Below the pieces are notes generated by a model. That model was not told the origin of the DNA. It saw only the letters and a program-made list of their open reading frames with translations, and did no database searches. A stretch of 64,000 bases of DNA from assembly GCF_053078305.1 (NCBI RefSeq), contig NZ_CP166879.1. The stretch is one strand, 5' to 3'. The translations under genes and the position numbers were made by a program. Of the stretch, positions 1-64,000 are shown in pieces (within the stretch, counting starts at the first letter, position 1; every line of letters starts with the position of its first letter).

Positions 1-10414: not shown

Positions 10415-11955
10415 AAATACGTTCGCAAGTCGGCATGGTGCTTAACCTCGATAAATGTATCGGCTGCCATACCTGTTCGGTGACCTGTAAAAACGTCTGG
10501 ACCGGACGCGAAGGTATGGAGTACGCATGGTTTAACAACGTCGAAACCAAACCGGGCATTGGTTATCCGAAAAACTGGGAAGATCAGGAAGAGTGGCAAG
10601 GCGGCTGGGTCCGCGATGTGAATGGCAAGATACGCCCGCGTCTGGGCAGCAAGATGGGTGTAATAACCAAAATCTTCGCCAACCCGGTGGTGCCGCAGAT
10701 TGATGATTACTACGAACCTTTCACCTTCGACTACGAACATTTGCATAGCGCACCGGAAGGCAAACATATCCCTACTGCTCGCCCGCGTTCGCTGATTGAC
10801 GGTAAGCGGATGGACAAAGTGATCTGGGGGCCAAACTGGGAAGAACTGCTGGGCGGCGAGTTTGAAAAACGTGCCCGCGACCGCAACTTCGAGGCCATGC
10901 AAAAGGAGATGTACGGGCAGTTTGAAAACACCTTCATGATGTACCTGCCGCGCCTGTGCGAACACTGCCTCAATCCCAGCTGCGTGGCGACCTGCCCAAG
11001 CGGCGCTATCTACAAACGCGAAGAAGACGGTATTGTGCTGATTGATCAGGATAAATGCCGTGGCTGGCGTTTGTGCATTAGCGGTTGTCCGTACAAAAAA
11101 ATCTACTTCAACTGGAAAAGCGGCAAGTCAGAAAAATGCATCTTCTGTTATCCGCGAATTGAGTCAGGCCAACCAACCGTATGCTCAGAAACCTGCGTGG
11201 GTCGAATCCGATATCTGGGCGTGCTGCTTTACGACGCTGACCGCATCGAGGAAGCGGCGAGCACCGAGCGCGAAGTTGACCTCTATGAACGCCAGTGCGA
11301 AGTGTTCCTCGATCCACACGATCCCTCAGTGATCGAGGAAGCCCTGAAACAAGGTATTCCACAAAATGTGATTGACGCTGCCCAGCGTTCGCCTGTCTAC
11401 AAAATGGCGATGGACTGGAAACTGGCGCTACCGTTGCACCCTGAATACCGCACCCTGCCGATGGTCTGGTACGTTCCTCCGCTGTCACCGATTCAGTCTT
11501 ACGCTGATGCGGGCGGTTTGCCGAAAAGCGAAGGCGTGCTCCCCGCCATCGAAAGCCTGCGTATTCCGGTGCAATATCTCGCCAATATGTTGAGTGCCGG
11601 TGATACCGGTCCGGTACTGCGGGCGCTGAAACGGATGATGGCGATGCGCCACTATATGCGTTCACAAACCGTGGAAGGCGTTACTGATACTCGTGCCATC
11701 GACGAAGTTGGCCTGAGCGTCGCCCAGGTCGAAGAAATGTATCGCTATCTCGCCATTGCCAACTATGAAGATCGTTTTGTTATCCCGACCAGCCATCGGG
11801 AAATGGCGGGCGATGCCTTCGCAGAACGCAACGGCTGCGGTTTTACCTTTGGCGACGGTTGCCACGGTTCGGACAGTAAATTCAACCTGTTCAACAGTAG
11901 CCGTATCGATGCCATCAACATCACCGAAGTGCGCGACAAAGCGGAGGGCGAATAA
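10411..11955 (+). CDS. narY: Nitrate reductase 2 beta subunit NarY (4 FeS clusters)
   Basis: 514 aa, cysteine-cluster motifs (CIGCHTCSVTCK, CEHCLNPSCVATCPSGA); start overlaps the narZ stop (ATGA). Confidence 0.93.
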   Translation: MKIRSQVGMVLNLDKCIGCHTCSVTCKNVWTGREGMEYAWFNNVETKPGIGYPKNWEDQEEWQGGWVRDVNGKIRPRLGSKMGVITKIFANPVVPQIDDYYEPFTFDYEHLHSAPEGKHIPTARPRSLIDGKRMDKVIWGPNWEELLGGEFEKRARDRNFEAMQKEMYGQFENTFMMYLPRLCEHCLNPSCVATCPSGAIYKREEDGIVLIDQDKCRGWRLCISGCPYKKIYFNWKSGKSEKCIFCYPRIESGQPTVCSETCVGRIRYLGVLLYDADRIEEAASTEREVDLYERQCEVFLDPHDPSVIEEALKQGIPQNVIDAAQRSPVYKMAMDWKLALPLHPEYRTLPMVWYVPPLSPIQSYADAGGLPKSEGVLPAIESLRIPVQYLANMLSAGDTGPVLRALKRMMAMRHYMRSQTVEGVTDTRAIDEVGLSVAQVEEMYRYLAIANYEDRFVIPTSHREMAGDAFAERNGCGFTFGDGCHGSDSKFNLFNSSRIDAINITEVRDKAEGE

Positions 11956-12650
11956 TGCAGATCCTCAAAGTGATCGGCCTGTTGATGGAGTATCCGGACG
12001 AGCTGTTGTGGGAATGCAAGGAGGACGCGCTGGCGTTGATCCGCCGCGACGCGCCGATGCTTACGGATTTCACCCACAACCTGCTTAACGCGCCGCTGCT
12101 GGATAAACAGGCCGAATGGTGCGAAGTGTTTGACCGCGGGCGCACCACGTCGCTGCTGCTGTTCGAACATGTTCATGCCGAGTCCCGCGATCGCGGCCAG
12201 GCAATGGTGGACCTGCTGGCGGAGTATGAAAAGGTCGGCCTGCAGCTGGATTGTCGGGAACTGCCCGATTATCTACCGCTGTATCTGGAGTATTTAAGCG
12301 TACTGCCTGACGATCAGGCGAAAGAAGGATTGCTCAATGTTGCGCCGATCCTCGCCCTGCTTGGCGGACGCTTAAAACAACGCGAGGCACCCTGGTCTTC
12401 GTTGTTTGACGCCCTGCTGCAACTGGCAGGAAGCTCCCTTTCAAGTGACAGTGTCACAAAACAGATTCGCAGTGAGGAGCGTGATGAGCCCCCCCAGGCG
12501 CTGGATGCGGTGTGGGAAGAGGAACAGGTGAAGTTTATTGAAGATAACGCCACGGCGTGTGACAGCTCGCCGCTTAATCAATATCAGCGACGCTTTAGCC
12601 AGGATGTCGCGCCGCAATATGTCGACATCAGTGCGGGAGGTGGGAAATGA
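11955..12650 (+). CDS. narW: Nitrate reductase 2 assembly chaperone NarW
   Basis: 231 aa NarJ-family protein; start overlaps the narY stop. Confidence 0.9.
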
Positions 12651-13327
12651 TTCAGTATCTGAACGTCTTTTTTTACGATATCTACCCGTACATTTGTGCG
12701 ACGGTGTTTTTCCTCGGCAGCTGGCTGCGCTACGACTATGGCCAGTACACCTGGCGCGCCTCCTCAAGTCAAATGCTCGATAAACGCGGGATGGTGATAT
12801 GGTCGAATCTGTTCCATATCGGCATTTTGGGGATCTTCTTCGGGCACCTGTTCGGCATGTTAACGCCGCACTGGATGTACGCGTGGTTTTTGCCAGTGGC
12901 AGCGAAACAACTAATGGCGATGGTGCTCGGCGGTATTTGCGGTGTGTTGACGTTGATTGGCGGCGCAGGACTGCTGTGGCGCAGGCTGACAAATCAGCGC
13001 GTGCGTGCCACTTCCACTACGCCGGATATCATCATCATGAGCATTTTGCTGGTCCAGTGTCTGTTGGGGCTAAGCACCATACCGTTTTCAGCACAGTATC
13101 CTGATGGTAGCGAAATGTTGAAGCTGGTGGGTTGGGCGCAAAGCATTGTCACTTTCCGTGGTGGATCGTCAGAGATGCTTAACGGTGTAGCGTTCGTCTT
13201 CCGCCTGCATCTGGTGTTGGGAATGACCATCTTCCTGCTCTTCCCGTTCACTAGACTGGTGCATGTGTGGAGCGCCCCGTTTGAGTACTTTACTCGTCGG
13301 TATCAGATTGTGCGCTCGCGGCGATAA
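12647..13327 (+). CDS. narV: Nitrate reductase 2 gamma subunit NarV (membrane cytochrome b)
   Basis: 226 aa multi-TM protein; start overlaps the narW stop. Confidence 0.9.
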
Positions 13328-13344
13328 TTCTGCTTTTCAAAACC

Positions 13345-13382
13345 GCCTGTTTTTCTTGTCATGTGTTGTCAGAAAAACAGGC
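13345..13382. terminator. Inverted repeat (12-bp arms gcctgtttttct / agaaaaacaggc) between convergent narV and the 403-aa gene; possible bidirectional terminator
   Basis: Perfect 12-bp arms with a 14-nt loop, flanked by T/A runs. Confidence 0.45.
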
Positions 13383-13391
13383 TTTTCAACC

Positions 13392-14603
13392 TTAATGATT
13401 ATCTTCAAACTCTTCCAAAACATATTGAGCATGAAATTGAATACAGGGCCAGGATGAAACTAAACCAGCGCGAGCAGTGGGTACTTCATTGGCGGTGATG
13501 GTGCAAAACCCTCTTCCTGGTGCCATTTCTTTTGCTATGGCTTCAACCAGCTCTGGATGATGACTAAGGACAAACTCTAACGGGGTGTAATCTAAGGGTA
13601 AATGACGTCCGTGGTCCCGAAATGCCAGATATGGAGCTGTTACTCCACGAAGCAAAATTTCTACAGGGAGCTGGGAAATGCGTTCTACCAATAAATTCAT
13701 ATGCCCAAGCCGCGCTATAGCCGCTGCAGCCCAACAGCGGTTACTCCCATCGGCTGTTTGATCGTCCAGCAGGCTTGTCAAAACAGCAATCACATCCTCA
13801 TTAGATTCATTAATTTCTGCAATCAATTTACAGGCATTCCATGCTTTGTCTGCATTTTTAACTTCTTGCAGCAAAGCAGGTAACGCCAGTTGACCTAGTT
13901 GTTTGAGTAATACTTCGTAATCGTCTAAAAGTAGACCCGGCGTTTTTCTGCCAAATATTTGCGCGATTAATTCTGCTATCCGTGCTTGTGAAGGCAAACT
14001 TTTCAGATATTGCCTCTCCTGTTCAGCCTGAGAATATTGAGGAAAATATTGCAATATTTGTTTTTTTGTCAGACTTAACGGGATCAACTCACCAACCTCA
14101 TCAGAGGCTATGGCGATAAAGTTTTTCTCCACTACCCCTTCACGTAAGAGTTGTAGTCGTGCTTTTTTGGCTGCTTTCGGAAAAACACGCAGGAATTGCG
14201 CGTACACCTCATACCAGGCATCAAATGTTCCATTAATAGCAGCGAACTCATGGCATTCATTAGCCCATTGTTCGCATTCTTCGTTAGGTTCATCATTGTA
14301 CTTATGGTCCGCAGGCGACCAGCGTAAGTCCTGTGTGAGTTTTTCTACGTTTTGTGTAAATCCATTTTTCTGATAAGCAGTAACAATAGAGGCCAGGCTT
14401 TCCTCAGTGCCAACTGCCAGACAAGGCCAGTCAATGATGTCCCCATCCCCATAAAAACAATGAAACATGGCACCATAGATATGTTGGCATGGGTGTTCCT
14501 GATGTATATGTTTAACGGAAGCTACCATGTAATTAATGGCAGCCGTTTCCATCCCTTTCCAGTCAAATTGTACTTGCTTCATAAAGCGGTCCGTGTAAGG
14601 CAA
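13392..14603 (-). CDS. Hypothetical protein, 403 aa, cytoplasmic, function unknown; low-GC gene inserted between narV and yddE
   Basis: Long clean ORF with no signal peptide or TM segments; about 45% GC versus roughly 52% for the flanks; I do not recall a gene at this position in K-12. Confidence 0.6.
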   Translation of the reverse strand: MPYTDRFMKQVQFDWKGMETAAINYMVASVKHIHQEHPCQHIYGAMFHCFYGDGDIIDWPCLAVGTEESLASIVTAYQKNGFTQNVEKLTQDLRWSPADHKYNDEPNEECEQWANECHEFAAINGTFDAWYEVYAQFLRVFPKAAKKARLQLLREGVVEKNFIAIASDEVGELIPLSLTKKQILQYFPQYSQAEQERQYLKSLPSQARIAELIAQIFGRKTPGLLLDDYEVLLKQLGQLALPALLQEVKNADKAWNACKLIAEINESNEDVIAVLTSLLDDQTADGSNRCWAAAAIARLGHMNLLVERISQLPVEILLRGVTAPYLAFRDHGRHLPLDYTPLEFVLSHHPELVEAIAKEMAPGRGFCTITANEVPTARAGLVSSWPCIQFHAQYVLEEFEDNH

Positions 14604-14718
14604 TATAGAGAGTTAACCATTTTATCCTGATAGTTATTTCAACATGACTTGCCAAGGATTAATTCAGAAAAGTGCCCTAAACAGGCTATGATAGTTCTCC
14701 AGTCACAGGAGAACGTTA

Positions 14719-15612
14719 ATGAAACCGCAGGTTTACCACGTCGATGCTTTTACCTCTCAACCATTTCGCGGCAATTCTGCCGGTGTTGTTTTCCCCGCCG
14801 ATAATCTTAGCGAAGCGCAAATGCAGCTTATCGCCCGCGAATTAGGTCATTCGGAAACTGCTTTTCTGCTGCACAGCGACGACAGCGATGTGCGCATCCG
14901 CTACTTTACGCCAACGGTTGAAGTTCCGATTTGTGGTCACGCGACAGTAGCTGCGCACTATGTACGTGCGAAGGTGTTAGGTTTAGGAAATTGCACGGTC
15001 TGGCAAACATCGCTGGCAGGAAAACATCGCGTGACTATCGAAAAGCACCACGATGATTATCGTATTTCGCTGGAACAAGGTACGCCGGGCTTTGAGCCAC
15101 CGCTGGAAGATGAAACACGTGCGGCGATTATCAACGCGCTTCATCTCACTGAGGACGATATTCTGCCAGGCTTGCCAATTCAGGTGGCAACAACAGGACA
15201 CTCAAAAGTGATGATCCCGTTGAAACCAGAAGTGGATATCGACGCCCTTTCGCCTGATCTTGCTGCGCTGAGCGCTATCAGCAAACAGATTGGCTGCAAT
15301 GGTTTCTTCCCGTTCCAGATCCGCCCAGGCAAAAACGAAACCGATGGTCGCATGTTCTCGCCTGCGATTGGTATTGTGGAAGATCCGGTGACTGGCAATG
15401 CCAATGGCCCGATGGGTGCATGGTTGGTACATCACAACGTATTGCCCCACGATGGCAAGGTGCTGCGTGTTAAAGGCCATCAGGGGCGCGCATTGGGGCG
15501 TGACGGCGTGATTGAAGTGACGGTGACAATTCGTGATAACCAACCGGAAAAAGTCACCATTTCTGGCGCGGCGGTGATTTTGTTTCATGCCGAATGGGCA
15601 ATTAAACTCTGA
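14719..15612 (+). CDS. yddE: PhzF-family isomerase-like protein YddE
   Basis: 297 aa, begins MKPQVYHVDAFTSQPFRGNSAGVVF (PhzF/DapF fold signature). Confidence 0.9.
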   Translation: MKPQVYHVDAFTSQPFRGNSAGVVFPADNLSEAQMQLIARELGHSETAFLLHSDDSDVRIRYFTPTVEVPICGHATVAAHYVRAKVLGLGNCTVWQTSLAGKHRVTIEKHHDDYRISLEQGTPGFEPPLEDETRAAIINALHLTEDDILPGLPIQVATTGHSKVMIPLKPEVDIDALSPDLAALSAISKQIGCNGFFPFQIRPGKNETDGRMFSPAIGIVEDPVTGNANGPMGAWLVHHNVLPHDGKVLRVKGHQGRALGRDGVIEVTVTIRDNQPEKVTISGAAVILFHAEWAIKL

Positions 15613-15614
15613 AA

Positions 15615-15705
15615 CCGTTGCCTGATGCGCTTCGCTTATCAGGTCTACAACCGAGCTAATGTATGCCGGATAAGGCGTTTACGCCGCATCCGGCAACCTG
15701 ACATA
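15615..15705. repeat. REP/BIME palindromic units between yddE and nhoA
   Basis: gcctgatgcgcttcgcttatcaggtctac and tgccggataaggcgtttacgccgcatccggca match REP consensus. Confidence 0.7.
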
Positions 15706-15707
15706 AA

Positions 15708-16553
15708 TTATTTTCCCGCCTCCGGGTGCGTATCAAACGCCGCCATCACCAGCGCTAACTCATCCACAGTAAAGCCATGTTTCGCATCATCCACGCCCAG
15801 ACCAAACTGTTCTTGCATCACAGCATATAACGACGCCACATCCGGTAGATTTCGCTGCTCCACCGCGTGCTCATTTTCATAATGGGTAAAATGAAAATTG
15901 GTCAGTGTCAGCTTGCCGCCGTCCGGTAAATGGCGGCACATCAGCAAATGATGGCGAAAATGCGACTGCGGCCAGTGCGCCGACCAGAAATTGCCCATCA
16001 CATAATCGCTTTGTTGCTGCTCGCAGAGATCAAAACGGTACATCGACTGCCAGTGCTGATGATGATTAAACTGCAACACCCAATCATCACCCTCCTGTAA
16101 CAACCGATACTCTCCGTGTGGCGTGATCTGCACGAGATCGGGAACTAAACGAATCGGCGCGGTTAGCGTCTGTCCACCGAAACCGACATCAGCAATCCAT
16201 TTTTCCCCTTCCAGTTCCACCAACAACAAACGATGGGTGCGCGGCGGTAATGCTGGCGGATTTGATAACACTACGCGCCCTAACAAGCTGCGAACGTTAA
16301 ACCCCAGCTCGCGTAACACCCGCTCAAACACGCCATTCTGCTCAAAACAGTAACCACCACGACGGGCTGTCACCAGTTTCTCTTCCAGCGATTGATCATC
16401 AAGCTGTATTTCCCTCGGCAGCAAAACGTCGAGGTTTTCAAACGGAATGGTGCAATTGTGTTTCAGGTGCAATGCACGAAGCGTATCAATATTGACCGCA
16501 GCAGCTCCCGACCAGTTAATACGGGCAAAATAGTGATTCAGAATGGGCGTCAT
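15708..16553 (-). CDS. nhoA: Arylamine N-acetyltransferase / N-hydroxyarylamine O-acetyltransferase NhoA
   Basis: 281 aa; NAT-family N-terminus MTPILNHYFARINWSG ... catalytic Cys context GGYCFEQN. Confidence 0.9.
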   Translation of the reverse strand: MTPILNHYFARINWSGAAAVNIDTLRALHLKHNCTIPFENLDVLLPREIQLDDQSLEEKLVTARRGGYCFEQNGVFERVLRELGFNVRSLLGRVVLSNPPALPPRTHRLLLVELEGEKWIADVGFGGQTLTAPIRLVPDLVQITPHGEYRLLQEGDDWVLQFNHHQHWQSMYRFDLCEQQQSDYVMGNFWSAHWPQSHFRHHLLMCRHLPDGGKLTLTNFHFTHYENEHAVEQRNLPDVASLYAVMQEQFGLGVDDAKHGFTVDELALVMAAFDTHPEAGK

Positions 16554-16725
16554 CAGGCGTTTCCCTTAGTGGTTTTCTCAACTTATAACCTGGAATAGAC
16601 GCCGCACCGGCTATTTTGTGCGATCGCGGACATGCATCACGTTCGCAAATCGCCAATCCCGTTAATTTCGTTACTTATTGCGTTACGGACTACGCTTAAA
16701 AAAACCTTCTTCGCGAGGCGATACC

Positions 16726-17295
16726 ATGAGCCGATTCATCCCCATAGAATTACACCATGCCAGCCGTCTGTTAAATCATGGCCCAACTGTCTTGATCACC
16801 AGTTTCGATGAGCAATCCCAGCGGCGTAACATTATGGCTGCAGCCTGGTCAATGCCGGTGGAGTTTGAACCTCCACGCGTGGCGATTGTGGTAGATAAAT
16901 CGACATGGACCAGGGAGTTGATTGAACATAACGGTAAATTTGGCATCGTTATCCCGGGCGTTGCAGCAACTAACTGGACGTGGGCAGTGGGAAGTGTGTC
17001 GGGGCGTGAAGAAGATAAATTTAATTGCTATGGCATTCCGGTTGTGAGAGGCCCGGTATTTGGTTTGCCTCTGGTCGAGGAAAAATGTCTGGCGTGGATG
17101 GAGTGTCGCCTGCTACCTGCGACTTCTGCGCAAGAACAATACGACACACTGTTTGGCGAGGTAGTATCAGCAGCGGCAGACGCACGGGTATTTGTCGAAG
17201 GCCGCTGGCAGTTTGATGATGATAAGCTCAATACGTTGCATCATTTAGGTGCTGGCACGTTTGTTACTAGCGGCAAGCGTGTTACGGCGGGTTAA
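16726..17295 (+). CDS. yddH: Flavin reductase-like protein YddH
   Basis: Begins MSRFIPIELHHASRLLNHGPTVLITS; 189 aa; ORF track starts upstream at 16678. Confidence 0.85.
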   Translation: MSRFIPIELHHASRLLNHGPTVLITSFDEQSQRRNIMAAAWSMPVEFEPPRVAIVVDKSTWTRELIEHNGKFGIVIPGVAATNWTWAVGSVSGREEDKFNCYGIPVVRGPVFGLPLVEEKCLAWMECRLLPATSAQEQYDTLFGEVVSAAADARVFVEGRWQFDDDKLNTLHHLGAGTFVTSGKRVTAG

Positions 17296-17298
17296 GCA

Positions 17299-17526
17299 TT
17301 ACATGCTGTAACCAGGTTTCTTTATCAAAGCCTCCATTTGGGGCGCGATTTCGGCATCCCAGATAGCTTGCCATGATTCTGGTTGAATCTGCTGTAGAGA
17401 AATGCTTATCGAGCTATCTTTACTGTTCAGATGGCGAATAATAACGTCGGTAATATCTGCAGCAAGTGCTGCTTTTTGTTGTTCGTCCAGTTCACGCGGA
17501 AAACATTTAATGTCGATGTGCGGCAT
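17299..17526 (-). CDS. pptA: Tautomerase PptA (4-oxalocrotonate tautomerase family)
   Basis: Begins [33 protein letters not shown] (N-terminal Pro after Met); about 75 aa. Confidence 0.85.
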
Positions 17527-17606
17527 GATTGTGCTCCTTTTGAAAGATGTCAGTAAAATTAACACACATTGTGAATGTCGTATGTCCGGTGATGCGTTTT
17601 TACGAC

Positions 17607-18594
17607 AATAATGCCAGGGCAAGATTACGAAAGCCTTCTCCCCGCAAGGACTGACGCCAGGTAGTTTCTGTCCATGGCTGCTTTTCGCATCTTACGTCTT
17701 AACCCTGCCTTGAATACCTTATCATTCGTCAAAATATTAATAGCAATGTGCCGTATCCCTGAAAATAATTCTGCTGCATTTCCTCTTCTTATTTTGCAGT
17801 CGTCTTCATTCATTACCACGTCCAGACGCCAGTGCAGCTTATTCTCCACGTGCCAGTGGTTTCGGATTGCTGTGGCGAACTTCTCTGCGGTTAAATCAGC
17901 AGAACTGATATAATATCTGACCGTCATTTCTGGCTCTTTCTTTTGTTCTGCTATTATTGAGCGAAATGAGACTGCCATGCATAATTTCTTCAGCCCTTTC
18001 CATTCAAACGTGAAATCAATAAGTTCATCAGGGATATCGCAGACAATATGGAGACGGATTTTAATGACATGAATCGCTCCCCTGCGGCGACTCTTGTCAT
18101 AAGAGTGCCGGAGCGTTTTTCCATCAATTGCAATGACGTCTTTATCATCTGAAGAATGGCAGTCACGCATCCAGTTAATAAAGCACTCGTGAAATTTTGC
18201 AGGACTGATACAGGATACAACTCTGGCAATGGTATCGTGAACAGGAATACCATTTTCAAAATCACCATATTGCTTCAAAAAATCGAGATGTGTTTCCCCA
18301 AAATCCTCTATATCTTCCCAACCTTCTGCACCAGAAACAACGGCACAAATAATCAACAGTAGAATATCCGATAATTTATGTTCCACTTTCCAGGCTTGTC
18401 TGTAATCGGGGATAATAGAAATATGTTCCATCAATTTTTTAAGTTCCATTTTGTTTCCTTAATTATGTAAGGAGTATTTGATCATGTATAAGCAATAAAA
18501 AACAGCTTTAGGTAATGAGGAACATATCAATTTTTAAACATAAAATGCGAATTATTTAGTACAAAAAGTGTACTTCCGATGATCTTTCCCTGCC
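17607..18594 (-). mobile_element. H-repeat (ISAs1-family) element, copy A, with internally deleted transposase
   Basis: Ends defined by where similarity to copy B (24395–25377) and to the remnant at 30421–30577 starts and stops. Confidence 0.6.
17625..18449 (-). CDS. H-repeat-associated protein / ISAs1-family transposase with an in-frame internal deletion (274 aa instead of about 378 aa)
   Basis: [32 protein letters not shown] ... matches the H-rpt protein (YdcC-like); about 100 central residues are missing between ...AIHVIK and IRLHIVCD... Confidence 0.8.
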
Positions 18595-18862
18595 ATTAAA
18601 TAATGTCTTATTTGACCTTGCCAACATACAACAAAATAATTGAAATATATTCAAAATTAATTTAAACATTCATCAGGCGTCCTTTTCTAAAAAACCTAAT
18701 CATTTAATGGTTAAATTACAATCAAACAAACAAAGTAAACTGGAATTATAGTTGTGGTGCACTTCACGATTTTAGCATTCTTGCTCCTACATTTATACTC
18801 TCTGCCGCGGAAATTTGTTCTCGAAACTTAACTAAACCCAATCAATCATCCTTGCCTTATCG

Positions 18863-19366
18863 TTACTTGAATTTATCAAGACATTTATCATTGCTGACAC
18901 TTTCAATATTTATATGATATACAGTTCCTGTGTTTGAGATATATACTTCCTTAAGCTTATCAGTTTTACTCTCATTATTATAAAAGTAGCCCCCGATAAT
19001 TTTATTCTTCTTTGATATATAAGTGACAGTGTCAGTATGAACTCCACCATTTATTGTCATAATGAATGAGGCATCCAAGTTCATCGTACTTTCCCCCTTA
19101 AAATATATTTTACCATTAGAAATCACTTTGGTCTCAGAAACACCGTTAGGCTCGTCATTACTAATTAATATAAGTAAATCTACCATTTCGGATTTTTTAT
19201 CTCTTTCTTTATAACCACCAATATCATCCAGGATATTATTTGACACTTTTCCACAAAGCATCACTGAGTAATTATTCAAATTTTTGAGTTGAGAGCACTT
19301 TGCCACAAAAGAGAATGAAATAAATATCAAACCTACCGAAATGATTATTGTTTTTTTAAAATTCAT
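18863..19366 (-). CDS. Putative immunity protein for the upstream effector; secreted/periplasmic (signal peptide)
   Basis: 167 aa, hydrophobic N-terminal signal sequence, AT-rich; starts 4 nt after the effector stop. Confidence 0.55.
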   Translation of the reverse strand: MNFKKTIIISVGLIFISFSFVAKCSQLKNLNNYSVMLCGKVSNNILDDIGGYKERDKKSEMVDLLILISNDEPNGVSETKVISNGKIYFKGESTMNLDASFIMTINGGVHTDTVTYISKKNKIIGGYFYNNESKTDKLKEVYISNTGTVYHINIESVSNDKCLDKFK

Positions 19367-19370
19367 TGTT

Positions 19371-21449
19371 TTAAAGAATCCTTATGTAATTAAGTGGAGG
19401 TGTTATTTCATCATTCAATACATACCAAGAATGCTCAAATGCTGGCCAACGCACTAAATCGAAGCCATCTGCTGCTGGGTTTATTCGCCGTGTAACTTCT
19501 CTGGCATCTGACAAACTACATCCTTTATCCGCCCAATAATTAACGCCTAAACTACCACTAGGTGTCAATCGATGGCTTACCATTATGTATTTTTGCTTAC
19601 TTGCCCAAAAGTATCCCCCGGCATCGCAAGAAAAATAGGCATTTTCAACTGGGAGTTGGTTATTGGGTTCTGTAGTAAAAAAATCATCATCTGACGGATT
19701 TCTATACTTTCCATAATTTCTATAATTCTCACGACCAGTTAGATGTATGGTACCTCTGCCTTTAAATCTTGCACCATCACCAACAACATTATTTCCAAGC
19801 TTAAGTCCCTGTTCTGTTCCTGGCTCATACATATCAAAATAACTCGAATCACCATTCTCTATAAAAGACGCAAATCTGCCTGTTTCTCTCGCCATCTGAC
19901 CGAAATAATGCGCAATCCGCAATGGGGTTGTAATTAAGTACTTCCTTAGTGACTTTGACAGTTCATTTTTCAACCCTGCAGGTCTTATCACCTCACCACT
20001 GCTATTTTGTCCTTGGCTAGTAATCCGCTCAATTAGAGTGTCTTTACTTAATGGTCTTGTAAGTTCTGATGTCATGGGATAAGCATTTTGATAACGTCTT
20101 ACCACACTTATAATATCATTTTCTCCTAACCACCCACATTTCCTGAAATGTGCAATAAACTGCCTGGGATCAAAATGCCATACACGCCTGGCAGGTAACG
20201 GATTATCTACCAAACAAAGCGCCTTACAGTGTTCTATCAGCAAATCCAGGTCAGGCTCTGTCATCGGCTTACTCAATACGTCATTGGGTGATTTCAGCCA
20301 CTCAAACCGTGATTCCACGGTGGCGCTGTCCCATTCTAGCGGAAAATGACAAATCATCCGACTTAGGTCATTGCGGGTTGTACACAGGATTGTTGGTGAA
20401 TTGCACTGGCTGTTGGTGTCCGCATCATCGTTCACCAGTTTCCACCCTGTCCAGTGTGGAAAATCACCGTCGCTGTAAACCCTGATATCTCTCGCCCCTA
20501 AGTTAACAACGCCTTTACCCTGTGGCGTATTGATTGTTCGCCACAGCGGCGCATCCGCCGGGACTAATTCTTCATATTCTGTATTAACAACCCGACCAAA
20601 ACGCAGCATCTCATAACCGGCACTTGGGCTTTTCGGATAGAGTTGCAGCGCGTAGGAATAGAGATTGTATTCATAATCCTTACCATCAGCATTAATCAAG
20701 GGAGAACCTACTTCAGTATAGGTATCACTCAGCACTTCATGCTGCTGACGCGTCACCATCGTACAATTGCCTTTATCAAAACTCATTGTGACATACAATG
20801 GCACGCTGGTTCTTTGTACCGGACTGTTGTTCGCAAGCGAGTTTTCTTCCGGCATGTCCCCATAAATCGGTGTTCCGGCAGGGAGATAAAAATGACTATC
20901 ACCGTAAACCACATCAGTTCGTCCATCTTTATTCAGGTCTGTTTCCGGTGATATTCTTCCTGTGATTTTCTGAATGTTTTCATCATCACAAAAAATCTGA
21001 AAATGAAAGGCGTTCTGTCCGTCCACCATCCCTGCTGCACCAACCGGTTCTTTCCGGTATAGCGTGTTTCCCGGCTGCACATTACTGTCAATGCTTCTCA
21101 GGTGCATATATAATGAGTAATAGACGATTTTACCCTCTTCTCCACTACCGATTTCTGTTTCATGTTTTATCAGAACATAGCCTTTATCCGTAACTCCGTT
21201 ATAATTTAACGGAGGAACTGTATTTTCCGCTGGTTCTGGCTGGCGTATTGAAATAACCTTCCCATCGGCAATACACCTAACAGTCTCTGACAGATTGCCG
21301 TTCAAATGAACTCCACCATGCCAAGAACGACCGCTATTCATTGGGAAATTTCTTTCTGGATCAACAGACATCATTCTGTTTACCCAGTCAGAGTCTTTTT
21401 CAGTGTCTATATGCGCATGCAATATTGGAGGGCTGATTATCATTATCAA
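19371..21449 (-). CDS. Putative T6SS cargo effector, 692 aa: N-terminal LytM/M23-like domain and C-terminal GH19/lysozyme-like domain (peptidoglycan hydrolase candidate)
   Basis: N-terminal motifs WHGGVHL ... GYVLIKHE ... YYSLYMHL resemble degenerate M23 motifs; C-terminal FKGRGTIHLTGRENYRNYGKY and GGYFWAS resemble GH19 signatures; immediately downstream of vgrG. Confidence 0.6.
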   Translation of the reverse strand: MIMIISPPILHAHIDTEKDSDWVNRMMSVDPERNFPMNSGRSWHGGVHLNGNLSETVRCIADGKVISIRQPEPAENTVPPLNYNGVTDKGYVLIKHETEIGSGEEGKIVYYSLYMHLRSIDSNVQPGNTLYRKEPVGAAGMVDGQNAFHFQIFCDDENIQKITGRISPETDLNKDGRTDVVYGDSHFYLPAGTPIYGDMPEENSLANNSPVQRTSVPLYVTMSFDKGNCTMVTRQQHEVLSDTYTEVGSPLINADGKDYEYNLYSYALQLYPKSPSAGYEMLRFGRVVNTEYEELVPADAPLWRTINTPQGKGVVNLGARDIRVYSDGDFPHWTGWKLVNDDADTNSQCNSPTILCTTRNDLSRMICHFPLEWDSATVESRFEWLKSPNDVLSKPMTEPDLDLLIEHCKALCLVDNPLPARRVWHFDPRQFIAHFRKCGWLGENDIISVVRRYQNAYPMTSELTRPLSKDTLIERITSQGQNSSGEVIRPAGLKNELSKSLRKYLITTPLRIAHYFGQMARETGRFASFIENGDSSYFDMYEPGTEQGLKLGNNVVGDGARFKGRGTIHLTGRENYRNYGKYRNPSDDDFFTTEPNNQLPVENAYFSCDAGGYFWASKQKYIMVSHRLTPSGSLGVNYWADKGCSLSDAREVTRRINPAADGFDLVRWPAFEHSWYVLNDEITPPLNYIRIL

Positions 21450-21590
21450 TAGTCCTTATTAAGCTTATAAAACATGTAACGAGTATGAATTATTCATTCA
21501 CAGAGCATCTCTGCTTAGAAAGCAGAAAATCACAGTATTATTGTATTATTACTACCGTCATCCGTTATCTTTATCTGAATGATTATCCCA

Positions 21591-23737
21591 CTACGAGAAC
21601 ATGAACTTCACTCTGGTCTCATCATTACCGATATCATCATCAGTATTACTATCCGTATCATTAGTGACTAAAGTGTTCAGGACAGTGGGTTGCAGTGTCG
21701 GTACCGGTGTCCCCGGACTCCCCCCACCATTAAGATTTATCTTCGGCCCCACTATATCCACGCCGCCCGGCTGAATAACGATAAACGAGCCACCCACCTT
21801 CAGGCTTATCCGGCTGCTGCTCTCCAGCACGATATCCCCGTCCACCTTTATCCCCAGCGCGCCACTCACCTTCCTCGCCAGGTCCCCCTTCACCACCAGG
21901 CTGTGTTTCCCCTCCACCAGACTGATATGGTTCCCCGTCGTCTTATGCTCCTGCTTCCCTTCCACCGTCACTTTACGGTCGTTTCTGACGTACAGACCGT
22001 CATCGTGACTCACGCTCACCGTCCGGTCATTCGTCACCTTCAGAGTCTGGTCATTACGTACTGTGATACGCCGGTCGTTCGCCACCGTGATACTCTGGTC
22101 GTGGCCCCCTCTTTTTTTGTACCGACCTGAACCGTCTGGCCCTTCACCACCGTTATCTTCTGGTCGTTACCAATGGTTTCCGTGTGGTCATGCTTCACGT
22201 CCGTCGTCCGGTCGTTGAGCACTTCCGTATCCATGTTCTTCTGCGCATGGATATACACCTGCTCATTACTGGTGGCGTCTTCAAACCGCAGCTCGTTAAA
22301 TCCGCTTCCTTTATAGGTTTTTGACCGGATGGTCATCTGCGTCTTCGTTCCCGGCAGGTCGCCCGGCGAACGGTTGTCCTCATGGTACGTCCGCCCCATG
22401 ATTATCGGCTGGTCCGGGTCGCCGTTCAGGAAGTCCACTATCACCTCCTGACCCACCCGCGGTATCGCCAGATTACCGAACCCCGGCCCCGCCCACGCCT
22501 GCGATACACGCACCCAGCATGAACTCGCCTCCGTCATCCCGTGATAACGGTCCCAGTGGAACTTCACCCGTACCCGGCCATGTTCATCGCAGAAGATTTC
22601 CTCTCCCGCAGGCCCGGTGACAATGGTGCTCTGTGGCCCGTCCACCTTCGGTTTGCTTTGCAGCCGTGGACGCCACGTCCGGTCTGCCGGTATCACCTCT
22701 AACTGATTTCCCAGTGTGGTTCCTCTCCCCTGGCTGCCGTGCAACGCCTGCGGCTGGCTTCCTGACAGTATGCTCTGTACCACCTGCCATTCACGGTTCA
22801 GCATCTTCTGCGGATGCCCCGTCAGCGTAAACCGCGTTCCCGGCCACAGCTTCGGTGAATTACTCTGCCCTGTGGCCTTTTCCGCATCACTGCGCAGGCT
22901 GTCCATCTGATACAGCGTGAAATCCTTGCCGTGCTGCTCATCCTTGAACCTTCCCGGATAATCAAATATCTCGTACTGCGCGTGCTGTCCGTTCAGCCTC
23001 TCACCCTGCTGTTCGTATATCCCCGGCCAGTCCGGCACCTTAAACGTGTAATCCTGACTCTGCACCGACGACGGGCGGACATGCGCCTCATAACGGAACA
23101 TACTGAGACACTCCGTCTCCGCTCCTGCCGATGTGTCCGGGTTAAACGGAAGCTCTCCCGCCTGTGACAGCCCCGCCACATCGTCGCACAGCGTCAGCTT
23201 CTGCTCCGGGCTGTCCGCCGCAAACCGCTCAAAGAAGAAAATCCCCTCCTCCGCCCACAGCCGGGACAGAAACGCCAGGTCGCTCTCTCCGTACTGGACA
23301 CAGAACTCCCGCGCCGGATGGTCCTCATAAAACAGCGGCGTCCACTCCGTGACGCCGTTCTCGTTCAGTAACGTGGCCGATATCGTCCGGATATCCTGCT
23401 GCTGAAAAATACGAAAGTTCTGCCGCAGCCCGCACCGCCATAACGGCGGCTCAATACGCAGGTGATAACGCATCTGCCAGCCGTTGTTCTCCTGCATGCC
23501 AAAGCCCGCCACCACGCCAGTGACATAACGCAGCGGAATGACGCCCTGCCAGATGGTCAGCGTTGCGTTCTTCTCCAGCAGCATCTCCGCCGTCTGCATA
23601 AAAGAGTCGCTGGCAACATCCACACTCATCACAAACGGATAAGACTGGTTCTGGATTAACCTGAAATTCACCACTGCAAAGGTGTCCGGCTCCTGGCCGT
23701 CAACCTCCAGCGTAAAGCGAAGACCTTTTAAGGACAT
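21591..23737 (-). pseudogene. vgrG: vgrG (T6SS spike protein), copy A, disrupted by a 1-nt deletion in a homopolymer (C5 on + strand at 22105–22109); ORFs 22040..23737 and 21591..22085 are one gene
   Basis: Conserved VgrG motifs LRFTLEVDG, GLRQNFRIFQ, GPQS.IVTGPAGEEIFCDEHGRVRVKFHWDRY, NLAIPRVGQEVIVDFLNGDPDQPIIMGRTYH; reading through the G-run restores ...KKEGGHDQSITVANDRRITV... as in copy B. Confidence 0.8.
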
Positions 23738-24180
23738 AAATACCTCTCTGGTATATCAGCCTATATTTACCGTGCCGCCACCAATAACCACGCCGCCGCA
23801 GTCAATGGCATCACCGGTTCTGGCGGCGGGCAGGCCGTCAATAAAGACGGTTGAAGAGCCTCTGGCGATTTTTCGGGGATGAGGTGGATGCTTCGGTTTA
23901 GCATGCGGCGTCGGCGGATCTCCCTGACGGGCTGCGGGGAGACCATCGATAAAAACGGTGGATGACCCGGCGGTGATGACGGTCTCGTAATAACCGTCGT
24001 GCTGAGTGCCTTTGTCGGTGAGTTTGGCTGCTAAAGGCATAATTCCTCCTGTTCAGAATTTCTACAGCAGCAGGTTTCAAAAATCCGGAGAAATATTCAA
24101 CGAAACATTAATCACTTCACCGGATATTCTGACACGTACCTTCACTAGTCTATTTAAGTAATACAAATTGTTGGCGTGTA
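22128..24180 (-). repeat. Duplicated PAAR–vgrG 5' segment, copy A (paralogous to 28368–30420, high but not perfect identity)
   Basis: Near-identical nucleotide stretches including the leader upstream of PAAR (taattcctcctgtt(c/a)agaatttctacagcagcaggtttcaaaaatccggag...). Confidence 0.85.
23756..24040 (-). CDS. PAAR-repeat protein (T6SS spike tip), 94 aa
   Basis: Two GLPAAR(Q/T)GD motifs; directly upstream of vgrG. Confidence 0.8.
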   Translation of the reverse strand: MPLAAKLTDKGTQHDGYYETVITAGSSTVFIDGLPAARQGDPPTPHAKPKHPPHPRKIARGSSTVFIDGLPAARTGDAIDCGGVVIGGGTVNIG

Positions 24181-24394
24181 ATACCCCATTCTCCTTTCAT
24201 TATCTTTGCCTTTAAAACAGAAAGTTCTTGAAATATATATTTAAGGAAAAAACCACGATAAACACCACAAGGATAATATAAATCACCAAGTTATCGAAAA
24301 TTTAAAAAATCACGCGTCAGATCTGATAAAAAATAGGCTATCACATGTAACTCCTGGGCGATCTCGCAAAAATTAAATTATAAAAATACATGAC

Positions 24395-25377
24395 GCAGGG
24401 CAAGATTACGAAAACCCGCTCCCCGCAAGGACTGACGTCAGGTAGTTTCTGTCCATGGCTGCTTTTCGCATCTTACGTCTTAACCCTGCCCTGGATACCT
24501 TATCATTCATCAAAATATTAATAGCAATGTGCCGTATCCCTGAAAATAATTCTGCTGCGTTTCCTCTTCTTATTTTGCAGTCGTCTTCATTCATTACCAC
24601 GCCCAGACGCCAGTGCAGCTTATTCTCCACGTACCAGTGGTTTCGGATTGCTGTGGCGAACTTCTCTGCGGTTAAATCAGCAGAACTGATATAATATCTG
24701 ACCGTCATTTTGGGATTTTTCTTTTGTTCTGCTATTATTGAGCGAAATGAGACTGCCATGCATAATTTCTTCAGCCCTTTCCATTCAAACGTGAAATCAA
24801 TAAGTTCATCAGGGATATCGCAGACAATATGGAGACGGATTTTAATGACATGAATCACTCCCCTGCGGCGACTCTTGTCATAAGAGTGCCGGAGCGTTTT
24901 TCCATCAATTGCAATGACGTCTTTATCATCTGAAGAATGGCAGTCACGCATCCAGTTAATAAAGCACTCGTGAAATTTTGCAGGACTGATACAGGATACA
25001 ACACTGGCAATGATATCGTGAACAGGAATACCATTTTCAAAATCACCATATCACTTCAAAACATCGGGATGTGTTTCCCCAAAATCCTCTATATCTCCCA
25101 GTCTTATGCACCAGAAATAACGGCGCAAATAGTTAACAGATAGAATATCTGGCAATTTATGTTCCACTTTCCAGGCTTGCCTGTAATCGGGGATAACAGA
25201 AATATGTTCCATCAATTTTTTAAGTTCCATTTTGTTCTCCTTAATTATGTAAGGGGTATTTGATCATGTGTAAGCAATAAAAAACAGCTTCAGGCAATAA
25301 GGAATATCTCAATTTTCAAACATAAAATGTGAATTATTTAGTACAAAAAGTGTACTTCTGATGATCTTTCCCTGCCC
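24395..25377 (-). mobile_element. H-repeat (ISAs1-family) element, copy B, degraded
   Basis: Homologous to copy A over its whole length, with the same internal deletion plus extra substitutions and indels. Confidence 0.6.
24406..25231 (-). pseudogene. H-repeat/ISAs1-family transposase pseudogene (frameshifted N-terminal region; same internal deletion as copy A)
   Basis: ORF 24406..24951 encodes the C-terminal part ([20 protein letters not shown]...); the N-terminal [11 protein letters not shown]... lies in other frames near 25231. Confidence 0.7.
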
Positions 25378-25453
25378 TTGTTTATTAGGTATATACCATA
25401 AATACTGAGTATTTTATTGTGCTATTTGTTTATTAAAAATTTGCGAGCAATAA

Positions 25454-25933
25454 TTAAAGATTGCCATCTTCATTGCCGACGAAATAAATATCAAATGAAC
25501 ACTCCAATCCAAGATTAGCCATTATTTTCATCTGCTCAGGCCATAAAGTTGGCCCACCGTGCCAATTCAATGATCTCCAGGTACAGTCAATACCCATTGA
25601 AATATTTTCTAATGCTTGCAATTTTGCAATATTTGATGATTTAGGTCCAAGTTTGTGAAGTAGCCAATCCAGATGTTCTCGAATATCTTTCGAGTTCACT
25701 AGATTTTCTGACGAGAGCATCCAATATGAATTTTTTGCATATCTTTTCTTTCCCGATAGAGTAATAATTTCATCTCCTTTTATATTAATTGATGTTGGCT
25801 CAAGTTCTAAGTGAATACTTATTTCATTAGGGTGAGTATTACCTGTGTAAATCAAGAGGCTAGCATAGCACTCATCACAACTTGGATATTCATGAGATAT
25901 CGGGGTAAGCCTTGATTGTATATTCTTAATCAT
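25454..25933 (-). CDS. Putative immunity protein for effector B; cytoplasmic, 159 aa
   Basis: No signal peptide; start overlaps the effector stop (translational coupling); AT-rich. Confidence 0.5.
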   Translation of the reverse strand: MIKNIQSRLTPISHEYPSCDECYASLLIYTGNTHPNEISIHLELEPTSINIKGDEIITLSGKKRYAKNSYWMLSSENLVNSKDIREHLDWLLHKLGPKSSNIAKLQALENISMGIDCTWRSLNWHGGPTLWPEQMKIMANLGLECSFDIYFVGNEDGNL

Positions 25934-27063
25934 AAATAATCCTCTATGTTTCCTAAAATATTTCCTGAGTCATCAATATAATCACCATTATCAAGTATTC
26001 GACCATGGTGATCACCTCGTAAGCGTAAATCTTTTTTCAACTTTTCTAAAGCTTTCCCCCATTCTCTCCTGTTAATATTTTTACCAAAAAATTCATTTAA
26101 CTCCCTGGCAGTTCTTGCCTCAAGAGTATTACCTCCAGTTTGTAATACTCTCGGAACTCTTCCCGCAGCGCCAACGCTTGGAGGAACAGGAATAGGCAAT
26201 CCATTTGCATCCAGCACAATTTTAGCACCGCTCCTCCCCATTCTGCCAACCGATTTTATTGCAAACTTCGCTGAAAACTTGACCAAACCTTTCACCAGTG
26301 CTCCAACCCCGGTCATAAGTTCCAGCCATGGCTCAACCTCCATCGCCATTGCTTGGGTTTCATTGGCAGGTTTCAACAATGGCTCTCTAGGATCAATAGT
26401 TTCCATTACCTCCCTGTTGGTCTCATTCGCCCGCTCCATAATTTGGGTATCCATCCCCAACCCTCTCGCCAGAGCAATATTACTTTCCATTTGGGCAATG
26501 TCATTTTGCATCTGACCTTTGGCAATCAATGCACCCAACATATACCAGCCATTAATAAATGCCTTGCCTAATCCTATCATTGCATCTGCTTCTTGCTTTT
26601 TGGACTCAAGCTCAAACTCTTGCTGTTGTCTTTGCAGTTCCAGATACCTGGCCCAAAGCGATGATTCTTTAACAGGTATTATCTGATTTGGCAGGTTTGT
26701 CTGGGTATACAGTTTTCCAACAGTATTATCATTATTCATGGCAACCAGCGAAAGATTCCTGGCTACCGGCTTTCCCTTGCACTTTATATGATCCACGCCT
26801 GTCAGTATCCGGCAGTCACCGCTGCCCAGACTGGTGCCAGAACTGACACCTTTCCCGGCATTACTTCGTGTACCTGCAATAATACAGTCCACGGTCAGTA
26901 CTGGATTGCCCCGTGCCCTGACATTGCTGATATAAATTTTCTCATGTGTCAGGTCCTGAAAGCTGTCAAACGGCACTATCGCATCACCAACCTTGCAGAC
27001 ATCAGGCGCAATACATATCGCAACGTACTTCGATTCACGACAACCAATATGATTTTCAGCCAT
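25930..27063 (-). CDS. Putative T6SS effector, 377 aa: N-terminal PAAR-like (DUF4150-type) domain fused to a C-terminal toxin domain of unassigned family
   Basis: N-terminus ...YVAICIAPDVCKVGDAIVPF... resembles the PAAR-like DUF4150 signature; downstream of vgrG and an adaptor-like gene, followed by an overlapping small ORF. Confidence 0.55.
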   Translation of the reverse strand: MAENHIGCRESKYVAICIAPDVCKVGDAIVPFDSFQDLTHEKIYISNVRARGNPVLTVDCIIAGTRSNAGKGVSSGTSLGSGDCRILTGVDHIKCKGKPVARNLSLVAMNNDNTVGKLYTQTNLPNQIIPVKESSLWARYLELQRQQQEFELESKKQEADAMIGLGKAFINGWYMLGALIAKGQMQNDIAQMESNIALARGLGMDTQIMERANETNREVMETIDPREPLLKPANETQAMAMEVEPWLELMTGVGALVKGLVKFSAKFAIKSVGRMGRSGAKIVLDANGLPIPVPPSVGAAGRVPRVLQTGGNTLEARTARELNEFFGKNINRREWGKALEKLKKDLRLRGDHHGRILDNGDYIDDSGNILGNIEDYL

Positions 27064-27997
27064 GAGGTCCCCTCTGCTCCGTCGTCAAAACAATACGTTG
27101 TGGAAGAGAATCCACGGGGAGCGTTAAGCGCCAGAGTAGTGTTAGTTGCTCATCGTCTGTGTGGATGGTCAGTGTGTCAGCCAACAATGGGCGCAGTTCT
27201 ACGTTTTTATCAGAGCGGTAAAACAAATACGCCAATAGTCTAATATCTGGAAGGAAACAAATTTGTTCCATTTTAGAAGGTAATAGGCCGTTCAATATAA
27301 TTTTTTCATTGCCAATTAAATAACCATCGTATTGTTGTTCTGGTGGAGAATAATTCATGAATGCAAAATCGAATTCATCTGGATAAAAAGGTTGAACAGT
27401 CTTTTGCCACTGTTCTGTAAAACCTCTGGCATAGCGCAATCGTGAAGGCCAGCTACGGCAAATAGCTCCTGGTGAGGCAGATAACTGTGGAGCTGGACAG
27501 GGCGATTTATCGCCAAGCGTTATCAGGGAGGGAATAACAATGCCTACAGGATTAAATTCACTGGCTGACGCCAGTTCATGGCGTAACAGTACCCGATCAG
27601 TTAATTCAGGTTCGCTAAGTTGCCAGCGGTTAGATATATATTGCCATTGGCAAGGGCCACATATATCAAATTGGCGCTGAAGATTACCAACCTGTAAACT
27701 GGCCTGCCATCGAGTGGTTTCCCCGGTGGCATGCCATGCGTGTCCATTTAATAAAACATCTGCCCTGACTTTTCTGCAAACCAAATCGGTTGCTGTTTTA
27801 AGACTGCTGCTTTCCGGTTCGCCGTACCAGGAGTCGGTCATCAGTGGCAGTCGCTGCTCATCCGCAATCAGACAGAGACCGCCGCTATATGAAAAATCAA
27901 ATGTCTGATTAACTACCACTACTGTGAATAACTCACCATAATATCCCACTTTTTCGAACTGAAAGTGAGGTAAACCAGTTTCATTTTCAATATTCAT
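27056..27997 (-). CDS. Putative T6SS effector adaptor/chaperone (DUF2169- or DUF4123-like by position), 313 aa
   Basis: Lies between vgrG and the PAAR-like effector; overlaps the effector start by 8 nt; no recognisable catalytic motif. Confidence 0.4.
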   Translation of the reverse strand: MNIENETGLPHFQFEKVGYYGELFTVVVVNQTFDFSYSGGLCLIADEQRLPLMTDSWYGEPESSSLKTATDLVCRKVRADVLLNGHAWHATGETTRWQASLQVGNLQRQFDICGPCQWQYISNRWQLSEPELTDRVLLRHELASASEFNPVGIVIPSLITLGDKSPCPAPQLSASPGAICRSWPSRLRYARGFTEQWQKTVQPFYPDEFDFAFMNYSPPEQQYDGYLIGNEKIILNGLLPSKMEQICFLPDIRLLAYLFYRSDKNVELRPLLADTLTIHTDDEQLTLLWRLTLPVDSLPQRIVLTTEQRGPHG

Positions 27998-28012
27998 GTT
28001 AATTTCTCCAGA

Positions 28013-29977
28013 TTAATCCAGATCAATATCTGCGCCGAAAATATTGATTTTATCTTTTCCTTCAATCTGGATACTTTTACCATTGAGAATGATAGTACCG
28101 TCCTTATTCATTTTCAGTAAGCATTCACCGACTTTAATGGTGAGGCTGTTGGTAACTGTCAGGCTGTAATCTTCTCCAACTTTAATATCCTGGGATTTCA
28201 CGACTTCTTCGGTATCTTTTCCTATTATCTTACTGATTTGATCGTTCCCTACATCCTTGTGACGATCGTGGGTAACATCCAGCCGCTGATCGTTTTGTAC
28301 CGTAATGGTCTGGTCATTCGCCACTGTCACTTTCTGGTCATGACCACCTTCCTTTTTGCTCCCCACATTCACCGTCTGGCCCTTCACCACCGTTATCTTC
28401 TGGTCGTTACCAATGGTTTCCGTGTGGTCATGCTTCACGTCCGTCGTCCGGTCATTCAGCACTTCCGTATCCATGTTCTTCTGCGCGTGAATATAGACCT
28501 GTTCCTTATCTGTGGCGTCCTCAAAGCGCAGCTCGTTAAATCCGCTTCCTTTATAGGTCTTCGACCGGATGGTCATTTGTGTCTTCGTTCCCGGCAGGTC
28601 GCCCGGCGAACGGTTGTCTTCATGGTATGTGCGTCCCGTCACAATGGGCTGGTCCGGGTCGCCGTTCAGAAAGTCCACTATCACCTCCTGACCCACACGC
28701 GGTATCGCCAGATTACCGAACCCCGGCCCCGCCCACGCCTGCGATACACGCACCCAGCATGAACTCGCCTCCGTCATCCCGTGATAACGGTCCCAGTGGA
28801 ACTTCACCCGTACCCGGCCATGTTCATCGCAGAAGATTTCCTCTCCCGCAGGCCCGGTGACAATGGCGCTCTGTGGCCCGTCCACCTTCGGTTTGCTTTG
28901 CAGCCGTGGACGCCACGTCCGGTCTGCCGGTATCACCTCTAACTGATTTCCCAGCGTGGTTCCTCTCCCCTGGCTGCCGTGCAGCGCCTGCGGCTGGCTT
29001 CCTGACAGTATGCTCTGTACCACCTGCCATTCACGGTTCAGCATCTTCTGCGGATGCCCCGTCAGCGTAAACCGCGTTCCCGGCCACAGCTTCGGTGAAT
29101 TACTCTGCCCTGTGGCCTTTTCCGCATCACTGCGCAGGCTCTCCATCTGGTACAGCGTGAAATCCTTGCCGTGCTGCTCGTCCTTGAACCTTCCCGGATA
29201 ATCAAATATCTCGTACTGCTCCAGCTGTCCGTTCAGGTTCTCACCCTGCTGCTCATACATCCCCGGCCAGTCCGGCACCTTAAACGTGTAATCCTGGCTC
29301 TGCACCGACGACGGGCGGACATGCGCCTCATAACGGAACATACTGACACACTCCGTCTCCGCTCCTGCCGATGTATCCGGGTTAAACGGAAGCTCCCCCG
29401 CCTGTGACAGCCCCGCCACATCGTCGCACAGCGTCAGCTTCTGCTCCGGGCTGTCCGCCGCAAACCGCTCAAAGAAGAAAATTCCCTCCTCCGCCCACAG
29501 CCGCGCCAGAAACGCCAGGTCCGACTCCCCGTACTGCACACAGAACTCCCGCGCCGGATGGTCCTCATAATACAGCGGCGTCCACTCCGTGACGCCGTTC
29601 TCGTTCAGTAACGTGGCCGATATCGTCCGGATATCCTGCTGCTGGAAGATACGGAAGTTCTGCCGCAGCCCGCACCGCCATAACGGCGGCTCAATACGCA
29701 GGTGATAACGCATCTGCCAGCCGTTATTCTCCTGCATGCCAAAGCCCGCCACCACGCCGGTGACATAACGCAGCGGGATGACGCCCTGCCAGATGGTCAG
29801 CGTCGCCTTCTTCTCCAGCAGCATCTCCGCCGTCTGCATAAAAGAGTCGCTGGCAACATCCACACTCATCACAAACGGATATGACTGGTTCTGGATTAAC
29901 CTGAAATTCACCACTGCAAAGGTGTCCGGCTCCTGGCCGTCAACCTCCAGCGTAAAGCGCAGACCTTTTAAGGACAT
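28013..29977 (-). CDS. vgrG: VgrG (T6SS spike protein), copy B, intact, 654 aa, with a C-terminal tail distinct from copy A
   Basis: Same conserved VgrG motifs as copy A; C-terminus ...KVGEDYSLTVTNSLTIKVGECLLKMNKDGTIILNGKSIQIEGKDKINIFGADIDLD differs from copy A. Confidence 0.88.
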   Translation of the reverse strand: MSLKGLRFTLEVDGQEPDTFAVVNFRLIQNQSYPFVMSVDVASDSFMQTAEMLLEKKATLTIWQGVIPLRYVTGVVAGFGMQENNGWQMRYHLRIEPPLWRCGLRQNFRIFQQQDIRTISATLLNENGVTEWTPLYYEDHPAREFCVQYGESDLAFLARLWAEEGIFFFERFAADSPEQKLTLCDDVAGLSQAGELPFNPDTSAGAETECVSMFRYEAHVRPSSVQSQDYTFKVPDWPGMYEQQGENLNGQLEQYEIFDYPGRFKDEQHGKDFTLYQMESLRSDAEKATGQSNSPKLWPGTRFTLTGHPQKMLNREWQVVQSILSGSQPQALHGSQGRGTTLGNQLEVIPADRTWRPRLQSKPKVDGPQSAIVTGPAGEEIFCDEHGRVRVKFHWDRYHGMTEASSCWVRVSQAWAGPGFGNLAIPRVGQEVIVDFLNGDPDQPIVTGRTYHEDNRSPGDLPGTKTQMTIRSKTYKGSGFNELRFEDATDKEQVYIHAQKNMDTEVLNDRTTDVKHDHTETIGNDQKITVVKGQTVNVGSKKEGGHDQKVTVANDQTITVQNDQRLDVTHDRHKDVGNDQISKIIGKDTEEVVKSQDIKVGEDYSLTVTNSLTIKVGECLLKMNKDGTIILNGKSIQIEGKDKINIFGADIDLD

Positions 29978-30420
29978 AAATACCTCTCAGACATATCAGC
30001 CTATATTTACCGTACCGCCACCAATGACCACACCACCACAGTCGATGGCATCACCGGTTCTGGCGGCGGGCAGGCCGTCAATAAAGACGGTTGACGAGCC
30101 TCTGGCGATTTTACGGGGATGAGGGGGATGCTTCGGTTTAGCATGCGGCGTCAGCGGATCTCCCTGGCGGGCTGCGGGGAGACCATCGATAAAAACGGTG
30201 GATGACCCGGCGGTGATGACGGTCTCGTAATAACCGTCGTGCTGGGTGCCTTTGTCGGTGAGTTTGGCTGCTAAAGGCATAATTCCTCCTGTTAAGAATT
30301 TCTACAGCAGCAGGTTTCAAAAATCCGGAGAAATATTCAACGAAATATTAATCACTTCACCGGATATTCTGATACGTACCTTCACTGGTCTATTTAAGTA
30401 ATACAAATTGTTGGCGTGTA
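28368..30420 (-). repeat. Duplicated PAAR–vgrG 5' segment, copy B
   Basis: Paralogous to 22128–24180. Confidence 0.85.
29996..30280 (-). CDS. PAAR-repeat protein, copy B, 94 aa
   Basis: Near-identical to 23756..24040; two PAAR motifs. Confidence 0.8.
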   Translation of the reverse strand: MPLAAKLTDKGTQHDGYYETVITAGSSTVFIDGLPAARQGDPLTPHAKPKHPPHPRKIARGSSTVFIDGLPAARTGDAIDCGGVVIGGGTVNIG

Positions 30421-30577
30421 TTAAGTTCCATTTTGTTCTCCTTAATTATGTAAGGAGTATTTGATCATGTATAAGCAATAAAAACAGCTTCAGGAAATAA
30501 GGAATATCGCAATTTTTAAACATAAAATGCGAATCGTTCAATACAAAAAAGCAGCGTTGCGTAATCTTTCCCTGATT
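30421..30577 (-). mobile_element. H-repeat left-end remnant (about 155 bp; transposase ORF deleted after the first codons)
   Basis: ttaagttccattttgttctccttaattatgtaaggagtatttgatcatgtataagcaataaaaa... matches the 5' ends of copies A and B. Confidence 0.65.
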
Positions 30578-30819
30578 AAATACGCTACCGCCCTACTCTG
30601 ATGACATGATCTGCACTGCACTATCATATCGACATGTTTCTCTACATGCGAAGAGATGTTTTATTTTCGGATTATATTAAATTGATATTTCATATAAAAA
30701 ACGAAATTACATCAATCATATAAATAATTGTATCAACTTTAATTACTATTCATAGCAAACAAATGGATATCCAGTTAACTACGCCAGTGATTCATTAACA
30801 TTAACCTCCGGCATTATTG

Positions 30820-31437
30820 TTAAATAATGACATTCCTTTTTAATACTTCTTGTAATTTCGGTAACTGACATACAGCATCAGCAATCGCACTGATATTTGT
30901 GGCATTATCCTGAAACCATTCATGCCCAGGCCCCCATGTGCGCATAGTGCAAAGATAACAGTCCACCAGCGTTAGTTGCTCACCAAACGCATAAGGTTCA
31001 GCGGTCAATTGTGAATTCAGCCAGATATAAAGCGATTTACGATATTCAATAACATTCTTCTTTAACTGTTCGGGTGCGTCAGGAGCCCAACGCTCAGGGT
31101 AATCGGCGAAAGTGAATGTTGGATAGACATTAGCAACCAGCCAGACCAATAGCCGTTGAAACTGCTGACGTTCGGCGCGCCCAACCGGTGGCGCAAGGTC
31201 CGGGCGACGATCGAGAACCATCAATGCAATCGCCGCTGTCTCCGTCATAATCTCGTCATTTTCCAGCGCCAGTGTCGGAATCTGACACAACGGGTTCAGG
31301 GTTTTCAATAACTCGCGTGAAGTTCCCTCGTGGTCAAAACCACTGACATCAACGAACTGATAAGGAATATCAGCCAGTGTTAGCATCAGCTCACTGATTG
31401 TAGAGCCCCATCCGGGTACGCCATACACCTTAATCAT
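30820..31437 (-). CDS. yncG: Glutathione S-transferase-like protein YncG
   Basis: 205 aa, GST N-terminal thioredoxin-like fold signature (MIKVYGVPGWGS...). Confidence 0.85.
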   Translation of the reverse strand: MIKVYGVPGWGSTISELMLTLADIPYQFVDVSGFDHEGTSRELLKTLNPLCQIPTLALENDEIMTETAAIALMVLDRRPDLAPPVGRAERQQFQRLLVWLVANVYPTFTFADYPERWAPDAPEQLKKNVIEYRKSLYIWLNSQLTAEPYAFGEQLTLVDCYLCTMRTWGPGHEWFQDNATNISAIADAVCQLPKLQEVLKRNVII

Positions 31438-31703
31438 ATGCCCCTCACAATCTTTTAAAGATTAAGTGTAGGACAGTACACAGGTTAACCAGCAAAAGGA
31501 TTTGTCATTTTTTCGTCAGTTGTATTAATCCCCTTCAGGATTGTAAGGGGATGTTTTGCATCGTTTATCGATAACGGGTAGGATGCTGCGCCGATAGTTT
31601 TATACCCATAAAGAATAATGGTGATAACTATCATCGCCAGGATGAATAAACATTGTTCATGGCAACTTATATGACTTTTTCATTAAAGCAATCAGGGAGA
31701 GCA

Positions 31704-33203
31704 ATGAGTAAACACGACACCGACACTTCAGATCAACACGCCGCGAAACGCCGCTGGCTTAATGCCCACGAAGAGGGGTATCACAAAGCGATGGGCAATC
31801 GCCAGGTACAGATGATCGCCATTGGCGGCGCGATTGGCACCGGCTTGTTTTTAGGTGCAGGAGCCCGACTGCAAATGGCGGGTCCAGCACTGGCACTGGT
31901 TTATTTAATTTGTGGCTTGTTTTCGTTTTTTATTCTGCGTGCATTGGGTGAGCTGGTGCTACACCGCCCTTCCAGTGGCAGTTTTGTCTCTTATGCCCGT
32001 GAGTTTTTGGGTGAGAAAGCCGCTTATGTTGCTGGCTGGATGTACTTCATCAACTGGGCGATGACGGGGATTGTTGATATTACCGCCGTCGCTCTGTATA
32101 TGCATTACTGGGGTGCGTTTGGCGGCGTGCCGCAGTGGGTCTTTGCGCTCGCTGCACTTACCATCGTTGGCACCATGAATATGATCGGTGTGAAATGGTT
32201 TGCGGAGATGGAGTTCTGGTTTGCGCTTATTAAAGTGCTCGCCATTGTGACCTTTTTGGTCGTGGGTACAGTGTTCCTCGGTAGTGGTCAGCCGCTGGAT
32301 GGCAACACCACTGGCTTTCATTTAATCACCGATAATGGCGGCTTCTTCCCCCACGGTTTGCTGCCTGCGCTGGTGTTGATTCAGGGCGTAGTGTTTGCTT
32401 TTGCCTCCATTGAAATGGTGGGTACAGCTGCCGGAGAATGTAAAGATCCGCAGACCATGGTGCCTAAAGCGATTAACAGTGTGATTTGGCGTATTGGCCT
32501 GTTTTACGTCGGCTCCGTGGTGTTGCTGGTTATGTTATTGCCGTGGAGCGCGTATCAGGCGGGGCAAAGTCCGTTCGTGACGTTTTTCTCTAAACTGGGT
32601 GTGCCATATATCGGCAGCATTATGAACATTGTGGTGCTGACCGCTGCCCTCTCCAGCCTGAATTCAGGTCTGTACTGCACCGGACGTATTCTGCGCTCAA
32701 TGGCGATGGGCGGTTCCGCACCGAGTTTTATGGCGAAAATGAGTCGTCAGCATGTGCCGTATGCCGGGATTCTGGCGACACTGGTTGTGTATGTCGTCGG
32801 CGTATTCCTCAACTATCTGGTGCCGTCGCGCGTATTTGAGATTGTGTTGAACTTCGCGTCGCTGGGAATCATCGCTTCATGGGCGTTTATCATCGTGTGC
32901 CAGATGCGCCTGCGTAAAGCGATTAAAGCAGGCAAAGCAGCGGATGTCAGTTTTAAACTGCCTGGCGCGCCCTTCACTTCCTGGCTGACATTACTGTTTT
33001 TACTGAGTGTCCTTGTGCTGATGGCGTTCGATTACCCGAACGGGACTTATACTATCGCGGCGCTGCCGATTATCGGTATTCTGCTGGTTATAGGCTGGTT
33101 TGGTGTGCGCAAACGCGTTGCTGAAATTCACAGCACTGCGCCAGTCGTCGAGGAAGATGAAGAAAAACAGGAAATTGTGTTTAAGCCTGAAACGGCGAGC
33201 TAA
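31704..33203 (+). CDS. ansP: L-asparagine permease AnsP (APC family)
   Basis: Begins [51 protein letters not shown]; 499 aa; GGGAGA RBS. Confidence 0.9.
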
Positions 33204-33211
33204 TTGCAAAA

Positions 33212-33234
33212 TTGCCCGGCTACGTGCCGGGCAA
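33212..33234 (+). terminator. Hairpin after ansP (ttgcccggc tacgt gccgggcaa)
   Basis: Perfect 9-bp stem directly after the stop codon; weak T-tract. Confidence 0.45.
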
Positions 33235-33315
33235 ATTTAGATTACTGACGAAGGTGTCGCATGCGGCGTGATAAAAGTCAGGCAAGTCTCTCCGTTTTCA
33301 CCCTCGCCATATCTA

Positions 33316-34377
33316 TTACAGCGCAATACGAATCACATCGTCTGGCTGGGTAGCTTCCTGCTGTTTAGTGGATTTTTGTTTCACACTGACATACAGCGTT
33401 TTGCCATCGGCAGACAGCGCCAGGCTGTTCGGATGAGTCGGCGTATCGAACGTTTTCACCACTTTATAGCTTTTCGCGTCAATCACACTGACTTTACCTG
33501 CCTGACGATGCGTTACGTAGGCTTCATTACGCGCTGGGTTAAACAGCACAGCCAGTGATTCCGGTGCCGCAACCTTCGCCAGAATATTGCCATTACGGGT
33601 ATCGACCACTAACACTTCTGCGGCTTTAGAATCGGTGATAAATGCACGCTGCCTGGCGGTATCAAGGCTAATGTTGATAAAGAAGTGCTCTTTGCCGTCA
33701 TCCAGCAGCTTTTTACGGCTGAGGATTTTATTGTCGGCGGTGTCGATGGTAATCAATTCGCCGTCAGCGTTAGTGGTGTAAAGACGTTTGCCTTTGCTAT
33801 CCAGCGCCAGACCGGTACTCATTTTACCGGTGTTCTGGATGGCGGTTTTCAGTTTGATATTCTCGCCATCAACGACCCAAATCACGCTCTCTTTACCAAT
33901 ACCACTGATGTAAACGGTGTTCGTGGCATCATCAGCTACCAGCTCACGCGGTTGCAGCGGGCGCACCTCTTCCGTGCGCTTACGATCATCCAGCACCAGA
34001 CGGCCTTTCACTTCGCCCGTTTTGGCATCTATCGCCGTGACCGCGCTGTTTACGGTGTTACCAAACCACAACGTCTGAGTCGTGTTATTGATGGTGGCAC
34101 CAAACGGCTTGAGATCGTTATGGATCGCCTGCGTCACTTCCAGAGTGACCGGATCAAGACGATAAACCACGCCACCTTTATCCAGTTTGCGGCTTTGCGA
34201 AGTGGCGAGCCACAGCGCGTTTTCTTGCTGGCTATAAGCCATTTCGTAGGCACCTTTACCTACCGCTTTACGCAGCATTTCTTCTGCGGCCTGCGTACTG
34301 AATGATGAAGCAACAAGCAATGAACCTAACAGTAATGAACCACGCAGGCGCGATGAAAACAGATGACGTAAATGCAT
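33316..34377 (-). CDS. yncE: Periplasmic beta-propeller protein YncE
   Basis: 353 aa with signal peptide MHLRHLFSSRLRGSLLLGSLLVASSFSTQA. Confidence 0.9.
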   Translation of the reverse strand: MHLRHLFSSRLRGSLLLGSLLVASSFSTQAAEEMLRKAVGKGAYEMAYSQQENALWLATSQSRKLDKGGVVYRLDPVTLEVTQAIHNDLKPFGATINNTTQTLWFGNTVNSAVTAIDAKTGEVKGRLVLDDRKRTEEVRPLQPRELVADDATNTVYISGIGKESVIWVVDGENIKLKTAIQNTGKMSTGLALDSKGKRLYTTNADGELITIDTADNKILSRKKLLDDGKEHFFINISLDTARQRAFITDSKAAEVLVVDTRNGNILAKVAAPESLAVLFNPARNEAYVTHRQAGKVSVIDAKSYKVVKTFDTPTHPNSLALSADGKTLYVSVKQKSTKQQEATQPDDVIRIAL

Positions 34378-34459
34378 GACGACTCCCTTTGATGAACCGA
34401 TATTTTTGCTGCTTCACAATGCTTCGCTAAGCGTAATCATCGTTACGCTCTTGTTATAA

Positions 34460-34485
34460 ATGGGAATGGTAATCATTATTTTCTC
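34460..34485. promoter_or_regulatory. Candidate Fur box in the divergent yncE–yncD promoter region
   Basis: tggtaatcattatt matches 12 of 14 positions of the Fur consensus core (tgataatcattatc); lies between an iron-regulated beta-propeller gene and a TonB-dependent receptor gene. Confidence 0.45.
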
Positions 34486-34618
34486 AAATGTGGAGCATTT
34501 CTTGCCGTTACGACTACAATTTTCTCAATTACTTAACGTATTGTGCCGTTTCATTTTCCATAAATTTACAATTTCATTACCATGACGGCGTTTTCCCATT
34601 CTTAACCTGGCTTTTTTC

Positions 34619-36721
34619 ATGAAGATTTTTTCCGTCCGACAGACCGTTTTGCCCGCCCTGCTTGTCCTTTCCCCCGTTGTTTTTGCCGCTGATGAACAGA
34701 CCATGATTGTCAGTGCCGCGCCGCAGGTGGTTTCAGAACTGGATACCCCTGCAGCAGTAAGCGTGGTGGATGGCGAGGAGATGCGCCTGGCAACACCGCG
34801 CATTAACTTGTCCGAATCACTGACCGGCGTGCCTGGTTTGCAGGTACAAAACCGGCAGAACTATGCGCAAGATTTACAGCTGTCGATTCGCGGATTTGGC
34901 TCCCGTTCCACTTACGGAATTCGCGGTATTCGCCTGTATGTGGACGGTATTCCCGCCACCATGCCCGACGGGCAAGGGCAAACATCCAACATCGATTTAA
35001 GCAGTGTGCAAAATGTGGAAGTGCTGCGTGGCCCCTTCTCTGCCCTGTATGGCAACGCGTCTGGCGGTGTAATGAATGTCACCACCCAGACCGGACAACA
35101 GCCACCAACCATTGAAGCCAGTAGTTACTACGGCAGTTTTGGCAGCTGGCGCTATGGGCTGAAAGCAACGGGCGCAACGGGAGACGGCACACAGCCCGGC
35201 GATGTTGATTACACCGTCTCAACCACGCGTTTTACGACCCACGGCTATCGTGACCATAGTGGCGCACAGAAAAATTTAGCCAATGCCAAACTGGGCGTAC
35301 GCATTGATGAAGCCAGCAAATTAAGCCTGATTTTCAATAGTGTGGATATCAAAGCAGATGACCCGGGTGGGCTAACCAAAGCAGAATGGAAGGCGAATCC
35401 ACAACAAGCGCCTCGTGCAGAACAGTACGACACGCGAAAAACCATCAAGCAAACTCAGGCTGGGTTGCGCTATGAACGTAGCCTGAGTTCGCGGGATGAT
35501 ATGAGTGTGATGATGTATGCCGGAGAGCGAGAAACGACCCAGTACCAGTCAATACCCATGGCGCCACAACTTAACCCGTCACATGCGGGCGGCGTGATTA
35601 CCCTGCAACGCCATTACCAGGGAATAGACAGCCGCTGGACACACCGTGGTGAACTGGGCGTTCCGGTCACGTTCACTACCGGCCTGAACTACGAAAACAT
35701 GAGTGAAAACCGCAAGGGCTACAATAACTTCCGCCTGAATAGCGGCATGCCGGAGTACGGGCAAAAAGGTGAGTTGCGTCGCGACGAACGCAATCTGATG
35801 TGGAACATCGATCCCTATTTACAGACGCAGTGGCAGCTGAGCGAAAAACTGTCGCTGGATGCTGGCGTGCGCTACAGCTCCGTGTGGTTTGATTCCAACG
35901 ACCATTACGTTACTCCGGGTAACGGCGATGACAGCGGTGATGCCAGTTATCACAAATGGCTACCAGCCGGATCGTTAAAATATGCAATGACCGATGCCTG
36001 GAATATCTATCTGGCAGCCGGGCGTGGTTTTGAAACGCCGACGATTAATGAGCTGTCTTATCGCGCTGATGGGCAAAGCGGTATGAACTTTGGTTTAAAA
36101 CCATCCACCAACGATACAATTGAGATCGGCAGTAAAACGCGTATTGGTGATGGGCTGCTTAGTCTCGCATTGTTCCAGACCGACACCGATGATGAAATTG
36201 TTGTCGATAGCAGTAGCGGTGGGCGTACGACTTACAAAAATGCTGGAAAGACCCGTCGTCAAGGCGCTGAACTGGCATGGGATCAACGTTTCGCGGGAGA
36301 TTTTCGCGTAAACGCGTCCTGGACCTGGCTTGATGCGACCTATCGCAGCAATGTTTGCAATGAACAGGATTGTAACGGTAATCGGATGCCAGGGATCGCC
36401 CGTAATATGGGCTTTGCGTCGATAGGTTATGTACCGGAAGATGGCTGGTATGCAGGCACGGAAGCGCGTTATATGGGCGATATTATGGCAGATGATGAAA
36501 ATACGGCCAAGGCGCCGTCTTATACTCTCATCGGCTTATTCACCGGGTATAAATACAATTACCACAATTTAACTGTGGATTTATTTGGTCGTGTCGATAA
36601 TTTATTCGATAAAGAATACGTTGGTTCTGTCATTGTCAATGAGTCAAACGGGCGATATTACGAACCTGCGCCCGGACGAAATTATGGTGTCGGCGTGAAT
36701 ATCGCATGGCGATTTGAGTAA
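34619..36721 (+). CDS. yncD: TonB-dependent outer-membrane receptor YncD
   Basis: 700 aa, signal peptide, TonB-box-like N-terminus, C-terminal aromatic residue (…NIAWRFE). Confidence 0.9.
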   Translation: MKIFSVRQTVLPALLVLSPVVFAADEQTMIVSAAPQVVSELDTPAAVSVVDGEEMRLATPRINLSESLTGVPGLQVQNRQNYAQDLQLSIRGFGSRSTYGIRGIRLYVDGIPATMPDGQGQTSNIDLSSVQNVEVLRGPFSALYGNASGGVMNVTTQTGQQPPTIEASSYYGSFGSWRYGLKATGATGDGTQPGDVDYTVSTTRFTTHGYRDHSGAQKNLANAKLGVRIDEASKLSLIFNSVDIKADDPGGLTKAEWKANPQQAPRAEQYDTRKTIKQTQAGLRYERSLSSRDDMSVMMYAGERETTQYQSIPMAPQLNPSHAGGVITLQRHYQGIDSRWTHRGELGVPVTFTTGLNYENMSENRKGYNNFRLNSGMPEYGQKGELRRDERNLMWNIDPYLQTQWQLSEKLSLDAGVRYSSVWFDSNDHYVTPGNGDDSGDASYHKWLPAGSLKYAMTDAWNIYLAAGRGFETPTINELSYRADGQSGMNFGLKPSTNDTIEIGSKTRIGDGLLSLALFQTDTDDEIVVDSSSGGRTTYKNAGKTRRQGAELAWDQRFAGDFRVNASWTWLDATYRSNVCNEQDCNGNRMPGIARNMGFASIGYVPEDGWYAGTEARYMGDIMADDENTAKAPSYTLIGLFTGYKYNYHNLTVDLFGRVDNLFDKEYVGSVIVNESNGRYYEPAPGRNYGVGVNIAWRFE

Positions 36722-36730
36722 TTACCTTGA

Positions 36731-36750
36731 TGCCCGGTATTTGCCGGGCA
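36731..36750. terminator. Hairpin between convergent yncD and mcbR (tgcccggtatttgccgggca), T-tract follows
   Basis: Perfect stem followed by tttacttt. Confidence 0.55.
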
Positions 36751-36756
36751 TTTACT

Positions 36757-37422
36757 TTAACGATTGTATTGCTGGTATAAAATAGCAATATTTTGTTGCA
36801 TAATTTCAGCAAGACAATGTCTGCATCCCTCTTTGTCTTTTGCTTTTAACGCAGCGAGTAACAGATGATAGTTTTCTATATGCTCCCGTAATTCCGCTGG
36901 ATTAATCGCTTCATAGAGATAATGTAAACCAGGTCCCATCCTGACCCACAGTTGCTCAATCATCTCACACAGGATGGGCATATTTGAGCGATGATAAATC
37001 GCTAAGCGAAATAGCCTGTTTACATTAATGATTTGTTCCATGTCGCCCTTTTCTTGCGCCTGCTGTAATTTCTCGAGCAATTCCTGGAGTTCCGCCAGGT
37101 CTTGCGGGGTGAGGTTTTCAACAGCCAGAGCAACTGCCATTAATTCCAGTTCGTAGCGGATCCGATTGATTTCGTCTAATTGACGTTTCCCCACTTCCGG
37201 AACTGTAAATGCTTGCGCTGGTGCGACAGAAAGCGCATTCACCGAAACCAGACGTAATAATGCTTCACGCACAGGTGTAATACTCATACCTAATTGCTCC
37301 GCCAGATTTTTAGTAATCAGGCGTGCGCCAGGTTTTAGTGCGCCAATACTAAGCTGATGTTTCAGGTCGTTCTCAACCTGCAGAGTCAAACTGACATGTT
37401 TCATTTTTTCCGTTCCAGGCAT
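36757..37422 (-). CDS. mcbR: GntR-family transcriptional regulator McbR (YncC)
   Basis: Begins MPGTEKMKHVSLTLQVENDL; 221 aa; HTH GntR motif; ORF track extends to 37479. Confidence 0.85.
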   Translation of the reverse strand: MPGTEKMKHVSLTLQVENDLKHQLSIGALKPGARLITKNLAEQLGMSITPVREALLRLVSVNALSVAPAQAFTVPEVGKRQLDEINRIRYELELMAVALAVENLTPQDLAELQELLEKLQQAQEKGDMEQIINVNRLFRLAIYHRSNMPILCEMIEQLWVRMGPGLHYLYEAINPAELREHIENYHLLLAALKAKDKEGCRHCLAEIMQQNIAILYQQYNR

Positions 37423-37619
37423 TTTAATTCCTTCGCGTGTTTTCTGTCCAACCCTGCCTGCATGGCAGAAGGAATTCACCTGGTGTATTAAAGTGAATAA
37501 TCATAAACCACTCACCTTTGTTGTTATTAGCAGCAGAACAATGATGTGGTTAGTTAATTAAAGCTGAAAATAAGCTTTTTGCCTGGATTTTTATGGCGGC
37601 TTACGCCGCCGTTGAAACT

Positions 37620-38657
37620 TTAATCATCACCCGCCACGCGGATCACCACTTTGCCGAAGTTTTTACCCTTCAGCAGGCCGATAAACGTCTGTGGCGCATT
37701 CTCTAAACCGTCAGTAATTTCTTCGCGGTAGTGGATTTTATCCTCTTTCACCCATTGCCCCATCTCCTTCTGAAACTCATGGATGCGGTGACCATAATCC
37801 TGAGCGATAATAAACCCTTGCAAGCGAATACGTTTTTTCAGCACCGTTGCCATCAACAGGGGTAAACGATCCGGACCGGGTGGTAGCTCTGTAGCGTTAT
37901 AGCTGCTCACTAAGCCACAAACGGGAATGCGCGCAGATGTATTAAGTAATGGTAGCACTGCATCAAATACCTTACCGCCCACGTTTTCATAATAGATATC
38001 AATACCTTTTGGGCACGCTTTCGCCAGTTGTTCGGCAAAATCGTCCGCGTGGTGATCAAGGCAAACATCGAAGCCTAACACCTCGGTAGCATGGCGGCAT
38101 TTTTCCGCGCCACCGGCTACCCCCACCACTCTGCAACCTTTAAGTTTGCCGATTTGCCCCACCGTCGCCCCCACTGGTCCTGTCGCCGCAGCTACCACCA
38201 ACGTTTCGCCCTCTTTAGGCTGACCGATATCCAGCAGCCCCATATAAGCGGTAAAGCCTGGCATCCCCAGCACACCCAGCGACCACGATGGATTTTGCGG
38301 ATGATCGCCAAGTTTCACCAGATCATCACCACTGGATATGTCATAGTCCTGCCATCCACTGTAGCCCAGCACCCAGTCGCCAGGCTGATAATCAGGATGA
38401 TTCGACTTCACGACACGGCTCACCGTACCGCCGACCATCACGCCGCCAATATCAACCGGCGGTGAATAAGATGGCTCATCGCTCATACGTCCACGCATAT
38501 ACGGGTCCAGGGACAAATAAACTGTGCGCAGTAACACCTGTCCTTCACCCGGTGTGGCGACATCATCTTCTTCAAGACGGAAATTCTCCGGAACCGGTGC
38601 GCCATGCGGACGCGAGGCCAGAACCCAACGTCGATTACGCTGCTTTTGTTGCCCCAT
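37620..38657 (-). CDS. curA: NADPH-dependent curcumin/dihydrocurcumin reductase CurA (YncB), MDR-family oxidoreductase
   Basis: Begins MGQQKQRNRRWVLASRPHGAPVPENFRLEE; 345 aa. Confidence 0.88.
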   Translation of the reverse strand: MGQQKQRNRRWVLASRPHGAPVPENFRLEEDDVATPGEGQVLLRTVYLSLDPYMRGRMSDEPSYSPPVDIGGVMVGGTVSRVVKSNHPDYQPGDWVLGYSGWQDYDISSGDDLVKLGDHPQNPSWSLGVLGMPGFTAYMGLLDIGQPKEGETLVVAAATGPVGATVGQIGKLKGCRVVGVAGGAEKCRHATEVLGFDVCLDHHADDFAEQLAKACPKGIDIYYENVGGKVFDAVLPLLNTSARIPVCGLVSSYNATELPPGPDRLPLLMATVLKKRIRLQGFIIAQDYGHRIHEFQKEMGQWVKEDKIHYREEITDGLENAPQTFIGLLKGKNFGKVVIRVAGDD

Positions 38658-38837
38658 AATGCTCTCCTGTGCTTTTGGCATGAATCCATCAATAGTAGCA
38701 GGCTCACGGGATTGGTTTTGTTTGCAGCCGTCACATCCCCTCTGCAACACGCAATAATTTCATCGAGGAATCCGTTGCTTCGGGCTGTTTTCGATAGTAT
38801 TGATAACATCATCATCATTATTTTATTGAGGCCAGAC

Positions 38838-39356
38838 ATGTCCATCCGTTTTGCCCGCAAAGCCGACTGTGCTGCCATTGCGGAAATTTATAACCACGCC
38901 GTGTTGTATACGGCGGCTATCTGGAATGACCAAACGGTGGATGCAGATAACCGCATTGCCTGGTTTGAAGCGCGGACCATAGCAGGTTATCCGGTGCTGG
39001 TAAGTGAAGAAGATGGCGTAGTGACGGGATATGCCTCATTTGGCGACTGGCGTAGTTTCGATGGTTTTCGCCATACCGTGGAACATTCGGTTTATGTCCA
39101 TCCCGATCATCAGGGCAAAGGTCTGGGGCGTAAATTGTTAAGCCGATTGATTGATGAAGCGCGGGATTGCGGGAAGCATGTCATGGTCGCCGGGATCGAA
39201 TCGCAAAATCAGGCCTCGCTGCATCTGCACCAGTCGCTGGGATTTGTCGTCACCGCACAAATGCCGCAGGTGGGCACTAAATTTGGGCGCTGGCTGGATC
39301 TGACATTTATGCAGTTGCAACTCGACGAACGCACTGAACCGGACGCGATTGGATGA
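38838..39356 (+). CDS. mnaT: GNAT-family L-amino acid N-acyltransferase MnaT (YncA)
   Basis: Begins MSIRFARKADCAAIAEIYNHAV; 172 aa; GNAT motif QGKGLGRKLL. Confidence 0.88.
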   Translation: MSIRFARKADCAAIAEIYNHAVLYTAAIWNDQTVDADNRIAWFEARTIAGYPVLVSEEDGVVTGYASFGDWRSFDGFRHTVEHSVYVHPDHQGKGLGRKLLSRLIDEARDCGKHVMVAGIESQNQASLHLHQSLGFVVTAQMPQVGTKFGRWLDLTFMQLQLDERTEPDAIG

Positions 39357-39802
39357 ATCAGTCGCTCACCCTTGCCTTTTTGATTGCCGCCGGAATTGGT
39401 CTGGTAGTCCAGAACACGCTGATGGTTCGCATCACCCAGACCTCCTCTACCATTCTCATCGCCATGTTGCTGAACTCACTGGTGGGGATTGTGCTCTTTG
39501 TTTCTATTTTATGGTTTAAACAAGGTATGGCGGGGTTTGGCGAACTGGTGTCCAGCGTGCGCTGGTGGACACTTATACCTGGCTTGCTGGGATCGTTTTT
39601 TGTCTTCGCCAGTATCAGCGGATATCAGAATGTGGGAGCGGCGACAACTATTGCAGTACTGGTCGCCAGCCAGCTGATTGGCGGTCTGGTTCTGGATATC
39701 TTCCGCAGTCATGGCGTACCACTACGGGCGTTGTTCGGCCCAATTTGTGGCGCAATTTTACTTGTGGTTGGCGCCTGGTTGGTAGCCAGACGCTCATTTT
39801 AA
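39353..39802 (+). CDS. ydcZ: DMT-superfamily inner-membrane protein YdcZ
   Basis: 149 aa, 4–5 TM segments; start overlaps the mnaT stop. Confidence 0.85.
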   Translation: MNQSLTLAFLIAAGIGLVVQNTLMVRITQTSSTILIAMLLNSLVGIVLFVSILWFKQGMAGFGELVSSVRWWTLIPGLLGSFFVFASISGYQNVGAATTIAVLVASQLIGGLVLDIFRSHGVPLRALFGPICGAILLVVGAWLVARRSF

Positions 39803-40036
39803 TCACAGGATGGTGCCGCCTTTGGTTAACTGTTCATGGCGCGCTTCCATATCTTCTTTATGCTTGCGACCGTGATGAGCAATAGCGGTGCGCAAACGCT
39901 GCTGCTGGGTGTAGCGATCTTCCCGACTTAACTCCGCGTCATCGCTCAGGGCGATTAATAATTCGTTCATATGGGCAATGACGCTCTCTTCAATCGCGGC
40001 ATCCACACGCGCGATGACTTCATCCAGATGCGACAT
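39803..40036 (-). CDS. ydcY: Small protein YdcY (77 aa)
   Basis: MSHLDEVIARVDAAIEESVIAHMNELLIALSDDAELSREDRYTQQQRLRTAIAHHGRKHKEDMEARHEQLTKGGTIL. Confidence 0.8.
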   Translation of the reverse strand: MSHLDEVIARVDAAIEESVIAHMNELLIALSDDAELSREDRYTQQQRLRTAIAHHGRKHKEDMEARHEQLTKGGTIL

Positions 40037-40121
40037 ACTTTCTCCTTAGCCACTTGTGAAATTTATCGATTCATCCAAATGATATAAGTCTGCGTGGTGC
40101 CGTCAAGCCAGTGAGTAAGAT

Positions 40122-40295
40122 TTAAAACAGTGAAAACAACAGCGCCACCGGGAAACTCATCGGCCATGTTGCCCCCACCAGAAAGGCGCTTAAGAAACGG
40201 ATGCGTTTCTTATCGTGAGAAAGAAACCAAGTGATAAGAAATGCGATTGCTGCCATAACCGCATAAAAAACAAGCATGTGTTGATAGAGAGACAT
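40122..40295 (-). CDS. ortT: Orphan membrane toxin OrtT (YdcX), 57 aa
   Basis: MSLYQHMLVFYAVMAAIAFLITWFLSHDKKRIRFLSAFLVGATWPMSFPVALLFSLF; the ORF track starts upstream at 40343. Confidence 0.8.
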   Translation of the reverse strand: MSLYQHMLVFYAVMAAIAFLITWFLSHDKKRIRFLSAFLVGATWPMSFPVALLFSLF

Positions 40296-40489
40296 GTACG
40301 GGCGTCCAGCCAGATGAATAAAACGCGCGCAAATATGCGTCATTTTTTGACGTACATCAAGTTTTTTAACCGGTTTGAGAAAAAAACATCAAACAGCAAC
40401 TTGCCCTTATCCATCTTCAGAATGAGTATTATTGCGGATTTTCTTAACCCGTACTATACACATAGGGGCAATGATAAAAGGTGGCAAAA

Positions 40490-40585
40490 ATGAATGTTTC
40501 CAGTAGAACTGTAGTACTGATAAATGTCTTTGCTGCTGTTGGTTTGTTTACTCTTATCTCTATGAGATTTGGCTGGTTTATTTGA
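40490..40585 (+). CDS. yncL: Small membrane protein YncL (31 aa)
   Basis: atgaatgtttccagtagaactgtagtactgataaatgtctttgctgctgttggtttgtttactcttatctctatgagatttggctggtttatttga translates to MNVSSRTVVLINVFAAVGLFTLISMRFGWFI; below the ORF-track size cutoff. Confidence 0.7.
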   Translation: MNVSSRTVVLINVFAAVGLFTLISMRFGWFI

Positions 40586-40607
40586 TGTAGTGATTTTGCA
40601 CGCAGCA

Positions 40608-40642
40608 CGTACTGTCAGAGAAATCAGTGCTCTGACAGTACG
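40608..40642. other. Perfect 13-bp inverted repeat (cgtactgtcagag / ctctgacagtacg, 9-nt loop) between yncL and patD
   Basis: Seen in sequence; no flanking U-tract on either strand, so not a canonical intrinsic terminator. Confidence 0.5.
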
Positions 40643-40681
40643 CAAGATCATCTCATACTCTTACGATCTGCAATATTATCC

Positions 40682-42106
40682 TTAATGTTTAACCATGACG
40701 TGGCGGACGACGGTGTAATCCTCCAGCCCATAAAGTGACATATCCTTGCCGTAACCAGAAAGTTTCTGCCCACCGTGCGGCATTTCACTTACCAGCATGA
40801 AATGGGTATTGACCCAGGTACAACCATATTGCAGCCGTGCACTGACGCGATGCGCCCTGCCCACATCTTTCGTCCATACCGAAGATGCAAGTCCGTACTG
40901 GCTGTCATTCGCCCAGTTCACCACCTGTTCTTCGTTGTCGAAGAGCGTAACACTCACTACTGGACCAAATACCTCTTTTTGCACGATGGCATCGTCCTGT
41001 AATGCGCCAGCCAGCAGCGTCGGCGCATAGTAATAGCCATTACCCTTGCGCTTTTCACCGCCAGTGATCACTTTGATGTGCCCTGTCGCTTTCGCCTCTT
41101 CTACTGCCTTGCTGACGCGTTCGAGATGCGCCAGCGAGCTTAAAGGTCCAAGCTCCGTAGACTCGTCATCCGGCGCACCAGATTTTAACGTTGCCACCGC
41201 AGCACCCAGTTTTTCCACCAGCGTATCGTAAATGCCTTTTTGCGCGTAGATCCGACAAGCCGCAGTACAATCCTGTCCAGCATTGTAATAGCCAAATGTA
41301 CGTACACCTTCGACCACTGCTTCAATATCCGCATCATCAAAAACAATCACTGGCGCTTTGCCACCAAGTTCCATATGAGTACGCTTAATGGACGGCGCGG
41401 TATGGCTGATGATGTGCTCGCCGGTGGCGATAGAGCCCGTCAGCGACACCATCCGCACTTTAGGATGTCCGGTCAGCGGATCGCCCACGGTTTTGCCTCT
41501 GCCAAACAGTACGTTAATCACGCCTGCCGGGAAGATATCTTTCGCCAGCTCTGCCAACTTCAACGCGGTCAGCGGGGTAATTTCTGATGGTTTAAGCACT
41601 ACGCAGTTCCCTGCCGCCAGCGCCGGAGCCAGTTTCCACGCTGCCATCATCAGCGGATAATTCCACGGTGCGATAGAAGCCACGACCCCCAACGGATCGC
41701 GACGGATCATCGAAGTATGACCTTCAAGATATTCACCTGCCGCCAGACCATTCAGACAGCGCGCCGCACCCGCGAAAAAGCGAAAAACATCGACAATCGC
41801 CGGGATTTCATCATTGAACGCACTATGCAGCGGTTTGCCACAATTACGGGACTCCAGTTCGGCAAAAACCTGACCATTTTCTTCGATAACATCAGCCAGT
41901 TTCAGCAGACATTCCGCACGCACTTTCGGCGTGGTTTGCCCCCATTCGGCAAATGCTGCATCTGCCGCGCGCACAGCAGCATCGACCTGCTCTGCGGATG
42001 CCTCGGCAATCTCCAGTAAAACGTCCCCCGTTGCCGGATTATAGACAGGCTGTTTTTCCCCTTCGCCGCTAACCAGTTCTCCGTTAATCAGTAACTTATG
42101 TTGCAT
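40682..42106 (-). CDS. patD: Gamma-aminobutyraldehyde dehydrogenase PatD (YdcW/Prr), aldehyde dehydrogenase family
   Basis: 474 aa, begins [30 protein letters not shown]; ALDH catalytic Cys context. Confidence 0.9.
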
Positions 42107-42127
42107 AGCATATTCCTGTATCAGTGG

Positions 42128-42922
42128 TTATTGACCATTGTCGCCTTCGCGGGTTAGCCACCAGGCCCCCAGGATCGGCAAGGTTGTTACCAACATAACC
42201 AGCAGTGCCACCACGTTAGTTACCGGTACATCACGCGGTCGCCCAAGCTGATTGAGCAACCACAACGGTAACGTTCGTTCATGACCTGCCGTAAAGGTCG
42301 TAACGATGATTTCATCGAACGACAAGGCAAACGCCAGCATTCCTCCTGCCAGTAACGCCGAACTGAGATTCGGCAACACTACGTAGCGGAAGGTTTGCCA
42401 GCCATTGGCCCCAAGATCCATTGACGCCTCAACCAGACTCCACGAGGTGCGGCGAAAACGGGCGATGACATTGTTAAACACCACCACTACGCAAAAAGTC
42501 GCATGGCCGACCACGATGGTGAAAAATCCCGGCTCCAGATTGATGGTTTTAAAAGCGGTTAATAGCGCCAGACCAGTGACAATGCCCGGCAGCGCAATGG
42601 GCAGCAGCAGTAACAGCGAAATGGCGTTTTTGCCGAAAAAGTCTCGTCGCCACAGCGCGGCAGCTGCAAGCGTCCCTAACACCAGCGCGATTAATGTCGC
42701 CAGCGCCGCCACTTTAAGTGACAGTGTCACGGCATCAAGAATATCACTACGCTGTGCTGCCACGCTAAACCAGCGCAGCGTCAGGCCTTGCGGTGGAAAA
42801 CTAAACGCCGCATCTTCAGTGTTAAACGCATAGGCGGCGATAATCAGGATAGGAAAATGTAGGAAAACTACGCCGCCCCAGGCCGCCAGTTTGAGGAAAA
42901 ACGGTGCGCGTTCAGAGTGCAT
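42128..42922 (-). CDS. ydcV: ABC transporter permease YdcV
   Basis: 264 aa multi-TM permease; start overlaps the ydcU stop. Confidence 0.85.
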
Positions 42923-43853
42923 CGAACGCTCCCAGACGTTTCACGAACGCCAGGTACAGTGCGATGAGAACAATCGGCACCAGGGTGAATGCCGCCGCCA
43001 TCGGCATATTGCCAATCGCCCCCTGCTGGGAATAAACCATATTGCCGATAAAATATCCTGGAGGGCCAACCAGTTGCGGGACGATAAAATCACCCAGTGT
43101 GAGTGAGAAGGTAAAGATAGAGCCAGCGGCAATACCCGGGATCGCCAGCGGCAGCACCACATAGCGAAAGGTTTGTCGTGGACGTGCGCCGAGATCAGCT
43201 GACGCCTGCAACAATGACGGCGGCAAACGCTCAAGCGCCGCCTGCACGGGCAGGATCATGAACGGCAGCCAGATATAGAGAAACACCAGAAAGCGCCCCA
43301 GCCCGGAAGTTGACAGCGTATTGCCGCCCACCGCAGGTAATGTAAGGAACGCAGTCAGCAGTGGTTCCAGCCCCAGATGTTGTAAAAACCACTGAGCCAC
43401 GCCATCTTTTGCCAGCAATAACGTCCAGGCATAGGCTTTAACAATGTAGCTCGCCCACATCGGCAACATTACCGCGATATAAAAAAACGCTTTCATTTTT
43501 CCGCTGGTATAGCGCGCCATATACCACGCCATTGGAAAAGCCAGAATGGCGCTGGCGATAGTGACTGCCACAGCCATAGTCAGCGTGCGGAGAATGATGT
43601 CGTAATTTGCCGGATTAAACAGCGCACGGATGTTCGCCAGCGTCAGTTCCGGCGTTACCGACATGGTGAAATCGTCAAAGGTATAAAAGCCCTGCCATAA
43701 CAGCGTTAGCAGCGAGCCGAAATAGACAATGCCAAACCACATTAGCGGGCCAAGCAGCAGCAAAAACAGCCCCAGCCCCGGATTCCGCCAGAAGAAACCG
43801 GACACCTTACCCAGACCTGGACGTGAAGGTGATTGCAATACGTTCATCGCCAT
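42912..43853 (-). CDS. ydcU: ABC transporter permease YdcU
   Basis: 313 aa multi-TM permease. Confidence 0.85.
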
Positions 43854-44867
43854 TCACCTCTCCTCAACCAGCGGCACCATCACATCACGCGACCAGGAAA
43901 CCATCACCTGTTGTCCGGGCGTGAGCGTGGCAGGCAGTTCTTCGCCTGTCATATTGGCCTGACTCACCAGCAGTTTTTCACCGCCGTTCAATTTCAGTTC
44001 AAAACGAGTTGCCGCGCCCTGATATTGCACCGCCTGGATCGTGCCATTGGCCTGCAGTTCACCTGGGGTGTTGAGACGGATATGTTCCGGTCGTAGTGCG
44101 AAGCTTCCCGTCATGCCACAAAGTTTCTCTGCCATCAGTCCATCAAAAACATTCGATGTCCCAACGAATCCGGCAACAAACGGCGTGCGCGGGCGCATAT
44201 AGAGATCGCGCGGGGAATCGACCTGCTCAATGCGTCCATTATTGAAAACCGCCACACGATCGGACATCGATAACGCTTCGCCCTGATCGTGGGTAACGAA
44301 GATAAAAGTGATACCGAGAGACTGTTGCAGTTTTTTCAGTTCCAGCTGCATCTGCTCACGCAATTTGAGATCCAGTGCGCCGAGCGGTTCATCCAACAGC
44401 AATACGCGCGGTTCATTCACCAATGCTCTGGCGATAGCAACCCGCTGGCGCTGACCACCAGAAAGTTGTGACGGTTTACGTTGCCGTACAAACCCCAACG
44501 CCACTTTCTCCAGCGCCTCTTGCGCCATTGCGTGCCGCTGCTTTTTATTCACGCCTTTGACCATCAGCCCATAGGCGACGTTGTCAAGAATCGACATATG
44601 CGGAAATAGCGCGTAGTCCTGAAAGACAGTATTCACGTCCCGCTCCCACGGTGGCAGATTGCTGGCGGGTTTACCAAAGATAGAGATAGCCCCGCCGGAA
44701 AGCTGTTCGAAGCCAGCAATCAGGCGCAGGCAGGTGGTTTTGCCGGAGCCGGACGGCCCCAGCATAGAGAAGAACTCACCATCTTTTATCGCAATACTGA
44801 CGCCATCTACTGCGCGCACGTCACCGTACAACCGCGAGACGTTGTCAAACTCCACTGCGTACGTCAT
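43854..44867 (-). CDS. ydcT: ABC transporter ATP-binding protein YdcT
   Basis: Walker A GPSGSGKTT, signature LSGGQRQR, Walker B LLLDEP; start at MTYAVEFDNVS (the ORF track extends to 44924). Confidence 0.88.
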   Translation of the reverse strand: MTYAVEFDNVSRLYGDVRAVDGVSIAIKDGEFFSMLGPSGSGKTTCLRLIAGFEQLSGGAISIFGKPASNLPPWERDVNTVFQDYALFPHMSILDNVAYGLMVKGVNKKQRHAMAQEALEKVALGFVRQRKPSQLSGGQRQRVAIARALVNEPRVLLLDEPLGALDLKLREQMQLELKKLQQSLGITFIFVTHDQGEALSMSDRVAVFNNGRIEQVDSPRDLYMRPRTPFVAGFVGTSNVFDGLMAEKLCGMTGSFALRPEHIRLNTPGELQANGTIQAVQYQGAATRFELKLNGGEKLLVSQANMTGEELPATLTPGQQVMVSWSRDVMVPLVEER

Positions 44868-44884
44868 AAAGCACCCCAGCGAAG

Positions 44885-46030
44885 TTAGCGACCGCCCATA
44901 ATGGCAATGTAATCCTGCGTCCAACGACTGTAGGGAACAAACTTGCCCCCTTCTGCTATAGGCGTTTTCCAGAAGGCGATTTTGTCGAAATAGTTAAAAC
45001 CGTTGGTTTCACAACCTTTTTCGCCTAATAACGGACTGGCTTTACACCCTTCCGGCACTACCGGTAACGAGCCAAACCAGGCCGCCACATCGCCCTGCAC
45101 TTTTGGCGTTAATGACCAGTTCATCCATTTGTAGGCGCAAACCGGATGTTTCGCTTCGCTATGTAGCATGGTGGTGTCAGCCCAACCGGTAACGCCCTCC
45201 TTCGGGAAAACGGTAGCGACAGGCTGACCTTCGGCTTTCAAGGCGTTGGCCTGATAGGGCCAGGCACTGGAAGCGACCACACCCTCGTTTTTGAAATCGC
45301 TCATTTGCACGGTAGTGTCATGCCAGTAGCGATGGATCAAACTATGTTGATCACGCAGCACTTTCAGCACCGCCTGGTACTGTTCTTCGGTGAGTTGATA
45401 CGGATCGCTGATGCCCAACTGCGGCTGAGTGGCTTTAACGAACAACGCAGCGTCCGCAATGTAGATAGGGCCATCATAAGCCTGAACGCGGCCTTTATTG
45501 CTCTTGCCGTCCGGCAGATTCTGCTCAACAAAAACCACTTGCCAGCTATCCGGCGGCGTCGGGAAGGTTTTAGTGTTGTACATCAGCAGGTTCGGCCCCC
45601 ATTGGTAAGGTGTACCGTAAACTTTGCCGCCAACGTTAAACCAGTCGCCTTTAACCACGCGCGGATCGAGCGTTTTCCAGTTGGGAATCAATGCGGTATT
45701 AATCGGCTGCACGCGTTTACCCATAATCAAACGCAGCGAGGCATCGCCGGACGCCGTGACCAGATCGTAACCTCCTTTGGTCATCAGGCTGACCATTTCA
45801 TCGGAAGTCGCCGCAGTTTTCACATTCACCGCGCAGCCTGTCTCTTTTTCGAATTGCTTTACCCAGTCGTATTGTTTATCAGTTTGTCCGCGTTCGATAT
45901 ATCCCGGCCAGGCGATAATATCCAGTCGCCCTTCCGGTTTATCTAAATTGGTAGGAGGTTCGGCGGCGTGAGCGGTCATTATTGTCATGCTGAGCGCACA
46001 CAGGCTGCTGCGGGCAAATGTCTTGCTCAT
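44885..46030 (-). CDS. ydcS: Periplasmic polyamine-type substrate-binding protein YdcS
   Basis: 381 aa with signal peptide; first gene of the ydcSTUV-patD cluster. Confidence 0.88.
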   Translation of the reverse strand: MSKTFARSSLCALSMTIMTAHAAEPPTNLDKPEGRLDIIAWPGYIERGQTDKQYDWVKQFEKETGCAVNVKTAATSDEMVSLMTKGGYDLVTASGDASLRLIMGKRVQPINTALIPNWKTLDPRVVKGDWFNVGGKVYGTPYQWGPNLLMYNTKTFPTPPDSWQVVFVEQNLPDGKSNKGRVQAYDGPIYIADAALFVKATQPQLGISDPYQLTEEQYQAVLKVLRDQHSLIHRYWHDTTVQMSDFKNEGVVASSAWPYQANALKAEGQPVATVFPKEGVTGWADTTMLHSEAKHPVCAYKWMNWSLTPKVQGDVAAWFGSLPVVPEGCKASPLLGEKGCETNGFNYFDKIAFWKTPIAEGGKFVPYSRWTQDYIAIMGGR

Positions 46031-46274
46031 AATGTCTTACTCCTGTCGTAATTAATTGTTCAGCCGCCGTGCCGTAAAAATATCTCCTTGTTTAACCATA
46101 GACGGCGGCTTGCAGGCACACCTTCGCCCCTGAGAAAATTTAATCAGGTTGTGAGCTACCGCGCATTATGCCGTCTGTAAGGTTATCTTCTGGAGTATAG
46201 ACAAGGAGTTAGGAAATATGACTGCTATTCGAAATTCATATTACCCAATCTAAGAGGAATTAAATTAAACGCTA

Positions 46275-47681
46275 TTACAGCCGTTCTTGAATAAGTTTGC
46301 CTAATTGTTTTACCGCCTGTTCTTCACGTTCTCCCCACTGCCACGCGGTATTAAAACGAAAAAAACGTGACCAGTTTTCACCGGTAGAAAACATTTTACC
46401 CGGCGCAATACTGATATGATGCGTCAGTGCCGCCAGGCTCAATTCGCCGGCATCTAACGGCTCGGGGAGCTCCAGCCAGAGAAAATAACCGCTGTCATTA
46501 TGATGAATTTTCACTTCCGCAGGCAGATAACGCAGCAGTGCCTGCCAGGCACGTTGTTTACGTTCCGCAAGCTGGCGACGCAGGCGACGAAGATGGGCGT
46601 CGTATCGGCGCGTGGAAAGGTAATCCACCAGCGCAAGCTGCATCGGTGAGCTGGTGGAAAGCGTACTCATCAACTGCAAGCGTTGAATTTTACGTGCATG
46701 TTTTCCGGCGGCGACCCAACCAATACGAAAACCAGGCACCAGACATTTCGAAAACGAAGAGCAATGCAAAACGCCATCGTGGCGATCCCACGCTTTCGCA
46801 GGCAGCGGTTTTTCCCGTCCAAAATAAAGTTCGCTGTAAACGTCATCTTCAATCAGCGTTACGTTGTACTGATTGAGTAACGCCACCAGTTTTGCTTTTT
46901 TTTGCGGCGTTAAGGTAAATCCGAGTGGGTTCTGGCTATTAGTCATCAGCCAGCACGCTTTCACCGGATACTCCTGCAACGCCAGTTCCAGCGCCTGAAG
47001 ATCGATCCCTTCTTTAACATCCGTCGCTACCGATAACGCTTTCAGCCGTAGCCGTTCCAGCGCCTGCAACGCGCCATAGAAACAAGGATTCTCTACTATC
47101 ACCCAATCGCCCGGTTCAGTTACCGCTTGCAAACTGAGGTTTAATGCTTCTAACGCCCCGGCAGTGATGACAATTTCATCAGGAGAAATGGTGATGCCCT
47201 GTAAGGCATAGCGACGAGCAATAGCCTGACGCAGTTCTGCGTTTCCTGGCGGTAAGTTTTCAATCACACTCATCGCTGTGGCGGTTTTGCTTACCTGCGC
47301 CAGCGAGCGGTTTAGTTGTTGGAGGGGGAAAAGTCGCGGGTCGGGAAAGGCCGAGGCAAACGGAACGACCGACGGATCGCGACTGGCCTGCAACATATCA
47401 AAAATATAAGTGTTGATATCGACTGCTTCATCTCGAGTGACTGGAATGACTGGCACTTTCGGCATTTTTATTGCCTGTGGCGCAACGTAATAACCCGACT
47501 GCGGTCGTGCGATAATATATCCCTGACTTTCGAGCAACTGATAGGCATGGCTGACAGTCATAAAGCTCATGCCAGAAAGCGCCACCTGGTCACGCAACGA
47601 AGGCAAACGATCGCCGGGTTGCCAGATACCCGACGCAATCTGCTCGCGTAATTGTTCTGCAAGCTGCTGGTATTTTTTCAT
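46275..47681 (-). CDS. ydcR: MocR/GntR-family transcriptional regulator with aminotransferase-like domain YdcR
   Basis: 468 aa; N-terminal HTH followed by a PLP-fold domain. Confidence 0.85.
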   Translation of the reverse strand: MKKYQQLAEQLREQIASGIWQPGDRLPSLRDQVALSGMSFMTVSHAYQLLESQGYIIARPQSGYYVAPQAIKMPKVPVIPVTRDEAVDINTYIFDMLQASRDPSVVPFASAFPDPRLFPLQQLNRSLAQVSKTATAMSVIENLPPGNAELRQAIARRYALQGITISPDEIVITAGALEALNLSLQAVTEPGDWVIVENPCFYGALQALERLRLKALSVATDVKEGIDLQALELALQEYPVKACWLMTNSQNPLGFTLTPQKKAKLVALLNQYNVTLIEDDVYSELYFGREKPLPAKAWDRHDGVLHCSSFSKCLVPGFRIGWVAAGKHARKIQRLQLMSTLSTSSPMQLALVDYLSTRRYDAHLRRLRRQLAERKQRAWQALLRYLPAEVKIHHNDSGYFLWLELPEPLDAGELSLAALTHHISIAPGKMFSTGENWSRFFRFNTAWQWGEREEQAVKQLGKLIQERL

Positions 47682-47759
47682 TATCGAATCGTAATTATGT
47701 GCAGATGATTCGGCAGTCTATATCAGTTGTTAAAAATGACAACTTTTCGTTAACTGTAA

Positions 47760-48197
<438 letters not shown>

Positions 48198-48221
48198 GTC
48201 ATTAACCTTTTTAATTGGCGA

Positions 48222-48398
48222 TTAACTCAAACCGAGTTGTTTCAGGATTGCTTTACGCAATGGTTCTTTAATCTCATCGCAGGGGTGACGCGGCATGACA
48301 CTGCGCATCCCATGAAACCTGAGTTTCAAATGGTTGCTGCCATTCGCTACATCGACGCCCTGAGATTCGAGCCAACGTCTGAACTCGCTTTGTTTCAC
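48222..48398 (-). CDS. hicA: HicA toxin (mRNA interferase), 58 aa, GTG start
   Basis: Manual translation of the reverse strand gives VKQSEFRRWLESQGVDVANGSNHLKLRFHGMRSVMPRHPCDEIKEPLRKAILKQLGLS; absent from the ORF track (GTG start, under 60 aa). Confidence 0.8.
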   Translation of the reverse strand: MKQSEFRRWLESQGVDVANGSNHLKLRFHGMRSVMPRHPCDEIKEPLRKAILKQLGLS

Positions 48399-48619
48399 AT
48401 CGCCTCCCTGCCGCTGAGTATATCAACAAAGTAAACATTTGTGTTTACCTCCGTGCGTAATTTGCTCGAAAATAGCAATAAATCGCCGCAACGGCAGAAT
48501 GCAATGCAAAATCAGGAAGGAAGATTCCAGAATTTCTTTGCGCTAATTTGCAAAACTGAATAATAACCTAAAGAAACTATCGGCATCATAGCGGCAAAAG
48601 GTAAGAAAAAGGTGGCAGG

Positions 48620-48850
48620 ATGTTTACGAAGGCGTTATCGGTTGTCTTATTAACGTGTGCGCTGTTCTCAGGACAACTCATGGCAGGGCACAAAGGACAT
48701 GAATTTGTGTGGGTAAAGAATGTGGATCATCAGCTGCGTCATGAAGCGGACAGCGATGAATTGCGTGCTGTGGCGGAAGAGTCGGCGGAAGGTTTGCGCG
48801 AGCATTTTTACTGGCAAAAATCGCGCAAACCAGAAGCGGGACAACGTTGA
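48620..48850 (+). CDS. yncJ: Small secreted protein YncJ (76 aa)
   Basis: MFTKALSVVLLTCALFSGQLMAGHKGHEFVWVKNVDHQL...; signal peptide. Confidence 0.8.
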   Translation: MFTKALSVVLLTCALFSGQLMAGHKGHEFVWVKNVDHQLRHEADSDELRAVAEESAEGLREHFYWQKSRKPEAGQR

Positions 48851-48941
48851 GTCGTTTGATGCCGGATGCGGCGTAACGCCTTACCCGGCAGGCAATATCA
48901 TGCAGATTCAATGAGTGGTGAGTAACCAGAAAACTGGCGTT

Positions 48942-50945
48942 TTACCCTTTTCGCTTCGGCAATGTTTTCAGCAGCTCATCCGGACTTACGGATGCCACTA
49001 CGCTTCCCGGTAAAGGCATTTTCAGTATGTGATTTTTGATTTTGCCAATGACGTGCATCTCGCATGGGCGGCAATCAAACTTTAGCGTTAATACTTCATC
49101 GCCGTTAACCAGTTGCATTGGCGTAGCCTTCCAGCTTTTGATATTGCCTTTCGCTTGTTTCGGGCACAGATTAAAGGCAAAGCGCAGACAATGCTTGGTG
49201 ATCATCACCGGGACTTCGCCCTTCTCTTCATGTGCCTCATACGCCGCGTCAATCAGCTGCACACCATAGCGATGATAAAATTCACGTGCTTTCTGGTTGT
49301 AAACGTTCGCGAGGAAACTCAGATGCGTTTGCGGATAAACCGGCGCAGGATCAGCAACCGGTTTACGGCTGCCGCGCTGGTAACTGGCAAGACGCGCAGC
49401 ATCCAGCATGTCAGCAGCTTCACGGCGGAACTGGTTTAACAGACTGTTTGGTACAAACAGCGCCCCCGGCAAATTAATTTGCACATCGCGGGCGTAATAG
49501 ATGGTTTGCCCCAGTTTTGCCAGACCCTCCTTCAGATTGTTCATTGCTTTTTCGGCGTTATTGGCTTCGTCGAACTGCCCATCCAGCGTATGCGTGATGC
49601 TGACCCCCTCTTCACTGGTGAGGGTCAGAATCAATTGTTCCTGCCAACCGCCCAGTTCAATGTCTACCGCCACCCGACGTTCGCTGGAGGTTTTTGTCAG
49701 TGCCTGCTGCCAGTTATGATCAAGATTACGGTTTAGTGGGTGATGCGGGCGAATTTTGTGCAAATCTGCTGGCATTTCATTGGGCCAGACGCGGTACTGA
49801 TTTTCTCCGGTTTTCTCGACCGTATTGGCACGAAAACCGACGACTTCACGTTTAATCAACACGTTCAGGCCATCGCCATTTGCCAGTGGATCGGTAACGG
49901 CAACATCGAGATGATCTTTCGCCACTTTCAATACTTCACCCACCGGCAGGCCGATAAATTTCGGCGAATCGAACGCGCCAATATCGCCTTTACGGGCATT
50001 CACAAAATAATCTGTGCTACCACGATGGAAAGTCTTTTCCGTCGATGGAACAAAGAAATGTTCAGTACGACCTGATGAAGCGCGCGTCAGATCGCCACGT
50101 TCTTCAATAATGGCATCCAGCATCTGGCGATAATGGGCGGTGATATTCTTCACGTAGCTCATATCTTTGTAACGCCCTTCAATCTTGAAGGAGCGTACGC
50201 CAGCATCAATCAGCGCGCCGAGGTTGGCAGTCTGATCGTTATCTTTCATCGACAGCAGATGTTTTTCATAGGAAACCACCCGCCCCTGATCGTCTTTCAA
50301 AGTGTATGGCAAACGGCACGCCTGCGAGCAATCGCCACGGTTGGCGCTACGCCCTGTTTGCGCATGAGAAATGTAGCACTGACCCGAATAGGCCACGCAC
50401 AGTGCGCCATGAATAAAGAATTCAATGGTCGCGTCCGTGGCCTGGTGAATCGCGCGGATCTGATCAAGATTCAGCTCTCGCGCCAGCACAATCTGCGTGA
50501 AGCCAACATCAGAGAGGAACTTCGCTTTTTCTACTGTACGAATGTCGCACTGCGTACTGGCGTGCAGTTCAATCGGCGGAATATCAAGTTCCAGAATCCC
50601 CATATCCTGAACAATCAGCGCATCGACACCGGTCTGGTAGAGGTCAGTAATCAGCCGTTGCGCGGGTTCCAGCTCATCATCATGCAAAATGGTGTTAAGC
50701 GTGACGAAAATTTTTGCACCATAACGATGGGCAAACGGCACCAGCTCGGCAATATCTTTCAGGCTATTACTGGCATTATGACGGGCACCAAAACCAGGGC
50801 CGCCGATATAAACAGCATCGGCACCGTGCAAAATAGCTTCGCGGGCAATGGCGGCATCGCGTGCCGGGCTTAACAGTTCAAGTCGATGAGAAGATACGGT
50901 CACATTCTTATCCAGTAGCTGAAAAATGGCGGCTATTTTAGCCAC
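48942..50945 (-). CDS. rlhA: U32-family protein RlhA (YdcP), 23S rRNA 5-hydroxycytidine synthase; start codon uncertain
   Basis: Peptidase U32 family hallmarks (LELLSPARD..., conserved Cys cluster); ORF 667 aa, annotated start may be about 14 codons downstream. Confidence 0.85.
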   Translation of the reverse strand: MAKIAAIFQLLDKNVTVSSHRLELLSPARDAAIAREAILHGADAVYIGGPGFGARHNASNSLKDIAELVPFAHRYGAKIFVTLNTILHDDELEPAQRLITDLYQTGVDALIVQDMGILELDIPPIELHASTQCDIRTVEKAKFLSDVGFTQIVLARELNLDQIRAIHQATDATIEFFIHGALCVAYSGQCYISHAQTGRSANRGDCSQACRLPYTLKDDQGRVVSYEKHLLSMKDNDQTANLGALIDAGVRSFKIEGRYKDMSYVKNITAHYRQMLDAIIEERGDLTRASSGRTEHFFVPSTEKTFHRGSTDYFVNARKGDIGAFDSPKFIGLPVGEVLKVAKDHLDVAVTDPLANGDGLNVLIKREVVGFRANTVEKTGENQYRVWPNEMPADLHKIRPHHPLNRNLDHNWQQALTKTSSERRVAVDIELGGWQEQLILTLTSEEGVSITHTLDGQFDEANNAEKAMNNLKEGLAKLGQTIYYARDVQINLPGALFVPNSLLNQFRREAADMLDAARLASYQRGSRKPVADPAPVYPQTHLSFLANVYNQKAREFYHRYGVQLIDAAYEAHEEKGEVPVMITKHCLRFAFNLCPKQAKGNIKSWKATPMQLVNGDEVLTLKFDCRPCEMHVIGKIKNHILKMPLPGSVVASVSPDELLKTLPKRKG

Positions 50946-50975
50946 AAGCGCGACGTTGCGAAATAGTTTTCCCGC

Positions 50976-51512
50976 TTAACTGCGCGGGTAATGGATGAGG
51001 GAATGAAAATGTACGGTTTGCTCCCCACCATTACGATAGATATGCGTGACGTCTGCAGCAAATCGAACGCCTTCCCCACAATTAAGGCTCTGCCATTCAC
51101 CATCAACGCACAGATCAAGTTGTCCATCAATGACGACGACATGTTCGATTACCCCCTTCTCATGGGGCGTCGATTCGCTTATTGCACCGGGTGCCATCTG
51201 AATCGAGAAGTGTTCAAAGCAGAGTTGTGGATCATAAGGAAACAGCGAAATGATCACCATCGCCTGCTGTTGTGGATCATAAACTGAAGGCGTAGCGGAC
51301 TGTGGCGGAGAAATAAATGTCGAAAATGGCACGTTCAACCCAGTGGCAATTTTCCATAATGTCGCGACCGTCGGGCTGGACTCATTACGCTCAATCTGTC
51401 CTAACATTGCTTTAGAAACGCCCGTCGCTTCTGCCAGTCGCGAAAGACTCCAGCCGCGCTGCTGACGTAGTTGTTTAAGTGTGGTGGATAAAAAGCGAGC
51501 GAGATTTTCCAT
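50976..51512 (-). CDS. sutR: XRE-family HTH regulator with cupin domain SutR (YdcN)
   Basis: 178 aa; N-terminal HTH LSRLAEATGVSKAMLGQIERNESSPTVATL; C-terminal cupin. Confidence 0.85.
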   Translation of the reverse strand: MENLARFLSTTLKQLRQQRGWSLSRLAEATGVSKAMLGQIERNESSPTVATLWKIATGLNVPFSTFISPPQSATPSVYDPQQQAMVIISLFPYDPQLCFEHFSIQMAPGAISESTPHEKGVIEHVVVIDGQLDLCVDGEWQSLNCGEGVRFAADVTHIYRNGGEQTVHFHSLIHYPRS

Positions 51513-51603
51513 GCGACTCCTCCGGCAAAACGGAAGTTTATCACTTGTGCGTTATAACGGACAAATGCTACGGTGCCTGTACGCTATAACGCACGAGGTG
51601 ACT

Positions 51604-52779
51604 ATGCGTCTGTTTTCTGTTCCCCCACCCACGCTACTGGCGGGGTTTCTGGCGGTATTAATTGGCTACGCCAGTTCAGCGGCAATAATCTGGCAAGCAG
51701 CGATTGTCGCCGGAGCCACCACTGCACAAATCTCTGGCTGGATGACGGCGCTGGGGCTGGCAATGGGCGTCAGTACGCTGACTCTGACATTATGGTATCG
51801 CGTACCTGTTCTCACCGCATGGTCAACGCCTGGCGCGGCTTTGTTGGTCACCGGATTGCAGGGACTAACACTTAACGAAGCCATCGGCGTTTTTATTGTC
51901 ACCAACGCGTTAATAGTCCTCTGCGGCATAACGGGACTCTTTGCTCGTCTGATGCGCATTATTCCGCACTCGCTTGCGGCGGCAATGCTTGCCGGGATTT
52001 TATTACGCTTTGGTTTACAGGCGTTTGCCAGTCTGGACGGTCAATTTACGTTGTGTGGAAGTATGTTGCTGGTATGGCTGGCAACCAAGGCCGTTGCGCC
52101 GCGCTATGCGGTAATTGCCGCGATGATTATTGGGATCGTGATCGTTATCGCGCAAGGTGACGTTGTCACAACTGATGTTGTCTTTAAACCCGTTCTCCCC
52201 ACTTATATTACCCCTGATTTTTCGTTTGCTCACAGCCTGAGCGTTGCACTCCCCCTTTTTCTGGTGACGATGGCATCGCAAAACGCACCGGGTATCGCAG
52301 CAATGAAAGCAGCCGGGTATTCGGCTCCTGTTTCGCCATTAATTGTATTTACTGGATTGCTGGCACTGGTTTTTTCCCCTTTCGGCGTTTATTCCGTCGG
52401 TATTGCGGCAATCACCGCGGCTATTTGCCAAAGCCCGGAAGCGCATCCGGATAAAGATCAACGTTGGCTGGCAGCTGCCGTTGCAGGCATTTTTTATTTG
52501 ATCGCAGGTCTGTTTGGTAGTGCTATTACCGGGATGATGGCTGCCCTGCCCGTAAGTTGGATCCAGATGCTGGCAGGTCTGGCGCTGTTAAGTACCATTA
52601 GCGGCAGTTTGTATCAGGCGCTGCATAATGAGCGTGAGCGAGACGCGGCGGTGGTGGCATTTCTGGTAACGGCAAGTGGATTGACGCTGGTCGGGATTGG
52701 TTCTGCGTTCTGGGGATTAATTGCCGGAGGCGTTTGTTACGTGGTGTTGAATTTAATCGCTGACAGAAACCGATATTGA
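51604..52779 (+). CDS. ydcO: BenE-family inner-membrane transporter YdcO
   Basis: Begins MRLFSVPPPTLLAGFLAVLIGYASSAAIIWQAA; 391 aa; ORF track starts at 51481. Confidence 0.85.
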   Translation: MRLFSVPPPTLLAGFLAVLIGYASSAAIIWQAAIVAGATTAQISGWMTALGLAMGVSTLTLTLWYRVPVLTAWSTPGAALLVTGLQGLTLNEAIGVFIVTNALIVLCGITGLFARLMRIIPHSLAAAMLAGILLRFGLQAFASLDGQFTLCGSMLLVWLATKAVAPRYAVIAAMIIGIVIVIAQGDVVTTDVVFKPVLPTYITPDFSFAHSLSVALPLFLVTMASQNAPGIAAMKAAGYSAPVSPLIVFTGLLALVFSPFGVYSVGIAAITAAICQSPEAHPDKDQRWLAAAVAGIFYLIAGLFGSAITGMMAALPVSWIQMLAGLALLSTISGSLYQALHNERERDAAVVAFLVTASGLTLVGIGSAFWGLIAGGVCYVVLNLIADRNRY

Positions 52780-52818
52780 CATCCTCCACGCCCTGAAGGA
52801 CGTGGATCCCTGCTACGT

Positions 52819-54027
52819 TCAGGCTGTCGCCTGAATCATTTCGGTGGGTTCCTGCTTCAACGGGCGGCCTGACTGCACCATCTCTCCACAGGCAAGAACG
52901 GCGTGCCCCGCCGCTAAAATGTTACGAGCGCCATTTACATCGGCGTTCGCTGTATATCCACATACCTGGCATCTGAATTTACTTTGTGACAGGCGGTTCT
53001 CTTTCGCTGTATGACCACAGTACGCGCAACGCTGGCTTGTATACGCTGGCGGAACAGCAAGCACCTGACCGCCACGCCAGAGCTGCTTGTACTCAAGCTG
53101 GCGGCGCATTTCATACCAGCCCTGATCCAGTATCGAACGGTTTAAACCTGATTTTGCCCGGACATTGCGCCCCGGCTGGCTGACCGTACCCGCTGCTGAC
53201 TTTGACATGTTGCTGACCTTCAAATCCTCAATGACTATCATTGCGTGGTTTTTGCTGACGGCCGTTGTGACTTTGTGAAGGTAGTCCCTGCGGATATTTG
53301 CGATACAGGAATGCAGTCGCTGTATTTTGCGTTTCTGCTTCTGCCAGTTGTTGCTGAATTTGACCTTGCGGCTTAACTGTCGCTGAAGTCTCGCCAGCGT
53401 CTTCTGGTTTTTCTGAAAACTGTTTACAGGCTCAAAGACTGTGCCATCTGACAGCGTGGCGAGTTTAGCCACGCCAGCATCCAGCCCGACCATTGATGCT
53501 GAAGGGTGAGCCGGAGTGGATACTTCACTTTCTGTCTGAATACTGATGTACCACTTACCGCAGGACTGGCTGACAGTGACATTTTTCACAACACCCGTGA
53601 CCTGACGGCTATTCCGGTAGCGCATCCAGCCCAGTTTCGGCAGAAAAATACGGCTGTTTTCCTGATCGAGCTTAACGCCCTGCGGGTAGCGGAATGCATC
53701 ATTCTGTCCCCGCTTTTTGAATCGGGGAAAAGCAGCCCGCTTCCGGAAGAAGTTTTTGTAAGCCCGCTCAAGGTCTTTCAGTGACTGTTGCAATGGCTGT
53801 GAGGGAGAATCTTTAAGCCATTGCGTTTCAGTGGCATTTTTCCACTCAACCAGCCAGGAAGCCATTTTCCCGTAAGGGATGTATTTATTACCGGCCTCAT
53901 GATTCTCATTCTGACGTGCCAGAGCACGATTGAAAACGAAACGACATGCGCCTGCGAAGCGCCTCATTTCACACTCCTGTTGACCACCTGGTCTTAACTG
54001 GAATTTAAATGCCTGTAATCGTTTCAC
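52819..54027 (-). CDS. insQ: IS609 TnpB (OrfB; RuvC-like, zinc-finger; RNA-guided endonuclease family)
   Basis: 402 aa; C-terminal [37 protein letters not shown] zinc-finger/RuvC-III region typical of TnpB. Confidence 0.85.
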
Positions 54028-54034
54028 AGGTCAA

Positions 54035-54541
54035 ATGATACTTTGGTCTGTGAAAAAAGAAACCGATATCCGGCGTGGAAGGCATTGTGTTTTCCTGATG
54101 CATGTTCACCTGGTCTTTGTCACCAGATACCGACGCCAGATTTTTGACCATGACGCGACAGAAAAACTACGCACTTACTTTTCAAATGTATGTGCTTATT
54201 TTGAAGCTGAACTGGTTGAAATGGATGGCGAACCAGATCACGTCCATTTGTTAATTAACTAACCTCCCAAACTGGCGATATCCAGTCTGGTAAACAGCCT
54301 CAAAGGCGTATCGGGTAGGTTACTGCGACGAGATCGACCAGATATTGCAGTCAGGTATTACTACAAAGGCGTTTTGTGGAGTCCTGGCTATTTTGCCAGT
54401 AGCTGCGGAGGTGCGCCAATATCCGCCATCCGTCAATACATTGAACAACAGCAAACACCTGGTCAGGTGGAAAACCGCGCCTTATATCCCCGCCCTGAAG
54501 GATGGGGTTTTACGGCGCACCGGATAAAAAGCGCCATCTAA
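54035..54541 (+). pseudogene. insP: IS609 TnpA (HUH/Y1 transposase) with premature in-frame TAA at 54260–54262
   Basis: The frame reads ...HVHLLIN* then continues in the same frame as PPKLAISSLVNSLKGVSGRLLRRDRPDIAVRYYYKGVLWSPGYFASSCGGAPISAIRQYIEQQQT..., typical of IS200-family TnpA. Confidence 0.75.
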
Positions 54542-54551
54542 CGATGGCGCG
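54520..54551 (-). terminator. Rho-independent terminator of ydcL (gcgccatc taac gatggcgc followed by a U-tract on the minus-strand transcript)
   Basis: Hairpin plus tttttatcc on the reverse strand directly after the ydcL stop. Confidence 0.6.
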
Positions 54552-54558
54552 TCTGGAA

Positions 54559-55227
54559 CTACTTTTTGTTAACGTCAAACATGGTGGCATCGGTCGCCAT
54601 GTCATCAATAACTTGTTTAATATTTTCGAAAGCCATTGGCGTACTTTCGTTATTCAGGTCTTTACCTTCGCCCTGACGAACGACTTTGATAACCGGTTTA
54701 TTAGTCGCTGCATCAATCAGCTCACCTTCAAAATAGAGGCGAGTATCCATGGTACGGTGGCCTGTAGCCATTTGCGTCCCCGCAACCACTAATGCAACAG
54801 GAACCACTTCATAGAATTGCAGCCCTTCTTTGCTGGTATCTACACCGGTAATGGCCCCACGGAAAATCAGACTACGCGGCCCAGCGGTGGTAACCACTGG
54901 TTTACGCTGCGCTATCGCTTCTTTCATTTCGGTGTTGGTATAGTTCAAAATTTTATCCAGAACTTTCTGCCCTACCTGGGTAGAAGGTTTTGGTACCGGA
55001 TAATAAGTGATTGGGTTCCAGACGATGCTGTCATATTTGCTTTGATCAAAACTCGGGTCTACCCAACGTAAAACAGGTTTACCTGTTGCTGAGGTTGTTT
55101 CTTTTAAATCAGAGTAATTGTTTAAAAAACCAGAATATTTATCTGGCTGGGTGATTTTAGAGGCACAACCAGACAGAGCCAACAAGCCGCATAAAGCTGC
55201 AACTTTCGCAAATGATGTGGTACGCAT
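54559..55227 (-). CDS. ydcL: Lipoprotein YdcL
   Basis: 222 aa; lipobox ...LALSGC-ASK. Confidence 0.88.
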   Translation of the reverse strand: MRTTSFAKVAALCGLLALSGCASKITQPDKYSGFLNNYSDLKETTSATGKPVLRWVDPSFDQSKYDSIVWNPITYYPVPKPSTQVGQKVLDKILNYTNTEMKEAIAQRKPVVTTAGPRSLIFRGAITGVDTSKEGLQFYEVVPVALVVAGTQMATGHRTMDTRLYFEGELIDAATNKPVIKVVRQGEGKDLNNESTPMAFENIKQVIDDMATDATMFDVNKK

Positions 55228-55325
55228 GAATAGTTTCCTGAGATGATTATATTACTTTTTAAGTTATAGCAAAAAGCGCCGCTTCGTGTTGTGGCAAAAA
55301 AAGTGTTGGTGAAAATAAATTTTTT

Positions 55326-55369
55326 TAGCCCCTTTTCAGACGACATAGTCAATGCCGCAAAAGGGGCTA
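55326..55369. other. Inverted repeat tagcccctttt / aaaaggggcta (11-bp arms, 22-nt spacer) upstream of ydcL
   Basis: Seen in sequence in the ydcL–tehB intergenic region. Confidence 0.4.
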
Positions 55370-55530
55370 AGTCAATCATCAGTAGTTAAATTTCAGTAAG
55401 TTAAGCTGCTAAAAAACTTCGACTACTGTGATTAATTTCACATCCCTTCGATAAAAAATATGCTTACCGAAAAGAAGGACAGTAAACCATCTCAGCGTGG
55501 GGAATTTTCACGCGCTTTGTTCTTACCGGG

Positions 55531-56124
55531 TCATTTTTTACGTGCCAGCATCGTGGCGAAACGCAGTTTAATACGATTACCGTTGGCGTCGGTGCGGTGC
55601 AGCTCGCCGACGTCTTCATTGTATTTCACCATCTCCCAGCCTTCGTAATATCGACGTAATTCTCCCTCTTTGAAGGCAAACGGGAAGCCGACGGTACATG
55701 GATAATCAGCGGTATCCATCGCCGCCACAATCAGGTTGTAACCGCCAGGTTTAGTGCAACGTTGCATATTGGCAATCAGCCCTGGGATGGTTTTAGCCTC
55801 AAGGAACATCAGCACCACAGTCGAAAGAATAAAATCGTACTGTCCAGCAAATGTGAGGTTATTCAGATCAACGACCCGGGTGTGTAAATTATCCAGATTT
55901 TCAATAGATTTAATGCGCTCGACGTTGGCGATACTCATGGCATTTTTATCCCATGCGTCAACATCATAACCATTGGCTGCCAGGTAAAGACTGTTACGAC
56001 CATTGCCACAGCCCAGATCCAGCGTTTTACCCGGTTTAACCACTTTCACCGCTTCCAGTACTTCAGAGTGTGTGCGGGTTAATTCATATTTATCAGTAAA
56101 ATAATTTTCGTCACGAATGATCAT
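55531..56124 (-). CDS. tehB: Tellurite methyltransferase TehB (SAM-dependent)
   Basis: 197 aa; SAM motif [16 protein letters not shown]. Confidence 0.92.
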
Positions 56125-57113
56125 TCTTTGTCCTCTGCTTTCATTAAAACGGCGCGCTCGGTTCTGACTAACAATTTTCCCTGCATCAGAAGCGCAAAAG
56201 TACGGATGAGCAGTATTGCAATAATAAAATTGGTAAAGATAAACAGCGGCACCGCCAGCGTATGGAAAAATCCATTATCGCTGCCACTCCCCAGATGCAA
56301 ACCGGTGGTTGCCAGTGCAGATACGCCGAACGAGAAACTCCAGAATGAAGCATTAAATGGCTGGGAGAGATACCAGGGCATCAGACGTAGCATAAACAGC
56401 AGTTGCAGCAGTCCATAACCGAAAAGCATTTTCGCCAGCGTGTCACCCTCGCCGCCGTTGACGCTCAGCCAGGCACTACAGGCCACCAGCGCAGGAGCGA
56501 GTTGAATGCCGAGTGATGTCCGCAGTGCCGTGGGTAATTCTCCCGAACTGCGCAGACGCTGCAAGATCACCGGTTCAAGGCTTAGCCATGAGAAAACGCC
56601 TGCGCCTAAAAACACCAGACCGGCGTCGGTGTAGCCCAACGCACCACAGGCCATTGCGCTGATAAAGTTGTTGGCAACTGTCGGCAGATACAGTCCAGGC
56701 GTGGTAGCTTCTTCAGGGTGAGATCCGCGCCATAATCCCGCAGTTTGCCAGGCGGCATAAGCCAGTTGCACCACGACACCAAAACTGAACAGGCACACCG
56801 CCAGTGGGCGAAACCACGGAACAAAACCAATCGCCACCAGCATCGTCGTTGCCGGAAACAAACTCACAAAACTGCTCAGCACTGGATGGCGAACTTCCGC
56901 CAGCACGCTATGCGGAAAGCGTATGAGTCGGGTAATAAATGCGCTAGTCAATAATCCCCAGATGATCATCGCCAGAATCACCAGCCCATCCCCTAACCAG
57001 TGGCTGACCTGCCAAACCTGGCTGGCATAGCGCCAGGCAAATCCCATCCCTATCGTCCCCAACACAATACCAAAGTAGCCTGCCGGCAAATTGAGCACTT
57101 TATCGCTCTGCAT
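56121..57113 (-). CDS. tehA: Tellurite resistance / dicarboxylate-exporter-family membrane protein TehA
   Basis: Begins [29 protein letters not shown]; 330 aa; overlaps the tehB start. Confidence 0.9.
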
Positions 57114-57236
57114 CTTCTTACTCATTTTGTTTAATTTATAAAGTATATTTGAAATGCATTTTATGGAATTTTCTCGAGCATAGCCAGAGCCGCAGAATTT
57201 GCTACGGTTATAGTAAGTCACCTGTGGGAAAACGCT

Positions 57237-58217
57237 ATGCGCAAATATCGTCTAAGTGAAGAACAGCGAGCCTTTAGTTATCGGGATGATGGCACTAAAA
57301 AAAGTGTGTTATTACGGCAGATTATCGCCATGAGCGATTTTAACGATGTGATAGCAGGAACCGCTGGCGGCTGGATCGATCGCGAAACGGTGTTAGCACA
57401 GGAAGGAAATTGCTGGATTTACGACCAGAATGCTATTGCGTTCGGCGGAGCGGTGATTTCCGGTAATACGCGCATCACCGGCACCAGCGTGCTGTGGGGA
57501 GAGGTTTACGCAACGGATAATGTCTGGATCGATAATAGTGAAATCAGCCAGGGTGCATATATAAGTGACAGTGTCACCATTCATGACTCACTGGTTTGCG
57601 GGCAATGTAGAATATTTGGTCACGCCTTAATTAATCAACATTCTATGATCGTCGCAGCACAAGGCTTAACGCCCGACCATCAACTCCTGCTACAAATTTA
57701 TGATCGCGCAAGGATTAGCGCCTCGCGTATTGTCCACCAGGCACAAATTTATGGCGATGCCGTCGTCCGGTATGCTTTTATTGAACATCGCGCCGAAGTT
57801 TTTGATTTTGCCAGTATTGAAGGTAATGAAGAGAACAACGTCTGGCTATGCGATTGCGCTAAAGTCTACGGTCACGCGCAGGTGAAAGCTGGCATAGAAG
57901 AAGATGCCATTCCGACGGTTCATTACAGTTCGCAGGTGGCGGAATATGCCATTGTGGAAGGTAATTGTGTGTTAAAACATCATGTCTTGATTGGCGGAAA
58001 TGCCGTGGTACGTGGCGGACCGATTCTGCTCGACGAGCACGTTGTAATACAAGGTAAGAGCCGTATTACAGGTGCGGTGATAATTGAAAACCATGTGGAG
58101 TTAACCGACCACGCCGTCGTTGAAGCCTTTGATGGCGACACGGTTCATGTCCGTGGTCCAAAAGTCATTAACGGCGAGGAGCGCATTACGCGAACGCTGC
58201 TGGCAGGGTTATTGTGA
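57237..58217 (+). CDS. ydcK: Uncharacterised protein YdcK (hexapeptide/left-handed beta-helix-like repeats)
   Basis: 326 aa with recurring I/V-x-G-x-x-x-I repeats. Confidence 0.85.
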
Positions 58218-58748
58218 ATCGATAATACGCGCGTATAAGTTCACATCATCATAGGCATCATTCAGGAACTCAGCCTGTTTCAGGCAACCTTCAAGGATAA
58301 AACCATTGCGCAAAGCGACCTGGTTGCTTTGCGGATTGTCCACCCGACATTTGATCACGAAGCGTCTAAGTTCACCAGACTGGGCGTAATGATGAATCAG
58401 TGCCTGCAGCGCCTGAGAAATGATCCCCTGCCCCTGATGAGATTCGTCCAGCCAGTAGCCGATTTCAGCGGTTTTGTTCAGTGGTTCAATACGATTAAAC
58501 GAGATAACGCCGATAAGTTCATCTTCTTTGAAAATCATGAACATTTTGGCATAGCCGCGTTGATGCAACATCACATTACCCTGCACCGTTTTTCGCGTGT
58601 CCTCTTCACTCTGAACGAACTGCGGCCAGTTTAGCGACTGCTGTAACCAGGTTTTATTTTTACAGATTAACTGATAAAGAGGAGTGACGTGATTTTCTGC
58701 AACAGCATGTAATTCAAGTGATTCGCTTACTTTTATCGTTTCAGTCAT
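58209..58748 (-). CDS. rimL: Ribosomal protein L7/L12 N-acetyltransferase RimL (GNAT)
   Basis: Begins [28 protein letters not shown]; 179 aa. Confidence 0.88.
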
Positions 58749-58769
58749 CTTATCTCCAGTCAATCCATG

Positions 58770-58802
58770 CAGTTGTTAAAAAAGCCGCCTGGCTGGCGGC
58801 TT
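58770..58802 (-). terminator. Rho-independent terminator of ydcH (aagccgcc tggctg gcggctt, U-tract on the minus strand)
   Basis: Hairpin followed by tttttaac on the reverse strand. Confidence 0.6.
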
Positions 58803-58810
58803 AGGAAAGT

Positions 58811-59035
58811 TTACACCTCTTTGACGCTCTCATGCTGCAGGATTTTGAGCATCTCATCTTTTAACTGTAGCTTTTGTTTTTTCATGCGGACCACTTCCGC
58901 ATTGTACCCTCGACCGTCGGAACCTTCCTTTCTGGCAATTTCATGATCAAGTTTATTGTGTTTATCGAACAAGGACATAAAGCGAGGATTTTCGTTTTTC
59001 AGACGGGATATTAAATCTCGATATTCTGGAAACAT
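58811..59035 (-). CDS. ydcH: Small protein YdcH (DUF465 family), 74 aa
   Basis: MFPEYRDLISRLKNENPRFMSLFDKHNKLDHEIARKEG... Confidence 0.85.
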   Translation of the reverse strand: MFPEYRDLISRLKNENPRFMSLFDKHNKLDHEIARKEGSDGRGYNAEVVRMKKQKLQLKDEMLKILQHESVKEV

Positions 59036-59174
59036 ACGCACTCCCTGTTAGTGGCTGACAAGGTGTATCTGAAATACACACCATCAGATTACTCATTTAA
59101 CTTAGGGAAAAATGCGAGCGGGATCGTGTTTAACCAGACGGCACCTCCCGAAGAAGGTGCCGAAGAAAAAACGA

Positions 59175-64000: not shown

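Follow-up and report, generated by a model that had tools for sequence, protein, structure and literature searches.

IS605 and IS608 of Helicobacter pylori carry a Y1 HUH transposase, have subterminal hairpins and no inverted repeats, and insert 3′ of a short motif without duplicating the target. Throughout the IS200/IS605 family, the subterminal DNA hairpins at the ends are recognised by TnpA. The motif of IS608 is TTAC and its right end closes in TCAA, as does that of IS609; the gene order of IS605 is divergent, as it is in the IS609 copy described here. The TnpB proteins of ISDra2 and Geobacillus take their guide from the flank 3′ of the element's right end, and a logic of retention and homing has been described for the TnpB family. 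The known TldR proteins are nuclease-dead. Activity has been demonstrated for ISDra2 TnpB (PMC8612924); the IS609 copy here is known from its sequence.

The window, a 64,000-nt stretch of contig NZ_CP166879.1 (RefSeq assembly GCF_053078305.1), carries between ydcO and ydcL an element that is IS609, of the IS200/IS605 family, in a non-autonomous copy. An earlier note on this DNA had named it IS609, and the name holds: it shares sequence identity with the named IS609, its length and site are those of the K-12 feature (RefSeq has the same 1748-bp element at the ydcL/ydcO site), and NCBI names the intact O157 copy 'IS609 family transposase'. Both IS609 at this place and the nature of insQ were already known, as K-12 RefSeq lists IS609, insQ and the pseudogene yncK at the same site. 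The MG1655 gene is annotated as a 'putative RNA-guided DNA endonuclease', and at a near-identical RefSeq locus PGAP calls insQ ('RNA-guided endonuclease InsQ/TnpB family protein') and a tnpA pseudogene with an 'internal stop'. Because reference genomes label IS609, insQ and the dead tnpA in this way, the locus is ordinary as annotation. The window is distinct from K-12, with a tnpA region that is 98.6% identical. A full-length IS609 copy is present in 4,310 of 5,426 complete E. coli genomes (megablast, query coverage ≥80%).

A literature search on insQ, IS609 and ydcM turned up annotation mentions, a result from K-12 mutation-accumulation lines and an in vitro screen with an 'IS609' orthologue, but no work on the TnpB–omega RNA of native E. 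coli IS609. In that trans-cleavage screen, the purified 'IS609' TnpB orthologue is not the one singled out for high activity (PMC12781874). Transcripts of insQ and insP appear in an STEC RNA-seq table (PMC6033998). A text search of the preprint by Kaur et al., on H. pylori IS608 in MG1655, returned no discussion of the native E. coli tnpB.

Our preferred reading has several parts that are taken jointly as the best explanation, with a probability of about 0.8: this is an IS609 copy with a dead tnpA, its tnpB and the associated RNA are intact, and the RNA's guide would direct retention or homing of the element.

Limits and ends of the element

The limits were derived from IS609 copies at ydcO–ydcL, in a TetR gene near ytfB, and at yajI, yeaQ–DUF1869 and yfaV–yfaY, together with two empty sites.

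52776–54523, minus strand: whole IS609, 1748 bp (from copies at five chromosomal sites, empty alleles and the K-12 feature length)
54524–54528, minus strand: target or transposon-adjacent motif (TAM) 5′-TTTAT (plus strand: ATAAA), directly outside the left end and kept in the empty allele
54488–54507, minus strand: left-end subterminal hairpin CCCCATCCTTCAGGGCGGGG, in direct orientation relative to the right-end hairpin
52786–52805, minus strand: right-end subterminal hairpin CCACGUCCUUCAGGGCGUGG, also the last helix (helix 8) of the RNA scaffold

Homology between the copies at the five sites ends at TTGACATCC... and ...GCGCACCGG, and the empty ydcO–ydcL allele (L007) reads ...AACCGATA / ATAAAAAGCGCC..., which equals the two flanks joined, with no duplication. 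Consequently, the element extends from 52776 to 54523 without a target duplication, and ATAA(A) belongs to the flank. An element at this place had been proposed before with limits at 52785 and 54545; its presence is confirmed, and those coordinates are replaced by 52776 and 54523. The alignment of the ends that had been suggested as a check places the left end at 54523, on the tnpA 3′ side, and the right end at 52776, on the tnpB 3′ side. The minus strand, on which tnpB is read, serves as the top strand: the left end runs from 54523 (5′-CCGGTGCGCC...) and the right end closes at 52776 (...GGAGGATGTCAA-3′), with the layout 5′-TTTAT / CCGGTGCG...GGAGGATGTCAA / TATCGGTT. The ends have no terminal inverted repeats; they carry same-strand hairpins (52786–52805 and 54488–54507) that have the loop CCTGAAGG in common, as is characteristic of IS200/IS605 elements.

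Of seven E. coli IS609 insertion sites, six have TTTAT and one has CTTAT. At yajI, the occupied site has TTTAT and the empty K-12 site has TTGAT, which leaves some doubt about the exact motif. Insertion takes place as in IS200/IS605 elements, 3′ of a 4–5-nt motif and without target duplication, with TTGAT at yajI as one unexplained case. We also considered the plus-strand TTGAC at 52776–52780 as the target motif; it resembles the TTGAT of ISDra2 and would make the plus strand the top strand. We rejected this candidate: TTGAC is absent from both empty sites (L006 and L007), which keep ATAA(A) at the opposite side. It corresponds to the right-end terminus GTCAA read as its reverse complement.

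The flanking genes were placed by ORF scan and sequence. On the plus strand, ydcO runs to a stop at 52777–52779, and ydcL lies on the minus strand from 54559.

52777–52779, plus strand: ydcO stop codon TGA, supplied by the final bases of the IS right end
54531–54550, minus strand: ydcL intrinsic terminator hairpin (context, outside the IS), directly upstream of the TAM and left end

The insertion point is the T-tract of the ydcL terminator. The C-terminus of YdcO reads ...NRY before the stop with IS609 in place, and ...NR before the stop in the empty allele.

An intact nuclease gene beside a transposase pseudogene

The two genes of the element diverge from start codons that lie 7 bp apart. A scan with the sigma-70 consensus found no promoter-like site upstream of tnpB or tnpA.

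52819–54027, minus strand: tnpB (insQ), 402 aa, GTG start, intact (ORF scan, Pfam, NCBIfam and structure–sequence alignment)
54035–54466, plus strand: tnpA (Y1/HUH transposase) pseudogene (translation and comparison with the intact O157 protein WP_000604943.1)
54260–54262, plus strand: in-frame TAA in place of Tyr76 (TAT>TAA, nt 228 of tnpA; comparison with O157 tnpA)
54464–54466, plus strand: lost tnpA stop, TAG>CAG (430T>C; comparison with O157 tnpA and relatives)

The 402-aa TnpB matches the Pfam families HTH_OrfB_IS605 (3e-13), OrfB_IS605 (1.7e-34) and Cas12f1-like TNB (2e-23). It scores 380.6 bits against the NCBIfam model NF040570 for guided TnpB (cut-off 100), and 306.8 against the narrower model NF038281 for IS200_TnpB, below its cut-off of 425. 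Residues 3–372 align with ISDra2 TnpB (8EXA/8BF8) at an E-value of 2.7e-55. In this alignment the RuvC triad D183/E267/D363 falls on ISDra2 D191/E278/D361, and the CxxC...CxxC zinc finger is formed by C334, C337, C353 and C356. The description of tnpB as intact in its zinc-finger and RuvC region is thus borne out, with the catalytic D-E-D residues and all four cysteines unmutated.

The tnpA frame starts at 54035, reads ...DHVHLLIN up to the TAA at 54260–54262, and then continues with PPKLAISS...IRQYIEQQQTPG. Its HUH motif is the HVH just before the stop, and the catalytic-tyrosine region IRQYIEQQ is kept downstream; with codon 76 repaired, the translation scores 143.6 bits against the NCBIfam model transpos_IS200 (NF033573, cut-off 55), as a Y1 (HUH) transposase. 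The earlier note had this frame as continuous apart from a single TAA. The TAA after HVHLLIN is there, but it is not the only lesion, since the normal stop has also been lost (TAG>CAG) and the frame crosses the left end and closes only outside the element, at TAA 54539–54541. The read-through is a derived state, because nearly all tnpA relatives in other species stop at the codon that matches 54464–54466.

The exact TAA allele (59 nt) occurs in 1021 of 4999 matching E. coli records, and Y76-stop is a lineage-specific minority allele. It is also found at the yajI site (L003), which suggests either mobilisation in trans of a tnpA-dead element or gene conversion. That the element cannot transpose by itself, as had been stated, is reasonable; K-12 mutation-accumulation lines showed no IS609 movement (PMC5009759), and the K-12 tnpA lesion differs from that in the window. 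Both ends are kept, and an intact TnpA encoded elsewhere could mobilise the copy in trans.

A structured RNA at the 3′ end of tnpB

The 3′ regions of 80 loci with TnpB relatives (58–94% identity; Enterobacterales, other Gammaproteobacteria and Betaproteobacteria) share the terminus GGAGGATGTCAA and diverge directly after it. A non-redundant set of 33 tnpB 3′ tails from these loci was aligned (alignment A1), folded by RNAalifold, and used to build a covariance model (R1).

52776–52927, minus strand: predicted omega RNA scaffold, 152 nt (RNAalifold and covariance model)

The predicted scaffold consists of the last 109 nt of tnpB including its stop (52927–52819) and the 43-nt right end. The consensus fold has 40 pairs, 22 of them with compensatory changes. 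In the named structure, 95.2% of the alignment cells are paired (42–50% in slid controls) and 114 cells are changed on both sides (13–27 in slid controls); none of 500 shuffles reached the observed values. In helix 8, the right-end hairpin, 7 of 10 pairs have changes on both sides. Many G-U pairs fall on the tnpB-sense strand, which points to an RNA rather than a DNA structure and fixes its strand.

The covariance model scores 162.6 bits at 52927–52776, its only match in the window. Among 37 held-out loci, 35 gave exactly one match, at the tnpB 3′ end and on the sense strand; the two that were missed are truncated remnants. The locus thus has a structured RNA that overlaps the tnpB 3′ end and the right end, the place of a cognate TnpB RNA, and its strong covariation across the 33 relatives is what an omega RNA scaffold would show. 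The earlier note had placed an omega RNA near 52780–52900, abutting the ydcO stop. This was essentially right: the covarying RNA spans 52927–52776 and ends at the element boundary by that stop.

A scan of Rfam (E ≤ 1) gave sub-threshold matches only, on the same strand and at the same place: HgcC (RF00062) at 22.2 against a gathering threshold of 50, sot0042 (RF02656) at 17 against 88, and RAGATH-18 (RF03064) at 25.4 against 44.9. Because all scores are far below the gathering thresholds, no curated Rfam family applies.

Guide, site alleles and a proposed mechanism

By analogy with the TnpB systems described above, we infer that the guide is the flank directly 3′ of the right end, about 16 nt long.

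52760–52775, minus strand: predicted guide 5′-TATCGGTTTCTGTCAG, antisense to the last ydcO codons (by analogy)

The sequence TATCGGTTTCTGTCAG occurs once in the window, where it is preceded by GTCAA and not by TTTAT. On the minus strand of the empty allele (L007), TTTAT is followed by TATCGGTTTCTGTCAG, and an allele occupied by IS200C (L008) keeps the same TAM and target. The ydcO and ydcL flanks lie within ~800 bp of each other, empty or with IS200C, in 2,136 of 5,416 genomes; the remainder leaves ~3,280 genomes with an insertion of IS609 size, so that IS609 occupies this fixed position in roughly 60% of E. coli genomes. Since TTTAT and TATCGGTTTCTGTCAG are adjacent in both the empty and the IS200C alleles, the nuclease is predicted to be pre-programmed against the competing allele.

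We propose the following mechanism. IS609 entered the T-tract of the ydcL terminator on the 3′ side of TTTAT, without target duplication; its tnpA is dead through Y76-stop and the loss of its stop codon, and tnpB and the RNA of the 3′ end and right end are intact. Transcription of tnpB through the right end would then produce an omega RNA with the scaffold 52927–52776 and the guide 52775–52760, as homology to ISDra2 and Geobacillus TnpB suggests. TnpB would bind this omega RNA and cut DNA in which TTTAT is followed by TATCGGTTTCTGTCAG, which is the IS-free ydcO–ydcL junction. An IS-free junction may come from excision by TnpA supplied in trans, or from the DNA of strains with the empty or IS200C allele. 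The resident locus itself would be immune, because GTCAA rather than TTTAT precedes its guide match. As a result, the element would be retained or would home. In a cell with neither TnpA nor an empty allele, the nuclease would have no target. In this scheme we infer the guide length, the use of the TAM by TnpB, the cleavage and the homing.

Transposase decay, nuclease retention and alternative explanations

All 18 sampled PGAP-annotated copies have tnpB as an intact coding sequence, and 17 of them have tnpA as a pseudogene. At ydcO–ydcL, 11 sampled copies all have an open tnpB of 1209 nt and a dead tnpA, with at least five different primary lesions (Y76-stop, L96-stop, a stop at codon 62, a 1-bp deletion and a 5-bp deletion). 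The copy at hslO–yhgE lacks its left end and the greater part of tnpA, and its tnpB is full. tnpB is not intact everywhere: among 56 full-length tnpB matches drawn at even spacing, 4 contain indels.

The alternative that survives best is that IS609, including tnpB and the RNA, is an inert relic under vertical inheritance, in which tnpB is intact only for want of time to decay, or through gene conversion with active copies as donors. The clear decay of tnpA would fit such a relic, as would the lack of a promoter-like site for tnpB in the sigma-70 scan, the tnpB indels in some E. coli copies, and a TnpA that is dead with no obvious target for the nuclease in the cell; the presence of several IS609 copies per genome (median 2 places) permits gene conversion. 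Nevertheless, the same 11 copies hold at least five independent knockouts of tnpA against none in tnpB, which is 2.8 times longer, and the polymorphism in tnpB departs from neutrality: 19 synonymous and 24 nonsynonymous sites give a ratio of 0.36 (binomial P = 0.0012), in copies that are phylogenetically related and may have exchanged sequence by gene conversion. None of the polymorphic sites is at a catalytic or zinc residue. We used this pooled count of segregating sites because pairwise pN/pS between copies is noisy (0.14–0.69). The RNA scaffold is almost invariant, with 0–2 changes over the 172 nt of scaffold and guide, and the truncated hslO–yhgE copy, with its full tnpB, also speaks against inertness. 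We therefore regard the inert relic as unlikely.

A second alternative is that TnpB has been domesticated in the service of the host, as a TldR-type or other regulator whose complex binds DNA or RNA and regulates, for example, ydcO without cutting. This would account for the fixed chromosomal position in roughly 60% of genomes, for the retention of tnpB after tnpA loss, and for a guide that is antisense to the 3′ end of ydcO, whose stop is supplied by the IS. However, TldR proteins have an inactivated RuvC and no transposon ends, and here the RuvC triad and the zinc finger are intact and both ends are present; the known TldR proteins are nuclease-dead. Furthermore, the guide is merely the insertion flank, as in every mobile copy, the resident target has no TAM, and copies elsewhere, with unrelated guides, show the same retention pattern. 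Domestication is very improbable on this evidence.

To the last alternative, that the conserved hairpins are only single-stranded DNA signals for TnpA and no part of an RNA, we give practically no credence: helix 8 is indeed the right-end hairpin, a similar one lies at the left end, and IS200/IS605 ends are established to carry subterminal DNA hairpins that TnpA recognises, but the covariation extends ~110 nt into tnpB coding sequence (helices 1–7), far past any TnpA site, the many G-U pairs of the tnpB-sense strand would read C-A on the opposite strand and form weak G-T pairs in DNA, and the weak Rfam similarity is to TnpB-associated RNAs. The two roles can coexist in helix 8.

We return to the preferred reading of a transposase-dead copy with an intact nuclease gene and RNA. 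A further, tentative extension of it, which we consider possible and put well short of even odds, is that tnpA has been lost repeatedly and independently after the fixation of IS609, with tnpB and the RNA under purifying selection, and that the element persists as a self-maintaining allele drive that cuts any empty or IS200C allele arriving through horizontal transfer or recombination. The loss of tnpA might itself be favoured. If this is true, a nuclease leads an independent existence at a chromosomal locus once its transposase is dead. Only a mildly new angle is claimed here, namely the population pattern of repeated tnpA loss, with tnpB and RNA kept, at a fixed tri-allelic site. That one site with three alleles (IS609, empty and IS200C) is a natural experiment in the best-studied bacterium, in which TnpB–omega RNA function, and selection once the transposon is immobile, are testable with standard E. 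coli genetics.

Comparison with known systems

The nearest described element is the IS609 of K-12 MG1655 (NC_000913.3, 1503161–1504908; insQ b1432 and pseudogene yncK b4578), which has the same site, the same 1748 bp and an intact 402-aa insQ. The two copies differ in how tnpA was lost: K-12 has Tyr at codon 76 and TGA at codon 96, whereas in the window codon 76 is TAA and codon 96 encodes Leu. The O157 copy (NZ_CP015832.1) is the same 1748-bp element with an intact tnpB, and its left and right terminal sequences are those of the window except for one base in the stem of the right-end hairpin. In contrast to the dead tnpA of the window, its tnpA (WP_000604943.1) is intact, with 143 aa and a TAG stop. 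The O157 copy lies in a TetR-family gene between ytfB and yjfZ, and because the insertion site differs, so does the guide.

IS605 and IS608 differ from IS609 in host, sequence and target motif. The IS609 of the window nevertheless has an IS608-like pattern, in which a short motif lies on the 5′ side of the left end and the right end closes in TCAA. The RNAs HgcC, sot0042 and RAGATH-18 are weak matches that have in common with the IS609 RNA the terminal hairpin and the CCUGUGGAG...GAAGCAGGAA stem (CCUGUGGAG/GAAGCAGG).

The ISDra2 TnpB–omega RNA of Deinococcus radiodurans (8EXA, 8BF8 and 8H1J) belongs to the same family and has the same domain order, with the catalytic triad and zinc cysteines conserved. 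Its RNA is likewise derived from the 3′ end of tnpB together with the right end, and its left end likewise adjoins a T-rich motif of 5 nt. The proteins are ~40% identical, and the elements differ in layout and motif: tnpA and tnpB are co-oriented and the motif is TTGAT in ISDra2, whereas IS609 has them divergent, with TTTAT as its motif.

Alleles at the ydcO–ydcL site

The spacer between ydcO and ydcL is occupied by different elements in different genomes. In many E. coli genomes, for example NZ_CP023820.1, IS200C lies within this spacer in place of IS609. The site is therefore tri-allelic: it may be empty or carry either IS200C or IS609. The IS200C insertion point follows ATAAA and is located a few bases from that of IS609 (equivalent window junction 52775/54524), and the predicted motif and target of the IS609 TnpB are still present in the IS200C allele.

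The terminal bases of the IS609 right end (window 52776-52779) provide the TGA stop codon of ydcO, and the protein's C-terminus accordingly reads ...NRY* in the window versus ...NR* in the empty allele. The ydcL terminator hairpin, about 5 bp past the ydcO stop codon when the spacer is empty, is separated from ydcO by 1.7 kb once IS609 is inserted. Because of this distance, ydcO transcripts may read through into the element, antisense to both tnpB and the RNA.

Gene arrangement and predicted RNA scaffold of IS609

The two genes of the element start divergently, only 7 bp apart:

54035, plus strand: ATG start codon of tnpA
54028-54034: 7-bp spacer
54027, minus strand: GTG start codon of tnpB

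Consequently, the promoter of each gene must lie inside the other gene, and, judging from this arrangement, the 5′ transcripts of tnpA and tnpB would overlap as mutual antisense. Our search for a consensus promoter for the divergent pair found none.

The sub-threshold Rfam matches of the predicted omega RNA scaffold fall in two regions. The RAGATH-18 motif weakly matches the stem CCUGUGGAG...GAAGCAGGAA (window 52849-52892, minus strand), and the terminal hairpin region is matched by HgcC and sot0042. These matches suggest that the curated 'orphan' RNA families RAGATH-18, HgcC and sot0042 are relatives of TnpB omega RNAs.

Related copies at other loci

A further IS609-related remnant is found near yedE-yedF and an SOS-response peptidase gene (two loci, L093 and L094). 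Its tnpB is truncated: the annotation shows an HTH pseudogene that covers no more than about 290 nt from the 5′ portion of the gene. The adjoining tnpA is annotated as an intact CDS of 525-540 nt; a search of both loci for an omega RNA match returned none. In the copy between hslO and yhgE (L100 and L101), the left end is missing and only the 5′ third of tnpA remains, but tnpB is still full-length and the RNA scaffold is retained. L101 carries a 1-bp deletion close to the tnpB 5′ end, which the PGAP annotation bypasses via an upstream start.

In the assemblies of Candidatus Erwinia dacicola and of a Plautia stali symbiont, the element forms a stand-alone contig of IS length (1752 and 1753 bp; L013 and L023), the usual outcome when a multicopy repeat is collapsed. 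An enterobacterial-type TnpB, 81% identical, is encoded on a 2-kb contig assigned to Streptomyces mutabilis (L021), which looks like contamination.

The window (54260-54262) and the yajI-inserted copy (NZ_CP163115.1) have in common the Y76* TAA allele of tnpA. The same allele at two sites implies either that a tnpA-dead element was mobilised in trans or that gene conversion occurred between copies. At the exact junction, the empty yajI site of K-12 (NC_000913.3, about 432.3-432.9 kb) has TTGAT, whereas the occupied site has TTTAT; either the site is polymorphic between strains or both motifs are tolerated. The K-12 sequence, TTGAT, is the motif of ISDra2.

What the first reader, a model, noticed from the sequence alone, without database searches (positions are those of the whole stretch)
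55326..55369. Inverted repeat with a long spacer in the ydcL upstream region
The 11-bp arms tagcccctttt / aaaaggggcta are separated by 22 nt. No U-tract follows on either strand, so it is not an intrinsic terminator. It could be an operator for a dimeric regulator or a structured RNA element.
Basis: seen in the sequence. Interest (0 to 1): 0.2.

Follow-up and report, generated by a model that had tools for sequence, protein, structure and literature searches.

The report
RNA 3'-end hairpin between tehB and ydcL
The inverted repeat is real and conserved, and it is most likely an ordinary RNA stem-loop marking where transcripts coming from the tellurite-resistance genes tehAB end, just upstream of the ydcL promoter; it is probably not a protein-binding operator.

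Summary
The repeat exists as described. The perfect arms are 12 bp (55325-55336 / 55359-55370) with a 22-nt spacer, which is far more than chance gives. It lies in the 303-bp spacer between tehB (stop codon 55533-55531) and ydcL (start 55227), both on the minus strand.

On the minus (sense) strand the spacer adds an inner 7-bp stem. The RNA folds at -26 kcal/mol (z = -7.4), against -19 on the plus strand.

It is single-copy and present in 5406 of 5426 complete E. coli genomes. It is kept across the genus Escherichia, with G.U-compatible changes and one compensatory change.

In other Enterobacteriaceae a genus-specific hairpin sits at the same place, just 5' of the conserved ydcL promoter block. 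In several genera that hairpin is a canonical intrinsic terminator.

A published genome-wide map for E. coli K-12 (PMC10687069) lists RNA 3' ends 2-6 nt after this stem. The tail is A-rich rather than U-rich, and a C-rich, G-poor stretch follows.

This matches the known class of stem-loops that protect the 3' ends of Rho-terminated transcripts. Rho dependence itself was not tested. The operator reading is not supported. The feature is ordinary and of low interest.

The parts
55325..55370 (-). The complete stem-loop as RNA on the minus strand. It has a 12-bp outer stem (5' arm 55370-55359, 3' arm 55336-55325), a 3-nt bulge (55339-55337), a 7-bp inner stem with G.U pairs (55358-55352 / 55346-55340) and a 5-nt loop UGACU (55351-55347).
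   Evidence: -26 kcal/mol, z = -7.4, and 0 of 200 shuffles fold as well. One search compares sense and antisense folding.
55316..55326 (-). Zone equivalent to the mapped RNA 3' termini of E. coli K-12 (NC_000913.3 + strand 1502359-1502368, dominant positions 1502361, 1502363 and 1502365). This is 2-6 nt 3' of the last paired base, inside the A-run and at the start of TTTATTTT.
   Evidence: PMC10687069, Supplementary Data 2 and 3. Coordinates were converted. There is a 1-nt indel in the A-run between K-12 and the window.
55246..55323 (-). C-rich, G-poor stretch immediately 3' of the hairpin (15 C, 8 G; C/G = 1.88). It is a candidate Rho-utilisation region and overlaps the ydcL promoter block.
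   Evidence: 78-nt sliding windows. The published model places rut sites just downstream of protective stem-loops (PMC6061677 abstract). That this stretch is a rut site is inference.
55228..55311 (-). Conserved ydcL promoter and leader block. It contains a T-run followed by GCCACAAC (55300-55288), an extended -10-like TGCTATAAC (55271-55263), TATAAT (55251-55246) and the Shine-Dalgarno sequence AGGAAA. It marks the downstream boundary of the hairpin.
   Evidence: 95% mean pairwise identity across Escherichia lineages. TTGCTAT is invariant across nine genera. An RpoS-holoenzyme SELEX peak lies in the tehB>ydcL spacer (PMC5493296).
55531..56124 (-). tehB coding sequence, the upstream gene whose transcript most likely ends at the hairpin.
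   Evidence: RefSeq annotation of matching E. coli records.
54559..55227 (-). ydcL coding sequence (DUF3313 lipoprotein), the downstream gene.

Best explanation
The inverted repeat encodes an RNA stem-loop on the minus strand, which is the sense strand of tehA-tehB-ydcL. The stem-loop defines the steady-state 3' end of transcripts entering the spacer from tehAB. It has no U-tract, so it is not a canonical intrinsic terminator. The most likely mechanism has four steps. RNA polymerase reads through the hairpin. Rho loads on the C-rich, G-poor RNA just downstream and terminates transcription in or beyond the ydcL promoter region. 3'-to-5' exonucleases then trim the RNA back to the base of the stable stem. 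The stem then protects the tehAB message, and the unit as a whole keeps tehAB transcription from running into ydcL, which has its own sigma-S-type promoter. What is shown: the hairpin, its strand bias, its conservation, the position of RNA 3' ends in K-12, and the lack of a U-tract. What is inferred: the origin of the transcripts in tehAB, Rho dependence, and exonuclease trimming.
For: (1) The fold is strong and favours the sense strand: -26 kcal/mol, z = -7.4, against -19.3 on the plus strand. In E. coli and one cryptic lineage the sense strand is 5.6-8.6 kcal/mol more stable than the antisense strand.
(2) RNA 3' termini in E. coli K-12 map to + strand 1502359-1502368, with signal 0.81-0.94. 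The authors' own fold of this hairpin is -25.4 kcal/mol and their longest U-run is 4. The stem ends at 1502359.
(3) No 3' terminus is assigned to tehB anywhere in that supplement. No terminator-like site exists on the minus strand elsewhere in the spacer.
(4) The element is single-copy and present in 5406 of 5426 E. coli genomes.
(5) Across Escherichia the stem is retained with G.U-compatible changes and one compensatory pair, C-G / U-A / U.G. The arms are 84-90% identical, against 66-75% for the flanking spacer.
(6) One lineage (L003) deleted about 127 nt after tehB but kept the hairpin.
(7) In other genera a genus-specific hairpin sits at the same position, 75-110 nt before the ydcL ATG. In Leclercia, Yokenella, Enterobacter, Klebsiella and Raoultella it has the form of a canonical intrinsic terminator for whichever gene lies upstream.
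(8) The T-tail score is 0.29, and C/G is 1.88 in the 78 nt after the stem. [quoted passage not shown]
Against: Rho dependence and trimming were not tested here. No bicyclomycin or exonuclease-mutant data could be retrieved.
The held part of the Adams et al. 2021 Term-seq supplement lists no 3' end at 15022xx-15024xx. The site is therefore not seen in every dataset that could be checked.
The TRS authors' automated label is 'premature in 5' UTR of ydcL', not 'tehB primary'.
The 5' ends of the RNAs that stop here are unknown, so they could start inside the spacer rather than at the tehA promoter.
The sense-strand bias in folding energy is absent in three non-coli lineages.
Covariation is thin: one pair with changes on both sides among eight sequences.
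Confidence: 0.6

Rival explanations
1. The hairpin is a premature terminator or attenuator in a long ydcL leader, or the 3' end of a short independent RNA. In this reading a promoter inside the spacer, possibly dependent on the CRP-like site at 55427-55442, starts transcripts that mostly stop at the hairpin.
For: The TRS tables label the terminus 'premature in 5' UTR' of ydcL. A perfect TGTGA-N6-TCACA palindrome lies 56 bp upstream of the hairpin. It is expected 0.05 times per window and is 93% conserved across Escherichia, while its flanks are 66-75% conserved.
Against: The label follows from a rule. Unknown 5' UTRs are set to 100 nt, and primary termini are accepted only up to 200 nt after a stop codon. 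This end is 96 nt before the ydcL ATG and 206 nt after the tehB stop. No sigma-70-like promoter is called on the minus strand between tehB and the hairpin. The candidate -10 hexamers at class II spacing from the CRP-like site are poor and not conserved (my reading of the alignment). The conserved extended -10 and the RpoS SELEX signal lie downstream of the hairpin. Lineage L003 lost the CRP-like site but kept the hairpin.
Confidence: 0.17
2. The arms are a DNA operator: a regulator, dimeric or tetrameric, binds the two arms and controls ydcL or tehAB.
For: The symmetry is perfect over 12 bp, and the repeat sits upstream of a gene with a conserved promoter. An ATTGACT motif occurs twice on the minus strand, just 5' of the stem (55377-55371) and in the loop region (55354-55348), and is invariant in Escherichia.
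Against: The half-site centres are 34 bp apart, which is unusual for a dimer. The site lies about 70-115 bp upstream of the predicted ydcL start and about 1.7 kb downstream of the tehA start codon. Arm changes are pair-preserving (U.G, or C-G to U-A) and include a 1-nt bulge in L005 and extension of the stem inward in L003. These fit selection on a helix, not on a recognition sequence. Other genera have unrelated hairpin sequences at the same position. RNA ends map exactly at the stem. No literature record of a binding factor was found.
Confidence: 0.05
3. The hairpin is a U-tract-less or decayed intrinsic terminator that still acts without Rho, through hairpin-induced pausing or termination possibly aided by NusA or NusG, using the distal TTTATTTT.
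For: Canonical terminators occupy this position in related genera. The stem is very stable. A U-rich run starts 6-8 nt after it (6 in K-12, 8 in the window). The mapped ends at 1502361-1502368 reach into the first U residues.
Against: The first 6-7 nt after the stem are A, and the T-tail score of 0.29-0.99 is far below those of the neighbouring genera. The dominant ends at +2 to +6 are closer to the stem than the usual 7-9 nt (established knowledge of intrinsic termination). Citrobacter and Salmonella have the same A-tail arrangement with no U-run at all.
Confidence: 0.12
4. The palindrome has no function and is conserved only by recent common descent.
For: All Escherichia lineages are close relatives. 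Covariation support is weak, with one compensatory pair.
Against: The arms are better conserved than the flanking spacer. The hairpin was retained through a 127-nt deletion next to it. RNA ends map to it in vivo. The positional equivalent exists in every genus examined.
Confidence: 0.06

Closest known systems
[quoted passage not shown]
   Same: A stable stem-loop with no U-rich tail. Steady-state RNA 3' ends lie immediately downstream of the stem. A C-rich, G-poor stretch follows directly.
   Different: Rho dependence and trimming by PNPase or RNase II are not shown for this site. It lies 161-206 nt after the stop codon and directly abuts the next gene's promoter.
Canonical intrinsic (Rho-independent) terminators, as found at the same position upstream of ydcL in Leclercia, Yokenella, Enterobacter, Klebsiella and Raoultella
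   Same: A G+C-rich hairpin between a co-directional upstream gene and the ydcL promoter. It occupies the same position relative to the conserved promoter block.
   Different: There is no U-tract. The tail is seven A (five in K-12) followed by UUUAUUUU, with a T-tail score of 0.29 against 2.5-5.4. The stem is longer (12 + 7 bp) and has a bulge.
REP/BIME intergenic palindromes that stabilise upstream mRNA
   Same: An intergenic hairpin without a U-tract that can block 3' exonucleases.
   Different: It is not repetitive: one copy per genome, with no similarity to the REP consensus (comparison with the REP consensus is from memory).

Membership tests
Protective 3' stem-loop of a Rho-dependent transcript | Energetically stable stem-loop on the transcribed sense strand | tested here: met
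   -26 kcal/mol, z = -7.4. -17 to -26 kcal/mol in all eight Escherichia sequences.
Protective 3' stem-loop of a Rho-dependent transcript | Steady-state RNA 3' ends immediately downstream of the stem | tested here: met
   Published termini at K-12 1502359-1502368; the stem ends at 1502359. The data are for K-12, not for the strain of the window.
Protective 3' stem-loop of a Rho-dependent transcript | No uridine-rich sequence directly after the stem | tested here: met
   T-tail score 0.29-0.99. No terminator-like call on the minus strand.
Protective 3' stem-loop of a Rho-dependent transcript | rut-like C-rich, G-poor RNA just downstream | tested here: inconclusive
   C/G = 1.88 in 55323-55246, the highest value in the scan of 55700-55103. 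Composition alone does not prove that Rho loads there.
Protective 3' stem-loop of a Rho-dependent transcript | Read-through increases when Rho is inhibited; 3' ends shift in PNPase/RNase II mutants | not testable with these tools
   The supplements of PMC6061677 are not held.
Canonical intrinsic terminator | G+C-rich hairpin with a short loop | tested here: met
   12-bp outer stem with four consecutive G-C pairs, plus an inner stem and a 5-nt loop.
Canonical intrinsic terminator | U-tract starting 0-2 nt after the stem | tested here: not met
   The tail is AAAAA(A)UUUAUUUU.
Operator of a dimeric transcription factor | Half-sites conserved in sequence, at a spacing compatible with a dimer, near a promoter | tested here: not met
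   Centre-to-centre spacing is 34 bp. Changes preserve pairing, not sequence. Other genera have unrelated sequences at this position.
Operator of a dimeric transcription factor | A protein shown to bind the site | not testable with these tools
   No report was found in searches for ydcL or tehB.
Repetitive extragenic palindrome (REP/BIME) or other intergenic repeat | Many copies per genome | tested here: not met
   Median 1 place per genome, maximum 2. One occurrence in the window.
Described RNA family (Rfam 15) | Match at or above a family's gathering score | tested here: not met
   The best hits are 17-23 bits against gathering scores of 50-79, with E-values of 0.57-9.8.

The most novel reading that the evidence does not exclude
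The hairpin may be more than a passive 3'-end cap. It could be a regulated stop in a CRP-dependent transcript that starts inside the spacer: a leader or attenuator for the sigma-S lipoprotein gene ydcL, or a short non-coding RNA. In that case the invariant AUUGACU motif, present both 5' of the stem and in the loop region, might be a protein- or RNA-recognition element.
Probability: 0.1. Interest if true: 0.4.

Novelty: new member of a known kind. Interest (0 to 1): 0.12.

Why it matters
It matters little beyond annotation. It gives the tehAB operon of E. coli a defined 3' boundary. It also corrects an automated label in a published 3'-end catalogue, 'premature terminus in the ydcL 5' UTR', which results from distance cut-offs. 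Finally, it shows one position in Enterobacteriaceae where canonical terminators in some genera are replaced by U-tract-less hairpins in Escherichia, Citrobacter and Salmonella. That makes it a small natural case for studying turnover between intrinsic and factor-dependent 3'-end formation.

Tried and rejected
Rfam scan of 54500-56200 at E-value up to 10: only sub-threshold noise.

Repeat element: rejected, because the hairpin is single-copy.

Small ORFs across the repeat: a 32-aa ORF on the plus strand at 55291-55389 and an 85-aa ORF on the minus strand at 55122-55379. Both are rejected because a 1-nt indel in the A-run between this window and K-12 shifts the frame.

Promoter inside the hairpin using the TTGACT motifs as -35 elements: no acceptable -10 at 16-18 nt (my reading; none called).

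Literature look-ups that gave nothing for tehB or ydcL:
- Adams 2021 Term-seq supplements.
- SMRT-Cappable-seq.
- Romero 2014.
- No supplements are held for PMC9023263, PMC6061677, PMC11092163 and PMC4161252.
- A phrase search for 'tehB-ydcL' found no paper.

My first count of structure pairs used a structure string shifted by one column because of a gap, so I rely on the RNAalifold table instead.

I looked by eye for a marbox in the ydcL promoter, because ydcL is down-regulated in a rob-truncation strain. I found no convincing match.

Full report
**Where it is.** The window is Escherichia coli. A 451-bp query across the site is 100% identical to O157:H7 strain PV15-279 and matches 5412 of 5426 complete E. 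coli genomes. RefSeq annotation of the matching records, and of K-12 MG1655, places the site in the spacer between tehB (tellurite methyltransferase) and ydcL (DUF3313 lipoprotein). In the window both genes are on the minus strand: tehB at 55531-56124 and ydcL at 54559-55227. The repeat is therefore both 'downstream of tehB' (161 nt after the stop codon) and 'upstream of ydcL' (97 nt before the ATG). No feature is annotated under it in any listed record.

**Check of the observation.** Perfect complementarity is 12 bp, at 55325-55336 and 55359-55370, with 22 nt between the arms. Markov simulations of the window give 0.1 such 12-mers on average. The core pattern with up to 3 mismatches is expected 0.05 times and occurs once. 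The tail on the minus strand is a run of seven A (the first two pair in the stem), then TTTATTTT. On the plus strand the tail is AGTCAATC. So there is no U-tract directly after the stem on either strand.

**Anatomy as RNA.** On the minus strand, which is the sense strand of both flanking genes, the 22-nt 'spacer' is not a loop. It forms a further 7-bp stem (GCGGCAU/AUGUCGU, with two G.U pairs), a 5-nt loop and a 3-nt bulge. The 56-nt RNA folds at -26 kcal/mol, with z = -7.4 and 0 of 200 shuffles folding as well. The plus-strand RNA reaches -19.3 kcal/mol. The sense strand is 5.6-8.6 kcal/mol more stable than the antisense strand in E. coli proper and in one cryptic lineage. The two strands are about equal in three other lineages.

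**Distribution and conservation.**
- The 86-nt region is single-copy (median 1 place per genome) and present in 5406 of 5426 E. coli genomes, so it is not a repeat family.
- A scan of one genome per species with YdcL as query returned 80 loci.
- All Escherichia lineages recovered carry the hairpin: E. coli, four divergent or cryptic lineages and E. albertii.
- In an 8-sequence alignment the GCCCCUUUU/AAAAGGGGC core is almost invariant. The changes seen are U.G-compatible. The outer pair switches between C-G, U-A and U.G. One lineage extends the stem inward (CC/GG) and another carries a 1-nt bulge.
- Covariation is thin: one pair has changes on both sides.
- The arms are 84-90% identical across lineages. 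The spacer after tehB is 66% identical, the segment before the hairpin 75%, and the ydcL promoter block 95%.
- Lineage L003 has lost about 127 nt between tehB and the hairpin but kept the hairpin.

**Comparison across genera.**
- The block from the A/T tract to the ATG is the conserved ydcL promoter and leader. The motif T-run-G-Y-CAC and an invariant TTGCTAT (in most genera TGCTATAAC, an extended -10-like element) align in nine genera.
- Just 5' of this block, 75-110 nt before the ATG, most genera have a strong hairpin of unrelated sequence.
- In Leclercia and Yokenella the pattern scan calls it a terminator. Enterobacter, Klebsiella, Raoultella and Trabulsiella have hairpins with T-tail scores of 2.5-5.4.
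- This holds whether the upstream gene is tehB or a different gene.
- In Citrobacter, Salmonella and Escherichia the hairpin is followed by an A-run instead (scores 0.06-0.99), and no terminator is called.
- The element is thus the positional equivalent of the upstream gene's terminator, but without a U-tract.

[quoted passage not shown] Its Supplementary Data 2 and 3 list a 3' terminus on the + strand at 1502359-1502368.
- The dominant positions are 1502361, 1502363 and 1502365, and the signal is 0.81-0.94.
- The accompanying fold sequence is exactly this hairpin (-25.4 kcal/mol), and the longest U-run is 4.
- In K-12 the hairpin spans 1502315-1502359, so the ends lie 2-6 nt after the last paired base.
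- The authors' label is 'premature in 5' UTR' of ydcL. Their methods show that unknown 5' UTRs are set to 100 nt, and that primary termini are accepted only up to 200 nt after a stop codon.
- This end is 96 nt before the ydcL ATG and 206 nt after the tehB stop, so the label follows from the cut-offs.
- No terminus is assigned to tehB anywhere in those files.
- The stored text of Supplementary Data 3 is cut. I infer from its size that the cut falls within the first sheet, LB RNAtag-seq, so I could not check whether the authors' Term-seq sheets also list the site.
- The held part of the Adams et al. 2021 Term-seq supplement has no entry there.

[quoted passage not shown] They end, at steady state, immediately downstream of stable stem-loops not followed by U-rich sequence. 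These structures protect against PNPase and RNase II. The rut sites lie immediately downstream of them. Here the stem is stable, the tail is A-rich, and the ends lie 2-6 nt after the stem. The 78 nt directly after the stem have the highest C/G ratio of the region, 1.88. I therefore favour a protective 3' stem-loop of the tehAB transcript, with Rho-dependent termination downstream and trimming back to the stem. The origin of the RNA in tehAB, the Rho dependence and the trimming are all inferred. A factor-independent, U-tract-less terminator remains possible.

**The ydcL promoter.** ydcL appears to have its own promoter downstream of the hairpin. The evidence is the conserved extended -10 and a genomic-SELEX peak of RpoS holoenzyme in the tehB>ydcL spacer, at old K-12 coordinate 1500460 (PMC5493296). 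By my conversion of coordinates this is about 18 bp upstream of the ATG. No sigma-70-like promoter is called on the minus strand upstream of the hairpin. This argues against the hairpin being a ydcL leader element, but it does not exclude that.

**The operator reading.** The half-site centres are 34 bp apart, and the site is far from either promoter. The arms evolve by pair-preserving changes, unrelated hairpins occupy the position in other genera, and RNA ends map to the stem. I found no report of a factor binding there.

**Verdict.** The feature is an ordinary member of a known kind, already present as an unnamed row in a published 3'-end catalogue. Interest is low.

Noticed in passing
window 55427-55442: A perfect CRP-core palindrome, TGTGA-N6-TCACA. 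It is the only one in the 64-kb window (expected 0.05). It is 93% conserved across Escherichia lineages while its flanks are 66-75% conserved, and it is lost in lineage L003. It lies 56 bp from the hairpin and about 180 bp from the predicted ydcL start, and no convincing partner promoter was found on either strand.
   Followed up: partly
window 55377-55371 and 55354-55348 (minus strand): ATTGACT occurs twice, 23 nt apart: once just 5' of the stem and once in the inner stem and loop. Both copies are invariant in all eight Escherichia sequences. It is unexplained. It does not make a usable -35/-10 pair.
   Followed up: partly
window 55437-55464 and 55495-55513 (plus strand): A promoter-like site (TTCACA-16-TATGCT) overlaps the CRP-like site. 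About 30 nt further on lies a terminator-like hairpin, GCGTGGGGAATTTTCACGC followed by GCTTTGTTCT, antisense to the tehB 3' UTR. A Shigella flexneri study predicted an sRNA, 'Ssr15', on this strand in the same spacer, but did not mark it as validated by RT-PCR (PMC4782007).
   Followed up: partly
window 55228-55311 (minus strand): The ydcL promoter block is 95% identical across Escherichia, and TTGCTAT is invariant across nine genera. It contains the extended -10-like TGCTATAAC with C at -13, consistent with a sigma-S promoter. ydcL is down-regulated in a rob-truncation strain (PMC7537768). No marbox was found by eye.
   Followed up: partly
L087 (E. coli ET210) about 460-520; L083 (E. coli STE15) 201-321: In ET210 the region downstream of the 3' arm is replaced, directly after AAAAGGGG, by sequence annotated as IS1 family transposase. 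In STE15 a 36-nt duplication lies inside the hairpin. The hairpin may be a hot spot for rearrangement.
   Followed up: no
L003 (Escherichia sp. MOD1-EC7003) 2326-2501: The tehB-ydcL spacer is 174 nt instead of about 300. The segment with the small tehB-proximal hairpin and the CRP-like site is missing, but the large hairpin and the ydcL promoter are intact.
   Followed up: yes
window about 54515-54558 (minus strand), downstream of ydcL: ydcL has a canonical terminator (GCGCCAUCGUUAGAUGGCGC followed by UUUUUAUC), with a mapped 3' end in K-12 at 1503155-1503164. The TRS paper lists ydcL among 38 genes whose read-start density differs between the 3' UTR and the coding sequence. For ydcL the 3' UTR is higher in two of three libraries, which the authors read as a hint of a 3'-UTR-derived RNA.
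   Followed up: no
window 52819-54262: An IS609-like element sits next to ydcL, as in K-12: a 402-aa InsQ/TnpB-like ORF on the minus strand and a short tnpA-like fragment on the plus strand. It is absent at this place in O157:H7 PV15-279, where ydcO directly follows ydcL. The window is therefore not that strain, even though the spacer is identical.
   Followed up: no
L008-L027 (Citrobacter, Salmonella) about 2340-2420: The tehB-proximal hairpins of Citrobacter and Salmonella also lack a U-tract and are followed by an A-rich run and AAATTGTG. Several have a U-run in the loop (GCAUUUUUUUGUGC). Loss of the U-tract therefore seems shared by the Escherichia, Citrobacter and Salmonella group.
   Followed up: partly
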